Shown here: positions 1-64,000 of the stretch, piece by piece | Layout of the letters: every line of letters begins with the position of its first letter | Numbering within the stretch: position 1 is the stretch's first letter | Assembly: GCA_020348985.1 (NCBI GenBank) | Contig: CP070761.1 | Span: forward strand, 1,856,905 to 1,920,904 | Direction: 5' to 3' | Origin: Candidatus Thorarchaeota archaeon | Lineage (GTDB): Archaea; Asgardarchaeota; Thorarchaeia; Thorarchaeales; Thorarchaeaceae | DNA: 64,000 bases | Program-made: the position numbers and the translations under genes | The notes under the pieces: generated by a model | Told to the model about the DNA's origin: nothing | What the model saw: only the letters and a program-made list of their open reading frames with translations | Databases searched by the model: none

Positions 1-317
1 TCAATTTCAGAGCACCTGAAGTCACTGCCGGAGAAGCGTTTCTGACATTTCTAAGGGCACAGATAACACTAAACGGCGAGTCGATTACGTACACATATTT
101 CCGCCGAAGTATACCAATAGATCAACGAAGCATTCGTTCAGGATATGATGCGAACTTCTCTGTTGGTTCCACTATTTCGATAATGGAAGACAAAATGATA
201 CTCTACAATGCATCAGATACGGGGAATTGGGTTTTCACTGTTATTCTGACTATGTCCTATCATCTGTTTCAATCACGGGCCGAATCTGTCCGCATTCTTG
301 TGTTCGCATGGCCGTAG
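1..317 (+). CDS. Partial hypothetical protein (3' end; runs off the window start)
   Basis: The frame starting at nt 3 is open to TAG at 315-317 (NFRAPEVTAGEAFLTF...VRILVFAWP*). It is absent from the ORF track. Confidence 0.65.
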   Translation, partial: NFRAPEVTAGEAFLTFLRAQITLNGESITYTYFRRSIPIDQRSIRSGYDANFSVGSTISIMEDKMILYNASDTGNWVFTVILTMSYHLFQSRAESVRILVFAWP

Positions 318-461
318 CTAGGTCCACAATCAGAGATATCCCGGGTGCCGATTCACCTCTTCTTCCAGAGCAATGTAGTCGAGCTGATGTGAAGAGAATT
401 CATCAGATGCAATTCTTTGCGCCTAACTCAGCTTCTTTAACAGGGATGATTATGAAGTAGA

Positions 462-1343
462 ATGGGTGAAGACTTGAATCTGAACAGGGACCATGTACTT
501 CTCATATCGATATCGACCCTTCCGTTGGTACTAGGTTCTGCTGTCGCCTATGCAATCGCGGATTCAACTCTTGTGGGAAACATTGTCACGAATCTGCCAA
601 GCTTCACTCCTCAACAGATCATAATTCAGTCCATAGTCTCGACAATCCTTGGTGCAGGCGTAGTATTCTCACTGTTCTGGCTAATGCGCCGACGCGGAAA
701 GAAGACGAAGAAGTTCGTTGTCGCACTGGTGGTTTCTCCCATCCTCTTCTTTGTATCGATCTTCATGGGTCAGGCATTCCTTCTCATACTGTTCAAAGGG
801 GCTACAAATCCTTTCCAGGGTCTTGTTCTAGTCTTCTCACTTGCAGTCTCTCTATTGTCAATCGCCCTCGTAGTGATAGATGCGCTTCCTCATATGATTA
901 GAAACATCTTCGTTGCCTTCTACGGCAGCGTCTTTGGGATCTTCATGGGTGTCACCATTGTGACTTCAAGTATGATTGTCCTAGTAGTCACCTTGATCGT
1001 TGAGGATCACTTCCTCACCAAGTATTCCCCAGTGCCCGAGACAGCAACCCTATCAGGAAAGATTGGCAAAGATCCCTTTGATTACACACGAATACAGTCA
1101 GAGAGCGTGGCAGTAGGCGTCGGCGACTACGTTGCCTTTTCACTTATTGCAGCACACGCTTTCATCTTCTTCCCCACCTATGTCTGGTTGATGTCGGTCC
1201 TACTAGCATTCGTTGGAGTCGTCATCAACATCACGGTGCTGGCTGAAGAAGAGAAGATTCTTCCTGCAATCCCTTTACCCGGCCTTCTAGCCTTGTTTCC
1301 ATGGGCTGTTCACATCAGCACTCTAGTCCTCATGGTCGGTTAG
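462..1343 (+). CDS. Presenilin/SPP-like (A22, GxGD) intramembrane aspartyl protease
   Basis: About 9 hydrophobic segments. First catalytic Asp in LIVED, GxGD motif GVGD, and C-terminal PAL-like motif LPAIP. Confidence 0.8.
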   Translation: MGEDLNLNRDHVLLISISTLPLVLGSAVAYAIADSTLVGNIVTNLPSFTPQQIIIQSIVSTILGAGVVFSLFWLMRRRGKKTKKFVVALVVSPILFFVSIFMGQAFLLILFKGATNPFQGLVLVFSLAVSLLSIALVVIDALPHMIRNIFVAFYGSVFGIFMGVTIVTSSMIVLVVTLIVEDHFLTKYSPVPETATLSGKIGKDPFDYTRIQSESVAVGVGDYVAFSLIAAHAFIFFPTYVWLMSVLLAFVGVVINITVLAEEEKILPAIPLPGLLALFPWAVHISTLVLMVG

Positions 1344-1416
1344 GTCAAAGCATGTTCATTATAGGGCGTTGTTCAGAGTGGTTCTCTCTACGTCCGAGCC
1401 TGTCAATCTTCTTGGT

Positions 1417-2430
1417 CTAGACCCTCTTCTTGAGCTTCGAGATTAATGGAACGCTCAGCGGATCCACACCCCTTAGCTCTGCCATCTCTACAGACGCCAA
1501 ATCCAACCGATAGACATGTCCAAGTGTTTCTGCGAGTCTAGTGGATCCTTCAGATTCAAGTTGAAGAGAATCAACTCCCTGCTCAGACAGAATGCTTCTG
1601 GTTTCTTTGATTCTCTTCTTGACTCGTTCATCGTACCAGTTGGAGCTAAGAAAGACGGGCATGACTCTTCTTTGTCGATAGAGCACATACGCCTCAATTT
1701 CATTGTGATTCGCTTCAGGGAGCTCTGAATGAAAGGAGGGCGTCTTGGAATTCTCGTTGATTTGGCATTTCGCACGATAGGCAACGGGCGCAAGATGTTC
1801 CGCACCGACAAATACTGGTAGGACATCAGAAAGCTCATGTGCCACTTTGTTGGGTGTAAGTCCTGACTTGGCCCACGACTCGGGCATTCTTTCTAGCTCG
1901 TGCGATGCAGCGATCAGGTCACTCATCGGGATACCAAGCAGTGTCTCAATGAGCGGGAGAACAATCGACAGTATCAGAGGTACTGCTGCCCTTGGCTGAA
2001 TCCCGTCAACAAGCTTATAGACTGGCACATCCGTGGCCATATCTTGAAGTTTCCCGCCGCTTGTGATTACGAATGCACTACCTCTTCTCTCACGAATCTC
2101 GTTGAAAGATAAGAGGGTCTCTTCTGTGTTCCCAGAGTAGCTGACAACGATTGAGACCCAGTCTTTGTCGACATACTTTGGCACACCGTAGTCTCTGATT
2201 TGGACTACGGGAATCTCCGCAACGTTCCTGACCAATCCTTTGCAGATGTCTCCCGAGATTGCGCTTCCTCCCATTCCCACAAGGCACACTCCTTGAATGC
2301 CTTGTTTCGCGAGAGCTCTCGCACTATCGATTATTGCTTCTGAAGGACTTGAGAGCCTGAGCATCTTCGGAAATCCTTCCACCAATGCTCTCATGCTTGT
2401 GGAATCAATGTCAATTGGCTCACTCATCAC
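1417..2430 (-). CDS. Bifunctional phosphoglucose/phosphomannose isomerase (SIS domain)
   Basis: Motifs GMGGSAISG, SYSGNTEET, QPRAA, QINENSK and PEANHNEIE. Confidence 0.92.
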   Translation of the reverse strand: MMSEPIDIDSTSMRALVEGFPKMLRLSSPSEAIIDSARALAKQGIQGVCLVGMGGSAISGDICKGLVRNVAEIPVVQIRDYGVPKYVDKDWVSIVVSYSGNTEETLLSFNEIRERRGSAFVITSGGKLQDMATDVPVYKLVDGIQPRAAVPLILSIVLPLIETLLGIPMSDLIAASHELERMPESWAKSGLTPNKVAHELSDVLPVFVGAEHLAPVAYRAKCQINENSKTPSFHSELPEANHNEIEAYVLYRQRRVMPVFLSSNWYDERVKKRIKETRSILSEQGVDSLQLESEGSTRLAETLGHVYRLDLASVEMAELRGVDPLSVPLISKLKKRV

Positions 2431-2517
2431 ATCGCCCAGTGTTTCTTTGCTGGCTGAGCCTTAAAGTTGACTACTCCACTGGTTTCTGCTGACTTGCAGA
2501 CAAGTTTCTTTAAGTGA

Positions 2518-3216
2518 TTGACAATGAACCACGGTGAGGTGTTGCGCCAATTGAGGGATGCCCGCCTAGCCATAGAAGTCGACGGACACCAAATTGACAA
2601 TCTGTTTTGGACCCCTGAAGATGGCTGCGGCTCTTCAGCGCTTCTGCTCCACCCCCATCCACTTTACGGTGGAAACATGCTTGATGCTGTTGTATCAATG
2701 ATTCACAGGACTCTCGCAGAGAATGGGTTCTGCACACTTCGCATCAATTTCCGCGGAGTTGGACGCCAGGATTCAGTCTTTGCTGGTGTTGGCGGCGCAG
2801 TGGAAGACGCCTTGATGGCTCATGCCTCTTTGGTACGAGCTACTAAGCATTCCCAGGTGGGAGTACTAGGCTATTCATTTGGAGCGTCTGTGGCACTTCA
2901 TGTTGCTGCTGAATATGACGTTGCATTTCTTGTTGCATTGAGTCCATCCTACAAGATAGTGGAGGAGGTGAAAGAGAGTCAAGACATCCTACCTAGAATC
3001 AAGTGTCCAGTGCTTCTGGTTCATGGATCCAAAGACTCAGTTGTCCCCCCTTCAGACTCAGAATTGATAGCCAGCCAAATTGGTTCGAAAGATTTCACGA
3101 TGGAAATCTTGGAAGGAGTAGGTCATTTCTACCACGAATCTCTCGACTTTGTCGGGCGGACATTGTCAGAATTTCTAGAGCGGCTTCATTCAAAAGGCAC
3201 TGGTCGGAAGAGCTAG
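2518..3216 (+). CDS. Alpha/beta hydrolase
   Basis: HPHPLYGGNM, NFRGVG, nucleophile motif GYSFG, HGSKDSVVP and GVGHF. Confidence 0.88.
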   Translation: MTMNHGEVLRQLRDARLAIEVDGHQIDNLFWTPEDGCGSSALLLHPHPLYGGNMLDAVVSMIHRTLAENGFCTLRINFRGVGRQDSVFAGVGGAVEDALMAHASLVRATKHSQVGVLGYSFGASVALHVAAEYDVAFLVALSPSYKIVEEVKESQDILPRIKCPVLLVHGSKDSVVPPSDSELIASQIGSKDFTMEILEGVGHFYHESLDFVGRTLSEFLERLHSKGTGRKS

Positions 3217-3246
3217 GCTTAAGAGCGACATGCACACGAACGACTT

Positions 3247-3942
3247 GTGACCCCGAACATGCTGGAAGCAGTAATCTTTGACCTTGATGGTACTCTTACC
3301 GTTCTAGCGCTTCCACTGGACGCAATGCGCCGTGACACCAAAGCCTTCTACATCAATCAAGGATTGCCTTCGGACATGCTGGAGCCAGCTGACGGCATTT
3401 CAAGTACCAGAGTAAAGGCCCGGGAGTACTTCTTTGAGAGGGGCATTTCTAATGATGCATGGAGTGCAATGCAGCATTCAGTTGATTCAATTCTAAGCAA
3501 ACATGAGGCAAGTTCTGCCATCGGGGCCATGCTGATAGATGGTGTGTTGCCAGTAGTTGAGCAAATCCGGAGTATGGGTCTGAAGACGGCAATACTCACA
3601 AACAACGGCAGGGAGGCTGTTGACTTGATTCTAAAGGAACTGCCCCTACAAGGCTTGTTCGATGTTATCCAGACCAGGAACGAATCTCCCAACCCTAAGC
3701 CATTTCCGGAGGGGTTGCTGAAAGTGGTTGACCGTCTGGGAGTTTCTGTAAGCAAGACCCTCTATGTTGGAGATGCCCGTATTGATGGGGTTGCTGCAGG
3801 ACGGGCCGGCATCGAATTCTGGGGGGTTTCAACAGGCGAGACCTCTGAAGGCGATCTTTACTCTGTCGGCGCAGCACTTGTCACGGACGCACTCAGCGAG
3901 ATTCTAAAGCATATCCGAATTCGAATGTCTTCGAAAGCATGA
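3247..3942 (+). CDS. HAD-family hydrolase (phosphoglycolate phosphatase-like)
   Basis: FDLDGTL, LTNN, PKPFP and YVGD...D motifs. Confidence 0.88.
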   Translation: MTPNMLEAVIFDLDGTLTVLALPLDAMRRDTKAFYINQGLPSDMLEPADGISSTRVKAREYFFERGISNDAWSAMQHSVDSILSKHEASSAIGAMLIDGVLPVVEQIRSMGLKTAILTNNGREAVDLILKELPLQGLFDVIQTRNESPNPKPFPEGLLKVVDRLGVSVSKTLYVGDARIDGVAAGRAGIEFWGVSTGETSEGDLYSVGAALVTDALSEILKHIRIRMSSKA

Positions 3943-4223
3943 TCAAGCCGTATGCTGAAGGAACATGCTGGCCAATTGTTAAGGAATACTAGTCACTTAC
4001 GGTCCACTGGATACAACGGCCATTTCCACGACACTTGATTGTCAGTTCTGATTCGACCGAGTCTTGTCCCTCGGGCAAGAGAATACATCCTATTTGCATT
4101 GCAATGGTCTTCCTTGATTCTTGCTTTGTCACAGACGATTATATACGGTAATCCGTCCGAAATCGTTACAAGAGACAATCCCAATCCCGGACGTGCCAGC
4201 CCGTGACTTCGAGGTCGACCTAG

Positions 4224-4613
4224 ATGAACATAGACGAAGGTGCATACCTAGTGCTAAGTGCGGCTAAGGGAGCATTCTCTACACGTCTACCTCCGTTCCC
4301 AAGGGAATGGAATCCCATCGATCGACCGTATGTTGCTCACTTGATTCCTACCAGCGATGAGATATTCAGGGTATTCCTGTCAAATCCAACCTCTCCCTCC
4401 TCTGTGTGCAATCTAGACCTCTCAATGAATCGGATAGAGGGGTTGCCGGTCAAGTCACTGGTTGAGGTCAAGCACGACAGCATAGACTATAGCTATTACA
4501 GACGGGACAATGGCATGTGGACCAAAGTGGGCGAGGCGCAATATCCGTTTCTCATCGAAGTCTACTCACGCGGTTCCGACCCAATCATAATGACTGCAAC
4601 CAATATAGAGTGA
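4224..4613 (+). CDS. Hypothetical protein
   Basis: 129-aa ORF with GAGGT upstream of the ATG; no recognisable motif. Confidence 0.55.
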   Translation: MNIDEGAYLVLSAAKGAFSTRLPPFPREWNPIDRPYVAHLIPTSDEIFRVFLSNPTSPSSVCNLDLSMNRIEGLPVKSLVEVKHDSIDYSYYRRDNGMWTKVGEAQYPFLIEVYSRGSDPIIMTATNIE

Positions 4614-4731
4614 TTCTTCAGATCTGCATACTCTCCATAGTTCCAATCCGCGCCATCTTGTGCCTCGGCGTTGAAGCCTACGTCAAAAACCCGCGGAGAA
4701 ATGCTCTAGCTTTGCTCTATACGAAGTTGAG

Positions 4732-4866
4732 TTATATGCATTTGAACAAAAACAGGTACCGAGGCGCTTGGGGGCCCAAAAGAAGTCATTCTCTCTCCTC
4801 CTTCCGCGTCTTTCGAGCGGCCCCCGTGCAACCCTCATCTGTTTCTTTCTCTGATTGCTCGAATCT
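4732..4866 (+). ncRNA. Putative small RNA transcription unit, copy 1 (TATA - GC stem with pyrimidine core - T-rich tail)
   Basis: TTATATGC at 4732. GGGGGCC (4770-4776) pairs with GGCCCCC (4819-4825) around the core TCTCTCCTCCTTCCGC. Tail TTTCTTTCTCTGATTGCTCGAATCT. Confidence 0.4.
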
Positions 4867-4915
4867 CACATCAACCTCCAATTAGTCATTATATAATATC
4901 TAACCGTAAATATTC

Positions 4916-5067
4916 TTATATGCTATTAACGACTATTAGTTCTTGGAGCAAGGGGCTCACAAACACCCGCTTGAATCCTCTCTCCTTCCTTCGCACTCAC
5001 TCTCCCCTTTTCTGTGAGCCCCGAACCTCTCTACCCTCTCTCTTTTCTTTTGTCTGTTCTCAGAATC
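4916..5067 (+). ncRNA. Putative small RNA transcription unit, copy 2
   Basis: TTATATGC at 4916. GGGGCTCACA (4952-4961) pairs with TGTGAGCCCC (5013-5022) around the core TCTCTCCTTCCTTCGC. Tail TTTTCTTTGTCTGTTCTCAGAATCT. Confidence 0.4.
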
Positions 5068-5177
5068 TGACAATTTGCATTCAAAGCACAATATCCTAGT
5101 AGCTACTATCCACAAGGCCGAATCACTGCATATGGTTTATCTACCTCGCTCCCTATGGGGTATGAGGTTCAGATTGC

Positions 5178-5336
5178 ATGGTGGGAGATCGACAACTGGA
5201 TGAGGACACTGATTTCTTCGCCAGATGGGAAGAAAAGAGAGAGGGCTATTTGAGATTCCTGCTCTACGTTGTCTATCTTCTCATCGTTTTCCTTCTGCTC
5301 TACATCTTTCTGGTCGGATTTGGTCCTACTCTTTGA
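5178..5336 (+). CDS. Small single-pass membrane protein (52 aa)
   Basis: GAGGT upstream of the ATG. MVGDRQLDEDTDFFARWEEKREGYLRFLLYVVYLLIVFLLLYIFLVGFGPTL*. Below the ORF-track length cutoff. Confidence 0.7.
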   Translation: MVGDRQLDEDTDFFARWEEKREGYLRFLLYVVYLLIVFLLLYIFLVGFGPTL

Positions 5337-5446
5337 GCAACTCTTGTGACCACTCAAGATTCATGAGTCATCCAGAGCATTTTGTACTCCACATCCAGCA
5401 AGGGTTAAAAGGCAAATGACCGTCGCCTGCCCTCGGAGAATCGGAA

Positions 5447-5914
5447 ATGGCAACGGCAAGAAGGGCAGTTGACAGCACACTAAGGAAGTTGCTCACCTAT
5501 ACTGCAGAGATTATCATGTCGATAATCCTTCTAGTAATCGTTTGTCTGCCGCTTGTATTCACAATTCCTATGTGGATTCAGCATGTGGTCTTTGCCACTC
5601 CGAGGAGCGGATTTCTATTGGATCCTGTTGCTTTATTCGGGGGTGACGGGGCACTAGTTGTTACAATCGCATTAGCTCTCGTTTCTCTCATATTGGGATA
5701 CCCGTACTTGATGAAGATGCTTCCCTCCACAGCTGAAGAAGAAGAGCTCGTTGAAGAAGAAGCCGAAAACGAAGAAGAAGAGGAAGTCATGGAAGCTGAG
5801 GTCCTCGAAGAAGACGAAGTGGAAGAAGAAATATCCCAGCTCGAGTCAGAAGAGACAGAAGTGGTCGAAGACGTCCCCGATGATGAGGATTCGGACGAGC
5901 CGGATGCGGAATAG
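5447..5914 (+). CDS. Two-TM membrane protein with an acidic disordered C-terminal tail
   Basis: Two hydrophobic segments followed by about 60 aa of Glu/Asp-rich sequence. Confidence 0.75.
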   Translation: MATARRAVDSTLRKLLTYTAEIIMSIILLVIVCLPLVFTIPMWIQHVVFATPRSGFLLDPVALFGGDGALVVTIALALVSLILGYPYLMKMLPSTAEEEELVEEEAENEEEEEVMEAEVLEEDEVEEEISQLESEETEVVEDVPDDEDSDEPDAE

Positions 5915-5925
5915 TCAAGACGAGA

Positions 5926-6771
5926 TCACGGTCGCAACTCAACAAGCTGGACTATTCGGTCAACTATGCCAGAGAATTCCCTCAATATTCTTGAATTATG
6001 TACACCACCGACGAAAGGCAATCCCTTGTCGCTTCGACTAGGAACCCCTTCATCAAATGGCAAACTGCCGAGGTACTCAATATCATAGTCCTTTGCAGCC
6101 CCTTCGGCGGCGCCCTTACCAAAGAACTTGTGCGATTTGCCGCAGCCTGAACAGATGAACTCTGTCATATTCTCTACGATTCCCAGGACGGGAATATCCA
6201 GTTTTTCGACCAGGCGAATGGCCCTTCTTGCGTCAAGAACTGCGACATCCTGTGGAGTGGTCACTACGACAACTCCATCTATCTCCGGTATCGAATGAAG
6301 AATGCTCAGTATCTCATCGCCAGTTCCAGGAGGCAAATCAACCACAAGATAGTCTAGTTGTTCCCAAGCGACATCGCCCAAGAACTGACCAATGATCTTG
6401 GTGACAATGTTTCCACGCCAAGCTACTGCGTCATCAGGGTTTGTCAGCAAGAATCCCATAGACATGACCTTCAATCCACTCGGACCGAAGATAGGCAGAA
6501 TCACCTGGTTCTGAGCGGTGGGGTGTTGACCCTCAAGACCGAGAAGCTTTGGAACATTAGGTCCATAAATGTCGACATCTAGAAGCCCGGTCATGTAACC
6601 CTTTTTGGCAAGAGCAACTGAAAGATTCGTTGCGAACGTTGTCTTACCAACTCCGCCTTTGCCTGACAGAATCAATATCTTGCGTTTCACGTTCTTCAAG
6701 TTTTCAAGGACCTTGAGAGGGAAAGACCCCGACTTCCTTGTGCTAGTATTGGACATTGAAAGAGACCTCAC
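5926..6771 (-). CDS. mrp: Mrp/NBP35 family Fe-S cluster carrier ATPase
   Basis: SGKGGVGKT, DVDIYGPN, DLPPGTGD, TTPQ and ENMxxFxCxxC. Confidence 0.93.
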   Translation of the reverse strand: MRSLSMSNTSTRKSGSFPLKVLENLKNVKRKILILSGKGGVGKTTFATNLSVALAKKGYMTGLLDVDIYGPNVPKLLGLEGQHPTAQNQVILPIFGPSGLKVMSMGFLLTNPDDAVAWRGNIVTKIIGQFLGDVAWEQLDYLVVDLPPGTGDEILSILHSIPEIDGVVVVTTPQDVAVLDARRAIRLVEKLDIPVLGIVENMTEFICSGCGKSHKFFGKGAAEGAAKDYDIEYLGSLPFDEGVPSRSDKGLPFVGGVHNSRILREFSGIVDRIVQLVELRP

Positions 6772-6848
6772 TGTCGGACAACAAGGTCATTCCTTTGGCT
6801 TTCGATTTAAGCAGATGGATGTGACAATAACATCAGAGAGCCGCTACT

Positions 6849-7685
6849 CTATCTGTCATTGAAAAGTCCAACAAGAGCACCTGCAAGTAAACGCGAACCT
6901 GCAGCTACGAAGCTCATTCTTTGGGTAATGTCAAGCGGAAGAACAAAGTCCTCTCCTCTGATGTCGAGGACGCACCCCCCTGCCTCGAGTACCATGTGAG
7001 TTCCAGATGCATGTACTATCGGAAGAATGTCTCTCAGATCAATCATTCCATCCAATGCACCACAAGCAGTCCAACAAAGATCCAAGAGATTGCTGCCGGT
7101 TCTGCGCATATCATATACGCCTACTAGCGTCTTCAGAGATCCCACCTTGAACTCACCTGACCACTCCTTCTTTGTGTCGTACGACACAATAGATTTTGCC
7201 GGATCGATGGCGTCTGATGGCCTGACCGGTCTGCCGTTCCTCGTCACACCTTCTCCCCGTATTGCTACGTATGTCTCCTCAGTGAAGTAGGAGTCAATCA
7301 CACTGATCTCTATGTCTTCAGTTGTTGCATCTCTGGAAAATGGGGCAACCGAAATGCCGACCGTGCATAGAGGCATACCTCGCTCCAGATTCGTGGACCC
7401 ATCAATAGGGTCAACAATAGCAATGTAGTCTGGATCTTTGTCGGTTGTTACAAGACCATGTTCTTCGCTCAATATGGCGAAATCCTTCTTGGAGTCGCGA
7501 AACACGTTGATAATGTCCTCCTCAGAGCTCTCATCAAGAACCAGTGTGTTGTCGCCGAATGGATTCAATTCACCTGTGCGCTCGGAGACGTGTTCAAGAT
7601 TGCCAAGCACTCTGTTTCTGGCAGCTCCGATTGCGTCCTCTATTATGCTCATCAATGACATTTCGAGACCTCCACCAAACCTCAA
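6849..7685 (-). CDS. Inositol monophosphatase/FBPase family protein
   Basis: LSEE, VDPIDGSTN and RRTGS...DLCW motifs. Confidence 0.88.
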   Translation of the reverse strand: MRFGGGLEMSLMSIIEDAIGAARNRVLGNLEHVSERTGELNPFGDNTLVLDESSEEDIINVFRDSKKDFAILSEEHGLVTTDKDPDYIAIVDPIDGSTNLERGMPLCTVGISVAPFSRDATTEDIEISVIDSYFTEETYVAIRGEGVTRNGRPVRPSDAIDPAKSIVSYDTKKEWSGEFKVGSLKTLVGVYDMRRTGSNLLDLCWTACGALDGMIDLRDILPIVHASGTHMVLEAGGCVLDIRGEDFVLPLDITQRMSFVAAGSRLLAGALVGLFNDR

Positions 7686-7760
7686 GATGTTCAGCTAGTA
7701 CAACTCTTTAAAAGCATCAGTTGGGGAAAATTGCACGTAACGGTAGCACCGGTGGATGTT

Positions 7761-8417
7761 ATGGGCTTCCTGAGCGGTAGAAAGAAGGCAGACAATGAAC
7801 GTCGAATCCTAGAGGTCAAAGGCACTATGAATGCTCTGACCCTTCGAATGAGAAGACTTGATACTCGAATAGATACGGAGCAGCATTCTGCAAAGAAGGC
7901 GATATCACGTGGAGACCGCGAACAAGCGAAAGCTCATCTGCGATTGGTTGTAGACTTAGAGAACAGACGCGGACGATACCATCAGCAGTTTCTGACTCTG
8001 GAGACAGCATTACTGAACATAGAGGAAGCAAAAGATCAGGCTGAGGTTCTGAGAGCCTTTACGGTGGCTAATGAAGCCTTGACTGAAGCTCGTTCGATGT
8101 TGAGTCCTGCCGAAATCCAGATTCAGTTGGACCGCCTGGAGGAGTCATTTGAGCACATTTCGATTGCAGGTGACTTGCTTTCTGAGAGTCTGGGGGATAC
8201 AAGTTCCGCAGAAACAGATGAGAGAGTAGAAAGACAACTTGATGCAATGGAAGCCGAGATTCTCCTGGAGAAAGAAGGCATGCTGCCACCGCTTGGTGCT
8301 GAAGGTGAAGCGACCAGTGAGGAAGTTAGTGCGTCTGAAGAGAAGCGCGTAGACGAGATGCTTGCTGATTTGGAAAGAGAGGCCAAGGAAGAACGAGAAA
8401 AAGAGGCACAGAGCTAG
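7761..8417 (+). CDS. ESCRT-III / Snf7-family protein (Vps20/32/60-like)
   Basis: Amphipathic N-terminus MGFLSGRKK, basic helical hairpin (AKKAISRGDREQAKAHLR), LETALLNIEEA, and an acidic C-half with DERVERQLDAMEAE and LPP. Start refined to ATG 7761. Confidence 0.8.
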   Translation: MGFLSGRKKADNERRILEVKGTMNALTLRMRRLDTRIDTEQHSAKKAISRGDREQAKAHLRLVVDLENRRGRYHQQFLTLETALLNIEEAKDQAEVLRAFTVANEALTEARSMLSPAEIQIQLDRLEESFEHISIAGDLLSESLGDTSSAETDERVERQLDAMEAEILLEKEGMLPPLGAEGEATSEEVSASEEKRVDEMLADLEREAKEEREKEAQS

Positions 8418-8443
8418 AATCAGTTTTCACACCGGCGGTATTC

Positions 8444-9091
8444 TTGATGGGTTTCAGACTGGTAGTATTTGATGTAGATGGCACACTCACTAGACACTCC
8501 AGCATATGGTGGAGACTTCACGAACACTTCGGGACAGTCGAAGGTGGGAGGAAGCTTTACGATCAATTCTTCGCAGGCGAGATAACGTACCAGCAGTGGG
8601 CGTACTATGACGCTTTGCTGTGGACAGACAAGCCCTTATCAGAGGTCATGGAAGTTGTTGAAAAGACTGAGCTGGTCACTGGTGCAGTTGAAACAGTCGA
8701 GACCCTCAAAGAACAAGGGCTGAAGGTCGCAATTCTTTCAGGTGGAGTTGATCTGATGGCCAACGACATCGCAAGCCGCCTTGGAATTGATTACGTCGTT
8801 ACTAATCGGCTCCTTCATTCTAACGGACTCCTAACAGGCAAAGTCGAAGTCCTGTTCGGATGGGGCGAAAAACCCACGATGATTCGTAGGGTAACAGAAC
8901 ACTTCGGGGTCTCTTTGGATGAAACTGTCTATGTTGGCGATGGACTAAATGACGTCAGCGTATTCTCTGAAGTAGGACTGTCCATTGCGTTCATGCCTGA
9001 GCATGAAGATGTTGCCGAGGCCGCCACGGTTACTATTCGAGATGATGATCTCCGTTTCATCCTCCCCCATATACTATCGGAAGCCCTGTAA
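8444..9091 (+). CDS. HAD-IB phosphatase (phosphoserine phosphatase-like)
   Basis: FDVDGTL, LSGG and VGDGLND motifs. Confidence 0.85.
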   Translation: MMGFRLVVFDVDGTLTRHSSIWWRLHEHFGTVEGGRKLYDQFFAGEITYQQWAYYDALLWTDKPLSEVMEVVEKTELVTGAVETVETLKEQGLKVAILSGGVDLMANDIASRLGIDYVVTNRLLHSNGLLTGKVEVLFGWGEKPTMIRRVTEHFGVSLDETVYVGDGLNDVSVFSEVGLSIAFMPEHEDVAEAATVTIRDDDLRFILPHILSEAL

Positions 9092-10265
9092 GCATCAGTA
9101 TGAATACGTACACTTGTAGAAGAATAATCATCATTCCCTCGAAGGTATCCAGTTTCTCATCATCAGTAATGGCTCGTTTCAAGAACCACAAGCTGCCTGC
9201 GATTACAACAATTTGAAACAACACATAGATGTCGAGAGGAATCAGCACAAACATACCTATCCCTCCCATCACTAGAAGAACAATCTGAAGGACTCCTCCT
9301 ATGAGGTTGCCAACTGCAAGTCCGATTTTTCCTCTCAATGCGGCTATTACTGCAATGCCATGTTCTGGAAGCGCGCCTGCCGCGCCCAAGATTAGTGCAG
9401 AGATTGTGACTGGGTCCGCAATAGCACTCACAACATCATGCTGGGTTTCGAGCAAGATGTTCACGGACTCGGTAAGCATCTCACCTGCAAAGAAGATGCC
9501 AATAAAACCCGCTGTCCAAAGAACGGCTGCACTTCGCTTGGAGTGGCTAGCTTTGGCAATATCCTTCTTCTTGGAATCAGTGTCTCTTGCAAGGTCCCCC
9601 GCATAGATGAGGTAGGACAGAAATAACATCAGGGCCGCCCATGATGGGAATTTGAGCTCACGCCCAGGCACTGTTCCTGACGGTATCTCTGCAACCGCCA
9701 ATGCTATTATGCCCAGAGCGAACATACTCAATAGAGCAACGATCGTCCAACGAATGAGAACCGTGTCTTTCCTGACTACTTCTTTGGGAACTAGCATCTC
9801 AGCCTTTTTCCTAGTGGATATCACGATTGTAAGTCCTAGTAAGAGCATATTGAACCCCGCTGCCACAAGCACAGAAAGAATCGCGATGTCTAGTAACTCG
9901 GCATTTGCCGTTGTGAATCCCTCGAATGCCATGAAGAAGCTGATAACCGCCTCTGGCAAGTTGCTTGCCAGACTTGTTAGCATTCCCGCTATGTAGGCTG
10001 AGAAGCGTAAGTGACCGGAAATGCTCTCAATTCCATCAACTGCCCATTCTGAAGGTCTGAATGCCAACCAAGTTCCCATTAGCATTCCGAGTACCATTAC
10101 GAGTGACACTAACTGTCCTGTGAGCCTGAAATAGAAGTAGATTCCAATAAGCAACACAGCGATGAAAAGCTCCGTTCTGCTAGCACCGATCGAGTCTCTC
10201 ACTGAATGAAACTGACGATTCACTATGTCTGAGTCTTCCAGAGATGATTCTTCAGCCACGGACAA
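9057..10265 (-). CDS. Ca2+/cation antiporter (CaCA superfamily)
   Basis: About 11 TM segments. Alpha-1 repeat SLASNLPE and alpha-2 repeat GALPEH...AVGNLIG. Confidence 0.85.
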   Translation of the reverse strand: MSVAEESSLEDSDIVNRQFHSVRDSIGASRTELFIAVLLIGIYFYFRLTGQLVSLVMVLGMLMGTWLAFRPSEWAVDGIESISGHLRFSAYIAGMLTSLASNLPEAVISFFMAFEGFTTANAELLDIAILSVLVAAGFNMLLLGLTIVISTRKKAEMLVPKEVVRKDTVLIRWTIVALLSMFALGIIALAVAEIPSGTVPGRELKFPSWAALMLFLSYLIYAGDLARDTDSKKKDIAKASHSKRSAAVLWTAGFIGIFFAGEMLTESVNILLETQHDVVSAIADPVTISALILGAAGALPEHGIAVIAALRGKIGLAVGNLIGGVLQIVLLVMGGIGMFVLIPLDIYVLFQIVVIAGSLWFLKRAITDDEKLDTFEGMMIILLQVYVFILMLTGLPIVYGGG

Positions 10266-10345
10266 TCCACCAACTTTCTTTGACGCGATTCAGAAAAAGG
10301 CTCCTTAAATCATGTTGCCAATTCTGGCTGACTCGCCCTAGAGCT

Positions 10346-11521
10346 CTAGTCAATCTCGTTTCTACCAGGAATTCCGCCGTATCTGCTGGACGACCCTGTG
10401 TTCAGGAGAACTACGTCCTCGTCATAGTCTATAACGCCAGTATCCACAAGATTCCGAAGGCCCGCTAGCCCAATTGCCGCTTCTGGACAGAAATCCAATC
10501 CCTCAAGTCTAGCGGCCATCCACTGACACGACTCAATCTCTGAATCAGTGGCTGCTACCGCTCCTCCCCCTGATCGTTGGATGACTTTCATCATTAACCT
10601 ATCAGCGAAAGGCTTCGGGACTCTCAACCCATATGCTCTGGTTTCGCCTCTAGGCCATGCTTCAATCTCTTCTGTACCTCTTTCGAATGCTCTAACGACA
10701 GGTGCACAGCCTCCGCTCTGAACAGCATACATTCTAGGACGTCTGTCGTCAATTAGCCCAAGGGTCTCCAACTCCTCGAAGCCTTTCCATATGCCAATCA
10801 AAGACGTTCCTCCTCCTGTTGGACATATGACCACATCCGGAACCGTCCATCCCATCTGTTCAGCAATCTCAAATGCCATTGTCTTTTTGCCCTCAACGCG
10901 ATATGGCTCCTTAGTAGTACTCAAGTCTGTCCAACCACCATCCCGCACTTGCATCTCTGCAGCTGCATCCACAATGGTTCCCTCAACCAAGATCACCTCA
11001 GCTCCAAACGCCCGACAACTATCTATGAACTGCTGAGGCGTATCTTCAGGCATGAAGGCATGGGCTGAAGTTCCACTTGCGGCACAATACGCACTCATCG
11101 ATACTGCGGCATTCCCAGCAGATGGAAGCGCGAAAGAGTCGACTCCCATTTCTAGATGTTTCGAGATTGCTGCGCAGAGACCTCGGTCCTTGAAGCTTAA
11201 AGTTGGATTCTTTGCTTCATCCTTTATTCTTAGCATTCTAAGTCCCAAATGTGTGCCCAATCGTCGTGTCAGAAGAAGCGGTGTCCAGCCCTCGCCAAGA
11301 CTTACAACGAATGATGGCGACTTGACGGGAAGTAGCTCGGAGTATCTCCACATTGAATTCGCTGACGATGGGAACTCTCCAGATTCGATCGCCTCAACCA
11401 CACCTCTCATGTCGTATCTTGCGAACAAAGGCGTCCCGCAAAGGCAGTATGTCGCAGGCATTTCTGCGGAATGCTTTCTTCCACATTGCGGACACTCTAG
11501 ATGGGAGATGTGTGATATCAC
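10346..11521 (-). CDS. thrC: Threonine synthase (fold-type II PLP enzyme)
   Basis: N-terminal Zn ribbon, SLGEGWTPL, NPTLSFKDRG (PLP lysine), SAGNA, EGKKT and PTGGG. Confidence 0.85.
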   Translation of the reverse strand: MISHISHLECPQCGRKHSAEMPATYCLCGTPLFARYDMRGVVEAIESGEFPSSANSMWRYSELLPVKSPSFVVSLGEGWTPLLLTRRLGTHLGLRMLRIKDEAKNPTLSFKDRGLCAAISKHLEMGVDSFALPSAGNAAVSMSAYCAASGTSAHAFMPEDTPQQFIDSCRAFGAEVILVEGTIVDAAAEMQVRDGGWTDLSTTKEPYRVEGKKTMAFEIAEQMGWTVPDVVICPTGGGTSLIGIWKGFEELETLGLIDDRRPRMYAVQSGGCAPVVRAFERGTEEIEAWPRGETRAYGLRVPKPFADRLMMKVIQRSGGGAVAATDSEIESCQWMAARLEGLDFCPEAAIGLAGLRNLVDTGVIDYDEDVVLLNTGSSSRYGGIPGRNEID

Positions 11522-11667
11522 ATGACTTACCTACTATAGGAGCTATACTGTCCCTTATTTATCCTCCAGCAGTTGTATCTTTTTATTCGTGTGTAGCGCG
11601 TGAAAGCGTACTCTTATCAAGGTCAACCATAAGGAAGAACATCACAATAGCAAGGTTCGGATTCAGC

Positions 11668-12861
11668 GTGACTGAGCTAAAGAGACCGGTTCTACCATTT
11701 TCTGCAGTTGTTGCCCTAGGTCGGCTCAAGCTAGCACTGATACTCAACGGGGTGAATCCGAGGATTGGTGGTGTTCTGGTTTCTGGACCGAAGGGTACTG
11801 GCAAGACTACTGCAGTAAGAGCCCTGGCAGATTTACTACCCGAAGTTGAGGTCGTGGAGAAATGCAGGTTTGGGTGCAGTCCAAGTGATGAGATATTCCT
11901 ATGCGCAGAGTGTATCGCGAGGGTCAATGGTGGGGAGGAACTCGCCTCCTTCAAACGCAAGATGCGAGTTGTCAACTTACCCCTGAGTACTACCGAAGAC
12001 AGGCTCATTGGTTCACTTGACATTGAGAGAGTCTTGCAGGATGGAATTCAGGCATTGAAACCCGGGATTCTTGCCGAAGCCCATCAAAACGTTCTGTATG
12101 TTGACGAGGTCAACCTACTCCCAGATCATCTTGTCGATGACTTGCTTGACGCGGCCGCAACCAAGATCAACGTAATCGAGCGAGAGGGGATCTCGATCTC
12201 GCATCCATCAGATTTTGTATTAATCGGTACAATGAATCCAGAAGAAGGTGAGCTAAGACCACAGCTACTCGACAGGTTTCCGCTTCATGTTAGTGTTGGG
12301 ACCGGGCTTTCAATCGAAGAGCGAATGGAGCTAGTGAAACGGAATCTTTCCTTCGAAGAAGACCCTGATGACTTCCGTGAGAAATGGCTTGAGGCTCAAG
12401 ACGCGCTTCGAGAGAGAATTGTCAACGCGCGTAGTCTGCTGAGAGAAGTCAATCTTTCGGAATCCAAGCTGAGAGCTGTAGCAATGGCCTGCGATGCCCT
12501 TGAGGTTGATGGTGTACGGCCTGATATCATCATTAGCAAGACTGCTATTACGAATGCCGCTCTTGAGGGTCGAACCGAAGTCAATCTTGAGGACTTGAAG
12601 ATAGCGTCTCAGCTAGCCTTGAGTCACCGGACGAGGAGAGGTGGGCTTCTCGAACCTCCCTCATCTGAGGACATTGAAGCGGCCATAACGAAAGCAGAGA
12701 CCATAACGAGAAAAGATGATCGAAGAAAGTCTCCCACGGAAGTCCCTGACGACGAAAAAGAGAAGAATGGCCAGCGGTTCAGCGGGGGTCGCTTTGGGCG
12801 ACAAGATGAATACGCCCAATGGGGAACTGAGGAAGGCAAAAAAAAACTCCGGAGAAAGTAA
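11668..12861 (+). CDS. ChlI/BchI-like chelatase AAA+ ATPase (N-terminal part of a probable frameshifted chlD-like gene)
   Basis: PFSAVV, GPKGTGKT, TEDRLIGSLD, LYVDEVNLL and GTMNPEEGELRPQLLDRF. Start refined to GTG 11668. Confidence 0.92.
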   Translation: MTELKRPVLPFSAVVALGRLKLALILNGVNPRIGGVLVSGPKGTGKTTAVRALADLLPEVEVVEKCRFGCSPSDEIFLCAECIARVNGGEELASFKRKMRVVNLPLSTTEDRLIGSLDIERVLQDGIQALKPGILAEAHQNVLYVDEVNLLPDHLVDDLLDAAATKINVIEREGISISHPSDFVLIGTMNPEEGELRPQLLDRFPLHVSVGTGLSIEERMELVKRNLSFEEDPDDFREKWLEAQDALRERIVNARSLLREVNLSESKLRAVAMACDALEVDGVRPDIIISKTAITNAALEGRTEVNLEDLKIASQLALSHRTRRGGLLEPPSSEDIEAAITKAETITRKDDRRKSPTEVPDDEKEKNGQRFSGGRFGRQDEYAQWGTEEGKKKLRRK

Positions 12862-12884
12862 GGACCGCCAGAGGTAGTCCTTTC
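12828..12884 (+). other. Putative programmed -1 frameshift / slippage cassette
   Basis: A9 run at 12838-12846 (GGC AAA AAA AAA CTC). The -1 frame opens after TGA 12828-12830 and stays open into the vWA ORF. A hairpin follows (AAGGAC 12860-12865 with GTCCTT 12877-12882). Confidence 0.7.
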
Positions 12885-12905
12885 AAAATCACCGCGTGTA
12901 CGATA

Positions 12906-14339
12906 ATGCTGATCACAGCACTGTCTTTCTTCGCATGGCTCTACTTCAGCCCAATCAATCTTCTCCTCGGTCTTCCTATTGGAGTCTTTCCGCCACTGCC
13001 AGTTTTCATCATCAATATCATTCTCTACGCACCGCTAATCTTCTATATTATCCGCTATTGGATGAGACTCCTGGCGAAGCGTCAGTCAGGTTCCGCCGCA
13101 GGGATCGACACAGTCGAACCTACCAGAGGAGTTCCAGAGCCCGGAGATGAATGGGGAAGAGCTACAAGACCCTATAGTCCGGAGGATCCTGCGAGGATTC
13201 CAGGTTCGAAATCCGAGATACGCGAAAGTCCGTATGCTCTTGACTCGGGCTTCTTTGTCAAGACACCAGATCTCGAAACGGGTGAGGAGCTCTTTGATGC
13301 TGACGAGCTCAGAGCTGGCGCAATGATGCGGTCTAGGGTCTCTTCAGGAGGATGGGTGGACAAGAGAGTAGCCTCACGGGCAGTGGGTTCCCTAAAGGCA
13401 TCGGACACTCCCAAACATGGACGACCATTCAGGTCCAGAATGCCATCTGGCGAGGTTGGCAGCATAGACATCCCCTCCACTGTGATGGCGGCGATAGTCA
13501 GGTCTGGTCGCATTCCTAGGGGTGAGAGAATCAGGATTCAACCACAAGATATCCGGGAGAAAGTCTTCAGCGGCAGAACTCCACTCACAGTCATCTTGGT
13601 CATAGATGTTAGCCTTTCAATGAAAGACAGCATGCCAGAAGTAAGGAAGGTCATCAAACGCATTGAGCGTGAAACCCGAGGGTCAAAGGATCGAATCGGC
13701 CTCATTGCATTCAAGGACAGTGGTGCAATTGAGGTTCAAGCTCCAACCTCGAATTGGAACAAGCTATACCGTGGTCTTTCGAGGCTGCGAATTTCAGGAC
13801 TCACTCCTCTTGCAGAAGGTATCATGAAAGCGCTTGAGACAATCAGAAGGGAAAGGATGAGAAGTCTAGATGTGGAGCCCTTGGTCGTTGTCATTTCGGA
13901 TTTTGCCCCCAACATACCACTAGCACAATCTGTTGGACCAGGCAATGCACAGTACACACCGGTCAGAGACCTGGTCAAGGCGGCGAGGGTTCTGCGCAAA
14001 AAGGACACACGCCTCGTTACGATAAATGTAGACAAAGAACAGGTCAAGTGGACTCGGTTCTTGAACCGGCCTTATCATGATGCTCTCGAACTTGGTACCA
14101 TGCTGAGAATGATGAAAGAAGGCTACAAGAGCGTAATCGAGACCATTCTGGCAGTCCCGGAGTTTCGGAAATCCTTCGGATCATATTTGGTTGCCACTGC
14201 TGGTGGAGGTAGAACATTCCTTTCCAGTGAGGTTTTGGGTTTTGACTCTGTCCTAGGTGAGTTTCTTGCTGCTAGCAGAAAGCGAGTAAAGATTGATGCA
14301 GAAACTCTGGACAAGGCAGAGGCCTACATTTTGAAGTAA
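12906..14339 (+). CDS. ChlD-like vWA domain protein with N-terminal TM segments (-1 frame continuation of the AAA+ ORF)
   Basis: IDIPSTVMAA and DIREKVF (ChlD linker), MIDAS DVSLS, GLTPLA and VISD, plus two hydrophobic N-terminal segments. Confidence 0.85.
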   Translation: MLITALSFFAWLYFSPINLLLGLPIGVFPPLPVFIINIILYAPLIFYIIRYWMRLLAKRQSGSAAGIDTVEPTRGVPEPGDEWGRATRPYSPEDPARIPGSKSEIRESPYALDSGFFVKTPDLETGEELFDADELRAGAMMRSRVSSGGWVDKRVASRAVGSLKASDTPKHGRPFRSRMPSGEVGSIDIPSTVMAAIVRSGRIPRGERIRIQPQDIREKVFSGRTPLTVILVIDVSLSMKDSMPEVRKVIKRIERETRGSKDRIGLIAFKDSGAIEVQAPTSNWNKLYRGLSRLRISGLTPLAEGIMKALETIRRERMRSLDVEPLVVVISDFAPNIPLAQSVGPGNAQYTPVRDLVKAARVLRKKDTRLVTINVDKEQVKWTRFLNRPYHDALELGTMLRMMKEGYKSVIETILAVPEFRKSFGSYLVATAGGGRTFLSSEVLGFDSVLGEFLAASRKRVKIDAETLDKAEAYILK

Positions 14340-14526
14340 GTACTGTGCCTTGGGTGCTCATTCAATTGGCAAGAAATGGGTTATATGGCTCCACGTAGAT
14401 GTCTGGCATGCGCAAATAGCCCGTTAACAACTGATGTCATAGTGAGCGAGGAGTACCCCGAACGGGGTTTCAATGAATTGTCTTTTCATGCAACAGTCAC
14501 AGGGCTATTGCGCACCAAAATGAGAC

Positions 14527-15552
14527 ATGAGGCCTGTAGCCATGCTTCCCGGGAAGGTTCCACCAGCGATACTTGAAAGGCTCGTCTTCACGCGACTAGG
14601 ACAAGTAGATGACTCCGTGATTCTAGGACCTGAGTTGGGTGAGGATGCCTCTCTGATTCGGATAGGAGGTCGTGTGCTGGTGGCGTCAACGGACCCCATC
14701 ACAGGATCGATTGAAGACATTGGGTGGCTCGCTGTGCACATCAATGCAAACGATGTTGCAACATTTGGCGTTGTACCACGATGGTTCCTGGTGTCAATCA
14801 TGCTTCCGATATACTCCACCTCCGAACACATTGAACGCATCATGAATCAGATTCACGGAGCGGCATTTCAACTAGGCGTTGCTGTTGCCGGGGGACACAC
14901 TGAAGTCACTGAGGGCATCGATCGGCCAATAGTGGCAGGCTTCATGTTGGGCGAAACTGAAGAAGGGAGATATGTGACTTCCCGTGGCGCCAAGGCGGGG
15001 GATTCGATTATAGTTACCAAGTCAATAGCTCTGGAGGGGACTTCTATACTTGCTTCAGAATGTCACTCGAGACTAGTGAGTTCACTTGGAGAAGATGTGT
15101 TGAAGGAAGCACGATCTATGCGTGATCTCATTAGCGTGGTGAAGGAAGGAGTGTCTGCCTTCGAGACCGGACATTTGACAGCTATGCATGATCCTACAGA
15201 GGGAGGTATAGCAGGAGGTTTGCACGAACTGTGCGATGCGAGCGGGGTCGGGTTTGAGGTAGAAATGGATCGGATTCCATTAGTCGAACCTACACGACTA
15301 ATCTGTGATGAGCTGAGGATTAATCCCCTAGAACTCATCAGCAGTGGATGCATGGTTATCACGTGCAATTCTGAGTTTGACAATGAAGTAGTAGGAGCCA
15401 TTAATTCAAAAGGCATCAAGGCAACCATAATTGGAACGGTTTTGGCGGACAGTGAAGATCGCAGACTGGTTTCCAAGTCAGGTTCAGAGCCTCTAGCAAG
15501 ACCAGAAACTGATGCCCTCTGGAATGCACTCAAACAGACTAAAGATTCATGA
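14527..15552 (+). CDS. AIR synthase-related protein (HypE/PurM/ThiL superfamily)
   Basis: GEDA, STDPIT, NANDVA, GGHTE and MHDPTEGG motifs. Confidence 0.88.
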   Translation: MRPVAMLPGKVPPAILERLVFTRLGQVDDSVILGPELGEDASLIRIGGRVLVASTDPITGSIEDIGWLAVHINANDVATFGVVPRWFLVSIMLPIYSTSEHIERIMNQIHGAAFQLGVAVAGGHTEVTEGIDRPIVAGFMLGETEEGRYVTSRGAKAGDSIIVTKSIALEGTSILASECHSRLVSSLGEDVLKEARSMRDLISVVKEGVSAFETGHLTAMHDPTEGGIAGGLHELCDASGVGFEVEMDRIPLVEPTRLICDELRINPLELISSGCMVITCNSEFDNEVVGAINSKGIKATIIGTVLADSEDRRLVSKSGSEPLARPETDALWNALKQTKDS

Positions 15553-16318
15553 AGTCAATTACAGCCTGTAATTCCTTTGGTCCAACCGCCTCGATCAGCA
15601 TGGGCGAGATCGAGATGTTTCCATTCGCTAACACCTCGTTCGCGTCTGTTCCCCTAGGAGAATCATTCTCTTCACCACGTATCCAGAAGTAGGGACTTCC
15701 ATTTGGATCAATCCGTTCTTCAAGGCTGTTGGTCATCCTCAGTCTTGTGGGACTCGTCACAACCATTCTGCTATTCTCAAGCGTCCTTGACGGGAAATTC
15801 AGATTCAGCGCGTCAACTCCTGAAGGCAGACCCCTTTCCAAGATCATGTTGGCTATGTCAACTACCACCCTGACCTCTGCCGAATAGCCAACCTCGGACG
15901 TAGAATTATTGAACCATTCATCAGGACTTGCAACCTTTGAAACTGCAATACCAGGATGTCCGTTCATTGCCGCCTCCAATACTGCTCCAACAGTGCCACT
16001 AGTGTACATGCTCTGGTAGCCGATATTCGCCCCGCTATTGATCCCGGATATGAAGAGGTCGATCTTCTCCAAGTGGGCCCGAGCGATGATGATTGAATCT
16101 GCAGGAGTTCCATCGTGAGTTATCAACCTGTATCCATCTTTGGCCCTGTGATGATGGATTCTTAAGGGCCTGTTGAAGGTAAGTGCTTTTCCGGTCGCAC
16201 TACGCTGCCCATCAGGTACAACAACTGCCAATTCAGAGATTGCGGAAAGACCTGCCGCCAACTCGCAAAGGCCTTTGCTGGATGGACCATCATCGTTTGT
16301 TAGGACTATATTACTCAA
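15539..16318 (-). CDS. surE: 5'/3'-nucleotidase SurE
   Basis: LTNDDG, GTPAD, SGINSGAN and SGTVGA. Start refined to TTG 16318. Confidence 0.93.
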   Translation of the reverse strand: MSNIVLTNDDGPSSKGLCELAAGLSAISELAVVVPDGQRSATGKALTFNRPLRIHHHRAKDGYRLITHDGTPADSIIIARAHLEKIDLFISGINSGANIGYQSMYTSGTVGAVLEAAMNGHPGIAVSKVASPDEWFNNSTSEVGYSAEVRVVVDIANMILERGLPSGVDALNLNFPSRTLENSRMVVTSPTRLRMTNSLEERIDPNGSPYFWIRGEENDSPRGTDANEVLANGNISISPMLIEAVGPKELQAVIDFMNL

Positions 16319-16451
16319 TTGACAACTACCCCACCAATGTTGGAGGACTCTGGCGACGCGCAAACTGAATTAAGCATGACGGATTGGCAAAAAGGGGAGG
16401 GAGGAAGCAACACCGGCGCTGCTTCCATAATTAGCATAGCCACACAATCTG

Positions 16452-16622
16452 CTAGAGGTCGCAAGCTTTCAAGGTCTTCCTTTTGTTGTCAGTGCTCCGC
16501 TTTGCGGCTTCCTCGAGAAGCAAGTTAATCTTCTTGTCAAGTGCGTTGTAGAATTCAGCGCTCACCTTGAGATCTTTTTTCCTGGCAAATTGCTGGACTG
16601 CTTTCTTGACTATGAAGGACAA
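16452..16622 (-). CDS. Small histone-fold protein (short-alpha3 / face-to-face type)
   Basis: TTG start after GGAG. MSFIVKKAVQQFARKKDLKVSAEFYNALDKKINLLLEEAAKRSTDNKRKTLKACDL, with an alpha1-L1-alpha2 pattern and a terminal RxTxxxxD clamp. Confidence 0.8.
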   Translation of the reverse strand: MSFIVKKAVQQFARKKDLKVSAEFYNALDKKINLLLEEAAKRSTDNKRKTLKACDL

Positions 16623-16704
16623 TGTATTCCGCTCCCGTACCGTTGCCACATCCATCCGCTGGAGTGCCGAAGCAAACTCCTTTGTGCGTCTTATAAGAGT
16701 TCTC

Positions 16705-17841
16705 TCAAAACGGTGTCCTGTATCTATCTGGCTGCGCGTTCGGCTGTTCAGGAGAACAACTGAATTCTCTTGTGAGAACATCTACAATCTTCACCGACGC
16801 ATCTCCCTCACCGTAAGGACAACTACGGCGAACATCAAGCCCTTCTTCACACAGTCTGTTTACTAGAGCCGGGAATTTCTTTGGGTCGGTTCCAACAACA
16901 GTGGCATGACCAGATTCCACAGCCTCCGGTCTTTCAGTTGACCGTCGAAGTACAAAGACTCTCTTGTTGAGTGATGGTGCTGTGACCTCTTCTTGTATAC
17001 CCCCAGAATCGGTCAGCACAAATTCACAATCAATCAGAAGTCGAAGGAAGCTCATGTAGCCCATCGGATTGACTATATGGATGTGTCCAAGAGAACACAA
17101 ATCGTCCATCAGATTGAACTCCTCCAAACGTCGTAGCGTTCTTGGATGAGCTGGAAAGACGATGTCCTTTCGGACCACTTGAAGCCCTTTCACTAGACCC
17201 TTGAGGATTTCCGGGTTGTCGACGTTCTCTGCTCGATGGAGTGTGAGTAAGGCAAACCCGTCCAGATTCTTCTCGGAGACGGGCGATTCAATTTTCCTAG
17301 CTTTGGGTATGATGGATTCAAGTGCATCGATGACAGTGTTACCGGTGATGTACACGTTGCCCCACACATTCTCGTTCTTGAGGATTCTAGCCGTGTAGTC
17401 TGTAGGAGCAAACAAGTACTTCGAAATATGGTCAGTCAATCTGCGGTTGTGCTCTTCTGGCATTCTCATGTCGTAGCTTCTGAGTCCCGCTTCAATATGT
17501 CCAACAGGGATATCCAATTTAACTGCCGCAAGAGCTGCTGAGAGCACTGCATTGGTATCTCCCAGCACAACTACAACGTCAGGCTTGTGTTCCAGAAGTT
17601 TCTCCTCTATGCCAAGAAGTGCTCTTGCAGTCTGCTGTGAATGTGTTCCTGAACCTATCTCAAGATTAGAGTCAGGGTCTCGCAGTTTCATATCGATGAA
17701 GAATGATTTGCTTAATCCATGGGAGTAGTGTTGACCGGTATGGAGGAAGAAGTATCTGATGGACCTTTTGCTAAACTCGTGAAGCACTGGTGCCATCTTG
17801 ATGATTTCTGGGCGTGTTCCTATGACAACAAATGGTTTCAC
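16705..17841 (-). CDS. wecB: UDP-N-acetylglucosamine 2-epimerase (non-hydrolysing)
   Basis: GTRPEIIK, HTGQH, HIEAGLRS, PEEHNR and TDSGGIQEE. Start refined to GTG 17841. Confidence 0.94.
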   Translation of the reverse strand: MKPFVVIGTRPEIIKMAPVLHEFSKRSIRYFFLHTGQHYSHGLSKSFFIDMKLRDPDSNLEIGSGTHSQQTARALLGIEEKLLEHKPDVVVVLGDTNAVLSAALAAVKLDIPVGHIEAGLRSYDMRMPEEHNRRLTDHISKYLFAPTDYTARILKNENVWGNVYITGNTVIDALESIIPKARKIESPVSEKNLDGFALLTLHRAENVDNPEILKGLVKGLQVVRKDIVFPAHPRTLRRLEEFNLMDDLCSLGHIHIVNPMGYMSFLRLLIDCEFVLTDSGGIQEEVTAPSLNKRVFVLRRSTERPEAVESGHATVVGTDPKKFPALVNRLCEEGLDVRRSCPYGEGDASVKIVDVLTREFSCSPEQPNAQPDRYRTPF

Positions 17842-17982
17842 TTTTGTCCCTAGGGGATTTGGGACGTGTCGCTTCACATAAGGCTGACGGGAGGCTACCT
17901 CAAAAGCTTGAATCCCTTACCGTAGGAGGCCCCGCAAAGACCTTTAAGAACATGGGCAGACATCATTACAATTTACCGCGAT

Positions 17983-18786
17983 TTGGTGAGGATTGAATTG
18001 AGGTATGCCCTTGGAGTGCTAGTAGGAGCACTAATTCCTGGAATCGTTTTGATAGGCGTCGCTTTCATCAACATTCTGGGTGTTGGAGTGACAGACCCGG
18101 CTGTGCTGCAGTCACTTTGGAGTGTTTTCCTCACTTGGGTTGTCATTTCATTCATCATCTTCTTGGCCCCGCTTGTGGTAGCTCGATACTCAAGTCGGCT
18201 GAATTTCCGGGAGATAGCTCTCTTTGAGATTGGTGGCATTGCGTTCTTTGGACCAATTTGGTTTGCCGTTGTCGCAGAAATCACAGGCAATTCAATAATG
18301 GATATCCTGTTGAATGGAGTCGAAAATGCACTTCCAGCACCAGACGAATTTGGTCGGATTGTCGGCGTAAGTATTGGTCCATTCATGCTTATCCCAATCC
18401 TCGGATTGATGCTACTTGTGGGCTTAATACTCCTAAGGCCCTCGTTCATTGAAAGAAGCTTGGAGCCACCTACGCCTTCAGAGCTTGCCGCACTGACTGA
18501 GACTGCTCCTTCACCAGCCCGAGACACCGTAGAAGCTGAGATGCCGGATGTAGCCCGCCCGATTGCTGACGAGTCCACAAAGAGGCAGCTTGAGACTCTT
18601 CTGACAGAGCTTGGAACTCCCCCTGAAACTATTTCTGCGATTGTTGGAGCTGGATTCGCAACTGTCACCGACTTCGTAGCCACAAGCCCTGATCAGATTG
18701 CCATTGCTACTGGTATGGATAAGAAGACGGCCGAGGATCTTCATGTAGCAGTCCAGAAGAAAGTATGGTTCGGCGGAATCGAATAG
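17983..18786 (+). CDS. Four-TM membrane protein with a C-terminal helix-hairpin-helix-like domain
   Basis: Four hydrophobic segments, a Pro/Glu linker, then AGFATVTDFVATSPDQIAIATGMDKKTAEDL (RadA/NusA-type HhH pattern). Confidence 0.7.
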   Translation: MVRIELRYALGVLVGALIPGIVLIGVAFINILGVGVTDPAVLQSLWSVFLTWVVISFIIFLAPLVVARYSSRLNFREIALFEIGGIAFFGPIWFAVVAEITGNSIMDILLNGVENALPAPDEFGRIVGVSIGPFMLIPILGLMLLVGLILLRPSFIERSLEPPTPSELAALTETAPSPARDTVEAEMPDVARPIADESTKRQLETLLTELGTPPETISAIVGAGFATVTDFVATSPDQIAIATGMDKKTAEDLHVAVQKKVWFGGIE

Positions 18787-18812
18787 GTATCGACACAGAT
18801 TCTGTTTGCAAG

Positions 18813-19553
18813 CTAACTCAGTGATACTAGGGCGTCCAATGCAACCTTGATTAGATTGTCTAGAGGAGGCTTTCCTACTATCTTTACTTCCTTCTCTATA
18901 GGTTCCCCGACAATGATACATACCGTTCCTACTCTAACCTCCCTCATTTGACCGATAACAAATAGGGCAGCTGACTCCATCTCCGTCGCGAGCACTTTGG
19001 CACTACGAAATTGATCCCATCTTTTTCGCGTCCCTTTCGGGTCTGCAACAAAATCCGGGTGCTCGCTATAGAAAGCATCCTTACTGTGCCCAATTCCCAT
19101 GTGATGGCTGATTCCTCTCTTCATTGCGGCCTCAACGAGTGCATGAACAACTACTGGATCTGCAACAGCAGGATACTCGATTGGAACGTATTGCCTCGAT
19201 GTCCCATCCTCTCTTACAGCCCCTATCATTATGACAAGATCTCCGGCTCGTAGACTGGAATCAATCGCACCAGACGTGCCAACGCGGATGAATGTTTTGC
19301 AACCAACTCTGATCAGCTCTTCTATAGCAATTGCTGCTGAGGGACATCCAATTCCTGTAGAACAGACTGCTACAGGTGTTCCCTCATATTTGCCCTTGAA
19401 GCTCCAAAATTCACGTTTCCGAGCAATTTCTTCTGGCTCGTCAAAGAAATCACTCGCAATTATTCTCGACCTATCTGGGTCCCCCGGCAACAAGACTAAG
19501 GGAGGAATCTCCCCCTTCGCGATCCCAATGTGATATTCCTTCTCGTTATTCAT
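18813..19553 (-). CDS. udp: Uridine/nucleoside phosphorylase
   Basis: LPGDPDR, STGIGCPSAAI, IRVGTSG, REDGTS, SKDAFY and EMESAAL. Confidence 0.9.
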   Translation of the reverse strand: MNNEKEYHIGIAKGEIPPLVLLPGDPDRSRIIASDFFDEPEEIARKREFWSFKGKYEGTPVAVCSTGIGCPSAAIAIEELIRVGCKTFIRVGTSGAIDSSLRAGDLVIMIGAVREDGTSRQYVPIEYPAVADPVVVHALVEAAMKRGISHHMGIGHSKDAFYSEHPDFVADPKGTRKRWDQFRSAKVLATEMESAALFVIGQMREVRVGTVCIIVGEPIEKEVKIVGKPPLDNLIKVALDALVSLS

Positions 19554-19692
19554 TCGTGACTAACCAGCGACTGTCCAAGACATCCTGATATTAAACCATT
19601 CGAAGGATAAAAGGCGGACTTGCTGCTCAAAGTCTGAGGGGATAACGGCAGGCTTAAAAGAAATCCGAAGAGGGCCACACAAAGTGACGACA

Positions 19693-19920
19693 ATGAGTGA
19701 GGATATTTCAGACCTCGACCGTCAAATCTTGGTTGTCATTGCAAAAGACAGCCACAGGCCCTCAGCAATCACCCGTATTCTGAAGACCCGGAGAGTTGAA
19801 TGCACCCATAATGAGGTTGTCGCCGCATTGAATGCTCTTGAACGAGATGGACTTGTAGAACGGTTCACTTCAAAGGCTTGGATTGCTACCCCAAGGGCGG
19901 AATCCTATATCGAGGAGTGA
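19693..19920 (+). CDS. Small winged-helix DNA-binding protein
   Basis: SDLDRQIL...EVVAALNALERDGLVER wHTH pattern. Confidence 0.75.
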   Translation: MSEDISDLDRQILVVIAKDSHRPSAITRILKTRRVECTHNEVVAALNALERDGLVERFTSKAWIATPRAESYIEE

Positions 19921-19962
19921 ATCTGAAGACCGCCGTGCCCTCACACATCATCTATGAGATTG

Positions 19963-21558
19963 CTACACACTTTCAGCGTATTCGGTCCATTTTCCCTCCA
20001 GTCTTTCCTTCACACCTTCTCCCAATAGCTGTCTAGACATCAGATCATTGAGGCCGGCCCTGAACTGATCAGCTGCATCGCCACTACGAAGCAGATTCTG
20101 GTCCGAGCTCGCATGCTCGAAGGCGTTCCTGAAAGAGACACTGCTCTTCTTGAGACCATCAACTGCAGTCAAGATGTACTCGTCGAAATTTGAGGCAACT
20201 GGTCTGTGTCTGACAGGCAGCGTGAATCTATCCTCGGGAATGATTCCTGATGTGAATATCTTTGTGTCCCCATCACCGTACATCACTGCAAAAGTCTCAA
20301 TGTCCAACATGGTCAAGGGTGCCAAGTTGTTGATTGAGTTGTTATCCAAGGTAAAGTAGAGTATCTGGTTCAGCTCTTCTTGGAGTGTACGACTTCGTTT
20401 CTCTATCTCTGACATCACCTTTGTCACTGAGTTCTCGACCTTCTCCCTCAAAGATTCTAGCTCGAGTTCTGCTTGGTCCTTTTCCATTCTGAACTCTACT
20501 AGTCTATGTCGACGTTCCCGTATCTGAGAATCGATTGACCTCGAGAGTTCTTTGCTCTTATCAGACATCTCATTGTCAATTTCGAGAACTCTCTTCATTG
20601 TCGAATCAGCTTTGGCAGTTATGGATTCAACACTCCTCTCATACTCTGGCAGTTGCTCACGAAGCTTTCCGACCAACTCCTGGAATTTCCGAATTGCCGC
20701 TTCTACGTCATCCCCTTTCTGTGCAATATCCGTTCTGCTGTCTTGAATCATTGCTATCAGTTGAGCAAAGAAAGCCTCAAGGTCTCCAACTGATCTGGCA
20801 AACTCTGCAGTCAATGCACGTAGCTCGAGTTTGTACTTCCCGTGAAGATCGTACTGAGCGTCTCTCTTCTTCTCAGCTAGCTCGCGTGTCTCAAGCTCTT
20901 CAATATCCTCTTGCATTCTAAGTCGTCTGATCCATCGATCGCTTTCGGATGATGTGACTGTGCCTAGAGCTCCCAACTTGCCCTTGAGCTGCTCCTTGAC
21001 AATCTCAAGGAGTTCATCCATTTTGGAGATTCTCGTTCTTGCACCTGCTACCAGACTCTGGAATTCTTCACTAATGGCCAAAGTTTCTTGCGAGTCAATA
21101 GATAGCTCCAGTCTGTTTGGAAACGTTGCGGGCTCCAGTTCGACTACGTGTTTCCCCATACTCACAATGACAGCGGGATCAATCAGATTCTTGACATAAG
21201 ATACGGTCTTCTCTACGTTTCCAATCATTGGGAGTGCTTTCTCTACGGCGTGAGGAATGTCGCGTGCTTCCGGAGTCTCTGTGCTGAGGATTTTCGTTGC
21301 AGTAGATAGAGCTGTATTCTCTGTTGCCTCGAGAGATCTTGTTGAATCTCCACTGGCAAATAGAAGAATGGATTCTGATTCCGAGACCTGGACAACCCAA
21401 TATGGAATCGAAACGAAACTAACGCTCTTTATGCTTCTACCCGTGCCTGCTGACTCTGCAGCAGCAAATCCCATCGCGAGACTTGTGTGATAGGGCTCAG
21501 GTTCAAGTCCAGAGCTCGTCTTGTTGTACAGAAACTTCAATGCAAGTTGGCGAACCAT
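19963..21558 (-). CDS. Long coiled-coil protein, paralogous to the N-terminal region of 57400..59727
   Basis: Beta-rich head (SIPYWVVQV), about 300 aa of heptad repeats, and a C-terminal head (FRNAFEHASSDQNLL...GLNDLMSRQLL). Start refined to ATG 21558 after CAGGTGG. Confidence 0.75.
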   Translation of the reverse strand: MVRQLALKFLYNKTSSGLEPEPYHTSLAMGFAAAESAGTGRSIKSVSFVSIPYWVVQVSESESILLFASGDSTRSLEATENTALSTATKILSTETPEARDIPHAVEKALPMIGNVEKTVSYVKNLIDPAVIVSMGKHVVELEPATFPNRLELSIDSQETLAISEEFQSLVAGARTRISKMDELLEIVKEQLKGKLGALGTVTSSESDRWIRRLRMQEDIEELETRELAEKKRDAQYDLHGKYKLELRALTAEFARSVGDLEAFFAQLIAMIQDSRTDIAQKGDDVEAAIRKFQELVGKLREQLPEYERSVESITAKADSTMKRVLEIDNEMSDKSKELSRSIDSQIRERRHRLVEFRMEKDQAELELESLREKVENSVTKVMSEIEKRSRTLQEELNQILYFTLDNNSINNLAPLTMLDIETFAVMYGDGDTKIFTSGIIPEDRFTLPVRHRPVASNFDEYILTAVDGLKKSSVSFRNAFEHASSDQNLLRSGDAADQFRAGLNDLMSRQLLGEGVKERLEGKWTEYAESV

Positions 21559-21634
21559 GTGAACCACCTGTAGTTTGACTCGCTGCAGGTACATTCGACA
21601 GTTCTGCGTATTAAGTGGATTGCAGGACTTGATT

Positions 21635-22645
21635 CTACACGCTATTCTCGAGAGCCTTGACAAGTGAGTCGACAATGTCACACGTAAGTTCGGGATTCTC
21701 AACACAGAATACACTCGAGAAGACAGTATTTGTGGTCACAATCATTCCTTCGCTTCTCTCAATCAAATACTCCAGCAACTCTTCGCCTCTATCAATAAGA
21801 GATAACACATGCACAACCGCCATGCCAACATTGGCTGCTCCCTGTTGAAACAGACGCTCACCGGCTTTGAGCAATGTTTCTCCACTTTTTGTAAGGTCAT
21901 CGATGATTATGACATCTTTATCCTTGACCTCTAAGTCACCCGATAGTTCTACTGCGTACGAACTAAGTCGCGTCTTCCCGAATCCCCGACATGCAAACCT
22001 CTCCTGACCCCCCTCGTCTGGGGTCACAACGACATAGTCGGTAAAGCCAAACTTCTTGGCTCCAAACTCAATGAGGTCACCAGTTACATCAATCGAGTCA
22101 AGCTTTCCGCTCTCTACCAACTGCTTGATCCAGTCGAGGCTTGCGGGAGCATGCGGGTTTACGATCCAAATCCTGTCAGATACTTCTGCAATCGCTTCTA
22201 GCGCCCATCTTGCTGAGACCGCCTCACCCGTAAGGAACGCTTTGTCCTGGAGGGCGAATGGCTGGAATGTGAGAATGACATCTATTCGTGAGGGGGGTTC
22301 AATCTCTGCGCATTCGTACTCCTTGTGACTCACCTCCCTCACAATCACTGGACGTCTCAGCATATCCAATAGGAGCAATAGCTCGACCACTCGATCCGAA
22401 GTTGTGTAAAACTCCTTCTCTGTCGGGCCAGACCCGGTGCAGCTCTGAATCACAACAACCCTTCGACCAGAGAGCTCATCTACGTCCGAGACACGAACGT
22501 ACATGTCTGCATTTGGGAACATGCGTTTTCCGTCGTAGTTCATCTCTGAAACATAGACCCGATATCCCAACTCTTCGAAGCGTTCTTCCAGCTGCTCTGA
22601 CCCGCTGGCTAGAATGACGTCATATTCCTTCATAAGGACCCCCAC
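21635..22645 (-). CDS. Ribose-phosphate pyrophosphokinase-like protein (divergent PRPP synthetase)
   Basis: FPNADMYVRV, QDKAFLTGEAVS, VTPDEGG and the PRPP-binding motif IIIDDLTKSGET. Confidence 0.8.
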   Translation of the reverse strand: MGVLMKEYDVILASGSEQLEERFEELGYRVYVSEMNYDGKRMFPNADMYVRVSDVDELSGRRVVVIQSCTGSGPTEKEFYTTSDRVVELLLLLDMLRRPVIVREVSHKEYECAEIEPPSRIDVILTFQPFALQDKAFLTGEAVSARWALEAIAEVSDRIWIVNPHAPASLDWIKQLVESGKLDSIDVTGDLIEFGAKKFGFTDYVVVTPDEGGQERFACRGFGKTRLSSYAVELSGDLEVKDKDVIIIDDLTKSGETLLKAGERLFQQGAANVGMAVVHVLSLIDRGEELLEYLIERSEGMIVTTNTVFSSVFCVENPELTCDIVDSLVKALENSV

Positions 22646-22731
22646 GCAACTTCAATGCGTACCTGGTGCGTCACAGGGTCGCAGGGAAATTTCGCTTGCT
22701 TAAATACAATGCGACCCGGACATTGATGTTT

Positions 22732-23289
22732 TCACCTTATATCGGGTTCCTGTTGGCCCACATAACGGCTCGATTCTCTCTTATCATAGCTGACTCGAGC
22801 AGGACCAGTAAGAGGCATGAACATAATCTGGACAATCTGCATTCCCGGATAGAGAAAGACAGGATTAACATTCATGCAATAGACTTCTAGAGTCAGTTTG
22901 CCGGGTTTCACTGTTCCTGTTCCTGGATTGACCAATCCTGCTGCATGAACGATGATTCCTAGTCTGGCTACGCTCGACTTCCCCTCAAGAATCCCTGCAA
23001 GGTCAGAGGAAACTGAGAGATTCTCAATTGTCTGACCCAGTATGAACTGACCCGGACGAATCTCAAATGGCGCTCCTCCGGTATCCACAATCCTAGTGCT
23101 CTGGTCCAAAGCGCCTTTGGATCGAAAGTCGACTGTGGGCCCGGAATCATAAACACGAAAAACTGAGTCGAGCCGAAGATCCACACTACAAGGTCCGACA
23201 AGATCAGAGTCGTAGGGATCGATGAATATCCTTCCTTCATCAATTGCCTTCAGAATCTCATTATCCGACAGAATCATTGAGTTTGTCAA
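22732..23289 (-). CDS. dcd: dCTP deaminase
   Basis: ILSDNEI, PCSVDLRL, GKSSVARLG, LTLE and YVGQ. Confidence 0.92.
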   Translation of the reverse strand: MTNSMILSDNEILKAIDEGRIFIDPYDSDLVGPCSVDLRLDSVFRVYDSGPTVDFRSKGALDQSTRIVDTGGAPFEIRPGQFILGQTIENLSVSSDLAGILEGKSSVARLGIIVHAAGLVNPGTGTVKPGKLTLEVYCMNVNPVFLYPGMQIVQIMFMPLTGPARVSYDKRESSRYVGQQEPDIR

Positions 23290-23367
23290 CCATCTGCTTT
23301 TTGGGTCTTTATCTTAGACGACAGACTCAAATGACCTTTGCCCTTCTATTAGTTGCCACCATAGGAT

Positions 23368-24087
23368 TTGATGGTTCCTTTGAGTCTAACCGCTCGTGAC
23401 TTGCTACAGAAGATTGCCAAAGACACAGGTGTATCCTACCAAGCCATTGCCCAGGATGTCAACGAGGGAATGAAGCAAGGGATTCCACTCGAGCGGTGCG
23501 TGCAGAGAGTTGTGGAAGAGAACGGCCTTGATTCTGATGAGTACAGGTTGAGTCCAACGAAGATTGCGGCAGAAGCAAGACGGATTCTGCGAGAGGACTA
23601 CACACAGACTCTGATGATTTCGGCGGTTCTTGGTCAGTTGGTGGAGGCGGACGGAACTGAGAGATTTCCAGTCCCCGCATTCTTTGCTTTTCTTGAGCTT
23701 CTGTCAGGTCTAGAGGATGCACCACGAGATATAAAGTCCGAAGCGTCTACCGAGATCGAGGAACTCACCACAAGAATGATCGAACTCACAACAACTCTGG
23801 TTTCTCTAATCTGCAGATGGTCCGAGGGGGGCATTGACGGAGTGGCCGAAAGCTGCCCAACTTCACTTAGAGAGATTGCCAAGACCGTCTACAGGAAAAC
23901 AAAGATGCTGCAATCCGGGCTTTGGACATGTATCTCATGCGGCAAGGTTGTAGAAGCAAAGGACACACATGCTTTGATGTGCTCGGAATGCGATGATGGT
24001 ATTTCCGAGGGTCGGCCTCTTCGTACAAGGCGACCGATAGGCACTCGGGACAGAAGTGGCTATGGGCAGACTTCAGAAAGCGAATAA
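23368..24087 (+). CDS. Hypothetical helical protein with a C-terminal CxxC...CxxC zinc ribbon
   Basis: CISCG...CSEC near the C-terminus. Confidence 0.7.
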   Translation: MMVPLSLTARDLLQKIAKDTGVSYQAIAQDVNEGMKQGIPLERCVQRVVEENGLDSDEYRLSPTKIAAEARRILREDYTQTLMISAVLGQLVEADGTERFPVPAFFAFLELLSGLEDAPRDIKSEASTEIEELTTRMIELTTTLVSLICRWSEGGIDGVAESCPTSLREIAKTVYRKTKMLQSGLWTCISCGKVVEAKDTHALMCSECDDGISEGRPLRTRRPIGTRDRSGYGQTSESE

Positions 24088-24110
24088 CTGTGCAGTCCGA
24101 CAAAGAGACA

Positions 24111-24752
24111 CTAGCCCTTGAGCCTCAGATCAAGCCCCTTGTTCAGAAGAATTCGAGACCGTTCAACCTCGTCAAAACTGATTGCGATGTCTCCAATTTG
24201 ATACAGAATCTCTCTGTCCAAGGCTGCTTCAAGGAACAGGACTACCGGGTCAAGATCTGCAGGTGGTCCAAGACTAAGCAACGGGGCTGTTAGTCCATCA
24301 TAATAGTCGGACTGACCAAGAGGAATATCCATTCTCTCTAGAAGCCTACCACCCTTCTTTGAGAGGACTTGGCCACATGTTCTGCCATCATAGGTCATCA
24401 TCGCAATGACAAACCTTGACGGGACGTTCCCTCTAATGTAGAAAAGCATGTCAGTTACCCATTCGTAGTCTTTGATGAGCACGTCGCCAAAGATTAGCAT
24501 AAGTTCATCATTGATCATTCCGTGAACGGGAACAACAGGTGGCTTCACAGTGACCGGATACCGATTCCAAGTTGAAAATGATGGTGAGTTGAAAATCAGG
24601 ACTGTCTCGAAGTGAACCTCTTCGTAGAGCTGTCTACACAAGGCTTGGCCAAGAGGATTCAACCCTAGGATGATTGATAAGGGGTCTTCCAACTTCCGCT
24701 TGGAAAAGACCTCCAAGATAGGGCTGAGCCATTCCTGCTCGAATGTAGGCAT
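24111..24752 (-). CDS. PAC2-like (proteasome assembly chaperone) fold protein, divergent
   Basis: IILGLNPLG, SPSF...PPV, LIFGD and DGLTAPLL pattern resembles archaeal PAC2-family proteins. Confidence 0.5.
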   Translation of the reverse strand: MPTFEQEWLSPILEVFSKRKLEDPLSIILGLNPLGQALCRQLYEEVHFETVLIFNSPSFSTWNRYPVTVKPPVVPVHGMINDELMLIFGDVLIKDYEWVTDMLFYIRGNVPSRFVIAMMTYDGRTCGQVLSKKGGRLLERMDIPLGQSDYYDGLTAPLLSLGPPADLDPVVLFLEAALDREILYQIGDIAISFDEVERSRILLNKGLDLRLKG

Positions 24753-24939
24753 CCTACTTCAACTCCTCAAAATCCTCACGTTACTGTCTAATGGATTTTA
24801 GGTTCAATCCAATCGCTGAAAGGGTTTGTGTGTCTCAAGTACTCGTAGCGTCGAGAACCAATATTCTTGTCAGGCATCTGGAATGTATTCAGAATCCGCT
24901 CTCTCTTCTAGATCGGTATCTTGGATTGGAGACAAAGAC

Positions 24940-25875
24940 CTACTCCCAGTATGGCTTCCGGATGTATTTGTAGGCATTGTGCGCTGCGAGGGCTCCTTGG
25001 GCGGCGGCTACCGTGGCCAATTGATAAACTGAGACGATGTCGCCTGCCGCATAAACTCCTTCGACATCCGTCCGCATCTGGTCGTCTGCCTTTATGAACT
25101 TCCCATTCATTGTAACACCTAAGTCTGCAAAGACTTCCGTATTTGGAACAAGACCTACCGCGATGACAACCCTATCAACATCAAGAATCCATTCGTCTCC
25201 GGTTTCGCTGTTTCGAAGCTTGACCTGAGTGACTTCCGTCTCGCCTGTAATCTCAAGCAGCTCAGTATTGTACAGGATTTCTGCCATGTTCTCATTGACA
25301 ACTTTGGCCACAGTGCTTTCAGCTGCTCTGAACTCGCTTCTTCTGTGAGCTAGCCACAGTTGGCCTGTGACTTTGTGGGCATCCACAACCGCGTCCAACG
25401 CCGTGTCTCCTCCACCCACGACGAGGACTCGCTTGTCACGAAAGAGTGCTGGCTCGGTTATGTACGGAAACACTCCTCTGTCTTTCCGGGAGAATTTGTC
25501 TTCTCCGGGAATCCCCAACAGAGTGGGTTTCATACCAGTAGCGATTATGACAACCCCAGCTTGGTATGTCGCCTCGGTTGTCTCGACAAACTTCTGCCTA
25601 GTAATCTTGATGACTCTTTCAGGTATCAAATAGGCTCCCTGATCGGCAGCTTGGTGAACCCATTCAGCTACCAGATGTGATGCTAGGATCTTTGGCACGC
25701 CTGGATAATTGTACACCTGCTTGAAGGGGTAGATCGTCGACAAAAGACCACCCCAACTTCCGCCTTCAAAGATGGCCGTTCTCAGCCCTTTGTAGGCAGA
25801 TATGATTCCGGCTGACAGACCAGCGGGACCCCCGCCAACTATAGCTACATCGAATTGATCTTTAATTCTTGTCAG
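24940..25875 (-). CDS. Thioredoxin-reductase-fold FAD/NADP oxidoreductase lacking CxxC (ferredoxin-NADP+ reductase, YumC-like)
   Basis: The frame extends upstream of the tracked TTG through DVAIVGGGPAGLSA to a CTG at 25875, after GGTG, with an in-frame TAG just upstream. GGLLSTIYPFK, GGGDTA, HRR and AAGD are present; GVFPYIT replaces the CATC motif. Confidence 0.8.
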   Translation of the reverse strand: MTRIKDQFDVAIVGGGPAGLSAGIISAYKGLRTAIFEGGSWGGLLSTIYPFKQVYNYPGVPKILASHLVAEWVHQAADQGAYLIPERVIKITRQKFVETTEATYQAGVVIIATGMKPTLLGIPGEDKFSRKDRGVFPYITEPALFRDKRVLVVGGGDTALDAVVDAHKVTGQLWLAHRRSEFRAAESTVAKVVNENMAEILYNTELLEITGETEVTQVKLRNSETGDEWILDVDRVVIAVGLVPNTEVFADLGVTMNGKFIKADDQMRTDVEGVYAAGDIVSVYQLATVAAAQGALAAHNAYKYIRKPYWE

Positions 25876-26056
25876 ATTCTACACCGAATGATGATATCCC
25901 TAAACAAGAATATGTGTATTGAGTTATGGCGGCAACCAACCTTGTGACATAACTCTCGGAATCCCACCTAAAATGGAAGATGCCGCTTCTCCGATTGATT
26001 TATGTGGAGGCTCCTTCGCGGACGCGAACATCTGACTAAATGGTGTGTGAGTACAG

Positions 26057-27403
26057 TTGGACAGTTACAGTGAAAGTGTTTACAACAAGGTGGTAGAGAA
26101 AGACCCCGGTCAGAAAGTCTTTCATCAGGCTGTCTTGGAGGTTTTGGAGACTCTGGAGCCGGCAATCCAGAAATTCCCCAAATACAAAGAGAATGCTATC
26201 CTTGAGAGAATCGTTGAACCAGAACGAATCATTCAGTTTCGGGTTCCTTGGCTTGGCAAAGATGGGAAAATCCAGGTGAACCGAGGCTATAGGGTGCAGT
26301 TCAATTCTGCAATTGGGCCTTACAAGGGCGGCCTCCGTTTCCATCCTACGGTCACGCAAGGTATGCTGAAGTTCCTTGGCTTCGAACAGATCTTCAAGAA
26401 CAGCTTGACAGGTCTTCCGATGGGTGGAGGAAAAGGTGGTTCGGACTTCGATCCAAAGGGCAAGACTGACGCTGAGGTTGAGAGTTTCTGTCACAACTTC
26501 ATGCTAGAGCTATACAGACACATAGGCCAGTTTATCGACATTCCTGCTGGAGACATCGGCGTTGGAGGACGTGAGATCGGTTATCTTTACGGCGCCTTCA
26601 GGAAGCTGACGAATGATCATGGGACATGCGTCCTGACTGGTAAGGGTCCTCTTTACGGTGGATCACTAGTTCGCCCTGAAGCAACTGGTTATGGAACTGT
26701 CTACTTTGTCGAGGAAATGCTCAAGACCCAGAAGCAGGACATGAAAGGGAAGACCGTCTGTGTATCTGGATCTGGAAACGTCGCGCAATTCGCGACGGAG
26801 AAATGTATAGACCTTGGTGCCAACGTCATCGCTCTGAGTGACTCGAGCGGATGGATCCATGATCCTGACGGAATCGACAGGGAGAAACTCGCCTGGATAA
26901 AGGAACTTAAGAATGTACGAAGGGGCAGAATCAAGGAGTATGCTGAGCACTTCAATGTCTCCTATTCTTCAGATGGTAGCCCATGGAGCTTGAAGTGTGA
27001 TGTTGCATTGCCGTGCGCCACACAGAACGAAGTCGATGGTGCAGAAGCAAAGGCCCTCGTTGACAACGATGTTCTAGCTGTTGGTGAAGGTGCCAACATG
27101 CCCTGTGTGCCAGAGGCAATAGAGATCTTCCTAGAAAGCAAGATTCTTTACGGTCCTGGAAAGGCTGCCAATGCTGGTGGCGTCTCAGTCTCTGGTCTTG
27201 AGATGGCTCAGAATAGCATGCGCTACTTCTGGACTCGTGAAGAAGTCGACAACAGGCTGCATGAGATTATGCGCAACATTCACGCTAGCGCCTACAAGAC
27301 ATCCGAGATGTTTGGTGACAAAGGCAACTATGTCCTCGGAGCGAACATTGCCGGCTTCCTCAAAGTCGCCGATGCAATGATTGAGCAGGGATACACAGCG
27401 TAG
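26057..27403 (+). CDS. gdhA: NADP-specific glutamate dehydrogenase
   Basis: GPYKGGLRFHP, GGGKGGSDFDP, DIPAGDIGVG, RPEATGYG and GSGNVA. Confidence 0.96.
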   Translation: MDSYSESVYNKVVEKDPGQKVFHQAVLEVLETLEPAIQKFPKYKENAILERIVEPERIIQFRVPWLGKDGKIQVNRGYRVQFNSAIGPYKGGLRFHPTVTQGMLKFLGFEQIFKNSLTGLPMGGGKGGSDFDPKGKTDAEVESFCHNFMLELYRHIGQFIDIPAGDIGVGGREIGYLYGAFRKLTNDHGTCVLTGKGPLYGGSLVRPEATGYGTVYFVEEMLKTQKQDMKGKTVCVSGSGNVAQFATEKCIDLGANVIALSDSSGWIHDPDGIDREKLAWIKELKNVRRGRIKEYAEHFNVSYSSDGSPWSLKCDVALPCATQNEVDGAEAKALVDNDVLAVGEGANMPCVPEAIEIFLESKILYGPGKAANAGGVSVSGLEMAQNSMRYFWTREEVDNRLHEIMRNIHASAYKTSEMFGDKGNYVLGANIAGFLKVADAMIEQGYTA

Positions 27404-27412
27404 CCGACTGCT

Positions 27413-27437
27413 GCAGAGTCCTCATTGAGGGCTCTGC
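27413..27437. terminator. Stem-loop between convergent genes
   Basis: GCAGAGTCCTC-ATT-GAGGGCTCTGC immediately after the gdhA stop codon. Confidence 0.55.
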
Positions 27438-27504
27438 CTTCAATCTTTCACGTTATGAATGTCTAGCAGATTGATTGCCGACTTACTCAGGCAGTTCGCC
27501 AAAA

Positions 27505-28107
27505 TCAGCCTCTGATGATTTCCAATAGCTCACCAAGACGCCTCTTTATGTCGGTCTCGAGTGTTCGAAGCTCTGCCAGCTGGCCTATCTGAACTACTCT
27601 ATCTCTTCTATAGTCATCATCAGATATGGCTTCCTGCCTTCGCTCTAGCTCGAGCCTGTCCATCTCATCGTTGATCTCTCGACGCCTGTCAGTGACCATG
27701 TCAAACCCTTGCTTGAGAGACATCCACTCTATCATGGCATTGCTCTTCTCTTGCTCTATTCTCTCTCTGCGCAGCCGCTCTTCTTCCATCTCTTTTAGGC
27801 GCTTGTTGGCTGCTCGAATCTGTCGCTGAATCTCGTAAAGTCTTGCTTCCACCTCGCGTTTGACCTGAACTATCTCAGTGGATGTTCTCCACCTCTCCCT
27901 ATAGAGTTCGATGTGCTCAGCTTCTGTGATCTTGTTCTCCTCGAGCTGCTTGTCCAAATCTGTGAGTTCTTGTTGAACTTCTCTTAGCTTGATCTTGACC
28001 TCATCATAGGATTTTCTGAGTGCAACCCATTCGACGCTGAATTGCGCAAGGATATCCCTTGGGTCCATATCATAGGGGTCGCCTAGGTGCCCACTGCCGT
28101 GACTCAT
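27505..28107 (-). CDS. Coiled-coil protein with two SHOCT/CdvA-like motifs
   Basis: All-helical; ENKITEAEH and EAISDDDY motifs, each flanked by coiled coil. Confidence 0.65.
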   Translation of the reverse strand: MSHGSGHLGDPYDMDPRDILAQFSVEWVALRKSYDEVKIKLREVQQELTDLDKQLEENKITEAEHIELYRERWRTSTEIVQVKREVEARLYEIQRQIRAANKRLKEMEEERLRRERIEQEKSNAMIEWMSLKQGFDMVTDRRREINDEMDRLELERRQEAISDDDYRRDRVVQIGQLAELRTLETDIKRRLGELLEIIRG

Positions 28108-28244
28108 CAGCGCATCCTCCCTTCTGCTAGCATGAAAGTGGCTTAAGGGATTTTCTAAGACACCCAGATAGGTTCCAGGCTTGTGATAAGGTGCCTATGC
28201 GTTGCGCCCATTCTCTCCTAGCGTAGGGGCAATCTGCCCTTGTC

Positions 28245-28658
28245 TCAGGAATCGTGTGTGCCTCTCTCCGCGTCTGACTCTGGCGGTGCTTCGCGGTCAA
28301 GTGAATCCCAAGCAGGTGGTGGTTCTAGAGTATCGTCGGGAGACCACGGTTCTTCTGATTCTACAGACGGTTCCTCTTCTTCTGACACGGACTCCTCCTC
28401 TTCCGAAGACTCCTCCTCAGATTCATCTTCCTCCTCGAGGTCGTCTACAATCCCTTCCAGTTCCTTGACGGTAGAGGTAATTGCCTTGAGCTTCCCGGTC
28501 TCAAGCTTCTCTAGAAGAGTGTAGAACATTCGCTCAACAACGGTGGCTTTGCCTTTGGCCTCAAACTCTAGTTCGCCGAGCTCAAACTCGAGCTCTGTAT
28601 AGTCGTCTCGCTTCTTGCGTTTCTTGCCTTTTTCCTCATCATCGCCCATAGGCATCAA
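28245..28658 (-). CDS. Hypothetical protein with an acidic disordered tail
   Basis: Basic N-terminus, a short beta-hairpin/helix (LEFEAKG...VVERMF) and a Glu/Ser-rich tail. Confidence 0.65.
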   Translation of the reverse strand: MMPMGDDEEKGKKRKKRDDYTELEFELGELEFEAKGKATVVERMFYTLLEKLETGKLKAITSTVKELEGIVDDLEEEDESEEESSEEEESVSEEEEPSVESEEPWSPDDTLEPPPAWDSLDREAPPESDAERGTHDS

Positions 28659-28761
28659 CTACTCGTCAGTTTCGATGAATCCTAATAAATGATTCACAGA
28701 ACCCACTCGAACCTATGGCTTTATGAGGAGCTTGCTTCAATGCGATGTCTAGGGTGCTAGG

Positions 28762-29829
28762 ATGAAACTCAAAGTGGAACTAGTCCCCCCTGAAAGCCGG
28801 AAAGAAAGGCCCGAGGACCCATTGAGTCTCGAGTTCGGCTCTGTGTTCACTGATCACATGTTCGCAATGTTCTATGCTGACAACGAATGGAAGAATCCCC
28901 GAATCGGACCTTATTCGAATCTATCACTGGATCCTGCGGCATTATGTCTTCACTATGGCCAAGGAATCTTTGAGGGTCTGAAGAGCTATAGGCGCGGTGA
29001 AAGAGTATTCCTATTCAGGCCTAGAAAGAACTTGGAGCGTCTCAATGCGTCAGCTATTCGCATGGTTATGCCACAAATCGACATTGATTTTGCCTTGGAA
29101 GCCCTCATAGAGCTCCTCAGAGTGGAGCGTGATTGGATACCTGAGTTGAAGGGAAGTTCACTGTACGTTCGGCCGACAATGATTGCGACAGAGCCCAAGT
29201 TAGGTGTACGCGCATCACACACTTACCTCTATTATGTCATCCTTAGTCCGGTCGGCCCGTACTTCAAAGAAGGATTCAGTCCCGTCAAGATTATGGTCTC
29301 AGAAAAGTATGTGCGTGCGGCAGACGGTGGAGTCGGCCAAGCCAAAACCATTGGGAACTACGCGGCGAGCCTTCTGGGTGGGAAGGAAGCTATGGAGAGA
29401 GGGTACTCGCAGGTCATGTGGCTAGACTCACATGAGAGGAAATACATTGAAGAAGCAGGGACTATGAACATCTTCGTTCTGTTTGACGACGAACTCGCAA
29501 CTCCTCCTCTCTCCGGAACCATTCTTCCAGGTATAACTCGTGAGTCAGCCATGCAGATTGCCCAAGATTGGGGTTATAGTCTGAATGAACGACCCATTGC
29601 AATTGACGAGGTGATTGACGGGATCAAATCCGGAAAGGTCAAGGAGATCTTTGGGACTGGGACCGCCGCCATCATCGCGCCTATCGGTGAACTATACTTC
29701 AGAGAGAAGCCGCATATAGTGGGAGACGGCACGATAGGTGCTCTCTCTCAAAGGATGTTCGACGAATTGACGGGCATTCAGTCAGGTGAAAGAGAGGACA
29801 CACGCGGGTGGGTCTTTGAAATCGAATGA
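28762..29829 (+). CDS. ilvE: Branched-chain amino acid aminotransferase
   Basis: FTDHM, LHYGQGIFEGLK, LYVRP, AKTIGNY, EEAGTMN and LPGITR. Confidence 0.95.
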   Translation: MKLKVELVPPESRKERPEDPLSLEFGSVFTDHMFAMFYADNEWKNPRIGPYSNLSLDPAALCLHYGQGIFEGLKSYRRGERVFLFRPRKNLERLNASAIRMVMPQIDIDFALEALIELLRVERDWIPELKGSSLYVRPTMIATEPKLGVRASHTYLYYVILSPVGPYFKEGFSPVKIMVSEKYVRAADGGVGQAKTIGNYAASLLGGKEAMERGYSQVMWLDSHERKYIEEAGTMNIFVLFDDELATPPLSGTILPGITRESAMQIAQDWGYSLNERPIAIDEVIDGIKSGKVKEIFGTGTAAIIAPIGELYFREKPHIVGDGTIGALSQRMFDELTGIQSGEREDTRGWVFEIE

Positions 29830-29906
29830 GCCCATAGGATCTTCAAGCGGAATCATAACCTTTTTTCGTTGCGCGGCATGAATTGGCATACTCAAAGGTG
29901 GACACA

Positions 29907-30413
29907 ATGTCGTCACAATTGCTTGTTGATTACACCAAGTGTACTGGGTGCCGAGTCTGTGAGCTAGCTTGTTCTGCTAAACATGAAGCGCGATTCCAGC
30001 CCAGCCTAGCTCGACTCAAGATTGTGAAGTACGACGATTTAGGACTAGACGTCCCGAATGTCTGCGGCCCCTGTGAAGAAGCACCCTGTGTGGAGGTCTG
30101 TCCTGTTTACGCAATGCGTCGCGATGCTGTAAGCAAGATGGTCTATCTTGACCATGACAAGTGCATCCTTTGCAAGTCTTGTGCCGGCGCCTGTGTTAAT
30201 GGTGTAATTCTTCTTGACACGTACTCAATGCGAATCATAAAGTGTGACCACTGCGGTGGTGAACCAGAATGCGCTCGGATGTGTCCCACCGGAGCAATCA
30301 CATACGGACCCACATCTACGTCGAAGACCGTTGATAGACATAGCAAGATCCTAGGCTACCTCAGAGAGATTGAACGGTCCGCAGAAGCTCAAGAATCTGG
30401 CGGAGTTGAATAG
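29907..30413 (+). CDS. 4Fe-4S dicluster protein (AOR electron-transfer subunit)
   Basis: Four Cys clusters: CTGCRVC...C, CGPC...CVEVCP, CILCKSC...C and CDHC...CARMCP. Confidence 0.92.
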   Translation: MSSQLLVDYTKCTGCRVCELACSAKHEARFQPSLARLKIVKYDDLGLDVPNVCGPCEEAPCVEVCPVYAMRRDAVSKMVYLDHDKCILCKSCAGACVNGVILLDTYSMRIIKCDHCGGEPECARMCPTGAITYGPTSTSKTVDRHSKILGYLREIERSAEAQESGGVE

Positions 30414-30416
30414 AGC

Positions 30417-32306
30417 GTGACCGGTGGCTACACTGGCAAGATCCTTCGTGCGAACCTGACGGATGAAACATTCAAGATAGATCCACTTCCAAAGGACTGG
30501 ATTCGAGAATACATAGGCGGTGACGGTTTTGCAGCGAAGCTGCTCTACGAGGAAGTTGCCGCGAGGATTGACCCGTTGAGTGAAAGGAACAAGCTAATAA
30601 TCGCGACAGGACCGATAACGGGCACGTTATGGCCTATGAGCGGAAGAACGGTTTTCGTTTCCAAGGCGGCTCAGACCGGAATCTGGGGTGAAAGCCATGT
30701 TGGAGGATTCCTAGGTCCTGAACTCAAGTATGCAGGATACGACATGCTTGTAGTTGAAGGCAAGGCGGAAGACCCCGTCTATCTTCTCATACAAGACGGC
30801 CATCTGCAGATTCATAGTGCCAAGGATTTCTGGGGCATGACGACCGACAAGGTGACCACTGCCATTCAGAAAAAGCACAATGACCCAGATATCCAGATTG
30901 CCGCTATTGGGCCAGCAGGAGAGAATCTCATCCGATTCTCTGCAGTGATCATAAACCATGCCCGTGCTGCCGGAAGAACTGGCATGGGTGCAGTTCTTGG
31001 ATCAAAGAACATGAAGGCAATCGCCATCCGAGGCACTGGTTCTGTTGAGGTTGCAGACCATGAAGGCTTTCTTGAACTGGCCAAAGAAGCTCATGATCGC
31101 CTGAGGAACAATCCACAGGCCAAGGAAATGGGCAAGTGGGGCACATGGATTCTAACTGCAGTGAAACAACAGATTGGGGAGCTACCTACCTATAATCACA
31201 GGACGGGGGTATTCCCAGGATGGGAGAAGCTGAGCGCTGACTACATTCGGCCTCGGTACACAGTTTCTGACCGTGCCTGTTTCGGCTGTAGTCTCGGATG
31301 CAAGAAGCTGAACTACGTGAGCCACGGACCTTATGCGGGCACATTGGAAGAAGGGCCCGAGTACGAGGGTTTAATGGCTTTCGGCAGTGCACTAGGTATC
31401 GCGGACTATCCTACGACATTGAAAGCGAATCAAATCTGCAACAAATACGGCATGGACATAATTTCTGCAGGGTCCACAATTGGCTTCGCCATTGAGTCGT
31501 TCGAAGGCGGCGCAATTGATGAGGAGACTACTGGTGGATTGAAACTCGAGTGGGGCAACAGTGACTTGGCAATCAAACTCCTAGAGTTGATCGGAAAGAG
31601 AGAAGGATTCGGTGACATCCTTGCCGAGGGCACACGTAGGGCTGCCGAAATACTAGGTCCAGAAACCGAGCCGTTCGCCTTGCATGTGAAGGGACTGGAA
31701 TTCTCAGGTCAAGATGGACGAACACACAGAAGCATTGGTCTAGGTCATGCCACCGGTGCGAGAGGCGCAGATCACTTGCGCAGCCTTGTAACTGTAGATC
31801 AGCTTGGCTATCAAGATGTGGCGGCTGAACGATGGGGTGCGGACAAACTTCCAGAGATTGTTGATCCCTATACGGAGACCCATAAGGCTGTGGCGGTCTT
31901 CGAAACTGAGAACACCTACGCGATACGCGACACTATGATTGTATGTTGGTATTCCGTTTCTTGGCCTCCTGTTTTCTGGATGAGGGACTTCGCCAATATC
32001 TTGCCTCTCGCAACTGGTGAGAAGTCTCTGGGTGACGTGGAGAACCTAACTAAGATTGCTGAGCGTCAAGTTACCCTGAAGAGACTATTCAACACAAGAG
32101 AAGGCATCTCCCGTGCGGATGACAGACTACCCCCCCGGTTCACTGACGAGCCAATGCCAGAGGGACCTGGTAAAGGGCAAACTGTGAATCTCGAGCCAAT
32201 GCTTGATGACTACTACAACCTGAGAGGCTGGGACTTGGAAACTGGTCTGCCGACTTCCAAGACCATTAGCAGGCTTTCTCTAGATTGGGCCGTCACAAAC
32301 AAGTGA
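30417..32306 (+). CDS. aor: Tungsten-dependent aldehyde:ferredoxin oxidoreductase family protein
   Basis: ESHVGG...ELKYAGYD, IGPAGEN, AAGRTGMGAVLGSKNMKAI, CFGCSLGC, PEYE and RGADH. Confidence 0.93.
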   Translation: MTGGYTGKILRANLTDETFKIDPLPKDWIREYIGGDGFAAKLLYEEVAARIDPLSERNKLIIATGPITGTLWPMSGRTVFVSKAAQTGIWGESHVGGFLGPELKYAGYDMLVVEGKAEDPVYLLIQDGHLQIHSAKDFWGMTTDKVTTAIQKKHNDPDIQIAAIGPAGENLIRFSAVIINHARAAGRTGMGAVLGSKNMKAIAIRGTGSVEVADHEGFLELAKEAHDRLRNNPQAKEMGKWGTWILTAVKQQIGELPTYNHRTGVFPGWEKLSADYIRPRYTVSDRACFGCSLGCKKLNYVSHGPYAGTLEEGPEYEGLMAFGSALGIADYPTTLKANQICNKYGMDIISAGSTIGFAIESFEGGAIDEETTGGLKLEWGNSDLAIKLLELIGKREGFGDILAEGTRRAAEILGPETEPFALHVKGLEFSGQDGRTHRSIGLGHATGARGADHLRSLVTVDQLGYQDVAAERWGADKLPEIVDPYTETHKAVAVFETENTYAIRDTMIVCWYSVSWPPVFWMRDFANILPLATGEKSLGDVENLTKIAERQVTLKRLFNTREGISRADDRLPPRFTDEPMPEGPGKGQTVNLEPMLDDYYNLRGWDLETGLPTSKTISRLSLDWAVTNK

Positions 32307-32307
32307 T

Positions 32308-33261
32308 CTACATTCTTACATAGTCAACATTGTGAGTCTGACCGCAGTTTGGACATGAATACTGGTCAGGGCCGACCCACTCTATTCCTTCCCAAGATAT
32401 AGATGCTCCACAACGAGTGCATGATGACTTGATCTGAGGCTTGACAAAGACGGTTCCGGCTGCTGGAGCGGCCGTTGCATCTAGCGGAGTTTCGGCTTGC
32501 TCCTGTGCCCTGGCCATCGGTGCCACTCTTTCAGTGTCCACACGTTGTTGTAGTGGATGATGCGCAGCAACTGCAGAATATTCCATAGCCAACCAGTCTA
32601 TGTGTTCTTTCGGTATCGTATCCCACTCCCGGTTCTTCCAGACTCGCAAGAGATGATCCTGACGAGGAATGTGTCCCCTAATCTCGAATCTTCCTGTGGA
32701 GGCATCTATCTTGAGCCTGTCTTTCTTTGATTCGAAAGTGTGTATCATGTGCAATGGGAATATGTACAGCTTTCTCTTCTTGGAATCGAACTGATAGAGT
32801 CTATAGTCCGTAAGAATGAAATTATCTGGATAATAAGTGAAGACCTCTTCTCCTTTTATCCAAGCAAACCTCAGATAGAAATCTCGAGACAGCTTACGAT
32901 GATATCCTATTGTGCTCCATCTGTTGTAAGGATCTTCCGGATGAACGTATGGTATACCGGCTATCTCACAGATTTTCCTTTGTCCACCTACTCTCAATTC
33001 ATCATATTCACGAAGCCCGATTGCTGCACGGACCTCTTCGCGTCTCGGCATTTGCCCAACAATGTTCACAATGCCGTTGACGACCTTGAACATCCCTGAT
33101 CTTTGCATCAGCTTGTACTCTTTGACGGTGTGCCACGGAATGCTGACACTCTGTCTAGAACCATGATCGTGCTGTATCAGTCTGTAATTTGTGACAGTAT
33201 ACTCCGCACCCTGAGCTAGGATTCTCTCACCTTCAATAGGAATGTAAACGACCGAAGACAA
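32308..33261 (-). CDS. Tandem PH-like domain protein with a C-terminal zinc ribbon
   Basis: Internal repeat GERIL...YTVTNYRLIQ / GEEVF...FILTDYRLYQ, and CTRCG...CPNCG. Confidence 0.6.
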   Translation of the reverse strand: MSSVVYIPIEGERILAQGAEYTVTNYRLIQHDHGSRQSVSIPWHTVKEYKLMQRSGMFKVVNGIVNIVGQMPRREEVRAAIGLREYDELRVGGQRKICEIAGIPYVHPEDPYNRWSTIGYHRKLSRDFYLRFAWIKGEEVFTYYPDNFILTDYRLYQFDSKKRKLYIFPLHMIHTFESKKDRLKIDASTGRFEIRGHIPRQDHLLRVWKNREWDTIPKEHIDWLAMEYSAVAAHHPLQQRVDTERVAPMARAQEQAETPLDATAAPAAGTVFVKPQIKSSCTRCGASISWEGIEWVGPDQYSCPNCGQTHNVDYVRM

Positions 33262-33359
33262 ATCTACTACACCAGCCTATGTACTGTACTCCAATTCATG
33301 GGGACGGCATATGCGCATTAAAAGCTTGACCGTACGTTGGCTCCCTTTCCCAATTCACC

Positions 33360-33584
33360 TTAGACCTGCCCCTGTTGTCTTGGGACCGAAAGGTAGAGAA
33401 TATCTTCGTAACCGAGAATGCCATATCCGGATGGATTCTCGAGCTTCACGTGATCATCGAATACCTCGAACACTCGCACGTTCGGTACTTTTGCCAGAGT
33501 GTCCTTTTGCATGTAGCGGAGATACACGGTGAACACTTGTCCAGTGGATTTCATCTCTTGGAAAATTGACCTCCAGTCTGTCAT
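33360..33584 (-). CDS. Small protein, possible Sm/Hfq-like beta-barrel
   Basis: GGAGG RBS. An N-terminal helix followed by strands FTVYL, VRVFEVFDDHVKL and ILGYEDILYLSVP. Confidence 0.6.
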   Translation of the reverse strand: MTDWRSIFQEMKSTGQVFTVYLRYMQKDTLAKVPNVRVFEVFDDHVKLENPSGYGILGYEDILYLSVPRQQGQV

Positions 33585-33673
33585 GCCGATTTTCCTCCAA
33601 TTGTTGCTTCAGCTAGGCTGCAGCCATTTTAACGTTTGCTTCAGGGTGATTGACAGGAATCAGCTAGGCCAGG

Positions 33674-34120
33674 TCAGACAATCCAATTCTTGGGCTGGAG
33701 TCCTATGCTTCGAAAGGCATTCAACAGGACTTCTTCAATTTGAAGAGAACCTTCATACAAGAATAGATGCGACCCACAACTGCTATGGCAATCTGACGAT
33801 CCAAACCCCTTTGGTCCGAGTGCAAAGTGACCGGAATTAAAAATTGCCGATGCCAGTACACATTCCTGTCTGTTTTGTGTCTCGGAGTACAAAGCACGAA
33901 CTACGGATGCTTTCTCCAGCAGGTAGTCAATGTGCCAATGAATTGCCTTTTCGGCAGTCAAATGTCGTCTAATTCGATTCTCCAGACTAGTGGATCCATT
34001 TCCCATTGCAGAACCAACATAGACCCAGGTGCCGTCTTGAATCGCCATAGATCCCAGTGAGCCCGCCTTGATCGATGTTATCTTGTCCAGTGAGATTATG
34101 AGAGCATAAACACCCTTCAT
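33674..34120 (-). CDS. GIY-YIG-like nuclease (DUF123)
   Basis: KGVYAL, YVGSA, RIRRH, HWHIDYL, EC and GFGSSDC...SHL. Confidence 0.88.
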   Translation of the reverse strand: MKGVYALIISLDKITSIKAGSLGSMAIQDGTWVYVGSAMGNGSTSLENRIRRHLTAEKAIHWHIDYLLEKASVVRALYSETQNRQECVLASAIFNSGHFALGPKGFGSSDCHSSCGSHLFLYEGSLQIEEVLLNAFRSIGLQPKNWIV

Positions 34121-34243
34121 CGTATCAGTTCCTGAGGTTTGCAGGAGTGTGACTCCAAGCCATGAAGACCTTCTTCCCTTGGCACAGTACTGATTCATTC
34201 GATACCGTCATAAGGTCTCCGTGGTATCCATTGCCTATCTACC

Positions 34244-35191
34244 ATGACGTTGACAGAAATCACGAAGAACGTATACTCTGTGAATGGGGGGTTCATAGAC
34301 GACTTTGGTTTCATAACCTCCCACATTGTGGTAGATGATGAGGAAGCACTAGTAATTGATCCTGGTACTGCTGGTGCTCCAGGAAAACTCATTTCGCAGG
34401 CATTGAGTAGTTTGGGTATTGACGAAATGGGCGGCCTCATTGGCATCCTATGTACTCATGGACATCCAGATCACATCGGAGGAGTGTCACGCTTCGCTTC
34501 GAAGACAAAGGCCCCAGTCTTCATCCACCGTGAAGACGCCGAGCTGTTAAGTGCGCCCCAAGTATTTGTAGAAAAACGCCTGAAGCTTGATCGGGCTGGT
34601 AGAATCTCAATGAAGTTTGAGAAGGGCCCGCTTAAGGTCAACTACAATGCTATCGAAGTGGACCGGATGATAGGCGACGGAGATCAGATAAGAGTAGGCA
34701 GCCTGAAGCTTGAGGTTATTCATACCGCTGGTCATTCAGCGGGTCACTGCGCCTTCTTTGAACCAAAAGGCAAAGTCCTATTCTCAGGTGATGAATTGAA
34801 CAATTTCCCGAATGACCCGCGCAAGTTCTATGTAGACCTGAGTGGCAGCATTCCTGCCAAGTTTGCCGCTATTGACCGACTAGAGGGGCTCGACGCTGAG
34901 TACCTTCTTCCAGCCCATGACACAATGCATCTCTTTGAGAATGTCAGAATACAGATTGCTGAAGTCAGAGATGGAGTAAAGCAATTTCAAGACCAGGTCA
35001 TAGATCTGATTTCTGCCCGAGGCGAAGTCGACCTGGCACAGCTAATTCACGATCTATCTCGAGTCACCAGCATCTCTCTACCAACCACTATGGACGCTTT
35101 GCTGCCGACCACGCTTCAAGTGGCATTGGAATCGCTTCAGTCTGCGGGTCTGGTCAGATATAGTGATGCAGGAATATGGAGCATCGCCTAG
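34244..35191 (+). CDS. MBL-fold metallo-hydrolase with a C-terminal winged helix
   Basis: THGHPDHIGG, HTAGHSAGH, LFSGD and LPAH. Confidence 0.9.
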   Translation: MTLTEITKNVYSVNGGFIDDFGFITSHIVVDDEEALVIDPGTAGAPGKLISQALSSLGIDEMGGLIGILCTHGHPDHIGGVSRFASKTKAPVFIHREDAELLSAPQVFVEKRLKLDRAGRISMKFEKGPLKVNYNAIEVDRMIGDGDQIRVGSLKLEVIHTAGHSAGHCAFFEPKGKVLFSGDELNNFPNDPRKFYVDLSGSIPAKFAAIDRLEGLDAEYLLPAHDTMHLFENVRIQIAEVRDGVKQFQDQVIDLISARGEVDLAQLIHDLSRVTSISLPTTMDALLPTTLQVALESLQSAGLVRYSDAGIWSIA

Positions 35192-35307
35192 TATCCGCAA
35201 TCTATACCCGAGCTAAATTCAAAAGATAGGCATCTGAGTCACATCATCTATTGGCATCTGGGTCCTAAGGACTAGGAGTCATTCATGTGATACAGGTCTG
35301 ATTTATC

Positions 35308-37911
35308 ATGAGTGGGACCAAAGAGGGAAGAGCGCAGACCCCAAGCACAGTTGAAGCAATAAGAATGGCCTCAGCGTCCATACTTGCTACCTCAACCGGA
35401 AGAGGCTTTCCATTGGGGAGTGCTATTGGCTCTGGAAGAGTCATGGAAGAGAACTCCGAGCTTGTAGCAATGAACGTTGCCTCATTGATTTTCGCCATTC
35501 GAGATCCCTTAATGAACAATGAAGGGTTGGATCTTCTAGCCCTTGAATGGAACTTGGATCATCCTCCTGGATCAAGAGTATTGCCGGAACAGCTCATTGT
35601 TGCCGGAGGTTTCGCGCAGGGAGTAGGGTCTCATGTCTGCGTTCTCAGCTGGGAGCGGGGGGTCATTGATCCCTTCAAGATCGACGACCACATGAAGACT
35701 CTCTCAAAAAAGATCTCAGACATCGAAGCGGCAGTGATTCACAACAATCTTCCCTATGAAAAGGAAGGTCTAATGGTCCTAAGACGATTCAACGACCGAC
35801 TGAACAGTGTTATCTTTGTTGAGATGATGGACAGAAGATTCCAAGGTTCATGGGATTCCCTTCAAATCAAACCCGACCATGTTGACAACCAGCTGCAAAT
35901 CAAGATGAACATCAAAGAGGACTTCACGTCAAGACCTCCAGGGACAAAGGTTGTTTCGCGAAAGGAGATAGATTTCCTCAAGCCAGCAGCAGACGAATCA
36001 GCTTTGATCGAACACTTCAAACATAGGTTACTGACTCCTGCTGCTGTAGAGGCGTTGACCGTTACTATTCCAGAAACTGGACGGGCAATACTGAGTGAGA
36101 TAAACACTCATGCATATTCCTCTGAGGAGATTGCCTCAGCTGGCATCGCTGTCAAGTACTTGCGTGAATACGCGGGAACTGATTCCGTCGCGCTCACCGA
36201 GATTGATGAAATCGTCACCAAGAGTGAAGAGTATTCCAAACTCTTGGAGGACGCAGTTGCCGTCTTCGAGGAGATTGTTGAACACCATATCTCATCTGGA
36301 AAAACTCTGACCATGGCGAATCACAAGAACGAACTATTCAACCTAATCTCATCAAGGAGTTCAGATCTGACCAGCATCAAGGAGAAGATTGTCACATCAT
36401 TAGTTGAAGAGATGACTCTCTCGGTATCAAGAGAGCTGCCCGGAGGCGGCGAAGTCCGGGCGTGGCAACTCAAAAGTATGATGCGCTACTTTGTCGCTTA
36501 CGCTAAACGTGTGGTCCAGTACTTCTCCCCGGAGCTTGGAGAGTACCTGGTTGTGGCTGGAGCAAGGAAGGTTCTTGTGGCTGCATTCAACGAATTCAAG
36601 CAAGAGCTGACCGGCGAGAGCGTAGATGCCATAGACCGGCTCCTAACAAATAAGTTCGGCGCCGAACTAATAGCACAACTCAACGCGATCTTCGACAGAA
36701 AGGCTTTCGAAGGGTCGAAGGAAACCCGCGTGGACAAACTGACGTCAGAAGCGGCGACGGAAATGGTCAATGCTTTCAAAGAGATAGATGTCTGGAGCCT
36801 TGTCAAGTTTGCAGACTTGGCCGAGACTGCACGAAGTGACATCGCACAGGAGCCAAGTGAACCAACTCCAGTTAGTGATGCGATTTCAGAAGATTCTCAA
36901 AGTGGCATCGCGGACCTCCTGTTAAGTTATGAATTACTAGCAACAGAAACCATTCCTGATGTTGCTCAAACAGTTCTTTCAAAGTCGATTCTTGAACGCA
37001 CAATCGAGAATGCGACTAGTGGCAGTAGTCTTTCTGACGGGCTTCTGGCGGCGGTCAACGAGATTCCGGACAAGGCGCCAGAGTGGACATCCCTAGCTCA
37101 TGAATGGATTGCAGAGTTCTGGAACCAATTGGATCTGAATCTGCCCCTCTCATCCCAGCTCACAGCATTCGCAAAGCATGTTCATGAAAAGGCGACTAAG
37201 GCTTCAGGTCCCCGAATTGTAGTAGATCGAGTGGTGGAAGAAGCCAGACATCTTGAGGAGAAGTTTGAAGAGAAGGTCAATGAATGGCGAGAAGAATGCA
37301 ATAGGATAGAGCAAGAGAATGCAGAGATTGAAGCACATAACAAAAGGCGACATTCTGCTATTGAAGAAACAACTGCACAATTCGAGACTGAACAGGAAGT
37401 GTACTCTCGTGAACTTCGAGCATATGAAGAAAGCAAAGAGGATCCCGAGTCGACATTAGTTCAGCCCAGCCCCCCGGAACCAATTGAACCCCGGCTTGAG
37501 AGGGTAAAACACGATTATCCCTTGAAGGAGCTTCTGAGTCCTCCATCAAAGCCAGAGCCTTCGGATGAACTCCTTCGCTATCGGGATTTCAAGAATCTCC
37601 TTGTTGAGAAGCTCCAAGCTATGAGCGAAAGACAGGAGGCGCTTGAAAGCGCGTTTTCAGAGCGTCTTACACGACTTGCATCTGAAGGTGCAGACACATC
37701 TGGAGATGTTCGTATCGACATTACTGATTCATTCTTGGATCACATAATGGACTCAGTTATACGTGGGATGGGCAGATTGCTCCCTCGCTCTACGCGCGCT
37801 TATCTAAGAAATCCGGAAGATCCGGGGTTGGTCTATCTTGTGACCTATGAACAACAAGGTGACGAGTTGATTGTAACCGTCGGTGACACTTTTCTAAGAG
37901 GTGATGCCTAA
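35308..37911 (+). CDS. Large hypothetical protein (possible N-terminal longin-like domain, helical body, coiled coil)
   Basis: 867-aa ORF with a coiled-coil/Pro-rich insert. Its stop overlaps the next start (TAATG). Confidence 0.75.
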   Translation: MSGTKEGRAQTPSTVEAIRMASASILATSTGRGFPLGSAIGSGRVMEENSELVAMNVASLIFAIRDPLMNNEGLDLLALEWNLDHPPGSRVLPEQLIVAGGFAQGVGSHVCVLSWERGVIDPFKIDDHMKTLSKKISDIEAAVIHNNLPYEKEGLMVLRRFNDRLNSVIFVEMMDRRFQGSWDSLQIKPDHVDNQLQIKMNIKEDFTSRPPGTKVVSRKEIDFLKPAADESALIEHFKHRLLTPAAVEALTVTIPETGRAILSEINTHAYSSEEIASAGIAVKYLREYAGTDSVALTEIDEIVTKSEEYSKLLEDAVAVFEEIVEHHISSGKTLTMANHKNELFNLISSRSSDLTSIKEKIVTSLVEEMTLSVSRELPGGGEVRAWQLKSMMRYFVAYAKRVVQYFSPELGEYLVVAGARKVLVAAFNEFKQELTGESVDAIDRLLTNKFGAELIAQLNAIFDRKAFEGSKETRVDKLTSEAATEMVNAFKEIDVWSLVKFADLAETARSDIAQEPSEPTPVSDAISEDSQSGIADLLLSYELLATETIPDVAQTVLSKSILERTIENATSGSSLSDGLLAAVNEIPDKAPEWTSLAHEWIAEFWNQLDLNLPLSSQLTAFAKHVHEKATKASGPRIVVDRVVEEARHLEEKFEEKVNEWREECNRIEQENAEIEAHNKRRHSAIEETTAQFETEQEVYSRELRAYEESKEDPESTLVQPSPPEPIEPRLERVKHDYPLKELLSPPSKPEPSDELLRYRDFKNLLVEKLQAMSERQEALESAFSERLTRLASEGADTSGDVRIDITDSFLDHIMDSVIRGMGRLLPRSTRAYLRNPEDPGLVYLVTYEQQGDELIVTVGDTFLRGDA

Positions 37912-40355
37912 TGTCCAGTTCATGGATTCTCAAAACTCGTCAGATGAGCGAGGCTGGCAAGGAAATACTTCTCAGAGAAGGACTGGCTACTCACATGAGA
38001 AGCACCAGGGATCGTCAGCAGGTGACCGATATTCTGAAGGAGAAGAGGCCACTTGAGGATATCCTTTCTTGGTTCTCTGCCTTCTGGCTCTATCACTATC
38101 AAGGGGTTCGCGTGCTCAGTTTCGAAGACGCCCAAGACCTAACCGTTGAGAGAAAAGATGAGATGGAGCGCGAAGAGCGCAGGCACCTTGAGCTTGAGAT
38201 TAGAAAGCTTTTGGGTGACAAACACAGAGAAGAGATAGACATTGCACGGTTGGCTAGCGAACTGATTGTTCAGGTCTGCAATGAGTTGGGGGGTTCCAAT
38301 ATTGCTGAACCATCTACTCTCGAGAAATGTTCCGATATTGTCAAGAAGTTTCTTGGTGAGATTCCAAAGGACTACAGTCCTAATCACGACATCGATTTCA
38401 TAGCCACAATCACAGGCTGGGCGTCAAAGTGGAGGGATGAACTTTATACAAAGGCCTCTGGTCTAAAGGAGACTGCGCTCTCTCTTAGAGATGAGGTCCT
38501 TCGTGAACATCCTGCGGAAGTCATCGAAACATCTGTTTTGAGGCAGGCTACCAAGCAAATCCTCAATACTGACAACTACTTGGCTGGCCGATTGATTGCT
38601 GGTGGCATTTCGGAGAAGACGCTTGGCGATATATCAGAAGCTGTGCTCCACAGGGTGATTGGCGGAAGAGTGCCTGTGGAAACAGTTCGAAAAGCTCATG
38701 AGATTAGGCTAGAGACAATTGACTTCCTACTTGGCTCCTATGAATCCCCAACAACGATTGAGGAATACGAGAAAACCCTTGGTGATGAATTGGCAAGGGG
38801 AGTTGCAGCGGGAATCAGGGACAATCCAGCAGAGGCATTTGGACTGCTTTCGGTACTTTTTGATCTGGATGCTGAAGATATCAAGGCGGCCCTTAGGTCA
38901 AAAGGACTCACTGATGCAGAGGATATCGCGGCCGGATTGATTGAACAGGCCAAAGAGCCTACTCCTGAGGATGAAGGACCCCAAATCAGCGCTGAAGAGA
39001 TGCAGGACCTAGAAAGGTCGCTAAAGCAGCTTGAGAAGTTGGAGAAGACTTTGGAGGGTCCAGTCAAGGGTATGCTGCGAGCCCAAGGACTGCGTCCATC
39101 AGAGCTCGATAAGATTACAGTCGAGTTCCTTCTCAAGGACAGAGACAGCCTACTGGGTATGGAACCAAAGGTGCTTGAGACACTGAAGCAGAATGCCCGA
39201 ATCCCTTCGCCAAAAGAGATGGAGCGACTATTCCAAGTGCGGCAACAGGTTGAGAGCGGAGCTCTGAGTACAATGGGTGTGACTTCATCGTCTGAGATGA
39301 TGCAACAGAGACGACAAGAGGAATCGTCCGGGGCGCTCAAGCTAGACTTGGTTTGGCATTTCACAATTGGTATACTCTCGAATCTCACAAGAGTGGTGGA
39401 GAGTTATATCAGGTCGAAGCAGGACCTGTTGAGAATGAAGGCTCTTCTGAAGAGCATTCACGAAGATACTGAGCCTGAACTTCAATATGCAAGAGAAGAG
39501 ATTCTGGTCGATCTCGCATCAATGAGGATTTGCGAATTTAAATGTGTGAATCCAGAGCTTGATGCATCAGCGGTATGCTCCTGGATGCACGCTCGTCTGT
39601 CAAGCAAAGACATGAATGCCGCCAAGGTTGAGCTTGAAAAGACACCAAGCCCTGTCTATGATGGAATTTCCGACCTTCCTCTTGATCTTTCGAATCTGGA
39701 GTTTGACAACTACGGAATTGCCTACGACCTCATGCACAGGTTTCTGCAGCAAGAGCGTCTTGAGAAGATGGCAAAGGAAGAACACGCGATAGAGGTTGAG
39801 GCGGAGAAGCAGAGAGCACTCGAGGAAAGGCGCGGACGTATTGACGCTATTTCTTGGATCGACACGAAGAGCAAGACTGTCTTCAGAGCCATAGGCAGAG
39901 TTGGGACAAAGGGGCTTGAATGGTCCGGAAATGATGAGACAAAGTGTTCCAATCTTCTGGCATTCTACATTCGACAGCACAGGGGACGTCCTGTGTGTAT
40001 AGCCTGCGGAGATACTCCAGAAGATGGCAAGTGCCCGAGGCATGGAACAGCGAACATTTCCGCAAGCGATGATATGGACACTTTGACTGTGTTCATCATG
40101 GAAGCTATCACCACAATGAAAACGAGCCTCATCGGGCCGAAAGCACAGCCAATGACATGGGATGAGGCTCGGAAGATTGTTCAGAAGACAATAGATGATG
40201 TCAAGCGAGACGGGAAGCTAACTTCGAAGACGAATCTGAAAGAACTGATGCAAGGTGACATCAACCACGTAGTAGGTCCCGCTATTGCCAAGGTCATTGG
40301 AAAATACTTTGACGAATCACTGCAATATGCAGCCAGACGTTCGGGCCTTTCATAG
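37911..40355 (+). CDS. Large hypothetical helical protein with a CxxC...CxxH zinc knuckle
   Basis: 814-aa ORF, translationally coupled to the upstream gene; CIACG...CPRH. Confidence 0.75.
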   Translation: MSSSWILKTRQMSEAGKEILLREGLATHMRSTRDRQQVTDILKEKRPLEDILSWFSAFWLYHYQGVRVLSFEDAQDLTVERKDEMEREERRHLELEIRKLLGDKHREEIDIARLASELIVQVCNELGGSNIAEPSTLEKCSDIVKKFLGEIPKDYSPNHDIDFIATITGWASKWRDELYTKASGLKETALSLRDEVLREHPAEVIETSVLRQATKQILNTDNYLAGRLIAGGISEKTLGDISEAVLHRVIGGRVPVETVRKAHEIRLETIDFLLGSYESPTTIEEYEKTLGDELARGVAAGIRDNPAEAFGLLSVLFDLDAEDIKAALRSKGLTDAEDIAAGLIEQAKEPTPEDEGPQISAEEMQDLERSLKQLEKLEKTLEGPVKGMLRAQGLRPSELDKITVEFLLKDRDSLLGMEPKVLETLKQNARIPSPKEMERLFQVRQQVESGALSTMGVTSSSEMMQQRRQEESSGALKLDLVWHFTIGILSNLTRVVESYIRSKQDLLRMKALLKSIHEDTEPELQYAREEILVDLASMRICEFKCVNPELDASAVCSWMHARLSSKDMNAAKVELEKTPSPVYDGISDLPLDLSNLEFDNYGIAYDLMHRFLQQERLEKMAKEEHAIEVEAEKQRALEERRGRIDAISWIDTKSKTVFRAIGRVGTKGLEWSGNDETKCSNLLAFYIRQHRGRPVCIACGDTPEDGKCPRHGTANISASDDMDTLTVFIMEAITTMKTSLIGPKAQPMTWDEARKIVQKTIDDVKRDGKLTSKTNLKELMQGDINHVVGPAIAKVIGKYFDESLQYAARRSGLS

Positions 40356-40369
40356 GACCAAACAGTGAT

Positions 40370-40687
40370 CTAATTCGCAGTGCTTGTGCTGATCCATTCT
40401 AGATAGGCCTTTGAACCACCTTGAATCGGAATCACAACAAACTCAGGAACCTCATATGGGTGGTTGTCCCTAATCGCATCCCACAGTCTGTCCTGGAGTC
40501 GTTTCTCTGTTTTGATTAGGAGAATGCTCTCTGTATCCGTTTCCACTTTGTCCTTCCAGTGATAGATGCTTCTGACTCCACTAACGATGTTGACACATGC
40601 ACAGAATCGGCCGTCCACTAGGATTCTCGCCAAATCTTCAGCCTTATCTGGCGGACATGTTGTTAATGCGAGAATATAGTTTTCCAT
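40370..40687 (-). CDS. cutA: Divalent-cation tolerance protein CutA
   Basis: ACVNI, SIYHW, HPYEVPE and YLEWI. Confidence 0.95.
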   Translation of the reverse strand: MENYILALTTCPPDKAEDLARILVDGRFCACVNIVSGVRSIYHWKDKVETDTESILLIKTEKRLQDRLWDAIRDNHPYEVPEFVVIPIQGGSKAYLEWISTSTAN

Positions 40688-40800
40688 AACTTGGGTATGA
40701 CTCTGCCGCTATTAATCTATAACCTGAAAATGATGAAGTCGTTGGAGGATAGACAGCTTTATACATCAGACGCAAACCAACCACGACTCGGCCGATTGTT

Positions 40801-42201
40801 ATGACTAAGCGTTTTGTCCCCCAAGGGGTGCTTCCAGCTCTTGTTACTCCGTTTACTAAAGATGGAGACCTCATAGAGGAGGGCTTCAAGCAAATCATCG
40901 ATTACACAATTGAGAACGGAGCAACCGGTCTCGTGCCTGCAGGGACGACAGGTGAGTTCCTATATATGCGAACAGAAGAGCGGAAGAAGCTTCTGAAACT
41001 AACGGTCGAATTGGCAGAAGACCGAGTTCCAGTTATAGCAGGAACAGGTCAGAATTCGACAAGAGCCACGGTAGCTTTGACGAAGTATGCTGCGGACATT
41101 GGTTGTGCTGCAGCCCTTGTGGTTTCGCCCTACTTCCTTAGACCCGAAGACAAGGGGTACTTCGAGCACTATGCTGAGGTGGCCCGGAGGGGTGATCTCC
41201 CTGTGATTCTGTATAACATCCCTCAATGTACGCTCGGCATTCTCCAGTCTAATGTTGTTGAGGACCTTGCCGAACTTGACAACATCGTGGCAATAAAAGA
41301 CAGCAGCGGAAGCATTCCACATGTCTTGGAGCTCATTGAGAAGCTGAGAGGAAAGATGCCTGTCCTCATAGGACACGATGAGTGTTTCTTGTCGGCTGTG
41401 GCTGCAGGCGCAACAGCTGCAATCATGGCTTCAGGGAATATAATGCCTCACATCTGGCTAGAGATAATGAAGAACATACGTAACGGTAACATCGAGAAAG
41501 CAGCAGAGCTCCAGCTCTCCGTGCAAACTCTTTCTAGGATAATTACAAGGCATGGAGGTGCCCCTCCCGTAAAGGCAGCACTGAGAATGATGGGAATGAA
41601 TGCTGGAAGAGCAAGAATGCCACTTAATTCCGGAGGCACATTGACTTGGGAGCTTCGTGAGGAAATACGTTTGGAGCTTGAGAAACTGGGCCTCATCGAT
41701 GAGTTGAGTCATGCACCAGTCATGGATGATGTGGATGTCATCGGTTTGATTGACAGGTCTGGGGTTGACAGTTCGCGATTTGAGAATGTCAAGCGTAGCA
41801 TTGGTGCATTTGAGTCTGTTTCCACAGACATCATTCTAGGCAAGAAAGATGGTCCTGTCGGCGAAGCCTTTGTGAAACTGATGATGAATCCGCAAGTAGG
41901 ACATGAAGCCTTGAGCGTCATTCTTGAACCCAATCTGGCTGTGAGACCTAGCGCCATAATGATGCCCGCTCGGAAGATCAAATCGATGCGTCAGGCATCT
42001 CTCTTCTACGGTCCAGTTCAATCAGGAGCCGCAAAGGCAGTAGCTCGCCTCGTAGCTTCTGGAAGAATACCGTCTTCTGATTTTGATGATTCACTAATGA
42101 TAATGGCCGTTGACATTGATCTCAATCTACGTGACAGAAGGACGGCAACTAGTCACACCGAGAGAGCTGTCACTAAAGCTCTTGAGCAGCTGTGGAGGTG
42201 A
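40801..42201 (+). CDS. DapA/NAL-family class I aldolase fused to a degenerate formaldehyde-activating enzyme (Fae) domain, copy A
   Basis: PALVTPF, GTTGE, YNIP and KDSSG. The C-terminus has the Fae central motifs GPVGEAF...GHEAL.VILEPNL...P...FYGPVQ. Confidence 0.85.
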   Translation: MTKRFVPQGVLPALVTPFTKDGDLIEEGFKQIIDYTIENGATGLVPAGTTGEFLYMRTEERKKLLKLTVELAEDRVPVIAGTGQNSTRATVALTKYAADIGCAAALVVSPYFLRPEDKGYFEHYAEVARRGDLPVILYNIPQCTLGILQSNVVEDLAELDNIVAIKDSSGSIPHVLELIEKLRGKMPVLIGHDECFLSAVAAGATAAIMASGNIMPHIWLEIMKNIRNGNIEKAAELQLSVQTLSRIITRHGGAPPVKAALRMMGMNAGRARMPLNSGGTLTWELREEIRLELEKLGLIDELSHAPVMDDVDVIGLIDRSGVDSSRFENVKRSIGAFESVSTDIILGKKDGPVGEAFVKLMMNPQVGHEALSVILEPNLAVRPSAIMMPARKIKSMRQASLFYGPVQSGAAKAVARLVASGRIPSSDFDDSLMIMAVDIDLNLRDRRTATSHTERAVTKALEQLWR

Positions 42202-42206
42202 AACAG

Positions 42207-43682
42207 ATGTCGGAGGATTTCAGATTCAGAGGTGTGTTTCCTGCTCTTGTGACTCCATTTGGTGAGGACGGCGTTGATGAGGAGAAGTATAGGGGTCTGA
42301 TTGACTACGTCATAAGAAGTGGTGCCACCGGGCTTGTCCCTTGTGGGACTACTGGTGAATTCACAAGCATGAGATTCGAGGAGAGAGTAGATGCAATTCG
42401 AATTGCCTGTGACGCAGCAGAAGGTAGAGTCCCCGTTATGGCCGGCACCGGAGCTCCAAACACTCGTGATGCAATCAAGCTGACGAAGAGAGCAGCTGAG
42501 TTTGGAGCAGAGGCCGCTCTGGTTGTTTCCCCGTATTTCCTCAAGCCTACTACAAAAGAGATCTATGAGCACTATGAGAAGATTGCTAGTTCAAGTGACA
42601 TCCCTATTTTCCTTTATAACATTCCACAGGTGACCGGTGTGCCTCTCGACTGGTGGCTGGTCGATGGTCTCAGAGAGATTGACGGCGTTGCGGGAATGAA
42701 AGATTCGAGTGGCAATCTGATTAACTTGACAACAGTTCTAGTCAGACGACCTGAGGAATTCCAAGTTGTGGTTGGCCATGATGAGGTAGCACTCCCCGCG
42801 TTGGCTTCAGGTTGCGATGGGGCGATCTTGATGAGCGCCAATGTGTTTCCTGACCGCTACATAAAGATGCAAACCGCTCTTGCCAGGGGAGATCTGAAAG
42901 AGGCATTTCTTGTTCAGCGGAGCATCCAGAAGACAATCCGGCTTCTGGTCAACCGAGGGGGAGGAATGGCAATAAAGGCGGCCCTCAACATGATGGGTGT
43001 CCCAGTCGGAAAAGCAAGGGGACCGCTCATCGAAGGTGACATACTCCGCTACGAAGACATTGATGAATTGAGAACATGTCTTGAGGATCTGCAACTGATC
43101 CCGCGCGGTACTGTCACTTTCAAGGCTGGAGAGAAAGCCATAGTTTCAGAAGGCTACCCAAAGGCAGTTGGACTAGTTCCCGATTCGGTCCCCGACTTGA
43201 CTCTCCTCCACGGCGAGGCACTTGCTGGAGAGGGCCAAGAGGTAGCACATGTCGATCTTGTCATGGGTCTCAAGGACGGACCTCTTGCTGTCGCCATTGA
43301 CAGTGCAGACAAGATTGAGGAAGGATTCCACCCTTCCAATGTCATAAAGGACCTAGAACCACTAACGGTCTTCGCTCCAACAGTAACAATTGTTGACGAG
43401 AGCCACAAGACGATGGTGTATGACACTGCCCAGAGGGCCGTGGCGGACGCAGTCAGACGCACAGTCACTGATATGATTATACCCGAAGAGCTGATACCGG
43501 ACATCGCAATAGCGGTGAATACGTTCGTGCATCCAAACGCAAACAATCCAAGGAGAGTACACATCAACAACTTCAGAGCAACGAGGCATGCCATACGCAG
43601 AGCAATCGAACGCAGACAAGACATAGAAGAAATTGCTGCACGGATAGATTCGGCACGACACCCATTCGCCTACAATCCTTAG
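42207..43682 (+). CDS. DapA/NAL-family class I aldolase fused to a Fae domain, copy B
   Basis: GGAGGTGA RBS; GTTGE, YNIP and KDSSG. The C-terminus has the Fae terminal motifs GEALAGEGQEVAHVDL...FVHP...NFRAT...ARHPF. Confidence 0.88.
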   Translation: MSEDFRFRGVFPALVTPFGEDGVDEEKYRGLIDYVIRSGATGLVPCGTTGEFTSMRFEERVDAIRIACDAAEGRVPVMAGTGAPNTRDAIKLTKRAAEFGAEAALVVSPYFLKPTTKEIYEHYEKIASSSDIPIFLYNIPQVTGVPLDWWLVDGLREIDGVAGMKDSSGNLINLTTVLVRRPEEFQVVVGHDEVALPALASGCDGAILMSANVFPDRYIKMQTALARGDLKEAFLVQRSIQKTIRLLVNRGGGMAIKAALNMMGVPVGKARGPLIEGDILRYEDIDELRTCLEDLQLIPRGTVTFKAGEKAIVSEGYPKAVGLVPDSVPDLTLLHGEALAGEGQEVAHVDLVMGLKDGPLAVAIDSADKIEEGFHPSNVIKDLEPLTVFAPTVTIVDESHKTMVYDTAQRAVADAVRRTVTDMIIPEELIPDIAIAVNTFVHPNANNPRRVHINNFRATRHAIRRAIERRQDIEEIAARIDSARHPFAYNP

Positions 43683-43944
43683 TCATTCTCCAACAAACGT
43701 GTAAAACGGTCTGGCCAAATGTTAAGGACACTAGAACTGCGGAGGAAGGCGCAATCGACATGCAATTAGCACCCGTGTAGCGAGAATAGCAGTACTCCGG
43801 AAACATCAACGAAATGCATCTAGGGCCGTTTTCGTCAAGGCTTCAGGCAGCTCTCTGGTTATATAGTCTATAGGATATGATAGAGAATGATTTCGTTCCA
43901 TCGGATTGCCCAGCGCGTAATTGCATCCGTTGGAGGTCGGAAAA

Positions 43945-44163
43945 ATGGCTGAGACCTGCTTAATCCGCATCCGTGACTTACCCTCTCGGGCGCTTCGTAA
44001 GAGGGTTCGTGGATTTCTTGCAGGGGACAATGTATCGATTGAGGATGACACTGGGAAAGTCTTCGCCGTCGCGGTCAGCAAGAATAGAATTGTCTTGAGG
44101 TGTGACGACGAGTTTTCAGCTCCTGGGTATTATGGCAAAGGGGAACCCGCGAGCATGTTTTAA
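43945..44163 (+). CDS. Small hypothetical protein
   Basis: Strong GGAGGT RBS before ATG 43945; 72 aa. Confidence 0.6.
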   Translation: MAETCLIRIRDLPSRALRKRVRGFLAGDNVSIEDDTGKVFAVAVSKNRIVLRCDDEFSAPGYYGKGEPASMF

Positions 44164-44288
44164 GGTCAAATCCTCTACCGATGAGTGGGTCTCAGCCTAA
44201 CTCTCATTCTTACGTGAATTTCTGCCCACTCACACGTACACGACCAAAGTCTTCCTTACTCAGAATCCTGGGGTGGTGGGGGCTTCTC

Positions 44289-47200
44289 CTAGTAGCCTTG
44301 GAGATACTCCATGTGCTCAAACCATCTCTCATCAGGCGAGAACTCCTTAACTCCTAGTTCTCTCAAACGGGTCTGAATGCTCTTGATAGCCGTAGCGTCT
44401 TTGGTTTCTCGATAGAGGACTAGAAGATTGCTGAGAATCTTGACAAATGCAGTTTGGTGAAACCTCGGCTCCTTCAGTGCAAAAGGTTCCAATGTATCGA
44501 GAGCTTCTTTGCACATCTTTTCTGATTTCTTAGAATGGCCTGTTCTTCTATAGTATATTCCGAGGTTGTTTAAAATCGACGCAACTCTAGGCAGAAAGAA
44601 GCTCTCTGAATCATCTACATAACTCCTGTGGATCTCAAGCGCTTTCAAGAATCTTGATTCTGCCTCTGGTATGCGGTTGTTTTCGCATAGAAGAATACCG
44701 GTGTTGCTTTCTATTGCAGCAACAGAGTAGAGAAACATCTCAGGAGCAAAACCAATACGCGCGTCGATCACACCTCTTGCCTCTTCCAGCAGCCTCTCAG
44801 CATCAGTCCATAGTTCGTTTCTCTTATAGAATACTCCTAGATTGTTGGCAACATTCCCATAGACCTCAGCCAATGACGCCGCTTCCGGATGCTTCAGAGA
44901 CACATCCTTTGCCATCTCATATGCCTCTAGAAGCGTTTCTTGCACGCCCTTCACTTTGCCCATCCGACAATGCAACACACCTAGATTATTCAGGGCCGCA
45001 GCCAGTCGATGCGTGTATCTCTCTGGGTAGTTCTCTACAAGTGCTCTTAGCAGTCTGATTGACTCTAGACAGGCGTTTTCAGCTTCATGTAATCTGTCTG
45101 AAGAAACCAAGAGATTCGAATAATCCTGCAGAGTCTTGGCAAGTGGTTGAGAATATGGTTTCTCCTCCTCAAGCATCACCCTAAGTTCTCGAATCACTTC
45201 TCTGAAGACTTCCTCTGCTTCCTGATATTGACCTGTCTGAAAGAGTGGAAGTGCCAAGCTGCTTTCTGCCATTGTCACTTGAGCTTGCATACCCGATTGT
45301 TCCAGAGCAAGCTTCTTGTAAGCATCTACTACTGCCTTCCTCACTTCAAGTTGTTCGATATGTCTGTGCTGAAGACGTAGAGTAATTCCAAGACGACCAA
45401 GTGTCATGTTTCTTATGACTAATTCATCGCTTGATTCTAGGACATCTCTGAGGATTGTTTCAGCTTCTGAAGTCTTTCCGGAAATGTACAGCACCTGAGC
45501 CAAAAGGATTCGTGCGAATTGGAGCATTGGATAGGTTCCTTCTTCTGGGCTATAATGAGGTCTCCTATCTTCATTCTCCAAGATGACTAAGGCTTTTCTA
45601 ACGCATCTCTCCGCTTCTTCCAGACGATACATCAGTGATAGATGTTGTCCTAGATAGTGATAGGTCGAAGCCAAATAACCCTCTTTCATGTGTATATGCC
45701 TATCATCTTGTGGGTCAAACGTATTCAACATCTCTAGTGTTCTTCGAAAAGCTTCTTCAGCTTCGTACATCTTGGCTGATTCTTGATAAAACCGAGCTTG
45801 AAACCAGAGTGCCTTTGAAAGGAATATTGCATTGTCATCAGAGAGTCTCTCAGAGATCTCAATGACTTTCTTGAGTGTGTCCTCGGCCTCTGCAATTCTA
45901 TCAACTAGGCGGAAGAGGTAACTTCTCCAGCCTTCTCTCGCTATCAAGCCAATGTCTGACTTGATGAAGAACGAATCCAGCACTACAAGTGCGTCATCCC
46001 ATTCATTTGCAAAGCCCAAAGCATCCAATACTTGTTCTAATCTCATAAGAGTTCCAATTTCATCATCCAAAGCTAGCACGGATAATGCTAGGCCAAGGAG
46101 TCTGTAGTCTGCTTGATCTTGTGAAGCCCTTTCCAGTCGCTGACCGACCTCGTTCGCCAGATCTTTTAGATTTCCTCCAAGTTCAGCTCTCACAATTTCC
46201 TCTGCCAGATCATGGAGAACCCAAGTCCCGTCCTCTCTTCTACTAAGGAAACTTAGGCGTCTTAGTCGATCCCAACTGTCTGGGGTCATTTCTGGAGCAA
46301 TGATGCTCATTATTCGATAATCGAAATAGGGAACTAATCCTGCACGATTTATGAGATTGTGCAACCCTTCGGCATGACTAAACAGACGTCTCCATACTTT
46401 TAGGCGAACCTCAGCAAGAGTATCAGCACGGAGTCCTTCAATGTCTTCTATAGACACGTTGCTGGTATTGATCATATCACATATGGCATCAATCAGGAAG
46501 GGATTTCCGCCACTGACACTCACAATTCTTTCTTGAAGCTCCTCATCAACAACGCCTTGAAGTGTGAGCATCTCGAGGCAACTATCCCTGTCCAGTTCTG
46601 TAAGCTCATTCTCTTCAACATCCAGTATCTTACCTTTCGCCGCTGAGCGTCTGCTTGCCATTACTCCTACGCAAGATGACAGATTGGACAAGAACAAAGC
46701 CCAGAGTTCTGTCTCAGTAATCCTCTCTCCACTGTATCTCCACTGAGTCTTTTCATTGTCTACATACTCAAAATGGTCTAAAAGAAAGAGAAGCGCAATA
46801 TTCGGATGATTTCTTGTATTGATATCCTCTAGAAATGCTGAAAGGTACAAAAACTCAGCACGTCTAGGATCCTTCCAGAGAATCTCAAGAAGCTGTTCGA
46901 TGTGATTCTTGCCAAGTGTTTCCTGAAGCCATGTCCCAATCGTGCCGTATTTTCCTTTCAGCTTGGGAGTGACCTTTGCACCGACAGCGCTGATTGCACT
47001 TCCAATACTGGCAAGTGATCCAATGAACGGTATCGCCATTACGACATCCTTCGCCCACTCACGTCCCTCTTCTCTTACCGGTTCTACACCTTCAACGAAT
47101 CGTTGACGTATCTGCCAGAGTACGTCGAATCTTGGCAGCTTGACTCCGTGGAGCACAGCTCCTTTGGCAAGCATGTTTAGTCGTTGATAGAACTCAGAAT

Positions 47201-47402
47201 AGTGCTCGCAATCAAGTCGTATTGCTTTCTCATGTGTGTTGACCCAATGGTTGAGTAGGGACGATTTTCCGATACCCCCGATACCTTTCAGGTGAAGGAC
47301 CACGCTTTCATCCTTGCATCTTTCGAGAGCATCATTCATCCACTCGATATACTCCTCTCTATCCACGAACACATCATCGGAAGTTTCGTAGTGCTTGTAC
47401 AA
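44289..47402 (-). CDS. STAND-like P-loop NTPase with a C-terminal TPR array
   Basis: FVDREE, Walker A GIGGIGKS, Walker B FLLDHFE, GGNP and LHDL, followed by TPRs (LAAALNNLG, VASILNNLG). Start refined to TTG 47402 by comparison with the paralog at 63605. Confidence 0.85.
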   Translation of the reverse strand: MYKHYETSDDVFVDREEYIEWMNDALERCKDESVVLHLKGIGGIGKSSLLNHWVNTHEKAIRLDCEHYSEFYQRLNMLAKGAVLHGVKLPRFDVLWQIRQRFVEGVEPVREEGREWAKDVVMAIPFIGSLASIGSAISAVGAKVTPKLKGKYGTIGTWLQETLGKNHIEQLLEILWKDPRRAEFLYLSAFLEDINTRNHPNIALLFLLDHFEYVDNEKTQWRYSGERITETELWALFLSNLSSCVGVMASRRSAAKGKILDVEENELTELDRDSCLEMLTLQGVVDEELQERIVSVSGGNPFLIDAICDMINTSNVSIEDIEGLRADTLAEVRLKVWRRLFSHAEGLHNLINRAGLVPYFDYRIMSIIAPEMTPDSWDRLRRLSFLSRREDGTWVLHDLAEEIVRAELGGNLKDLANEVGQRLERASQDQADYRLLGLALSVLALDDEIGTLMRLEQVLDALGFANEWDDALVVLDSFFIKSDIGLIAREGWRSYLFRLVDRIAEAEDTLKKVIEISERLSDDNAIFLSKALWFQARFYQESAKMYEAEEAFRRTLEMLNTFDPQDDRHIHMKEGYLASTYHYLGQHLSLMYRLEEAERCVRKALVILENEDRRPHYSPEEGTYPMLQFARILLAQVLYISGKTSEAETILRDVLESSDELVIRNMTLGRLGITLRLQHRHIEQLEVRKAVVDAYKKLALEQSGMQAQVTMAESSLALPLFQTGQYQEAEEVFREVIRELRVMLEEEKPYSQPLAKTLQDYSNLLVSSDRLHEAENACLESIRLLRALVENYPERYTHRLAAALNNLGVLHCRMGKVKGVQETLLEAYEMAKDVSLKHPEAASLAEVYGNVANNLGVFYKRNELWTDAERLLEEARGVIDARIGFAPEMFLYSVAAIESNTGILLCENNRIPEAESRFLKALEIHRSYVDDSESFFLPRVASILNNLGIYYRRTGHSKKSEKMCKEALDTLEPFALKEPRFHQTAFVKILSNLLVLYRETKDATAIKSIQTRLRELGVKEFSPDERWFEHMEYLQGY

Positions 47403-47684
47403 ACTCGGGACCTCACACGCAATGCACAAGAGATGTTTGTGTTTTACATAGGCTGGTCGGTTCTTATCATTTCTCCTTTGAATCTCATGGTCCTCTTCAG
47501 AAGAACAGATCTCAGCCCAAATCTCATTCTGTGAAAACGAAGTGGCGGTTTCCGCTGCTTACCGTCTAATCATCGCACTGTGCTCATACAGGGGTAACTG
47601 CTTCATTAACCGCCATGAGTACAGTGAAGTCAGAGCATATGAAACTAACTCGGCATCTTCAGGAATCTTATTATCAGACTTCGA

Positions 47685-48842
47685 TTGCCGATGCTCGGTG
47701 CTCGAATGACCAACAAGAAGCGCATGACTTCATTGCTGAGGGACTTGATTGCAGCCAGCTCTGAAAGCCCCCCGGGCGGTGAAAGAGAGGTTGCTGACAT
47801 TCTTCGGAATCACTTGGAAGCACAAGGCATTTCGTGTGTTTCCGTTGGGCCCTCTGACCGACCCAATCTCATCTTCTCAAGCCACGACGGAGAAATTGGC
47901 CCCTTAGTCATGCACGGCCATATGGACACTGTGCCAGCTGGCCCAAAGGATAAGTGGACGCATGATCCCTTTGCCGGAGAGATTGTTGATGGCAAAATGT
48001 ATGGTCGGGGTGCCTGCGATATGAAAGGGCCTGTCGCAGCTTTGACAGAAACGCTGATTCTCTACTCTGAGGAGAAGCATGAAATGCCTTTGCTTGTCCT
48101 AACAACCTCTGATGAAGAGACTGGATGCACTGGAGCAGAGAAGATCGCTCAAAGCGGAAAACTGAATGGAGTCAGTTATGGAGTCTGCGCAGAACCAACG
48201 AACCTCGGAGTTTTCGTTGGCGAGAAGGGAATACTCTGGTCGAAGGTGATCGCGAAGGGAGAGGCTGCACATGGATCAAGACCAGAAGAAGGTGTCAATG
48301 CGATAGAGCTTTGCATCGATGCCGTTCGCGTTCTTACAGATGCGAAGTATGAATTTGAAGAGGACCCATTGTTGGGTGATTACACACTGAGTCTCGGGAC
48401 GATCAAAGGGGGAGTCAAGGTCAATGTTGTCCCGTCTCAGTGTGAGGCCCAACTTGACATGCGATTGGTCCGGGGCCAGATTCCTGAGTCTATTCTTGAG
48501 CAGATGAGGATCAAGATAGCCGAGGCTGGGTTCTCAGAAAGAGTCCAAGTTGAGTACGTTCATGGTAAGAAGGCTGTTCGTACTGATGAAAACGAGGAGA
48601 TTGTCAAGGTCAGTCTGGATGCAGTGGAAAAGGTGAGAGGGACTCGCCCCATGTTGTCCACTGCCACCTATGGAACCGATTGTTCCGTTCTACAGCCAGA
48701 AGTTGGGATTCTGCACGCGATTTGCGGTCCTGGCTCGATAGAACAAGCTCATCAACCAGATGAATTCATTCCTCTGGACCAGTTCTTTGACTCAGTGGAA
48801 ATCTACTTGCACATTGCAAGACATTTCTCGAGCAAATCCTAA
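47685..48842 (+). CDS. M20 family metallopeptidase/amidohydrolase (ArgE/DapE-like)
   Basis: HGHMDTVP, GRGACDMKG, DEE, EPT, AHGSRP and AHQPDE. Confidence 0.92.
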   Translation: MPMLGARMTNKKRMTSLLRDLIAASSESPPGGEREVADILRNHLEAQGISCVSVGPSDRPNLIFSSHDGEIGPLVMHGHMDTVPAGPKDKWTHDPFAGEIVDGKMYGRGACDMKGPVAALTETLILYSEEKHEMPLLVLTTSDEETGCTGAEKIAQSGKLNGVSYGVCAEPTNLGVFVGEKGILWSKVIAKGEAAHGSRPEEGVNAIELCIDAVRVLTDAKYEFEEDPLLGDYTLSLGTIKGGVKVNVVPSQCEAQLDMRLVRGQIPESILEQMRIKIAEAGFSERVQVEYVHGKKAVRTDENEEIVKVSLDAVEKVRGTRPMLSTATYGTDCSVLQPEVGILHAICGPGSIEQAHQPDEFIPLDQFFDSVEIYLHIARHFSSKS

Positions 48843-48859
48843 ACATGAGTCCGAAGCAC

Positions 48860-49651
48860 TCATTCTCTCTTCGCGGAAGCCTTCTTGGCTATTAAAGACG
48901 CAAATGCACCTGCTCCCAATCCGTTACCTATGTTTACTACTGCAAGTCCGGGTGCGCAGGATTGCAGCATCGCGGCCAAAGCTGTCTCTCCTTTTCCACC
49001 GTGACCGTACCCAGTTGGCACTGGCACACCTATGACGGGCACATCTATGAGCGATGCAATGACAGTCGGAAGGGCTCCTTCCATTCCCGCAAACACCACA
49101 ACAGCATCGACCCCTTCGTCAATAATCTTCTTCACTGGCTCGACAAGTCTGTGAATTCCTGCGACACCGACATCAAAGAAAGACAACACATCGACACCCA
49201 TCACGTTCGCTATTGCCTCGGCTTCTCGGGCATAGGGTATGTCTGAAGTTCCTGCTGTCATGATTGCGATCTTGCCGCCGCTGTTGACAGGCTTCCAGTC
49301 CGTACTATGAACGAGCACAGTAAAATGCTCATCCCTTCCTGCCACGTGTAACTCTACGTTTTCAAGCCCCTTCTCAATCGCCTCAACTTTCTGCTTGTCA
49401 GATCTGGTGATGAGTGCAACGCCTCTGCTATCGACCATTTCTGACACAATCTTCACAAGTTCATCTTTGCCCTTCGCTTCTGCAAACACAACTTCAGGAA
49501 TTCCTGCTCTCTCTTCTCTCCCCAGATCTATTGCAGCAACTCCCCCAATCTCTGAGACTGCCATCTTCTGTAGTTCTCTTTCTGCCTCTTCAATAGACAG
49601 CTTTCCATTCGCCAATGCCTTCAGAATATCCTTCGTCGTGGTCAATTTCAT
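48860..49651 (-). CDS. larB: Nickel pincer cofactor biosynthesis protein LarB
   Basis: GIPEVVF, TAGTSD, DVGVAGIHRL, AGMEGALP, PTGYG and VVNI. Start refined to ATG 49651. Confidence 0.9.
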   Translation of the reverse strand: MKLTTTKDILKALANGKLSIEEAERELQKMAVSEIGGVAAIDLGREERAGIPEVVFAEAKGKDELVKIVSEMVDSRGVALITRSDKQKVEAIEKGLENVELHVAGRDEHFTVLVHSTDWKPVNSGGKIAIMTAGTSDIPYAREAEAIANVMGVDVLSFFDVGVAGIHRLVEPVKKIIDEGVDAVVVFAGMEGALPTVIASLIDVPVIGVPVPTGYGHGGKGETALAAMLQSCAPGLAVVNIGNGLGAGAFASLIAKKASAKRE

Positions 49652-49741
49652 GTCCCCTTTGAACTGACACGAAGAACGGAGAAACCTTAAAGTTGACGCT
49701 TGCTGAAGAAGCGCGCAAGCCTTGGTCATCGGGATGATAAT

Positions 49742-50254
49742 ATGCAGTTGCCAATTCGAATTGACTACCTTCTTGTGATAGCTCTACTGGTTGCGGTCTT
49801 TGCTGTAGCAGTGCTACTAGGACGTCCCGTTGGTCCTCGGAAGACCCCGATCATGAAACAAGTTCAGAAAGTGAAATCTGCAGTCGATAAGGGGCGTACT
49901 CCTCCAGAAGTCACGGTAAGATCAAGGCTGACCATAGTCACTCGTCTATTTGAAGAGAAAATGGAAAAAGTTGGACTTGAGCCATCATCAGATTCAGGTT
50001 ACATTCCCGTGTCTCAGACACCTTTCGCTTCCTTTCTAGCTGAGCACGGTGTCAATGAGGACACAATCGGGGCAATCCTGGCTGAACTCAAGCAAATCGA
50101 GTCCGAATCGGGGGTTGCGGAGATAATTGATGCGGTTGCGGAGACTCCGGGGGTTGTCTTGGAAGGTGCAGACACAGAAACCGCCGTACAGCTTGCGATA
50201 GAGGAGTGGCAGCTAGGCCAAAAGAAGCCACAACGGAATGAGAAACACACATGA
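49742..50254 (+). CDS. Hypothetical protein with an N-terminal TM anchor
   Basis: Hydrophobic YLLVIALLVAVFAVAVLL; the stop overlaps the alaX start. Confidence 0.7.
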   Translation: MQLPIRIDYLLVIALLVAVFAVAVLLGRPVGPRKTPIMKQVQKVKSAVDKGRTPPEVTVRSRLTIVTRLFEEKMEKVGLEPSSDSGYIPVSQTPFASFLAEHGVNEDTIGAILAELKQIESESGVAEIIDAVAETPGVVLEGADTETAVQLAIEEWQLGQKKPQRNEKHT

Positions 50255-50988
50255 CCGAGCTTCTTCATATGCGTGACAATTACCTGAAGGAGTTTGACGC
50301 GACAGTCTCCTCGGTGGGAGAAGGCTACGTAGTCCTTGATAGAACAGCATTCTATCCTGAAGGCGGAGGGCAATCTGGCGACAAGGGTGAGCTATGGAGC
50401 GCCGGCTCGAAAGTATTGGTGAAGAATGTTGCAAAACAAGAAGGGACTATTAGACATCTCCTCATGGATGACCACGATTTCAAAACAGGCGACCCCATAC
50501 GAGGGGTAATCGACTGGGATTGGCGATATGAATGCATGAGATTTCATACTGCTCAACATGTTCTTTCTCGCTATCTTCAGTTAGAGTACGGCCTTGAAAC
50601 GGTAGGAAATCACATCAAACCTGGGGGAAGCCGAGCCGACTATGCACCGCTTGACGAACTAAATGATCAGATGAAAACTAACATTGAGAATGGAGTCAAC
50701 GATGTGCTTTCAAGAAGCCTAGATGTAGAAATCCGTTTTATGCCCAGGGCTGATGCAATCGAATTCCTTCAGGCGGCTGGATATCAAACAAGGTACCTAG
50801 AAATGGTCCCTAAGTCAATCAAAGAGTTCAGAGTGATGGTCATAGGAGACTACGATGCCTCTTCATGCGCTGGAACCCATGTATCGAATACGAGCGAAAT
50901 CGGAAGCATAGTCCTTGGCAGGACAAAGAATGTTGGCGCTGGAAAACGGCGCATCTACTTCAAATTGAGCAACAAAGGTTCTAGATGA
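50251..50988 (+). CDS. alaX: Alanyl-tRNA editing protein AlaX (AlaX-M)
   Basis: RTAFYPEGGGQ, HTAQH and CAGTHV. Confidence 0.92.
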   Translation: MTELLHMRDNYLKEFDATVSSVGEGYVVLDRTAFYPEGGGQSGDKGELWSAGSKVLVKNVAKQEGTIRHLLMDDHDFKTGDPIRGVIDWDWRYECMRFHTAQHVLSRYLQLEYGLETVGNHIKPGGSRADYAPLDELNDQMKTNIENGVNDVLSRSLDVEIRFMPRADAIEFLQAAGYQTRYLEMVPKSIKEFRVMVIGDYDASSCAGTHVSNTSEIGSIVLGRTKNVGAGKRRIYFKLSNKGSR

Positions 50989-51041
50989 TTCGGCCAACAG
51001 TTTTATCAACTGAACCCGAGTCTTCGATACGAGTGACATCA

Positions 51042-52316
51042 ATGAAGGCACTGGTATTGACCGCTGGTGTTGGTCAAAGGTCTCTACCTTTGACAGCAAC
51101 CCGCTCCAAGGCTATGCTCATGATTGCCGGACGACCAGTTATGCAGTACATACTGGAAAGTTTGTCTGCGAACGGAATCAAGGATATAGTTATTGTCGTA
51201 GGTCACGGCCGCGAGGAAATCATCGGTCACTTCAAGCATGGTGATGGCCACGATACGAGAATAAGCTACGTAATCCAGCACGAAGCCAAAGGTGTGGAAC
51301 ACGCCATTCTGACCGCCAGGGATGAGTTGGAGGGTGAAGAGGAGTTCCTACTGGTCAATGGTGATGTCCTTGTGGAACCAGATATGGTGTCTAGGACTCT
51401 TGCCAACCATCAGAACATGAATGCAGATGTCACGATGCTCGTCACACTTGTATCGAATCCCGAGCAATTTGGAACCGTGAAGATTGGGCACAATGGTGTT
51501 GTAGAACGCCTCGTTGAGAAGGGTGGTCCTGATAGATACGTGAGCAACTACGCAGTGGCAGGAGTCACTGTGTTCAGTACGGAGACATTGCCTCTACTTG
51601 AGAAACATGGCACAATGGAAGCCACAATTGAGAGTATGATAAAGTCGGATAAGAGAGTCTCTACAACTGTCTGGGAGAAAGAATGGGCAGAATTCACTTG
51701 GCCTTGGGATATACTCAATGCAAATAGGATTGTTTTGGATCGCGAGCTGAGGGGACACGGTAGTTTCATTGCGGAATCCGCGGAACTTCACGACAATGTC
51801 ATTCTTGAAGGGCCGGTCTACGTTGATGAAGGTGCGATAGTCCGACCTGGGACTACATTGAGAGGACCTCTCTACATTGGCAAGAAGGTCTATGTTGGTA
51901 ACAACTCACTAGTTCGAGACTACACGTGTCTCTGTGACGACGTGCATCTAGGTTACGGCGTAGAGGTGCGGAACAGCGTGATATTCCAAGGAGTTAACAT
52001 TGGCAGAATGACTTACATTGCTGACTCGATAGTTGGGGAGAAGACATGCATTGAGGCCGGCGCTCAGATGTGGAATTGGCGGCCTGGAGATGAACCTCTT
52101 TTCCTGAAGTATGAGGATGAAAAAGTGCAGATTCCATTTCCCAAGTTCGGGGCGATTATTGGTGACAATGTTATCATTGGCGTCAATAGCTCAATCTATC
52201 CTGCAACAAGAATTGGTCACAATAGCATGATCGCACCTGGATGTATCATCAACAGTGACATTCCGCCTAACAGCGATGTGAGTGTTAAGCAGCAACTCAA
52301 GATAACCAAGCGCTGA
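51042..52316 (+). CDS. Sugar-phosphate nucleotidyltransferase with hexapeptide repeats (GlmU-like)
   Basis: LTAGVGQR..PLT...K, NGD, EK, WPWDIL, a left-handed beta-helix and KFGAIIGD. Confidence 0.9.
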   Translation: MKALVLTAGVGQRSLPLTATRSKAMLMIAGRPVMQYILESLSANGIKDIVIVVGHGREEIIGHFKHGDGHDTRISYVIQHEAKGVEHAILTARDELEGEEEFLLVNGDVLVEPDMVSRTLANHQNMNADVTMLVTLVSNPEQFGTVKIGHNGVVERLVEKGGPDRYVSNYAVAGVTVFSTETLPLLEKHGTMEATIESMIKSDKRVSTTVWEKEWAEFTWPWDILNANRIVLDRELRGHGSFIAESAELHDNVILEGPVYVDEGAIVRPGTTLRGPLYIGKKVYVGNNSLVRDYTCLCDDVHLGYGVEVRNSVIFQGVNIGRMTYIADSIVGEKTCIEAGAQMWNWRPGDEPLFLKYEDEKVQIPFPKFGAIIGDNVIIGVNSSIYPATRIGHNSMIAPGCIINSDIPPNSDVSVKQQLKITKR

Positions 52317-52338
52317 TCGTTACAGCGTATTCCCTTGG

Positions 52339-53016
52339 CTAGTCTGGCAATTCCGATTCGGCAGCAACGACGTCGTTAACATAAAGAAATGCAGTCCCGT
52401 CGCGAATCACGAGTTTGAATTCACCTTCAATGTCTGCTTCATCAAGAGTGAAAGTGATTCCTTCTAGCTGTACATATGTGTCTCCCGAACTACTAGCAAC
52501 AGAGATGTCATGACTCATCGGTTCCTGTGGATTGGTTCTCAGACTCGGAATGAGCTGCTGCCCTTTGAGGAGCCGGTCAAGTTGGGACAATTCATGTCTC
52601 TCGAGAAGGGACCTTATGCTACGATATCCCAAGTATCGATCTCTCTTCCTGTTTAGCCAATGATCTTCATGCTTACCTGCTGAGATTCTTTCTATTGCGA
52701 GATATGTCCCCAGTCCGCGATCTATTACATCTAGATCAATGTCCTCCTCTTTGTTCAAATAGCCTGCTGTGGCTGGATGACTCAACTCGTGAGCCAGCAA
52801 TCCGAGTTTTTGCGATTCATGCCAGTCTCTAACGCTTTTGTCACACTCTATTCTCATTGTCCTGTCAGTAATGGACCAGCTAATCTGGGCAAACGCGGAG
52901 ATAGACTTCCACCTAACAAAGAAATCATGTCTTCTGAGTTCAGGGTATGCGAATTCGATGAGTCTATCAACGAGCTTTCGGAGCTCTGGGGCTGCTCGTA
53001 CGTGTTTGCTAGACAT
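52339..53016 (-). CDS. Putative zincin-like metalloprotein (HExxH)
   Basis: GLLAHELSH...E...D.DVIDRG. Confidence 0.6.
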   Translation of the reverse strand: MSSKHVRAAPELRKLVDRLIEFAYPELRRHDFFVRWKSISAFAQISWSITDRTMRIECDKSVRDWHESQKLGLLAHELSHPATAGYLNKEEDIDLDVIDRGLGTYLAIERISAGKHEDHWLNRKRDRYLGYRSIRSLLERHELSQLDRLLKGQQLIPSLRTNPQEPMSHDISVASSSGDTYVQLEGITFTLDEADIEGEFKLVIRDGTAFLYVNDVVAAESELPD

Positions 53017-53062
53017 TCTGGCGCTTCCTATACTTCTTTCTCTCTGAACATTAATCAAACGT

Positions 53063-53983
53063 ATGGTCATCTTTAAAAGCCAAGCTCAGGACTTTCGCGA
53101 TGAATCCCCTTTAGAACAAACTAGGAGAGTCATTACGATTAGTCGAAAGAGGTGGGGAAAGTCAGCCGCCAAGACTGAGAAGATAATAAGAGATGCGGTT
53201 CCGAAGCCAGAGACGCTATCTGAGATAGACGAGTTTCTGAGCAAGGCAAGATCGGTCACCGCATACGAGCTAGCGAGGCGGTTTGGCGTTAGAATGAGTG
53301 TTGCTCGCCAGATTCTCAAGAAGAAAGAGAGTGAGGGAATCATAGTACCCTATGTACGAGACGGAGGTCTAGCAGTCTTTACCACCCCTGGCGAGATGGA
53401 ATCTCGAGATGAACCACGGCAAATCATTCTGGGAGATGCCATCGAAGAGGTGGCCTCAACCACATCGGAGGAGGCCGTCCTAACAGCTGACTTCGAAATC
53501 GCTTTTGCTGAGTCATCAGCTATTGGAGTTGAAAAGCCGGGCAGAGCAGCGCGTCGCCGGAGAGAAGTAGGTGAGAAGAAGGAAAGGAAGGACCTGCGAC
53601 CTGAAGTTGTCGTTGAGCCTCTTGCTGTAGAGGTACCTCCTCAAACTGCTGCAGAGGAGGTTCCCAAGGAGGCACCAAAGAAGAAGCCCAAGAAGAAAGC
53701 TCCTGCCAAGAAGAAAGCTGAAGAAGAGAAGCCCAAGAAGAAGGCACCAGCCAAGAAGAAAGCTGAAAAAGAGAAGCCCAAGAAGAAAGCTCCAGCCAAG
53801 AAGAAAGCTGAAAAAGAGAAGCCCAAGAAGAAAGCACCAGCCAAGAAGAAAGCTGAAGAAGAGAAGCCCAAGAAGAAGGCACCAGCCAAGAAGAAAGCTG
53901 AAGAAGAGAAGCCCAAGAAGAAGGCACCAGCCAAGAAGAAAGCTGAAGAAGAGAAGCCCAAGAAGAAGACCACAAAGAAGTAG
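53063..53983 (+). CDS. rps25e: Ribosomal protein eS25 with a long C-terminal extension and Lys-rich repeats
   Basis: RKRWGK...VTAYELARRFGVRMSVARQIL...EGII winged helix typical of eS25. The true start is uncertain. Confidence 0.75.
   Translation: MVIFKSQAQDFRDESPLEQTRRVITISRKRWGKSAAKTEKIIRDAVPKPETLSEIDEFLSKARSVTAYELARRFGVRMSVARQILKKKESEGIIVPYVRDGGLAVFTTPGEMESRDEPRQIILGDAIEEVASTTSEEAVLTADFEIAFAESSAIGVEKPGRAARRRREVGEKKERKDLRPEVVVEPLAVEVPPQTAAEEVPKEAPKKKPKKKAPAKKKAEEEKPKKKAPAKKKAEKEKPKKKAPAKKKAEKEKPKKKAPAKKKAEEEKPKKKAPAKKKAEEEKPKKKAPAKKKAEEEKPKKKTTKK
53684..53968 (+). repeat. 45-bp tandem repeat, 6 full copies plus a partial copy (KPKKKAPAKKKAE[E/K]E)
   Basis: Unit approximately AAGCCCAAGAAGAARGCWCCWGCCAAGAAGAAAGCTGAARAAGAG. 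Confidence 0.95.
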
Positions 53984-54118
53984 TCTTGGTGATTGTGACT
54001 GGAGGCCTTGGCGCTATCACACTACTGGCAGTCTTGGTGATTTGGAAACGATGTCAACCTGGATAGATAGAAACCAGGTCGGAATACATCTATCTAACAA
54101 AGCCATGCAAAAACCAAG

Positions 54119-54145
54119 TTGAGCTGCACTTGCAATGCAGCTCAA
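54119..54145. terminator. Stem-loop between convergent genes
   Basis: TTGAGCTGCA-CTTGCAA-TGCAGCTCAA, a perfect 10-bp stem. Confidence 0.55.
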
Positions 54146-54159
54146 TTACAGTAGGTGCA

Positions 54160-54729
54160 TCACTTCAGTGCTGCAATCTGTTTGTCCATATCCTCGAGCT
54201 GGGAGTCCAATTCGGCTTCTTTCGTCTTGTACTCCTCTTCGGGAATGTAACCTCGCATGTAGTCGAACCTGAGATCTGTCAATGCAGCCTTTAAGCGGTC
54301 CTTTTGCTGAAGCAAGAAGTCCATCTGGTCACTGCCCTCTGCCGGAGCTGCAGCAGTTTCAGCTGCTGGTTCAGCTGCAGGCGCAGGTGCAGTCACAGGC
54401 TCAGCGGCCGGTTCGGGAGCAGGTTCAGTGGCTGTTTCGGGTGCTGGTGCAAGCTCAGCAGCTGGCTCAGTTGCCGGTGGAGGCACTGCTACCGGTGGTG
54501 GAGCTGCCGCTGGTTTCACGGTCTCCATCTGCTCCATGTTCTTGCGAAGTATGTCAATCTGATTGGCAATCTCAGTAAAGCTATCATTGATTGTCTGGTT
54601 TACAGACATCTTCATCTTTGCTAAGTTCTCGGCCAGAGTATCTGCAAGCCTCTTGGTCTCTGCAACTTTGTCTGCGAATGCTTCGATTGCTTTTAGTTTC
54701 TCCATCACTTCTGAAAGGTCAAAAGACAC
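54160..54729 (-). CDS. Coiled coil - Pro/Ala/Glu linker - SHOCT-like protein
   Basis: N-terminal heptads, an APAPEPAAEP linker and DYMRGYIPEEEYKTKEAEL. Confidence 0.75.
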   Translation of the reverse strand: MSFDLSEVMEKLKAIEAFADKVAETKRLADTLAENLAKMKMSVNQTINDSFTEIANQIDILRKNMEQMETVKPAAAPPPVAVPPPATEPAAELAPAPETATEPAPEPAAEPVTAPAPAAEPAAETAAAPAEGSDQMDFLLQQKDRLKAALTDLRFDYMRGYIPEEEYKTKEAELDSQLEDMDKQIAALK

Positions 54730-54875
54730 AGAATGTCACCTTCGGTATTGTCTATCGTTCTGTAATTGACTGGCTGACGTTTATCAAGGTTGTCGTGACG
54801 GACAATCAACTCAGTTGTATTGCTGACATAGTATCAAGGAAACATCCAACCTGAGAGTTGATTTCAACACACACT

Positions 54876-55727
54876 CTAAGCGGCTGCGGCCTCTGCCTTT
54901 CCTTCCAAGATGGCTCTTCTAATGATCTGAATCAGTCTATCCCTATATGAAATGTCTATGGCAACCAATTCGTACGTGGGTATCGCCAGAATCTGACCGA
55001 CTCTCTCAGGTGTCAATGCGGTAGGAAGGTCCTGCTTGTTCGCAATCCCAATTACCTTCGCATCTGGCACTTCGTCTTTAACTAATTGAACGAGCTTCTT
55101 ACTCCTTAGAACATTCTCAAGAGTGCTGTCTGTAACGATGATGACAACCTGTGCATTTGCCACCATCTTTGCCCACAGAATGCTAAATCGAGACTGTCCT
55201 GCCAAGTCCCAGAGCACGATGTTCGCGGTGCTTATCTCCTCAGGTAGCTTCTTGATGGAAACGCCTATTGTTGGATCATGTACAAGAGGCAGAGTCTCTC
55301 CTCTTAGAAGATGAAGTGTTGTTGTCTTACCGACCCCGGCATAGCCCAATATTGCGACTTTGACCATTGTTACAGCAATCTCATCGACTTTCGCGTCAAA
55401 CCCATCCATCTGAGTTGCTGGATCTGGAAGCTCTGAGAAGTCTTTGATGAAGATGTCAACAAGCTGCTCCATCTTTTCCTCCATTTGCGAAGAATCGTCG
55501 GCCTTGTCAGCAACGAAGACGAACGTGAAATGCCCCTTGACGGCATAGAAGAATCGCTGAGCTGCAAGGTTCATGAATTCGGTCTTCTCTTCAAGATCGA
55601 CCGTCCTCAAGAATTGTGTCAGGTTCACAAGGAATTCTACTATGCTCTCAGCGGATTCGCTTTTGGCGTAGTCCTTTGAGTAGACAATGTTGCCTTGCTC
55701 ACCGAGGATGTAGACACTTCGAATCAT
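54876..55727 (-). CDS. Longin domain - small GTPase (Ras superfamily, Arf/Rab-like) fusion
   Basis: N-terminal MIRSVYILGEQGNIVYSKDY...FTFVFVAD (adaptin-sigma/longin pattern). G1 GYAGVGKT, G2 PTIG, G3 WDLAGQ and G4 NKQD. Confidence 0.88.
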   Translation of the reverse strand: MIRSVYILGEQGNIVYSKDYAKSESAESIVEFLVNLTQFLRTVDLEEKTEFMNLAAQRFFYAVKGHFTFVFVADKADDSSQMEEKMEQLVDIFIKDFSELPDPATQMDGFDAKVDEIAVTMVKVAILGYAGVGKTTTLHLLRGETLPLVHDPTIGVSIKKLPEEISTANIVLWDLAGQSRFSILWAKMVANAQVVIIVTDSTLENVLRSKKLVQLVKDEVPDAKVIGIANKQDLPTALTPERVGQILAIPTYELVAIDISYRDRLIQIIRRAILEGKAEAAAA

Positions 55728-56836
55728 GCAGGCTCACTCCACGTCCGACCTAGGTGGTCTAAATATCTACTCGCTATTTCCTGTGAAATCTGCTTTTCAC
55801 TTATCTTGGTAGATACCAAGGGCAGAACATACTCAGGGAAGAACGCTTCTATTGTAGGGTTAGTGACTAGCGCCCAAAGCTCTTGCTCCTTGAACTGTGT
55901 GGCAATCCTCTCCGATTCAAATGTCCACAGCACACTACCCAACACTTCATTTGGAAGACCTGTCTTCTCTTCCAATTCCGCCAGAGTCATGGGACGAGAT
56001 CTTAACGCCTTCAAGATTTTGTAGTACAGACTCTTCACGAGTATCCCGGACAGCTTTCTTCTATCTTCCATAATGGGTGAGTTTGGGTCATCAACTGGTA
56101 GAGTAGGGTTGTATCCTTTGCTCGGAGGCGGCGGAGTGAAGAATGCGCCTACTCTCTGCTTGTAATCCTCTACTATTCCTGGAAAGGATTGGAGAGCAAA
56201 TGAGAGCGAATCAACCGGCGGGGCCCTGTAGCTGAAGACATCTTTTAGAAGGAAGACAACCTCTGCTGTCTTTCCAATCATTTCGACCTTCACGATTCCC
56301 GCGTCCATTAAGGGGGCCATGGCTTCACGCAGTTCTATAGTCTCGCTTTGGATTTGGTCTTTTAGCCAGATTCCTAGTTTCGCCGCTCGTTCAACTCCCT
56401 CTTCCTGCATCTTCTCAAGCAGTAGTGCAGTTGATGGCGTCAGGAAGATACTAGCAAAGAGCTGTTCTTCGGACAGAACTTCCAAGCCACTTCCCCTCTG
56501 TAGAATCTCTCCCAGATCCACACGGTCCGGGGCCTCCTTCATAAGTTCGAGAATAAATCGAGCACTACTTGTCAGATCCTCACGAATCATCTCCACATCA
56601 TCATCAGGTCTCAAGACATAGCACACGAACCAACCAGGATGACGTTCGTCCCAGTATGATGCAATCTGCATGTCCTCTATTTCACTGACTTTCAGGCTCT
56701 CCTCAATATCTTGTTGATGCTCGTAGAAGATGAGATTCAGTTTCTTTTCCGAGAGAATCAACGTAGTTGGATGTCGTTTCTGAACAACGAAACCCTGAAG
56801 ATCGTCAAGCTGAACGACGAAAACTGCGTCTGGCAT
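55724..56836 (-). CDS. uDENN/longin-like N-terminus plus winged-helix domains
   Basis: AVFVVQLDDLQGFVVQKRHP (uDENN-like start). wHTH-like segments (LREAMAPLMDAGIVK; MTLAELEEKTGLP). Overlaps the GTPase start (ATGA). Confidence 0.6.
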   Translation of the reverse strand: MPDAVFVVQLDDLQGFVVQKRHPTTLILSEKKLNLIFYEHQQDIEESLKVSEIEDMQIASYWDERHPGWFVCYVLRPDDDVEMIREDLTSSARFILELMKEAPDRVDLGEILQRGSGLEVLSEEQLFASIFLTPSTALLLEKMQEEGVERAAKLGIWLKDQIQSETIELREAMAPLMDAGIVKVEMIGKTAEVVFLLKDVFSYRAPPVDSLSFALQSFPGIVEDYKQRVGAFFTPPPPSKGYNPTLPVDDPNSPIMEDRRKLSGILVKSLYYKILKALRSRPMTLAELEEKTGLPNEVLGSVLWTFESERIATQFKEQELWALVTNPTIEAFFPEYVLPLVSTKISEKQISQEIASRYLDHLGRTWSEPA

Positions 56837-56929
56837 TGCGTGTCTCTATTGTCGGTCTTCTGAGCAATCATAAATCTTTCCGAGTTAGACTCAATGCTGC
56901 ACAACAACGACTTCAGTGAGGAACCGTGA

Positions 56930-57301
56930 TTAGAAATGGTCGATACATGAAAGATTACCGCTCTCATCCACGATCCAGCAATTCTCGCAGACGAAAACCC
57001 CGCAGTTTCCACACTTCCCAATGTGGTGATTCAAACCTCTGAATTCACTGTCTGCAGAATGTTCGCCATGATTCGCACAAAAGGCACGGTGGCACCTTCT
57101 GCAGGAGACTTGTGGCGCCAATTCACAAAGGGAGCACAATTGAGATGACATTAGCTCTCTGAGAGGACCCGCGTCAGAACCGTTCGATTCACCGCCCCAT
57201 TCATTGCACTCTGCGTTGAGACACTCGCCCACTCCTTTGTACTGTCCACAGTAAGCGCAGAATGGCTCGAGAACAGGATTCTGACGACGCAATATGTACA
57301 A
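56930..57301 (-). CDS. Cys/His-rich multi-zinc-finger protein (B-box-like)
   Basis: CAYC...C...C; CSLC...CRRC...FCANH; CGNC...VCENC...CIDH. Confidence 0.75.
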   Translation of the reverse strand: MYILRRQNPVLEPFCAYCGQYKGVGECLNAECNEWGGESNGSDAGPLRELMSSQLCSLCELAPQVSCRRCHRAFCANHGEHSADSEFRGLNHHIGKCGNCGVFVCENCWIVDESGNLSCIDHF

Positions 57302-57399
57302 CTCCCGTCCCTGTCTTTCGTTTTATCAGCTAGTAGGCGCGTAGCTGGCCTTTGATGATGTATTCCTAGAAAGGATGAAAAGGCTTTCCTACATGGTCG

Positions 57400-59727
57400 A
57401 TGAGGGCGTCAAGAATGGACACTGACTTGCAATCATACACACTTCCAGTCAGTGCTATCCGGAGTGTCCGAACCCCTAGCGGACTCACCATGGAGCAGGC
57501 TGTGCCAGATACTTATGTGCTCGCCAACTTCGTTCTTAGAGCTCTATTGGAACGGAATGATCGCGAGATCGAGTTCATCGTGAAGGCTTACCTTCCAGTA
57601 AGTGTGATCAACTACTTCGACGCAAGAAAAGTCCTATTGGTTGAGCCCTTAGGATTCACCTCGACATCCTTCAAACTCTTGACCCTCTCGGATTTCAGGA
57701 AAACCCAAGACAGTGTTTCTGAGATCAAGTCCCCCTCCATTTTGGTCCAAGTCATGCGGGAATTGGCCGATGCAGTTTCCTCAAGTCCTAAACCCAAACC
57801 TATGACTTATCCTGGCCTCATTTCTGACCCGCTCGCAACTAGATTGCTGCAGCTGGAAACGTGGCCCACCGTAGAAAGATCAGAACCTCACTCCGTTGAA
57901 TTACCGGCACTTGTTGAGAAGAAACAGGCTGAGGAAGCGTTTGACAACCTGAGGATGTCCATCGAAAGCCTGATTTCGGCCCGCAAAACTCTTCCTGAGA
58001 TTCTCGACGTAGTACGTAAGAAGGTTGACACCTTCCTTGGCTCAGTAGACACCGATCAGGTTGACACCATTGCTCGACTGGATGCGCGCATAGAGTCTCT
58101 CTCTTCCACTATAGATGATTTGAATTCTCGTTATGCTAAGCTGAAGTCAGCTGGTCAAAAGAAGGAGGCACAGGAAGTCGCTGAGATCATGAAGAAGAGA
58201 GAATCCGCCCGGGAAAGAGACAAAGAACGAGTTGCAGAGCTTGTGTCTTCTCGCGAGTCGCTCCGAAAGGACCTTGCCACAAGTCTGTCCAATCTTGAGA
58301 AGAAGATTGCGATGATTCTTCCAGCAATTGAGTCTTCTCTCAAATTCCTTGACTCCCTGCCAGGTCTGTCCGCATCTTCAGGTCAGTCCTTCAGTTCAAC
58401 TACACTAATGCTGCCGTTCTTCGTTGTTGGCTTCTCAGCTAGGGGCAAACTCACCATCTCTGTTTATCCTCCGTCCAAGCTAGAACAAACCAGCGAAAAA
58501 CTAGGCAGGCGAGTCTCATTCATTGATTCTCTTGAAGTTGCTTCTCCTAGCGTCGAGACAGTCAGGCAATGGCTCTCAGAAGTGCTACGAGATGACCTCA
58601 CTCTGAGGGAGTTTCTGAGAGAGTCATCGCCAGAGCACAATCTCCTGGCGGTCAAGACAACTAGACGAATGATTAGATCTGGGGCTGAATCACTAGTCTC
58701 AGAGGGTTTGCTGAAAGAATCAACACTGTCAGATATCGATTCGCTCCTTGAGGGTGTGCCTGAGCGTGAGGTTCGAATGAAGGTACCTCGGAAGAAAATC
58801 AAGGATGAGAATGCGTGTAACGTTCGATTCCTCGCAACTGACGAAACAGGAGCGCCTGTTGAATCTGCTAGGCTTGAGATCGGAAATGTGCGTCTTCGCA
58901 CAGATTCTCAGGGAATGATCAGGGTACTTCTTCCTCTCGGATATCATGAAGGACTCATTTCGCACGAGGATTTCGAAAGATTATCTGTGGACTTCACACT
59001 TGACTCAATTGACGATGTTGTCATCCCAGTTGTCCTGAGACGCCTACCTTCCGAAGACCGATTAGACAGACAACTCGACCGTCTGATTGAGCGTGCCGAC
59101 CGCATTGACAAGATTCGTGAGAGGCTGTGGGAGGCCTTCCAAAAACAGGGTGAGACTCTGGTAACGATTCCAGCTTACAGAGCCTCTTTGTCGGAACTTC
59201 TTAGCGAGCTTGGATTTGAACCGGAGGCTTGGATTGCCAAAGCCTCCAAGAAGAAGGGCATGGTTCGGAGATTGCTCAAGCGTGATGATAGAAAGGCCGG
59301 CCTGCGCAGAGACATCCTGAGGCTTGCAGAAGAGTCGCGTCAGGCAGGCGGACTAATGCTAATGTCCGAGTTTCTCGTTAGACTTGACGATCTAGGTTGG
59401 GATGCAGGGCATGAGGAAGTCTATGGAATTCTTGACGACATGTCTAGGGAAGGGCTCATAGAAGGAATAGAATCCATTAACGGAGGTGCACGTTTAGTGA
59501 AGTTCATCCCTGTTGAACTCACGGATGATCCACAGAAGCTATTGGGCTTGGCGACTGAGAAAGACGGTCGACTTACAATCGAGGCAGTCGTAGTTGAGCT
59601 GGGGTGGCCAGAGGAACGTGTGGAGATAGCCATGAATTTACTCGTTGAGAAGGGAGTAGCAAAGATCCAAGAGAGCTACTCAACAAGTACTGTCTACTGG
59701 TTCCCCGGTCTCCGCAGAAAGAAATAA
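57400..59727 (+). CDS. Coiled coil + beta-sandwich + ESCRT-II (EAP30/Vps22/Vps36-like) tandem winged-helix fusion
   Basis: C-terminus LLSELG..P, GGLMLMSE, IPVELTDD...LL, LGWPEERVEIAMNLLVEKGVA and YWFPGL matches the Vps22/36 pattern. The central DETGAPVESA...TDSQG resembles a carboxypeptidase-regulatory-like beta-sandwich. Confidence 0.8.
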   Translation: MRASRMDTDLQSYTLPVSAIRSVRTPSGLTMEQAVPDTYVLANFVLRALLERNDREIEFIVKAYLPVSVINYFDARKVLLVEPLGFTSTSFKLLTLSDFRKTQDSVSEIKSPSILVQVMRELADAVSSSPKPKPMTYPGLISDPLATRLLQLETWPTVERSEPHSVELPALVEKKQAEEAFDNLRMSIESLISARKTLPEILDVVRKKVDTFLGSVDTDQVDTIARLDARIESLSSTIDDLNSRYAKLKSAGQKKEAQEVAEIMKKRESARERDKERVAELVSSRESLRKDLATSLSNLEKKIAMILPAIESSLKFLDSLPGLSASSGQSFSSTTLMLPFFVVGFSARGKLTISVYPPSKLEQTSEKLGRRVSFIDSLEVASPSVETVRQWLSEVLRDDLTLREFLRESSPEHNLLAVKTTRRMIRSGAESLVSEGLLKESTLSDIDSLLEGVPEREVRMKVPRKKIKDENACNVRFLATDETGAPVESARLEIGNVRLRTDSQGMIRVLLPLGYHEGLISHEDFERLSVDFTLDSIDDVVIPVVLRRLPSEDRLDRQLDRLIERADRIDKIRERLWEAFQKQGETLVTIPAYRASLSELLSELGFEPEAWIAKASKKKGMVRRLLKRDDRKAGLRRDILRLAEESRQAGGLMLMSEFLVRLDDLGWDAGHEEVYGILDDMSREGLIEGIESINGGARLVKFIPVELTDDPQKLLGLATEKDGRLTIEAVVVELGWPEERVEIAMNLLVEKGVAKIQESYSTSTVYWFPGLRRKK

Positions 59728-59771
59728 GATGCAGGTTCAGACGTGCATTTCTGCTGAATCTTCAGCCGGGA

Positions 59772-60587
59772 ATGGGAAGGAGCAATTACTCTATGAACAA
59801 GCTTTCTCACATGATTTTTGCGATTTCACTCTTTGTCGGCCTCTACTCTCTAATCTACACGTTCAGCGTGTGGAGGTCTGGTGTTGGCCAAATCGTAGAC
59901 CTATTGGGCTATTATATTGCAGGTGGTGTAATTGCTACAGTCGCAGCAGTGCCAATACTCCTCTACCGCGCACCGCACAGAGAAATGGGTGCGCGAACTA
60001 CTAGCAACAGAAGCTCTGCGGCTGCCCTTGCATTTGTCACGTTCTCGCTAGGCTCTCTGTTTGGAAGTATCGTCTATCAGTTCATTTCGGGAGTGCCAAT
60101 CATTGGCAACATCTCAATCTTCATTGGCTGTCTCATAATGTTGACCGGCGCCTTGATGCCAGATTGGGACATTCCATTTCTGGGAATCTCTAGGCACCGC
60201 AACATCATCTTTCACTCAATAGTGCTTCCTATGCTTGTCGTATTTGGCATGATAGTCAATGTCGCGACAACCATCTTCGAGTACTCATCATACCTGATAG
60301 GTGCGAACGTTGAATACTACATCACAGCGCTCTTTCTTCTCGGCTACGCATCACATCTATATCTGGACATATTCCCAAGTGATGCCAATCCCTTTGAGAT
60401 TCTATGGAAAGCTGCCAATCCCTACGATGATGCCCCGACTGGACTCAAGCCCCTTGGGCCAATCAAGATAACAAAGAGAAGTGCGCGTGGTTGGCTTGTG
60501 GGAAACGCGACCGTGCTTTTGGTCGTCGCGCTAGTATTGCTGGGACTCTACTTTGTCAATCTTCCAGAACTGACATTCTCGCCCTAA
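59772..60587 (+). CDS. Membrane-bound metal-dependent hydrolase (YdjM-like)
   Basis: SH, MPDWD, HRNIIFHS and GYASHLYLD in a multi-TM protein. Confidence 0.8.
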   Translation: MGRSNYSMNKLSHMIFAISLFVGLYSLIYTFSVWRSGVGQIVDLLGYYIAGGVIATVAAVPILLYRAPHREMGARTTSNRSSAAALAFVTFSLGSLFGSIVYQFISGVPIIGNISIFIGCLIMLTGALMPDWDIPFLGISRHRNIIFHSIVLPMLVVFGMIVNVATTIFEYSSYLIGANVEYYITALFLLGYASHLYLDIFPSDANPFEILWKAANPYDDAPTGLKPLGPIKITKRSARGWLVGNATVLLVVALVLLGLYFVNLPELTFSP

Positions 60588-60850
60588 TCCCATTCATCGT
60601 CGGAGTCATCGTCAAAGCTATCGATGTCTTCTTCGTCATCCTCGTCATCTTCAAAGAGGAAAGATGTGTCATCATCGACCTCGTCGTCCAATAGGTTTCG
60701 GCTCTCTGCCATGCCTTTCTTCGGTTCATCAATTGCCATACAAACAACATCAATTGGATCGAAGGACTCGCATTCAGGACAGCATTCGCCCTTGTTTGTG
60801 CACGAATAGAATGCACCACACCTTTTGCAACACTTGAGTTCCGACAACAC
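60584..60850 (-). CDS. Small Cys-rich zinc-binding protein with an acidic tail
   Basis: CCKRC...C...ECCPEC...C followed by an Asp/Glu tract. Start refined to GTG 60850 after AGGTG. Confidence 0.7.
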   Translation of the reverse strand: MLSELKCCKRCGAFYSCTNKGECCPECESFDPIDVVCMAIDEPKKGMAESRNLLDDEVDDDTSFLFEDDEDDEEDIDSFDDDSDDEWD

Positions 60851-61007
60851 TTCGGCACCTATGGTCAGAATTTCTCCATACGACCCCCGAATATTGACAA
60901 ATAAAGTGTTCCTTGAGGGCCTTTGTGGACACAAACGTACATCTGTTGAAGCTTCTCAAGTTAAGGTTAAATGGCTCCCTCAATGCAAGATATCTGAGCT
61001 GATACAT

Positions 61008-62741
61008 TTGGATGATCTTGAGCTCACTGTGCGAATTGCAGTCTTGGAGAATGCTATCAAGTATAATGGCAAGCCAAGTGGCAAGTCAGTCATGAGTGCG
61101 CTGATGGGCAACAGAACAGAGCTGAGGCAACGAGCTCAAGAAGTGAAAGCAATAGTTGAGAAGGTTGTCACTGAGGTTAGTTCTCTGACACTGGAGCAAC
61201 AGCGTGTAGAGCTATCTGAGATTGCACCTGAATTGGTTGAAGTTTCTGATAAGTTGGAGGAAGAAGAGAAGGAGCTACCTCCCCTCCCCAATCTCGAGAA
61301 ATGGTCAAAGATTATCATGCGACTTGCACCATTCCCCTCTGGTCCGCTTCATATTGGTAATGCCAGAATGGTCATCCTTAACGACTATTATGTTAAGAGA
61401 TACGACGGAGAGCTCATACTTGTCTTTGATGACACAATTGGTTCAGAAGAGAAAGTAGTTGAGCCGGATGCGTATGATCTGATTCCTGAGGGCTTGGACT
61501 ACCTCGACGTGAAGTGCCATCGTACCATCTACAAGTCAGACCGCCTTGACCTCTTCTACAAGTATGCAGTAGACCTCATCGAGCGAAGAGAAGCATATGT
61601 CTGTGATTGTGATGCAGAAGTATGGAGAACCAAGCATAAGTTAGAGATGAAGGCGTGTCCATGCAGCTTCCTATCTGTCGAAGACAACTTAGCTCGCTGG
61701 GAAAGGATGCTTGACGGTTCATATCCAGAGAGGAGTGCCGCGGTCAGACTGATGACGGGAATGACTGATCCAGATCCCGCTATGCGTGACCATGTAATTC
61801 TACGCATATCGGATGCAGAACATCCTCGAGTCGGCGCGAAATATCGCGTTTGGCCACTTCTCGAGTACTCATGGGGGATAGATGACCACGAGCTTGGAAT
61901 ATCGCATATAATCCGCGGAAAGGATCTCGTCAAGGAAGGAAAGATTGAGCAACACATTTGGAACATATACGGATGGCCCCATTCGGAGCTGATGTACTAT
62001 GGACGCATCAGATTCCAAGATGCCAAGCTCAGCAAGAGCAAATCCAGGAAGGAAGTCCTTGATGGGGTGTACAGTGGGTGGGATGACCCAAGAACTTGGA
62101 GTCTGCAGTCGCTTGAGAAACGTGGCATTCATCCTGATGCATTAAGAAAAGCGATGCTGGACCTTGGGCTCAGTGTAGTAGACATTTCTATGTCGATGAA
62201 GCCCGTCTATTCCGAGAACCGCAAGATTAGAGATGAGCAAAGTCCACGACTCTTCCTCGTGTTGGATCCTGTTTGGCTCTCAATCTCAGGCTTGCCAACG
62301 AGTGTTACAGAGGTTGAAGCGCCAGTTCATCCTGACTTTCCTGAACGCGGAGTTCGAAAGATACCATTGAATGTCAAGAAGGGAGCTGTGTCTCTGGGTG
62401 TTTCAAGTACTGACTTCCAGAGAATAGACGAAGGAGAAGTCTTCAGATTGAAGGACTTGGCCAACTTCACGATGCGCAAGAAGAAGGCTCCGAGTGCATT
62501 ATTCTACAGTCTGGACGTCGATGATGTTAGGAGAATCAGTGGCCCAATAATCCATTGGGTACCAGAGAAGGAATCCATTCCCATAGAACTTGTCATGATT
62601 GATGGCCATGAGGTAGAGGGTGTGGCCGAACCAAGCGCCAAAGGTCTGAAACAAGGGACATTCCTTCAATTCGAGCGTGTTGGCTTCGGCAAGGTGTTTG
62701 AGGACGATCCAAAGATTCGCGTAGCATTCTCTCACAAATGA
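61008..62741 (+). CDS. gltX: Glutamate--tRNA ligase (archaeal type)
   Basis: RLAPFPSGPLHIGN, FDDT, HIIRGKD, KLSKS, GWDDPR and QFERVGF. Start refined to TTG 61008. Confidence 0.95.
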   Translation: MDDLELTVRIAVLENAIKYNGKPSGKSVMSALMGNRTELRQRAQEVKAIVEKVVTEVSSLTLEQQRVELSEIAPELVEVSDKLEEEEKELPPLPNLEKWSKIIMRLAPFPSGPLHIGNARMVILNDYYVKRYDGELILVFDDTIGSEEKVVEPDAYDLIPEGLDYLDVKCHRTIYKSDRLDLFYKYAVDLIERREAYVCDCDAEVWRTKHKLEMKACPCSFLSVEDNLARWERMLDGSYPERSAAVRLMTGMTDPDPAMRDHVILRISDAEHPRVGAKYRVWPLLEYSWGIDDHELGISHIIRGKDLVKEGKIEQHIWNIYGWPHSELMYYGRIRFQDAKLSKSKSRKEVLDGVYSGWDDPRTWSLQSLEKRGIHPDALRKAMLDLGLSVVDISMSMKPVYSENRKIRDEQSPRLFLVLDPVWLSISGLPTSVTEVEAPVHPDFPERGVRKIPLNVKKGAVSLGVSSTDFQRIDEGEVFRLKDLANFTMRKKKAPSALFYSLDVDDVRRISGPIIHWVPEKESIPIELVMIDGHEVEGVAEPSAKGLKQGTFLQFERVGFGKVFEDDPKIRVAFSHK

Positions 62742-62804
62742 CTTGCTGTCTGCGGCCAAAGAGATGATATAGAACCTTGTTCAAAGAACTAGAAGTGATG
62801 CTGG

Positions 62805-63554
62805 ATGGCAAAGAAGAAGAAGTCATCAAAGAAGAAAGCGATCTCACCGTCGCTATTCAAGGTCACAGGACCTGATGCCAAGCTGAAGGTTACTGCGAAA
62901 AAGAAGCTCTACTACTTTGGACCAAAGGTCAAACCGGAGAAAGCAAAGAAACTTGCTGCGGGAACCGGCTCAGAGATATTCGGAGTTTCTGGGAGTGCTC
63001 TCAAGGTAGGTACGCCTACTCTGAAATACGAGTTTTACATCAATTGTGACTGCACCGCTGAGAAGAAGTTCCTTTCAGTCCGTGGGCAAGAGATTGGTGT
63101 GCAGGATGAGATGGTCGCAGCTTTGGTTGGAAAGACTGTCATCACTCCAAAGAAGGCGAAAGAACCACCCATGAAGAGAATAGATCTAGACATCATAGAA
63201 CTATACGAAGCCAAGCGAACGGATACCATGGTCTATGATGGAAGAACCGGCAGTCCAGCAAGGGTAATGGAGAAGATCGTCAAAGGCGCTGGAAAGAAAG
63301 CCGCATCTGCCTCATGGATTCGGAAGGCCAAGATTGCACCAGGGAAGTTCAATTCCCTTGAGAAGTTCTTGAAAGTCTACACAAAGAACGCATCAGTTCG
63401 CCCCAAGTCCGTTAAGAGAACCACTGAGCAGACTCTCAACTTCAAGAAACTCGAAGGACACTATGTGCCAACGTACTATGTGAAAGTCGCCGCTGGTGCA
63501 GATTCACGTACGTTGAGGGTCAATGCGATAAGCGGAACTGTGGCGCTGGCATAG
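62805..63554 (+). CDS. Basic hypothetical protein
   Basis: Lys-rich 249-aa ORF; C-terminal YVPTY...VNAISG beta motif. Confidence 0.7.
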   Translation: MAKKKKSSKKKAISPSLFKVTGPDAKLKVTAKKKLYYFGPKVKPEKAKKLAAGTGSEIFGVSGSALKVGTPTLKYEFYINCDCTAEKKFLSVRGQEIGVQDEMVAALVGKTVITPKKAKEPPMKRIDLDIIELYEAKRTDTMVYDGRTGSPARVMEKIVKGAGKKAASASWIRKAKIAPGKFNSLEKFLKVYTKNASVRPKSVKRTTEQTLNFKKLEGHYVPTYYVKVAAGADSRTLRVNAISGTVALA

Positions 63555-63604
63555 CTGCCCTGAATGTTTGGCGAGGATGTCCTTCAGAGTCAGAGGGTAG
63601 TCGT

Positions 63605-64000
63605 TTGTATCAGTTCTACAGGCCCTCCGGGCGAGTATTCGTGGACCGGGAAGATTACATTGAGTGGATGAAGGAAGCCTTGGAGCGATGCAGCCACGAA
63701 AAAGCGCTGTTATACATCTACGGCATTGGTGGTATTGGAAAGAGTGCACTCTTTCGCTACTGGGAATCCTCCGTTACAACTGACATCTTTGTTGATTGCG
63801 GAACTCACGTTGACTTCTTCGAAAGAATTGATGCAGTTGCGAAAGGAGCTCAGCGGCTGGGCATTAAGCTTCGCAGATATGATACGTTGTGGCATTTGAG
63901 GCAACGATTCGTCAAGGGGGTTGAGCCTGCGAAGGCAAGTAGCAGAGGGTGGGCATTGGAAATACTCTCGGCTGTTCCTTTCATAGGTTCACTGGGGGAT
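63605..64000 (+). CDS. Partial STAND-like NTPase, paralog of 44289..47402 (runs off the window end)
   Basis: TTG start after GAGGGT. MYQFY...VFVDREDYIEWMKEALERC...GIGGIGKS...RYDTLWHLRQRFVKGVEP...PFIGSL aligns with the N-terminus of the 44-47 kb protein. Confidence 0.85.
   Translation, partial: MYQFYRPSGRVFVDREDYIEWMKEALERCSHEKALLYIYGIGGIGKSALFRYWESSVTTDIFVDCGTHVDFFERIDAVAKGAQRLGIKLRRYDTLWHLRQRFVKGVEPAKASSRGWALEILSAVPFIGSLGD

Follow-up and report, generated by a model that had tools for sequence, protein, structure and literature searches.

A poly-A tract at a conserved frame break in a probable frameshifted chlD-type gene of the Asgard family Thorarchaeaceae

Organization of the locus

The window analysed is a stretch of 64,000 nucleotides from a Candidatus Thorarchaeota archaeon, and all features described here lie on its plus strand. 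The first reading frame of the locus, ORF1 (11668–12861), defines the zero frame and encodes a ChlI/BchI-like AAA+ ATPase of 397 aa, the short product. It starts with GTG at 11668, in an alignment column that holds ATG, GTG or TTG in the orthologues, and contains a Walker A motif (GPKGTGKT) at 11785–11808. The 3' end of ORF1 reads GGC AAA AAA AAA CTC CGG AGA AAG TAA. In the assembled sequence the three AAA codons form an A9 run (12838–12846), the putative slip site, which includes the heptamer A_AAA_AAA. A TGA at 12828–12830, 8 nt 5' of the run, shuts the −1 frame and sets the 5' limit for a shift; the 3' limit is the ORF1 stop TAA (12859–12861), 12 nt 3' of the run, a spacing kept in most orthologues. 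The −1 frame is open from 12831 to 14339 and its sole overlap with ORF1 is 12831–12858. After a shift, decoding would continue at 12846 with ACT (Thr) for 497 codons and a stop, ending at 14339, to give the C-terminal part of a long product. The predicted products are therefore 397 aa (short) and 890 aa (long), the latter with the predicted junction ..EEGKKK/TPEK... The ORF1 end, the TGA, the overlap, the A9 run and both product sizes had been given in a preliminary description of this DNA, and all hold on re-reading.

The short product matches the BchI-ChlI model TIGR02030 with an E-value of 4.6e-115 and the solved structure of ChlI (PDB 6l8d) with 2.5e-97, the ChlI/BchI structures overall giving 1e-82 to 1e-97. 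ChlI-type models score 384–456 bits, whereas the MoxR type (PF07726 AAA_3/bpMoxR) reaches 17–21 bits, below the cut-off of 27. A search of the genome found no second ChlI-like gene. Both halves of the locus match a single fused model, TIGR02442, and do so colinearly, with ORF1 covering positions 2–353 and the −1 ORF positions 401–622.

Early in the −1 frame lie two long hydrophobic helices (12879–13079) that are predicted from hydropathy to form a membrane hairpin (AF2 pLDDT 80–87). These helices correspond to residues 17–45 and 56–83 of P0002, are flanked by basic residues and are conserved in the family. A vWA domain follows at 13548–14030, recognized by VWA_2, TIGR02442 and TIGR02031, with BchD (2x31_A) as its best PDB sequence match. 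Its MIDAS motif DxSxS is intact (D259, S261 and S263 of P0002; 13605–13619), and the columns are invariant in the family. The identification as a ChlI-like AAA+ ATPase and a vWA domain, first made from the sequence alone, is thus borne out by the two TIGR02442 halves and by the ChlI (6l8d) and BchD matches. Finally, a helical extension of ~100 aa (14034–14336; pLDDT ~85–93) continues past the end of ChlD/TIGR02442, for which the profile search gave no family match. Foldseek with the −1 product returned generic vWA domains only and says nothing about the client. The gene caller's record at the locus is a 477-aa product (P0005), and the encoding-contig search found no contig record for this 477-aa ORF.

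The large chelatase subunit CobN/ChlH (PF02514) was found in none of 61 family genomes, this one included, while five control genomes were positive. This missing subunit and the membrane hairpin in the linker had no place in the preliminary description. Genes for EAP30 and a gelsolin domain are present in the genome, which fits the Asgard archaeon that had been proposed as the host. Searches for VPS28 and profilin were silent here, but they were silent in the control genomes too and so carry no information on the lineage.

The A9 run in the genome

The run at 12838–12846 is the only coding A/T run of at least 9 in the 3.16-Mb genome. Three such runs occur genome-wide, against ~12.5 A-runs per strand expected; the other two were considered as further recoding sites and rejected, both being intergenic. 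Of the 55 A/T runs of at least 7, the one in the chlD-type gene alone marks a frame break that separates two long ORFs. A frame break on A9 is therefore not a matter of chance. AAA is the minor Lys codon of this genome (33%), and only one of the 175 Lys-Lys-Lys triplets in long ORFs is spelled AAAAAAAAA.

The A-tract and the frame break in orthologues

A genome search supplied 47 orthologous junctions, spread over 15 genera of Thorarchaeaceae, the family of this archaeon; as the surveyed genomes are kin, these counts overstate independence. All 47 junctions carry an A8–A11 tract, one of them interrupted, with an adjoining A7. Conservation of the A-run and of the frame break, named earlier as a check of the frameshift reading, is found in 41 of the 47, where a −1 shift is required across the tract (31 A9, 1 interrupted, 7 A10 and 2 A11); both genomes of the same genus as this archaeon are among them. 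The A10 and A11 clades still need −1; it is thus the out-of-frame relation that has been retained. The remaining junctions are in frame (3/47) or need +1 (3/47), and each is a single tip nested among −1 kin. In three natural in-frame relatives the junction has the sequence GKKKTP.., identical to the predicted trans-frame junction. In-frame relatives G031, G013 and G067 are 893–898 aa long and P0003, also in frame, is 880 aa; many fused representatives of at least 750 aa are present in the protein library. A contig search for related loci gave one match only, a distant Thermoplasmata locus.

That one gene gives two products by frameshifting on poly-A, as had been proposed at the outset, is supported by the colinear TIGR02442 halves, the conservation in 41 of 47 junctions and the in-frame GKKKTP.. 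relatives. The locus is thus likely to be a frameshifted chlD-type gene (fs-chlD), making a short and a long product by a −1 shift on A9.

Weighing against this reading, the six of 47 relatives that are in frame or need +1 indicate that tract length varies, either in nature or in the assemblies.

An error in a homopolymer would also account for the break at this locus, the real sequence being A10 and the gene a plain in-frame fusion. In favour of this, the genome, one 3.16-Mb contig of 86% estimated completeness, may be a long-read assembly, and an in-frame state with one A beyond that of the nearest −1 kin is seen in three relatives and in two JGI contigs. However, the 41 of 47 independently assembled relatives that need −1 include the A10 and A11 clades, and most orthologues keep the ORF1 stop 12 nt 3' of the run. 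Similarly, the other 54 A/T runs of at least 7 are never at a frame break, which argues against a general problem with homopolymer indels. We consider such an error very unlikely.

The −1 frame codes upstream of any start codon. For the 15 codons between the A-run and the first ATG (12906) pN/pS is 0.20 in the −1 frame, versus 1.6 and 2.1 in the remaining two. Most orthologues share this ATG (+59 from the run), usually with no start codon in between, and the first hydrophobic helix begins 5' of it. Synonymous sites near the junction are close to saturation (pS 0.77), yet the spelling of the A-tract is kept. Judged from these sequences, the tract is conserved beyond what coding needs.

These data bear on a layout of two separate genes, with the ATPase ending at TAA 12861, the membrane-vWA protein initiating on its own at ATG 12906, possibly through coupling or reinitiation, and the A-run being merely Lys-Lys-Lys. 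The conserved ATG at +59 and the 477-aa product of the gene caller (P0005) would fit such a layout, and AAA+ and vWA partners encoded as separate genes are common, as in MoxR-vWA and CobS-CobT. Against it, purifying selection acts in the −1 frame on the 15–20 codons 5' of the ATG, a stretch that in most loci is without a start codon, and the first hydrophobic helix already begins 5' of the ATG. Furthermore, no SD-like motif was found 5' of ATG 12906, the A9 spelling is kept despite the pS of 0.77 and the minor status of AAA, and in-frame fused relatives exist. Two independent genes are accordingly a highly improbable arrangement.

Mapped on a tree with 45 tips, the frame relation changes six times and tract length nine times. 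The −1 state is found in 87% of the consensus genomes and in all deep branches, and in-frame states never found a clade. Changes of this kind could reflect phase variation at the DNA level, in which heritable replication slippage at a contingency tract switches lineages or subpopulations between short-only and long-only expression without recoding. A tract that ranges from 8 to 11, frame flips at single tips and a genome that elsewhere purges long A/T runs, as expected of mutable runs, are consistent with this. A free on/off switch, however, would mix the three frames, whereas one state predominates and the in-frame states remain without descendant clades. Phase variation in place of recoding is therefore unlikely. 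It is compatible with recoding, and the two may coexist.

RNA signals around the tract

A local RNA hairpin with the core AAGGAC/GUCCUU lies 3' of the run at 12860–12882 (−15.1 kcal/mol, z −2.76). The preliminary description had reported a hairpin here, and its presence is confirmed in this sequence; as a conserved stimulator it was rejected, since RNAalifold on 31 junctions gave 0 consensus pairs for a downstream hairpin or pseudoknot. Single-sequence folds 3' of the run vary between loci, and the hairpin is particular to this one. A 3' stimulatory RNA structure is usual at slip sites, although not obligatory. The purine-rich GAGGAAGG 5' of the run, which had also been pointed out, is present but not kept in orthologues. 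It was rejected as an SD-like stimulator on this ground and reflects Glu/Asp-Gly coding.

Comparison with known systems

The precedent given in the preliminary description can be traced in the literature: −1 frameshifting on poly-A is known in 'magnesium chelatase' or chlD genes, archaeal ones included (PMC3711429; PMC9227772; PMC5009743). In E. coli reporters these fs-genes gave 10–63% frameshifting, increasing with the length of the A-run (PMC3711429; PMC5009743; PMC9227772). The published fs-chlD genes (Antonov et al., 2013; Atkins et al., 2016; Kuznetsov et al., 2022) share with the present locus a ChlI-like AAA+ ORF with the vWA half of ChlD downstream of it in the −1 frame, a conserved poly-A tract of the A_AAA_AAR type in a short overlap, and in-frame fused homologues. 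They differ in being pairs of ~1000 nt each with a canonical length of ~640 aa, as opposed to 890 aa here. The predicted two-helix membrane hairpin and the ~100-aa C-terminal extension may also set this gene apart, the published genes having been compared by description only. No conserved 3' structure was found here, a further difference. Some published carriers similarly lack chlH/cobN (PMC3711429; PMC5009743; PMC9227772). The present Asgard family is not among the carriers in these papers (PMC3711429; PMC5009743; PMC9227772). Relative to known chlD recoding, the case described here adds conservation across an entire Asgard family and a predicted membrane anchor.

The class I, ATP-dependent chelatases (ChlI-ChlD/BchI-BchD, CobS-CobT) have in common with this locus the ChlI/BchI-like AAA+ module and a vWA domain with intact MIDAS that is nearest to BchD. 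In contrast to the three-subunit ChlIDH and CobNST systems, neither this genome nor 60 further ones of the family were found to encode CobN/ChlH. Canonical ChlD/BchD proteins have a soluble, acidic, Pro-rich linker and ~600–700 aa, whereas a hydrophobic hairpin and 890 aa are predicted here. In a further departure from class I motors, the long form has the very sequence of the short subunit as its N-terminal AAA+ module and so retains full Walker A and B motifs.

Programmed −1 frameshifting in Archaea has been described for fucA1 of Saccharolobus solfataricus (PMC8211752; PMC8037382), likewise a cellular archaeal gene whose two ORFs are connected through a −1 shift at an A-rich heptamer. There, function is attributed to the full-length product alone, whereas both products are expected to be in use here. 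A tract of 9–11 A exceeds the heptamer of fucA1, and transcriptional slippage is therefore also allowed.

Proposed mechanism and significance

Standard decoding would yield the 397-aa soluble ChlI-like ATPase, ending 4 codons past A9. In a fraction of expression events the −1 frame would be entered on A9, either by tRNA-Lys slipping back one base on A_AAA_AAA or by RNA polymerase adding one A. The resulting long form of 890 aa would comprise the AAA+ module, the two-helix membrane hairpin, a disordered linker, the vWA/MIDAS domain and the helical tail. If the ChlI-ChlD and CobS-CobT motors are a guide, short and long forms may co-assemble, so that an AAA+ ring would be tethered to the membrane through its long subunits. 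The shift would then determine the location of a ChlI-type ATPase, either free in the cytoplasm or tethered at the membrane together with a MIDAS adaptor.

To our knowledge, experimentally documented recoding in Archaea is limited to very few cellular genes. A putative slip site conserved over 15 or more genera within a single Asgard family offers a clean and testable case of archaeal recoding. Gene-calling programs break this gene up or shorten it, as in the 477-aa product on record, and the annotations of these genomes consequently misdescribe it. Its occurrence in organisms without the large chelatase subunit points to another role for the ancient I/D motor. A more specific proposal, which we put forward tentatively as possible rather than probable, is that A9–A11 is a family-wide programmed transcriptional-slippage site of the archaeal RNA polymerase. 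Slippage there would fix the ratio of soluble AAA+ to membrane-tethered AAA+-vWA protein, in an orphan chelatase-like motor at the Asgard cell membrane with a non-tetrapyrrole client. If this were true, it would represent cellular programmed transcriptional slippage in Archaea together with a novel function of the I/D motor.

The split chlD-like gene

ORF1, the open reading frame of the short ChlI-like product (397 aa), runs on the forward strand from a GTG at 11668 to a TAA at 12859–12861. The start is supported by the orthologue alignment, in which this GTG stands opposite ATG, GTG or TTG. The 3′ end of ORF1 reads GGC AAA AAA AAA CTC CGG AGA AAG TAA, with the A9 run at 12838–12846. On the same strand the −1 frame has a TGA at 12828–12830 and is then open from 12831 to 14339, as the preliminary description had it and as re-reading of the sequence bore out. 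The TGA and the ORF1 stop allow a change of frame only within 12831–12858, where the A-run is the sole slippery sequence. Slipping back by one nucleotide, or adding a single A to the transcript, is predicted to give a product of 890 aa with the junction ..EEGKKK/TPEK...

ORF1 matches the BchI-ChlI model TIGR02030 (E 4.6e-115), and the fused ‘putative cobaltochelatase’ model TIGR02442 is covered by ORF1 at positions 2–353 and by the −1 ORF at positions 401–622. The Pfam domains are AAA_5, AAA_lid_2 and Mg_chelatase in ORF1, and VWA_2 and VWA in the −1 ORF. The solved structures nearest to ORF1 in sequence are ChlI and BchI (6l8d, E 2.5e-97), and the top solved match for the vWA domain is BchD (2x31_A). 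Walker A and Walker B motifs are readable directly in the sequence, and the MIDAS DxSxS motif is invariant across the family alignment. No second ChlI-like gene was found in the source genome.

The A9 run against the genome background

The source genome is a single contig of 3,157,342 bp (47.8% GC) that strongly avoids long A/T homopolymers. It contains three A/T runs of at least 9 nt, where composition predicts approximately 12.5 A-runs per strand (about 25 on both strands), and none of at least 10. The other two are intergenic and adjoin gene starts (113688–113696 and 654107–654115, genome coordinates). AAA makes up 33% of lysine codons, and a single Lys-Lys-Lys triplet out of 175 in long ORFs is spelled AAAAAAAAA. 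The A9 run at the frame break is thus not chance. Among the 55 A/T runs of at least 7 nt, the slip-site run alone separates two long ORFs that differ in frame, which speaks against homopolymer indels being a general fault of the assembly.

The −1 frame is coding ahead of the first ATG

Across the family the −1 frame after the run encodes T-P-x-K-I/V-R-x-P-R-G-x-P-I-K-G-T-I-C-A-I-M. The first ATG lies at +59; at most loci no earlier start codon (ATG, GTG or TTG) is available. Over the 15 codons preceding this ATG the −1 frame has a pN/pS of 0.20 (pS 0.77), compared with 1.6 and 2.1 for the remaining frames. Where the gene is naturally in frame, the junction encodes GKKKTP.., the very residues predicted for the trans-frame product. 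Two independently translated genes were considered as an alternative; the −1-frame constraint ahead of the first ATG rules against this, and the scarcity of start codons and the in-frame GKKKTP.. likewise counter it.

Conservation of the frame break

An orthologue was recovered from 52 of 60 further genomes in the family of the source organism (15 of 16 genera); these genomes are kin of the source, many of them metagenome bins. In all, 47 junctions were extracted. A −1 shift is needed at 41 of these (31 with A9, one interrupted, seven with A10 and two with A11), so the A-run and frame break are retained in orthologues, the check that the preliminary description had proposed. Three junctions are in frame, all with A10, and three need +1 (one A8, two A9). 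Both A9 junctions needing +1 (loci L044 and L050) lack one nucleotide directly 5′ of the tract, a G-run base in L050; the loss may be genuine or an error of the consensus. The interrupted tract is that of locus L015, AAAAAGAAA. L015 and L007 also carry a second A7 (CC-A AAA AAA TAA) 14 nt 3′ of the main tract, ending at the ORF1 stop. The slip site in L015 may have moved to this downstream A7.

In the ORF1 protein tree the −1 state occurs in every major clade, and each in-frame or +1 case is an isolated tip among −1 kin; such single-tip differences in tract length may reflect true polymorphism or mistakes in the consensus. Clades in which the tract has grown to A10 (four genomes) or A11 (two genomes) still need −1, so that being out of frame is itself what is preserved. 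On one JGI metagenome contig, near the A10/−1 clade, the tract is A11 and the gene is in frame, giving an 880-aa product. Beyond the family, every relative in the same phylum is in frame (643–900 aa), one of them spelling the homologous KKK as AAG AAG AAA. Among the genomes searched, the frameshifted version seems limited to the family of the source genome.

Possible mechanisms of slippage

Each phase variant of the tract has A_AAA_AAA in the zero frame and so offers the ribosome a site for a −1 shift. The tract is held at 9–11 A, whereas the heptamer needs 7, such runs are purged elsewhere in the source genome, and neither a conserved downstream structure nor an SD-like element was found at the orthologous junctions. 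Transcriptional slippage, or another process that depends on tract length, therefore fits at least as well as a ribosomal shift. Loss of one A by transcriptional slippage could allow in-frame variants to yield the short form too. The downstream hairpin of the preliminary description is present in the window at 12860–12882 (z −2.76) but is not conserved; it may boost ribosomal shifting at this locus. Both kinds of slippage may act.

Predicted layout of the long product

Hydropathy agrees with an AlphaFold2 model from a 32-sequence alignment (mean pLDDT 70) on how the long product would be arranged. Two long hydrophobic helices (12879–13079 on the forward strand; residues 17–45 and 56–83 of P0002, the −1-frame protein; pLDDT 80–87) are bordered by basic residues, the first beginning before the ATG at 12906. 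After these the model has roughly 110 disordered residues, then the vWA domain and a helical extension. By the positive-inside rule for membrane topology, the AAA+ and vWA parts would both face the cytoplasm. The predicted membrane hairpin is conserved within the family, and of the 29 in-frame relatives of at least 750 aa within the 150 best library representatives, 21 have TM-like segments in the corresponding position (about residues 390–450). In-frame AAA+-TM hairpin-vWA proteins of 800–980 aa (P0007–P0048; L032–L034) form a broad, apparently uncharacterised clade. The family-conserved C-terminal extension, about 100 aa past the vWA domain (14034–14336, forward strand; pLDDT approximately 85–93), has no Pfam or NCBIfam match, and Foldseek with the −1 product returned generic vWA domains only.

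Genomic context and relation to known fs-chlD genes

No gene for the large subunit CobN/ChlH (PF02514) turned up in the 61 family genomes searched, while five control genomes gave matches. Adjoining genes encode a Na/Ca exchanger, threonine synthase, an AIR-synthase-family protein and SurE, none being for tetrapyrroles. The AIR-synthase-family gene (14527–15552, forward strand) is separated from the chlD-like gene before it by 188 nt and is weakly HypE/ThiL/SelD-like, under all equivalog cut-offs. The order Na/Ca exchanger, ThrC (minus strand), chlD-like, AIRS, SurE (minus strand) is common to the JGI contig L038. A Snf7 (ESCRT-III) gene in the window (7731–8417, forward strand), and EAP30 (ESCRT-II-like) and gelsolin-domain genes elsewhere (genome positions 2969725–2970123, 1009140–1009661 and 2888302–2888487), are eukaryote-signature genes and fit an Asgard archaeon.

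The poly-A precedent invoked in the preliminary description is borne out by published work. Poly-A tracts causing a −1 shift were described in 23 ‘magnesium chelatase’ fs-genes from Pseudomonas, Burkholderia, Delftia, Herpetosiphon, Methanocaldococcus and Methanococcus, with 10–63% frameshifting in E. coli reporters, more with a longer A-run (Antonov et al., 2013; PMC3711429). A_AAA_AAR is conserved (Atkins et al., 2016; PMC5009743), and fs-chlD genes, the chlD genes decoded via a frameshift, are reported from all major phyla, also where chlH or cobN is missing from the genome (Kuznetsov et al., 2022; PMC9227772). Among the papers searched, none ties Asgard archaea to chlD-type recoding. Given this precedent the Thorarchaeota gene is, judged by its sequence, a member of the fs-chlD recoding class. 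It differs from the published members in its lineage, an Asgard family, in the size of its predicted long product, 890 aa as against roughly 640, and probably in its predicted membrane hairpin and C-terminal extension.

Follow-up and report, generated by a model that had tools for sequence, protein, structure and literature searches.

Genes A and B and their layout

The window, that is the whole stretch of 64,000 nucleotides that was analysed, belongs to a Thorarchaeota genome assembled as one contig of 3.16 Mb, which agrees with the Asgard origin guessed initially. Within it, two genes lie next to each other on the forward strand, gene A (40801-42201, 466 aa) and gene B (42207-43682, 491 aa from the ATG at 42207). 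Pfam assigns to each product a DHDPS/NAL barrel fused to a Fae domain, so that the two co-oriented neighbouring aldolase-Fae paralogs described in the initial annotation are indeed present at this place. Overall, the two proteins are 36% identical.

In the case of gene A, the aldolase barrel is of the class I (Schiff-base) type and covers residues 8-277 (40822-41631, forward strand; Pfam DHDPS, E 1.3e-75). It is followed by a Fae-like domain with the central-loop half of the site only (residues 340-462, 41818-42186, forward strand; Pfam Fae, E 4.9e-31, profile positions 13-135 of 159). In the case of gene B, the barrel spans 42225-43034 (residues 12-281 of the longer, 496-aa frame, forward strand; Pfam DHDPS, E 9e-73) and the Fae-like domain spans 43212-43667 (residues 341-492, forward strand; Pfam Fae, E 1.3e-29, profile positions 2-158). 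Orthologs of both genes are abundant, with more than 100 clusters named Thorarchaeota at 62-84% identity for A and more than 100 clusters of 491-492 aa at 66-88% identity for B.

The longer frame of gene B begins at a GTG (42192) that had initially been taken as its start. This start is unlikely, because a strong Shine-Dalgarno sequence, GGAGGTGA (42193-42200, forward strand), precedes the ATG at 42207 and the database proteins have 491 aa. As this sequence lies inside the end of gene A, overlaps its TGA stop (42199-42201) and ends 6 nt before the ATG of gene B, translational coupling of A and B is indicated. Upstream of gene A, about 35-45 nt before its ATG, a TATA-like element, GCTTTATACAT (40756-40766, forward strand), could be read from the sequence and is a candidate archaeal promoter for an A-B two-gene operon. 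Results of a sigma-70 promoter and terminator scan carry no weight here, since the host is an archaeon. The gene neighbourhood of the pair in Thorarchaeia consists only of conserved unknown ORFs, CutA and peptidases, and no metabolic gene was found in it.

The aldolase barrels are almost certainly not DapA

In databases, both proteins are named DapA (4-hydroxy-tetrahydrodipicolinate synthase). They owe this name to a marginal pass of the TIGR00674 model (226.1 and 227.7 bits, cut-off 206.15), and the closest solved sequences to the barrel are DHDPS as well (E ~1e-49). Alignment showed that the GTTGE motif, PYF, the Tyr of YNIP and the Schiff-base Lys (in IKDSSG of A and MKDSSG of B) are all kept; across more than 100 orthologs of each gene, GTTGE, Tyr and Lys stay conserved in the barrel, and the single fusions of other Asgard families share them. 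Both barrels carry GHDE, in place of the GDD of DapA.

In DapA, the Arg after YNxP (Arg138 in E. coli) binds the carboxylate of aspartate semialdehyde. This residue is missing in all 120 A and 121 B orthologs, with Cys at its position in A (YNIPQCTL in 109 of the 120) and Val in B (YNIPQVTG in 105 of the 121). Neither Asd nor DapB exceeded its cut-off in the one-contig genome, and homoserine dehydrogenase was not found in it. In a genus of Lokiarchaeia (g70), a stand-alone DapA (340-351 bits, with YNVPSRTG and LSGDD) adjoins DapB, and the fusion of about 500 aa is found in the genome alongside this pair. Phylogenetically, the fusions form a clade of their own apart from DapA (support 99). Altogether, it is almost certain that A and B are not DapA, as had been supposed at the outset from the missing Arg, and the database assignment is hardly credible in spite of its TIGR00674 scores and nearest solved sequences.

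For A and B, all NAL, KDG-aldolase, KdgD and HpaI models scored far below their cut-offs. In the NAL and KDG-aldolase branches, the GxDE motif, of which GHDE is an instance, binds substrate hydroxyls. Another DHDPS-family gene, the third in this genome (L005, 304 aa), was considered as the real DapA and rejected, being KdgD-like and below every curated cut-off.

Reciprocal conservation of the Fae domains and a probable composite site

The full set of conserved Fae site elements (GEAL..AHxDL, the PNLP loop, FGPAQ, FIHP, NY.ATK and the HP tail) is found in neither chain alone. When A and B are combined the set is complete, each chain contributing a complementary half. Judged by alignment and invariant columns, Fae-A retains G.EAL.VILEPNL.VKP and RQASxxYGPxQ (RQAS..YGPVQ in A itself); its GEA/His/Asp strand residues and FxHP are replaced and the C-terminal HP tail is absent. 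Fae-B retains GEAL..EVAHVDL (corresponding to GEAL..AHxDL), GP, TVFAPTVT, FVHP, INNF and SARHPF; its central GH..LLAVIRPNLP loop is 4 residues shorter and diverged, and FGPAQ is lost. The reciprocal decay, first noticed in this one pair, proved to be family-wide, as it is common to about 110 orthologs of each gene, and the same motif pattern appears in A-then-B pairs from three other archaeal lineages. With the TIGR03126 model, A scores 91.5 and B 117.4 bits, both short of its cut-off (118.05).

The AF2 model of Fae-A (pLDDT 89) was matched by Foldseek to 1Y60/1Y5Y (E 2.8e-14, TM 0.71-0.81), and Fae-B matches 1Y5Y by sequence (E 2.2e-18). These PDB entries are the Fae of Methylobacterium extorquens (PF08714; EC 4.2.1.147), and the residues of 1Y60 that bind H4MPT are taken to be those reported in its structure paper.

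To describe a possible interface, a complex of Fae-A and Fae-B was modelled. It gave an ipSAE of 0.88 compared with 0.34 for the best control, although the model cannot tell hetero- from homo-pairing and its resemblance to 1Y5Y, the solved Fae pentamer, may account for the pass. Of solved complexes 58 of 80 attain this mark, and of mismatched pairs 2 of 110. Between model runs at least 87% of the contacts agree, with a partner pLDDT of at least 78. On the contact face of A, canonical invariant residues are kept to 56% by A and to 4% by B (n=16); on the contact face of B, they are kept to 17% by A and to 57% by B (n=25). The retained residues thus map to opposite sides of one interface, as the initial annotation had anticipated. 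Because the model sets the retained residues of A against those of B, computational support is good for a heteromer with one composite Fae site, and we consider it likely that A and B associate in this way. The obligate heteromer originally put forward is therefore upheld as regards co-occurrence, gene order and coupling in four lineages and the predicted interface, and the heteromer itself is what we infer from these.

Distribution and history of the pair

Fae-domain matches were obtained in 78 of the 85 genomes of the family, and about 70 of these 78 have exactly two. The 7 genomes with a single match are all fragmented assemblies (190-670 contigs, 62-91% complete), and both genes are absent from two family genomes that are at least 90% complete. 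The order A-then-B with an overlapping or tight junction recurs in three other lineages, and junctions of this kind, with a 4- to 10-nt overlap or tight spacing, occur at the loci L032, L034, L036 and L051. Hence the two genes are inherited together, with order and coupling conserved in four lineages, which bears out the pairing proposed from the present locus.

In the phylogeny of the Fae domains, those borne by fusions form one clade (support 99), within which all B (97) and all A (89) are each one clade. The A/B split is ancient and not specific to Thorarchaeota. Other Asgard families possess one fusion with a complete Fae domain, placed on short branches at the base of the fusion Fae tree.

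In one pair (L032, GCA_003560875.1), both Schiff-base lysines and GTTGE are lost and the split Fae pattern is kept. This implies that aldolase catalysis is dispensable in at least one lineage, and it argues against the proposed chemistry of pyruvate with formaldehyde or methylene-H4MPT. Directly upstream of this pair, in the same orientation, lies a RibD_C-family (DHFR-like reductase) gene, a single case.

One-carbon and amino acid context

The Fae domains of A and B are the only ones of the genome, and no Hps was detected in it (best score 29.7 bits, cut-off 200). H4MPT enzymes are represented by Mch (427 bits) and Mtd (366 bits). Regarding amino acid metabolism, three ThrC homologs exceed the curated cut-off; no homoserine kinase was found, which counts against the main reading given below. 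Of 40 genomes of the family, 39 yielded ThrC, 9 Asd and 2 homoserine dehydrogenase. The retention of ThrC while Asd and homoserine dehydrogenase are missing gives circumstantial support to 4-hydroxy-2-oxobutanoate chemistry. ThrC without homoserine dehydrogenase is also the pattern of three further families (f14, f4 and f13), all of them fusion-bearing. The link to homoserine is not general, since the genus g70 keeps the single fusion with ThrC in 0 of 9 genomes (at E<=1e-90) and homoserine dehydrogenase in 0 of 9, and another family (f30) has both the fusion and homoserine dehydrogenase.

Against this background, a formaldehyde-type aldol coupling of the barrels with the Fae site, as put forward in the initial annotation, is a tentative proposal for which the odds are slightly unfavourable. 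That A and B would supply a homoserine precursor appears rather doubtful. The most specific version, in which the A/B complex and the undivided fusion would be natural methylene-H4MPT:pyruvate hydroxymethyltransferases yielding 4-hydroxy-2-oxobutanoate, and from it homoserine by transamination, seems a little more doubtful still. If true, it would allow Wood-Ljungdahl C1 units and pyruvate to feed threonine (and methionine) without aspartate semialdehyde, would explain the one to four ThrC of Thorarchaeia that mostly lack Asd and homoserine dehydrogenase, and would be a natural counterpart of the reaction of the engineered 'homoserine cycle'.

Proposed mechanism and alternatives

As a whole, the observations are best explained by a two-subunit aldolase-Fae enzyme that couples a 2-oxoacid and an H4MPT-borne C1 unit, a reading to which we assign a probability of roughly 0.55. 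A and B would be the subunits of a single enzyme, translated in a coupled manner from a shared transcript, and each would combine an active-looking class I (lysine Schiff-base, pyruvate-type) DHDPS/NAL barrel other than DapA with a Fae-like domain. The Fae domains would pair head to tail, with the central-loop face of A on the His/Asp face of B, so as to rebuild the inter-subunit pocket of canonical Fae. Because the opposite Fae faces have decayed, the Fae domains are unlikely to close into a ring, and one composite site per A:B pair is probable. We infer the ligand, the aldol chemistry and its direction from these features: the composite site would most likely bind tetrahydromethanopterin and form or open methylene-H4MPT, and the barrels would most likely condense the enamine of a 2-oxoacid (pyruvate) with a formaldehyde unit, or perform the reverse (4-hydroxy-2-oxobutanoate <-> pyruvate + C1). 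Such a complex would shift the C1 unit between H4MPT and the 2-oxoacid without free formaldehyde.

Other explanations have to be weighed against this one. Selection could have acted on the composite Fae heterodimer alone, as the only formaldehyde/H4MPT condensing activity of the cell, with the barrels serving mainly as a dimerising scaffold or in uncoupled aldol reactions. The L032 pair, which keeps the reciprocal Fae residues without its lysines, fits this idea, as do the genome without another Fae or Hps and the occurrence, in other Asgard families, of Fae fused to Hps, an unrelated barrel. The conservation of GTTGE, Tyr and Lys in both barrels and in the single fusions speaks against it, as does the fact that in a genome without Hps the barrel is the only evident source of formaldehyde; we therefore regard it as unlikely. 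A different function would lie in the handling or biosynthesis of a pterin cofactor, where the pterin bound in the Fae-like pocket would not be completed H4MPT, and a precursor of the cofactor would undergo an aldol-type reaction in the barrel. Beta-RFAP synthase is the committed step of methanopterin synthesis; it was not found in this genome and gave one strong and one marginal match among 40 family genomes, with Mch and Mtd nonetheless present. This weighs against the two-subunit reading above and, like the RibD_C-family gene next to the L032 pair, would agree with such a role. Yet the families that do have RFAP synthase (f22, f14, f4 and f13) carry the fusion too, the neighbourhood link is the one case given above, and no step in methanopterin synthesis is known to need a pyruvate Schiff-base aldolase, which makes this function quite improbable.

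It is less probable again that A and B act separately, each as a homomeric aldolase with its own substrate, and that their Fae domains are regulatory modules or remnants in decay. The barrels have different residues at the specificity position, Cys in A and Val in B, and are only ~45% identical, which would suit this. Even between distant lineages, however, the Fae residues that remain are invariant, and their pattern is a complementary one, not a random one. In four lineages the genes are inherited and lost together and keep their order and translational coupling, and the structural model favours an A:B interface.

Significance and comparison with known systems

In the literature on Fae in connection with Thorarchaeota or Asgard archaea, DHDPS fusions or DapA, no description of the A/B enzyme was found. 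A and B are probably an undescribed enzyme that links 2-oxoacids to the archaeal one-carbon carrier and works only when both are together. Hundreds of database entries are named DapA, and a few formaldehyde-activating enzyme, so Asgard metabolic reconstructions may credit these proteins with a step of the lysine pathway that is beyond them. If the heteromer is real, it would show clearly, in a natural system, how an active site between the subunits of a homo-oligomer came to be shared out to two paralogs once the gene had duplicated, and reconstruction experiments are possible as an undivided, ancestor-like form is alive in sister lineages. If the aldol coupling is real, it would be a new junction of the H4MPT C1 pool with 2-oxoacid or amino acid metabolism in the archaea closest to eukaryotes, and, of interest to biotechnology, a candidate enzyme for assimilating C1 without free formaldehyde.

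Several known systems share parts of this architecture. DapA/DHDPS (EC 4.3.3.7) and the class I pyruvate aldolases of the NAL superfamily have the same barrel with GTTGE, Tyr and Schiff-base Lys; A and B differ from DapA by the lost aspartate semialdehyde-binding Arg, by GHDE for GDD, by a genome without the DAP pathway and by the additional Fae domain. PanB (ketopantoate hydroxymethyltransferase) moves C1 from methylene-THF to C3 of a 2-oxoacid, 2-oxoisovalerate, which is the kind of transfer proposed here for A/B. The analogy is functional only, PanB being a single, metal-dependent protein of unrelated fold. A role of A/B as an H4MPT-dependent stand-in for PanB was considered and rejected, since this genome, like 36 of 41 family genomes, encodes a canonical PanB.

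Canonical Fae has the same fold as the corresponding domains of A and B, and its conserved residue set is present in A and B together. According to a 2005 structure paper, it is reportedly a single chain forming a homopentamer with identical sites between neighbours, whereas A and B hold half of the conserved set each and have an aldolase barrel in the same chain. Fae-Hps (NF009833; e.g. M. jannaschii), found in methanogens and most Asgard families, also joins Fae to a barrel that makes or uses formaldehyde, and in the same phylum. There, Fae is N-terminal and complete and its partner is hexulose-phosphate synthase; in A/B, Fae is C-terminal after a DHDPS-type barrel and split over two genes. 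The NF009833 scores of A and B (76-87 bits) are far below the 274-bit cut-off.

The closest relative is the single DHDPS-Fae fusion of Lokiarchaeia and other Asgard families, which is uncharacterised and named DapA. In Lokiarchaeia it is often preceded by a conserved TIM-barrel protein of 428 aa that matches no Pfam or NCBIfam family; the AF2 model of this protein (pTM 0.80) is a generic TIM barrel for which no PDB entry stands out among many unrelated barrels (Foldseek E>=6.6e-3, VIA Z<=10.8). The single fusion shares with A and B the two domains, the loss of the Arg, GHDE/GWDE and membership of one clade. It differs in that a single gene encodes every Fae motif within the same chain, and it coexists with Fae-Hps and true DapA. 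It looks like the undivided form of A/B.

Two adjacent barrel-Fae fusions

The window genome is a single contig of 3,157,342 bp whose proteins have Thorarchaeota-named MAG proteins as nearest relatives. Gene A (40801-42201, 466 aa) and the adjoining gene B (ATG at 42207, 491 aa; 496 aa if GTG 42192 is taken) both lie on the forward strand. Each encodes a DHDPS/NAL barrel (Pfam E 1e-75 in A, 9e-73 in B) with a Fae domain C-terminal to it (E 5e-31 and 1e-29), as the initial annotation had read them. Identity between A and B is 36%, with similarity mostly within the barrels. At the junction, TGG AGG TGA AAC AG ATG, a forward-strand Shine-Dalgarno sequence, GGAGGTGA, overlaps the stop codon of A and lies 6 nt 5' of ATG 42207. 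As the 491-aa form in databases is also the product of this ATG, B starts at 42207 and, judging from the junction, is translationally coupled to A. On the same strand, a TTTATA element can be read about 40 nt 5' of the ATG of A.

Divergent to A is a CutA1 gene (40370-40687, reverse strand, Pfam E 1.6e-33), and 3' of the pair lies a STAND-like protein of 1046 aa with AAA_16 and TPR domain matches (44289-47429, reverse strand). Two forward-strand ORFs of 867 aa (35308-37911) and 814 aa (37911-40355), both without a family match, keep their order 5' of CutA and the A/B pair on other Thorarchaeota contigs.

A Fae site probably divided between two proteins

The Fae domains were aligned using ~110 A orthologs, ~105 B orthologs and 11 canonical Asgard Fae-Hps sequences. 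Fae-B retains GEAL..AHxDL, GP, T..V.T, FVHP, NN, R..A and RHP, whereas Fae-A retains G.K, G..F, G.EAL..ILEPNL..P, RQA and YGP.Q. The losses are thus reciprocal, each domain being without what its partner retains, so that the decay first noticed in the two window genes holds across both families; wider alignments with distant relatives give the same pattern. In addition, the central loop of Fae-B is 4 residues shorter and Fae-A is without the C-terminal tail. The AF2 model of Fae-A (pLDDT 89) matches 1Y60 in Foldseek at E 2.8e-14 (TM 0.71-0.81; next match E at least 5e-3), and by this model Fae-A still has the Fae fold.

Canonical Fae reportedly binds H4MPT between neighbouring subunits, according to a structure paper of 2005. 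The modelled complex of Fae-A and Fae-B reached an ipSAE of 0.88, against 0.34 for the best control; among solved complexes, 58 of 80 attain the mark applied, and among mismatched pairs 2 of 110. Three runs agreed on at least 87% of contacts, with partner pLDDT of at least 78. Likeness to the solved Fae pentamer may account in part for this pass. Model contacts were projected onto the Fae alignment and the canonical invariant columns counted. The 16 columns on A's contact face are retained at 56% in the A family and 4% in the B family, and the 25 on B's face at 17% and 57%, respectively. Thus, at the one modelled interface retained half faces retained half and the decayed halves are on unused faces, as would follow if a single one of Fae's two ring interfaces had survived. 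The model points to pairing of A with B around one composite site and away from a pentamer. Altogether, the proposed A/B heteromer is well supported on computational grounds.

Co-inheritance and origin of the split

In the window's family (f1), Fae matches occur in 78 of 85 genomes, every one weak and of the divergent type. Exactly two are found in ~70 of these 78, and the seven genomes with a single match are all fragmented assemblies (190-670 contigs), which bears out the expected co-occurrence of A and B; no Fae match was found in two genomes of at least 90% completeness. Profile searches found neither canonical Fae nor Hps in the window genome. Other Asgard families encode Fae-Hps, and many also encode one ~500-aa fusion with a complete Fae domain. 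In three further lineages, one of them Korarchaeota-like, gene A again precedes gene B with a 4-nt overlap, and the reciprocal motifs are the same.

In the Fae-domain tree, fusion-borne domains form one clade (99), within which all B make up one group (97), all A another (89), and the complete single-fusion forms are short branches at the base. This grouping indicates a single, ancient split of an undivided fusion; both the Fae and the barrel tree come from quick searches with some long branches, and the deep branching order is unsure.

A 428-aa protein adjoins the single complete fusion in two Asgard families, directly 5' of it at L052:6683-7966 (forward strand) and at loci L020, L029 and L031. 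Its ortholog in the window genome lies at G000:C1:2675114-2676379 (L056:1498-2775, reverse strand). It has no Pfam or NCBIfam family match, a mean column identity of 86% across Asgard archaea (65% between Loki and Thor), and an AF2 model with a TIM barrel and an N-terminal helical domain, without a specific PDB relative.

Barrel identity and possible chemistry

A and B score 226 and 228 bits with the NCBIfam dapA model, just over the cut-off of 206, which explains their database names. In DapA, the Arg after YNxP binds aspartate semialdehyde. This position is Cys in A (YNIPQCTL in 109/120 orthologs) and Val in B (YNIPQVTG in 105/121), and both carry GHDE where DapA has GDD. Profile searches of the single-contig window genome found no Asd, DapB or homoserine dehydrogenase. 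Its sole other DHDPS-family gene was considered as DapA and rejected, being KdgD-like and under all cut-offs. Genomes of the Lokiarchaeal genus g70 with a stand-alone DapA (299-306 aa, 340-351 bits, YNVPSRTG and LSGDD, adjoining DapB) also encode a ~500-aa fusion-family member, and the barrel tree places every fusion in one clade (99), separate from DapA-like sequences. That A and B are not DapA, at first only deemed probable, is now well supported. A third DHDPS-like domain of the g70 genomes scores weakly (68-93 bits, under cut-off) and lies within 699-714-aa open frames, for example at G185:C39:77550-78317.

The catalytic residues of class I aldolases are retained in both barrels, which have a small, uncharged residue at the substrate-carboxylate-binding position of DapA. 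Known relatives of the Fae domain handle formaldehyde, and the window genome encodes Mch and Mtd. The simplest chemistry, plausible but unproven, would be interconversion of pyruvate plus a C1 unit with 4-hydroxy-2-oxobutanoate by the barrels, the C1 unit passing to or from H4MPT. In the case of GCA_003560875.1 (PWJQ01000035.1; L032:8544-11449), the Schiff-base lysines and GTTGE are gone from both barrels (ALADSSG, GILDATG) and the reciprocal Fae motifs are kept, so Fae function can evidently, from this alignment, be selected independently of the aldolase. A RibD_C-family reductase gene lies just 5' of this pair in the same orientation.

Metabolic context

A cofactor-related role of A/B is a rival reading that we retain. 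The committed step of methanopterin synthesis is that of beta-RFAP synthase, whose profile (TIGR00144) found no match in the single-contig window genome; 40 f1 genomes gave one strong and one marginal match. The enzyme is present in 37/38 f22, 7/7 f14 and 6/6 f16 genomes, and Fae-bearing Asgard families other than f1 are nearly all positive. It is this gap in Thorarchaeia, although the window genome encodes Mch and Mtd, that keeps the cofactor reading alongside the aldolase one.

For the aldolase reading, ThrC (NF006050), homoserine dehydrogenase and Asd were counted in 161 evenly sampled genomes, each at least 85% complete, with fusion status from a separate 400-genome scan; related genomes are non-independent observations in these counts. 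In this order, f1, with the A/B pair, gave 39/40, 2/40 and 9/40, and the fusion-bearing families f14 (7/7, 0/7, 0/7), f4 (2/3, 0/3, 0/3) and f13 (2/2, 0/2, 1/2) were similar. Families without a Fae domain gave 14/18, 13/18 and 1/18 (f8) and 9/12, 11/12 and 2/12 (f11), and those with Fae-Hps alone 3/3, 3/3 and 3/3 (f15) and 6/6, 5/6 and 6/6 (f16). The window genome has three ThrC homologs over cut-off, one at window 10346-11518 (reverse strand; 477.8 bits, cut-off 303). Lineages that have ThrC but no homoserine dehydrogenase, and in most cases no Asd, are left with no known homoserine source, a gap that 4-hydroxy-2-oxobutanoate made by the fusion could fill. Several observations count against this link: fusion-bearing g70 gave 0/9 for ThrC (E at most 1e-90) and 0/9 for homoserine dehydrogenase, family f30 has fusion and homoserine dehydrogenase together, genome G007 has ThrC with neither, profile searches recognised no homoserine kinase in the window genome, and the GCA_003560875.1 pair has dispensed with the Schiff-base lysines of both barrels.

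Relation to known systems

No account of a DHDPS-Fae fusion came up in a full-text literature search, and the 4-hydroxy-2-oxobutanoate aldolases in the literature searched came solely from synthetic methylotrophy work. The A/B pair is a new variant assembled from two known families, and bears on C1 metabolism in archaea and on how enzyme complexes evolve.

Follow-up and report, generated by a model that had tools for sequence, protein, structure and literature searches.

A conserved Thorarchaeota gene pair links an NPRL2-like longin protein to a longin-fused Arf-like GTPase

Results

Our analysis of a 64,000-nucleotide window (the whole stretch of DNA that was analysed) from a Candidatus Thorarchaeota archaeon identified two minus-strand genes that overlap by four nucleotides, P0003, encoding a protein with the fold of NPRL2/NPRL3, and P0002, encoding a longin domain fused to an Arf-like GTPase domain. 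Both protein families were already known (Liu et al.), and what sets this locus apart is the fixed pair, in which the GTPase has a coupled partner. We consider it evenly balanced whether the two products are subunits of one small-GTPase switch, paired longin to longin and made from a bicistronic coupled message. The features of the locus are as follows.

54160..54729, minus strand: P0001, 189 aa, an N-terminal and a C-terminal coiled coil joined by a Pro/Ala/Glu-rich linker; gene 3 of the cassette
54876..55727, minus strand: P0002, 283 aa, an Arf-like small GTPase domain (aa ~119-277) preceded in the same chain by a longin domain (aa 1-~118)
55724..55727, minus strand: ATGA overlap read from the sequence, in which the stop of P0003 overlaps the start of P0002
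55724..56836, minus strand: P0003, 370 aa, NPRL2/NPRL3-like, longin domain (aa 1-116) at the N-terminus
56868..56879, minus strand: TATA-like AT-rich element AAAGATTTATGA found by reading the DNA, 32-43 nt 5' of the P0003 start
56930..57301, minus strand: P0004, ~123 aa, Cys/His-rich, putative zinc binder; accessory gene with the P0003/P0002 pair on one side and P0005 on the other
57400..59727, plus strand: P0005, 775 aa, scaffold; the database version begins at 57415
59077..59712, plus strand: EAP30 domain of P0005 (Vps22/SNF8-like, two winged helices), aa ~560-771

All five open reading frames of the preliminary description were present with the coordinates and strands it had given, and the ATGA junction that it had taken to couple 55724-56836 to 54876-55727 was read on the minus strand. 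This overlap suggests translational coupling from P0003 to P0002, and the same 4-nt stop/start overlap is found in the related loci L001, L002 and L005. The element AAAGATTTATGA is a candidate promoter for a P0003-P0002 transcript that may extend into P0001.

For the smaller genes, two labels from the preliminary description were not confirmed. P0004, called B-box-like, had no match to a B-box model, its nearest matches being zf-AN1 (E 0.03) and zf-HIT (E 0.039), both under the cut-off; its TTG start is uncertain, and the gene is present in locus L001. In several genera the gap, at 157-280 nt, is too short to hold it. The SHOCT assignment of P0001 was unconfirmed, as this domain was not among the Pfam matches at E≤1, a search in which the HMMER filters may drop weak matches. 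P0001 instead gave sub-threshold matches to GvpG and a CdvA-like coiled coil, and it has a conserved C-terminal motif, D[YF]M.G.I..E, that by eye is common to the Jordarchaeia neighbour. The gene is kept downstream of the GTPase in L001, in L005 (48% identity, E 2e-57) and in the Jordarchaeia locus L014 (E 4e-5).

P0002 was proposed to carry a longin domain of its own, and this held, with residues 1-118 following the β-β-α-β-β-β-α-α fold. The motifs of the G domain are intact (G1 GYAGVGKT; G3 DLAGQ, with the catalytic Gln; G4 NKQD). Against Pfam, P0002 matched Arf over the cut-off (E 8.1e-19) and had no match to Gtr1_RagA, and the best PDB matches of its G domain were Arf1/Arl1; judged by these matches the GTPase is Arf-like, not Rag-like. 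We saw no Arf-type membrane anchor in P0002, which has neither Gly2 nor a C-terminal CaaX, and its 118-aa longin (beginning MIR) replaces the amphipathic/myristoylated N-terminus. Across orthologues 84% of the G domain is invariant, compared with 27% of the P0002 longin and 14-28% of the P0003 domains. An AF2 model of P0002, from an 18-row alignment of sequences at least 75% identical, was of low confidence (pLDDT 53), with the G domain unmodelled and the longin part alone usable. An ESM Atlas feature search with the longin part returned no usable match.

P0003 had been described as a longin fold with C-terminal winged helices, and both the topology and the domain order agree with NPRL2/NPRL3: the longin is followed by two winged helices, at aa ~120-235 and aa ~254-335, and the chain ends in two further helices, with a tandem wHTH cluster spanning aa 120-330. 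In the Foldseek comparison that the preliminary description had suggested, NPRL2/NPRL3 chains were the best full-length matches and also the best eukaryotic longin match (alignments of 257-431 columns). Rigid superposition on NPRL2/NPRL3 covered the longin parts only, and the structural Z against NPRL2 was 10.3, with other longins level at 9-10.5. The predicted likeness to NPRL2/NPRL3 is at the level of fold only. P0003 had no match to Pfam NPR2 (PF06218) or NPR3 at E≤1; profiles of the P0003 family (whole protein, and longin part) found no NPRL chain at E≤10 and no longin match in PDB; and members of the family scanned singly against Pfam with their longin part gave no longin or NPRL match. 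Between the two winged helices, the linker (aa 232-259) is Pro-rich, disordered and very conserved, and in the family alignment its motif is an insertion seen in Thorarchaeota only. A Rosetta-stone search found a GTPase domain in none of the 10 longer members of the family (485-722 aa).

NPRL2 and NPRL3 are the longin subunits of GATOR1/SEACIT, the GAP for RagA/Gtr1, with a catalytic arginine finger at Arg78 of NPRL2. By sequence, no Arg is conserved in aa 1-116 of P0003 across a 39-sequence family alignment (position R21 holds K or R in most members, and R93 occurs in Thor sequences only), so an NPRL2-type arginine-finger GAP is unsupported. Relative to NPRL2-NPRL3 (yeast Npr2-Npr3), then, P0003 is alike in the order of longin and winged helices but has neither detectable sequence similarity nor a conserved arginine finger that we could see, and the Thor locus is without DEPDC5. 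The second longin here is fused to the GTPase and not carried on a paralogous NPRL3, and the GTPase itself is Arf-like with an N-terminal longin, whereas Rag has a C-terminal roadblock. In the β1-β2 loop, the wider P0003 family conserves a W-D-x3-G that is presumably similar at the residue level to a C9orf72 motif. It is reminiscent of the WD/GP motifs described for longins of the GAP type and for some from Asgard archaea (Traffic 2025, PMC12290439), but the family does not conserve the Pro of 'GP', and Thorarchaeota have lost the Trp.

Gene order, which the preliminary description had proposed to check, was conserved across Thorarchaeia and beyond. The P0003 orthologue was directly upstream of the GTPase on the same strand in 68 of 68 other genomes, these being the other Thorarchaeota family genomes that hold a GTPase orthologue (16 genera), and the GTPase orthologue was present in all 23 high-quality genomes. 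This order is far above chance, and both the overlap and strict adjacency are kept down to 38% partner identity. A complete Jordarchaeia genome (locus L014) has the same adjacency with a GTPase of 43% identity, and the genome studied here holds a paralogous second pair (partner 25% identical, G domain 42% identical). Among Lokiarchaeia, P0003-type genes adjoin longin-Arf GTPases in 4 of ~14 checkable genomes, and the P0003-type module also occurs on giant surface proteins, ~100 residues past a single TM helix and just inside the membrane. The P0003 homologues of Odin and Njord have no adjoining GTPase. In MK-D1, operons joining GTPases with longin or roadblock genes are generally absent (Tran et al. 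2024, PMC10933270), and a fixed GTPase-partner pair is informative because Asgard GTPases are generally not found in such operons.

Discussion

Longin-longin pairing is known from NPRL2-NPRL3, FLCN-FNIP, C9orf72-SMCR8 and Mon1-Ccz1. In the switch that we favour at even weight, P0003 and P0002 would be made together from one translationally coupled bicistronic mRNA, and the NPRL2-like longin of P0003 would pair with the longin of P0002 to form a platform carrying the latter's own G domain. P0003, as the non-GTPase subunit, would either set the nucleotide state of P0002 or respond to it, and may be its GAP, its GEF or its effector. Its winged helices and conserved Pro-rich linker could dock further proteins, likely candidates being P0001 (the co-transcribed coiled coil) and, in most Thorarchaeota, also the divergently transcribed Vps22-like P0005. 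The pair might also have a membrane or ESCRT role. The longin-heterodimer logic proposed here is like that of C9orf72-SMCR8 and FLCN-FNIP, although P0003 has no DENN domain. A complex prediction for P0002 and P0003, run on alignments of our own, scored 0.00 and speaks neither for nor against binding.

As a tentative alternative, the arrangement may resemble SRX-SRβ, with the P0002 longin binding its own G domain in cis. P0003 would then be a downstream effector or adaptor, and its winged helices or its conserved linker motif, not longin-longin pairing, would recognise one nucleotide state. SRα (SRX)-SRβ likewise combines a longin with an Arf-like G domain, and SRX structures were among the matches of both longins; here, however, an SRP or NG domain is lacking, as is a TM anchor on the GTPase, and longin and G domain form one chain. 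Against this alternative, the linker motif is confined to Thorarchaeota, yet the pairing also occurs in Jordarchaeia and beside Loki homologues without the motif, and dimers are the usual working form of longin domains in this class.

More doubtful is ESCRT-coupled sorting, in which the pair and P0005 would form an ESCRT-II-like assembly leading into ESCRT-III and membrane remodelling. P0005 begins with an uncharacterised α/β N-domain, followed by a coiled coil at ~160-310, then a middle domain and a β-sandwich like CarboxypepD_reg (~473-547), and it ends in the EAP30 domain. Of the Vps22/36 fusion that had been proposed, the C-terminal Vps22/SNF8 EAP30 domain stands, but it is a single EAP30 on an unrelated 550-aa N-terminal part and not a Vps22+Vps36 double. 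A profile of three C-terminal sequences matched human SNF8 (3cuq_A) with an E-value of 2.8e-12 over nearly its whole length (residues 7-215 of 234) and yeast Vps22 (1u5t_A) with an E-value of 1.9e-7. All six members of the P0005 family match Pfam EAP30 (PF04157), the best with an E-value of 1.9e-4; P0005 alone scores 13.1 bits (cut-off 26.8). A word-indexed search with P0005, flooded with coiled-coil candidates, gave four matches only. P0005 is ruled out as a canonical ESCRT-II subunit: it has 775 aa, compared with 254 aa for the genome's own EAP30, which lies elsewhere in a canonical EAP30-Vps25-Vps4-Snf7 cluster (C1:2.969-2.973 Mb).

In favour of ESCRT-coupled sorting, this true Vps22/SNF8 domain is the most conserved region of P0005 (41% invariant), and P0005 is divergent to the pair at less than 1 kb in 61 of the 62 genomes with both on one contig (14 of 16 genera). 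The P0005 family is confined to Thorarchaeota and one sister family, where in genome G311 it is 3 kb from the GTPase orthologue. Against it, P0005 was not found in genomes G320, G315, G322 and G387-389, which have the pair and are 96-99% complete, and it is absent from the Jordarchaeia and Loki loci; the canonical cluster is 1.06 Mb from P0005; an hhalign comparison of the P0003 family with the P0005 EAP30 domain detected no relation (probability 0.4%), leaving the winged helices of P0003 without profile similarity to EAP30; and no TM helix or lipid-anchor motif is present in any of the five proteins. What remains of the ESCRT module suggested in the preliminary description is a conserved divergent Vps22-like neighbour, and the link of the pair to ESCRT is weak.

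We regard as improbable that P0003 is an ArsR-like winged-helix DNA-binding regulator of the operon or of other genes, with the GTPase modulating it or merely co-expressed. We rank this low because the two winged helices range from acidic to neutral, with pI values of 4.6 and 5.5 (4.7 for P0003 as a whole), and the same module is membrane-proximal in the surface-protein fusions of Lokiarchaeia; in addition, the winged helices of NPRL2/3 and ESCRT-II are protein binders. It is very improbable that co-transcription reflects nothing more than economy of regulation, with products that never touch and P0003 serving another GTPase or none: a whole-genome search with P0002 found dozens of small-GTPase candidates (38 at first look, 28 scored), but overlap and adjacency persist to 38% partner identity, and the pairing arose or persisted independently in other classes as well as in the paralogous pair of this genome.

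Liu et al. (2020/21; bioRxiv 10.1101/2020.10.19.343400) described a longin plus NPRL2-C-domain family 'in most Thor MAGs' as well as longin-GTPase fusions. P0002 has exactly the longin-to-Arf/Rag-like architecture of the Asgard fusions (Liu et al.; Tran et al., PMC10933270) but differs in having a fixed, translationally coupled partner gene. Asgard genomes contain dozens of eukaryote-like small GTPases together with longin and roadblock proteins, and the matching of regulators to GTPases has been obscured by the rarity of genomic linkage between their genes (Tran et al. 2024, PMC10933270). The operon fixes one such pair, an Arf-like GTPase with a highly invariant G domain and an NPRL2-like protein, both small and soluble. 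Should P0002 and P0003 not bind, the finding would be a conserved neighbourhood of catalogued eukaryotic signature proteins. The pair makes it testable whether GTPase regulation on a longin platform is pre-eukaryotic, whether the partner's role is that of GAP, GEF or effector, and whether it contacts an ESCRT-II-type protein. In a broader and speculative reading, to which we give little weight, surface receptors with a single membrane span would, Asgard-wide, have as their cytoplasmic output an NPRL2-like longin plus tandem-winged-helix module that signals to longin-fused Arf-like GTPases, with the soluble Thorarchaeota copy having become the obligate partner of one extremely conserved GTPase and wired to a Vps22-like scaffold. 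If this is true, it would be an archaeal counterpart of GATOR1, folliculin and C9orf72-SMCR8 signalling, with a link to ESCRT-II-type winged-helix assemblies.

Gene organization and linkage of the P0003-P0002 pair

The window comes from a 3.16-Mb single-contig Thorarchaeota genome, and the locus is made up of the following genes, listed with window coordinates.

56930-57301, minus strand: P0004, Cys/His-rich ORF
55724-56836, minus strand: P0003, 370-residue NPRL2/NPRL3-like longin and winged-helix protein
54876-55727, minus strand: P0002, 283-residue longin-Arf-like GTPase
54160-54729, minus strand: P0001, 189-residue coiled-coil protein
57400-59727, plus strand, divergent from the four minus-strand ORFs: P0005, 775-residue protein with a Vps22/SNF8 (EAP30) domain

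Reading of the sequence showed an ATGA common to the stop of P0003 and the start of P0002. P0004 ends 93 nt upstream of P0003, and a TATA-like AT-rich element, a putative promoter, lies 32-43 nt 5' of the P0003 start, which suggests that P0003-P0002(-P0001) has a promoter of its own, distinct from that of P0004. The window also holds, at 53063-53983 (plus strand), a 306-residue ORF about three times the usual length of eS25; its ortholog at locus L001 has the Pfam domain Ribosomal_S25, and it contains a winged helix that is faintly EAP30-like (window ~53195-53347, E-value 0.0046).

The 175 close homologs of P0003 were all from Asgard archaea, mostly labelled Thorarchaeota (50-58% identity), and orthologs of P0002 were 80-92% identical and almost all 283 residues long. 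The preliminary description had treated the two genes as coupled, and their adjacency proved to be kept across Thorarchaeia: when two whole-genome searches of the family's 85 other genomes (16 genera) were set side by side, a P0003 ortholog immediately preceded the GTPase, on its strand, in every genome with a P0002 ortholog (68/68), and the match ends were ≤12 nt apart in each of them. The GTPase was found in all 23 high-quality genomes of the family. The four-base overlap recurs in three fetched loci, in one of which the partner is just 38% identical and the GTPase 76% identical.

Fold and conserved regions of the pair

Pfam and NCBIfam searches of P0003 returned weak HTH matches alone (residues 273-307). 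An AF2 model built with 24 homologs as input (pLDDT 77, pTM 0.74) predicted a longin domain (residues 1-116, b-b-a-b-b-b-a-a), a helical and beta-hairpin domain (residues ~120-235, confidence low in part), a disordered loop, then a winged helix modelled with confidence (residues 254-335) and two terminal helices at the C-terminal end. Structural matches included a solved Lokiarchaeota longin domain (8yqg, Z 10.5), NPRL2 (10.3), the DENND1 uDENN domain (9.3) and Lst4 (9.3). The model and these matches support, at the level of fold, the earlier assignment of P0003 as an NPRL2/3-like protein with a uDENN/longin domain and a winged helix; the sequence profiles do not, as no longin or NPRL protein was retrieved with the profile of the full protein or with a longin profile of 36 sequences.

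In a 39-sequence alignment of the P0003 family, residues G15, P23 and H40 of the longin domain were near-invariant, within the consensus M-P-x-G-x5-W-D-x3-G-x5-K-Y-P; its W-D-x3-G loop may match C9orf72 at the residue level. The loop is reminiscent of the WD/GP motifs that a 2025 Traffic paper (PMC12290439) discusses for GAP-type longins; GP motifs in some Asgard longins are also reported there. An arginine-finger GAP role for P0003 is not supported, because the alignment contained no family-wide conserved Arg in the longin domain. Among Thorarchaeota, conservation of P0003 peaks in a disordered Pro-rich linker (residues 232-259, window 56059-56142), 57% invariant versus 14-28% in the rest of the protein, with the almost invariant motif F-F-[ST]-P-P-P-P-x-K-G-Y-N-P-T-x-P-x-x-D-P-N-S-P. 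The linker is an insertion confined to Thorarchaeota, missing from the wider family, and looks like a putative docking motif. Among 18 P0002 orthologs from many genera, the G domain (residues 114-277, window 54897-55388) was 84% invariant versus 27% for the protein's own longin domain, with the partner protein just 50-57% identical, an unusually strong constraint for an uncharacterized GTPase.

By analogy with NPRL2-NPRL3, FLCN-FNIP or Mon1-Ccz1, longin-longin pairing is the most likely predicted interface between P0003 and P0002. One rival arrangement would be SRX-SRbeta-like, in cis, with P0003 as an effector.

The wider P0003 family and its fusion to surface proteins

An exhaustive search gave 116 representatives of a wider P0003 family, whose profile matched 270 of 400 Asgard genomes and was almost missing from four families (2/77 genomes). 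A complete genome whose P0003 homolog is labelled Jordarchaeaceae has three consecutive genes: the partner, a longin-GTPase (43% identical to P0002) and a gene for a small coiled-coil protein that shares the C-terminal motif of P0001. The genome of the window itself carries a second pair (contig positions 2574876-2578318, L016:4876-8318, minus strand): a 386-residue NPRL2-like paralog of P0003 (25% identity, E-value 3e-19) and, 464 nt downstream, a 605-residue Arf-like GTPase with a G domain 42% identical to that of P0002 and a ~345-residue C-terminal extension that had no Pfam match.

Linkage elsewhere was more varied. One Lokiarchaeia genome has a 345-residue longin-Arf GTPase flanked by two P0003-type genes, each overlapping the stop codon of a giant ORF that precedes it; three further Loki genomes have a P0003-type gene ≤5 kb from a longin-Arf GTPase, and about ten others that could be checked do not. 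Odin and Njord homologs of P0003 adjoin 1,500-residue proteins, not GTPases. In Odinarchaeum LCB_4 (L003:7095-12253) the homolog is followed by a 136-residue basic protein and a 1,552-residue protein with one N-terminal and one C-proximal hydrophobic helix, with no GTPase.

In several cases the family member forms the last 350 residues of a 1,300-2,500-residue protein with LamG and Ig-like domains. The Lokiarchaeia modules fused to or start-stop coupled with such giant surface proteins are P0138, P0146, P0150, P0154, P0164, P0169, P0199, P0141 and P0155, and the linkage is also seen at locus L015 (52-2754 and 5491-9357). A form III/IV-like RuBisCO large-subunit gene (L015:10573-11913) lies directly downstream of that receptor/NPRL2-like/longin-GTPase cluster. 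A hydropathy scan placed a single transmembrane helix, marked by a recurring FYF...GS.VG pattern, ~100 residues before the P0003-type module in every fusion; two Loki giant ORFs with a separate downstream module gene have the same helix ~100 residues from the ORF end. From this position, the module in fusion-bearing lineages is predicted to be the cytoplasmic portion of a surface protein that crosses the membrane once, which speaks for a membrane-associated adaptor or signalling function. The rival in which P0003 would be a DNA-binding regulator is disfavored by the same placement and by its acidic winged helices (pI 4.6 and 5.5).

P0005 and the accessory genes

A profile built from three sequences and covering the final 226 residues of P0005 matched human SNF8/Vps22 over nearly its full length (E-value 2.8e-12) and yeast Vps22 (1.9e-7), and all six P0005 family members matched Pfam EAP30. 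The remaining 550 residues, which include a coiled coil as well as a CarboxypepD_reg-like beta-sandwich, had no match to an ESCRT family. Since a canonical ESCRT cluster with its own EAP30 lies 1.06 Mb away in the same genome, P0005 is an extra, Thorarchaeota-specific Vps22 paralog. That cluster (contig positions 2969432-2972974, L017:7432-10974) encodes EAP30 (254 residues), a Vps25-like ESCRT-II protein (241), Vps4 (409) and Snf7 (206), and adjoins an Asp/Lys/Asn-type (class II, D/K/N) tRNA synthetase gene.

Orthologs of P0005 occurred in 74 of the 85 other genomes and were divergent from and <1 kb from P0003 orthologs in 61 of 62 same-contig cases; a sister family has P0005 at a distance of 3 kb from the P0002 ortholog. 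The ESCRT link proposed earlier therefore stands as a frequent, lineage-specific association but outside the core pair, because P0005 was not found (E≤1e-40) in six 95-99% complete genomes that retain the pair, two of which yielded canonical EAP30 alone when searched to E≤1e-3, and because the Jordarchaeia and Loki loci are without it. An ESCRT-II-like assembly is a further rival reading of the pair.

P0004, with CxxC/CxxH ligands in three groups, had no B-box match, and the former "B-box-like" label was not confirmed; it is more accessory than P0005, as the intergenic gap in several genera is too short for it. The coiled-coil protein P0001, whose linker is rich in Pro, Ala and Glu, gave sub-threshold matches to CdvA-like proteins and GvpG; SHOCT, its former label, was absent among the Pfam matches listed.

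Proposed role of the pair

Liu et al. have previously reported both a family that combines a longin with the NPRL2 C-domain, in most Thor MAGs, and longin-GTPase fusions (bioRxiv 10.1101/2020.10.19.343400). Longin/roadblock-GTPase architectures were covered by Tran et al., who also noted that MK-D1 lacks operons joining GTPases to regulators. The papers searched, among them the text of Liu et al., did not describe the strict P0003-P0002 operon, the Vps22-like neighbor or the receptor fusions.

Under the remaining rival, the two genes would be co-transcribed and nothing more. The best-supported reading of the sequence evidence is that P0003 would be the non-GTPase partner of P0002 in a proposed two-subunit GTPase switch, with its winged helices and linker offering docking sites to P0001 and, in the majority of Thorarchaeota, to P0005 too.
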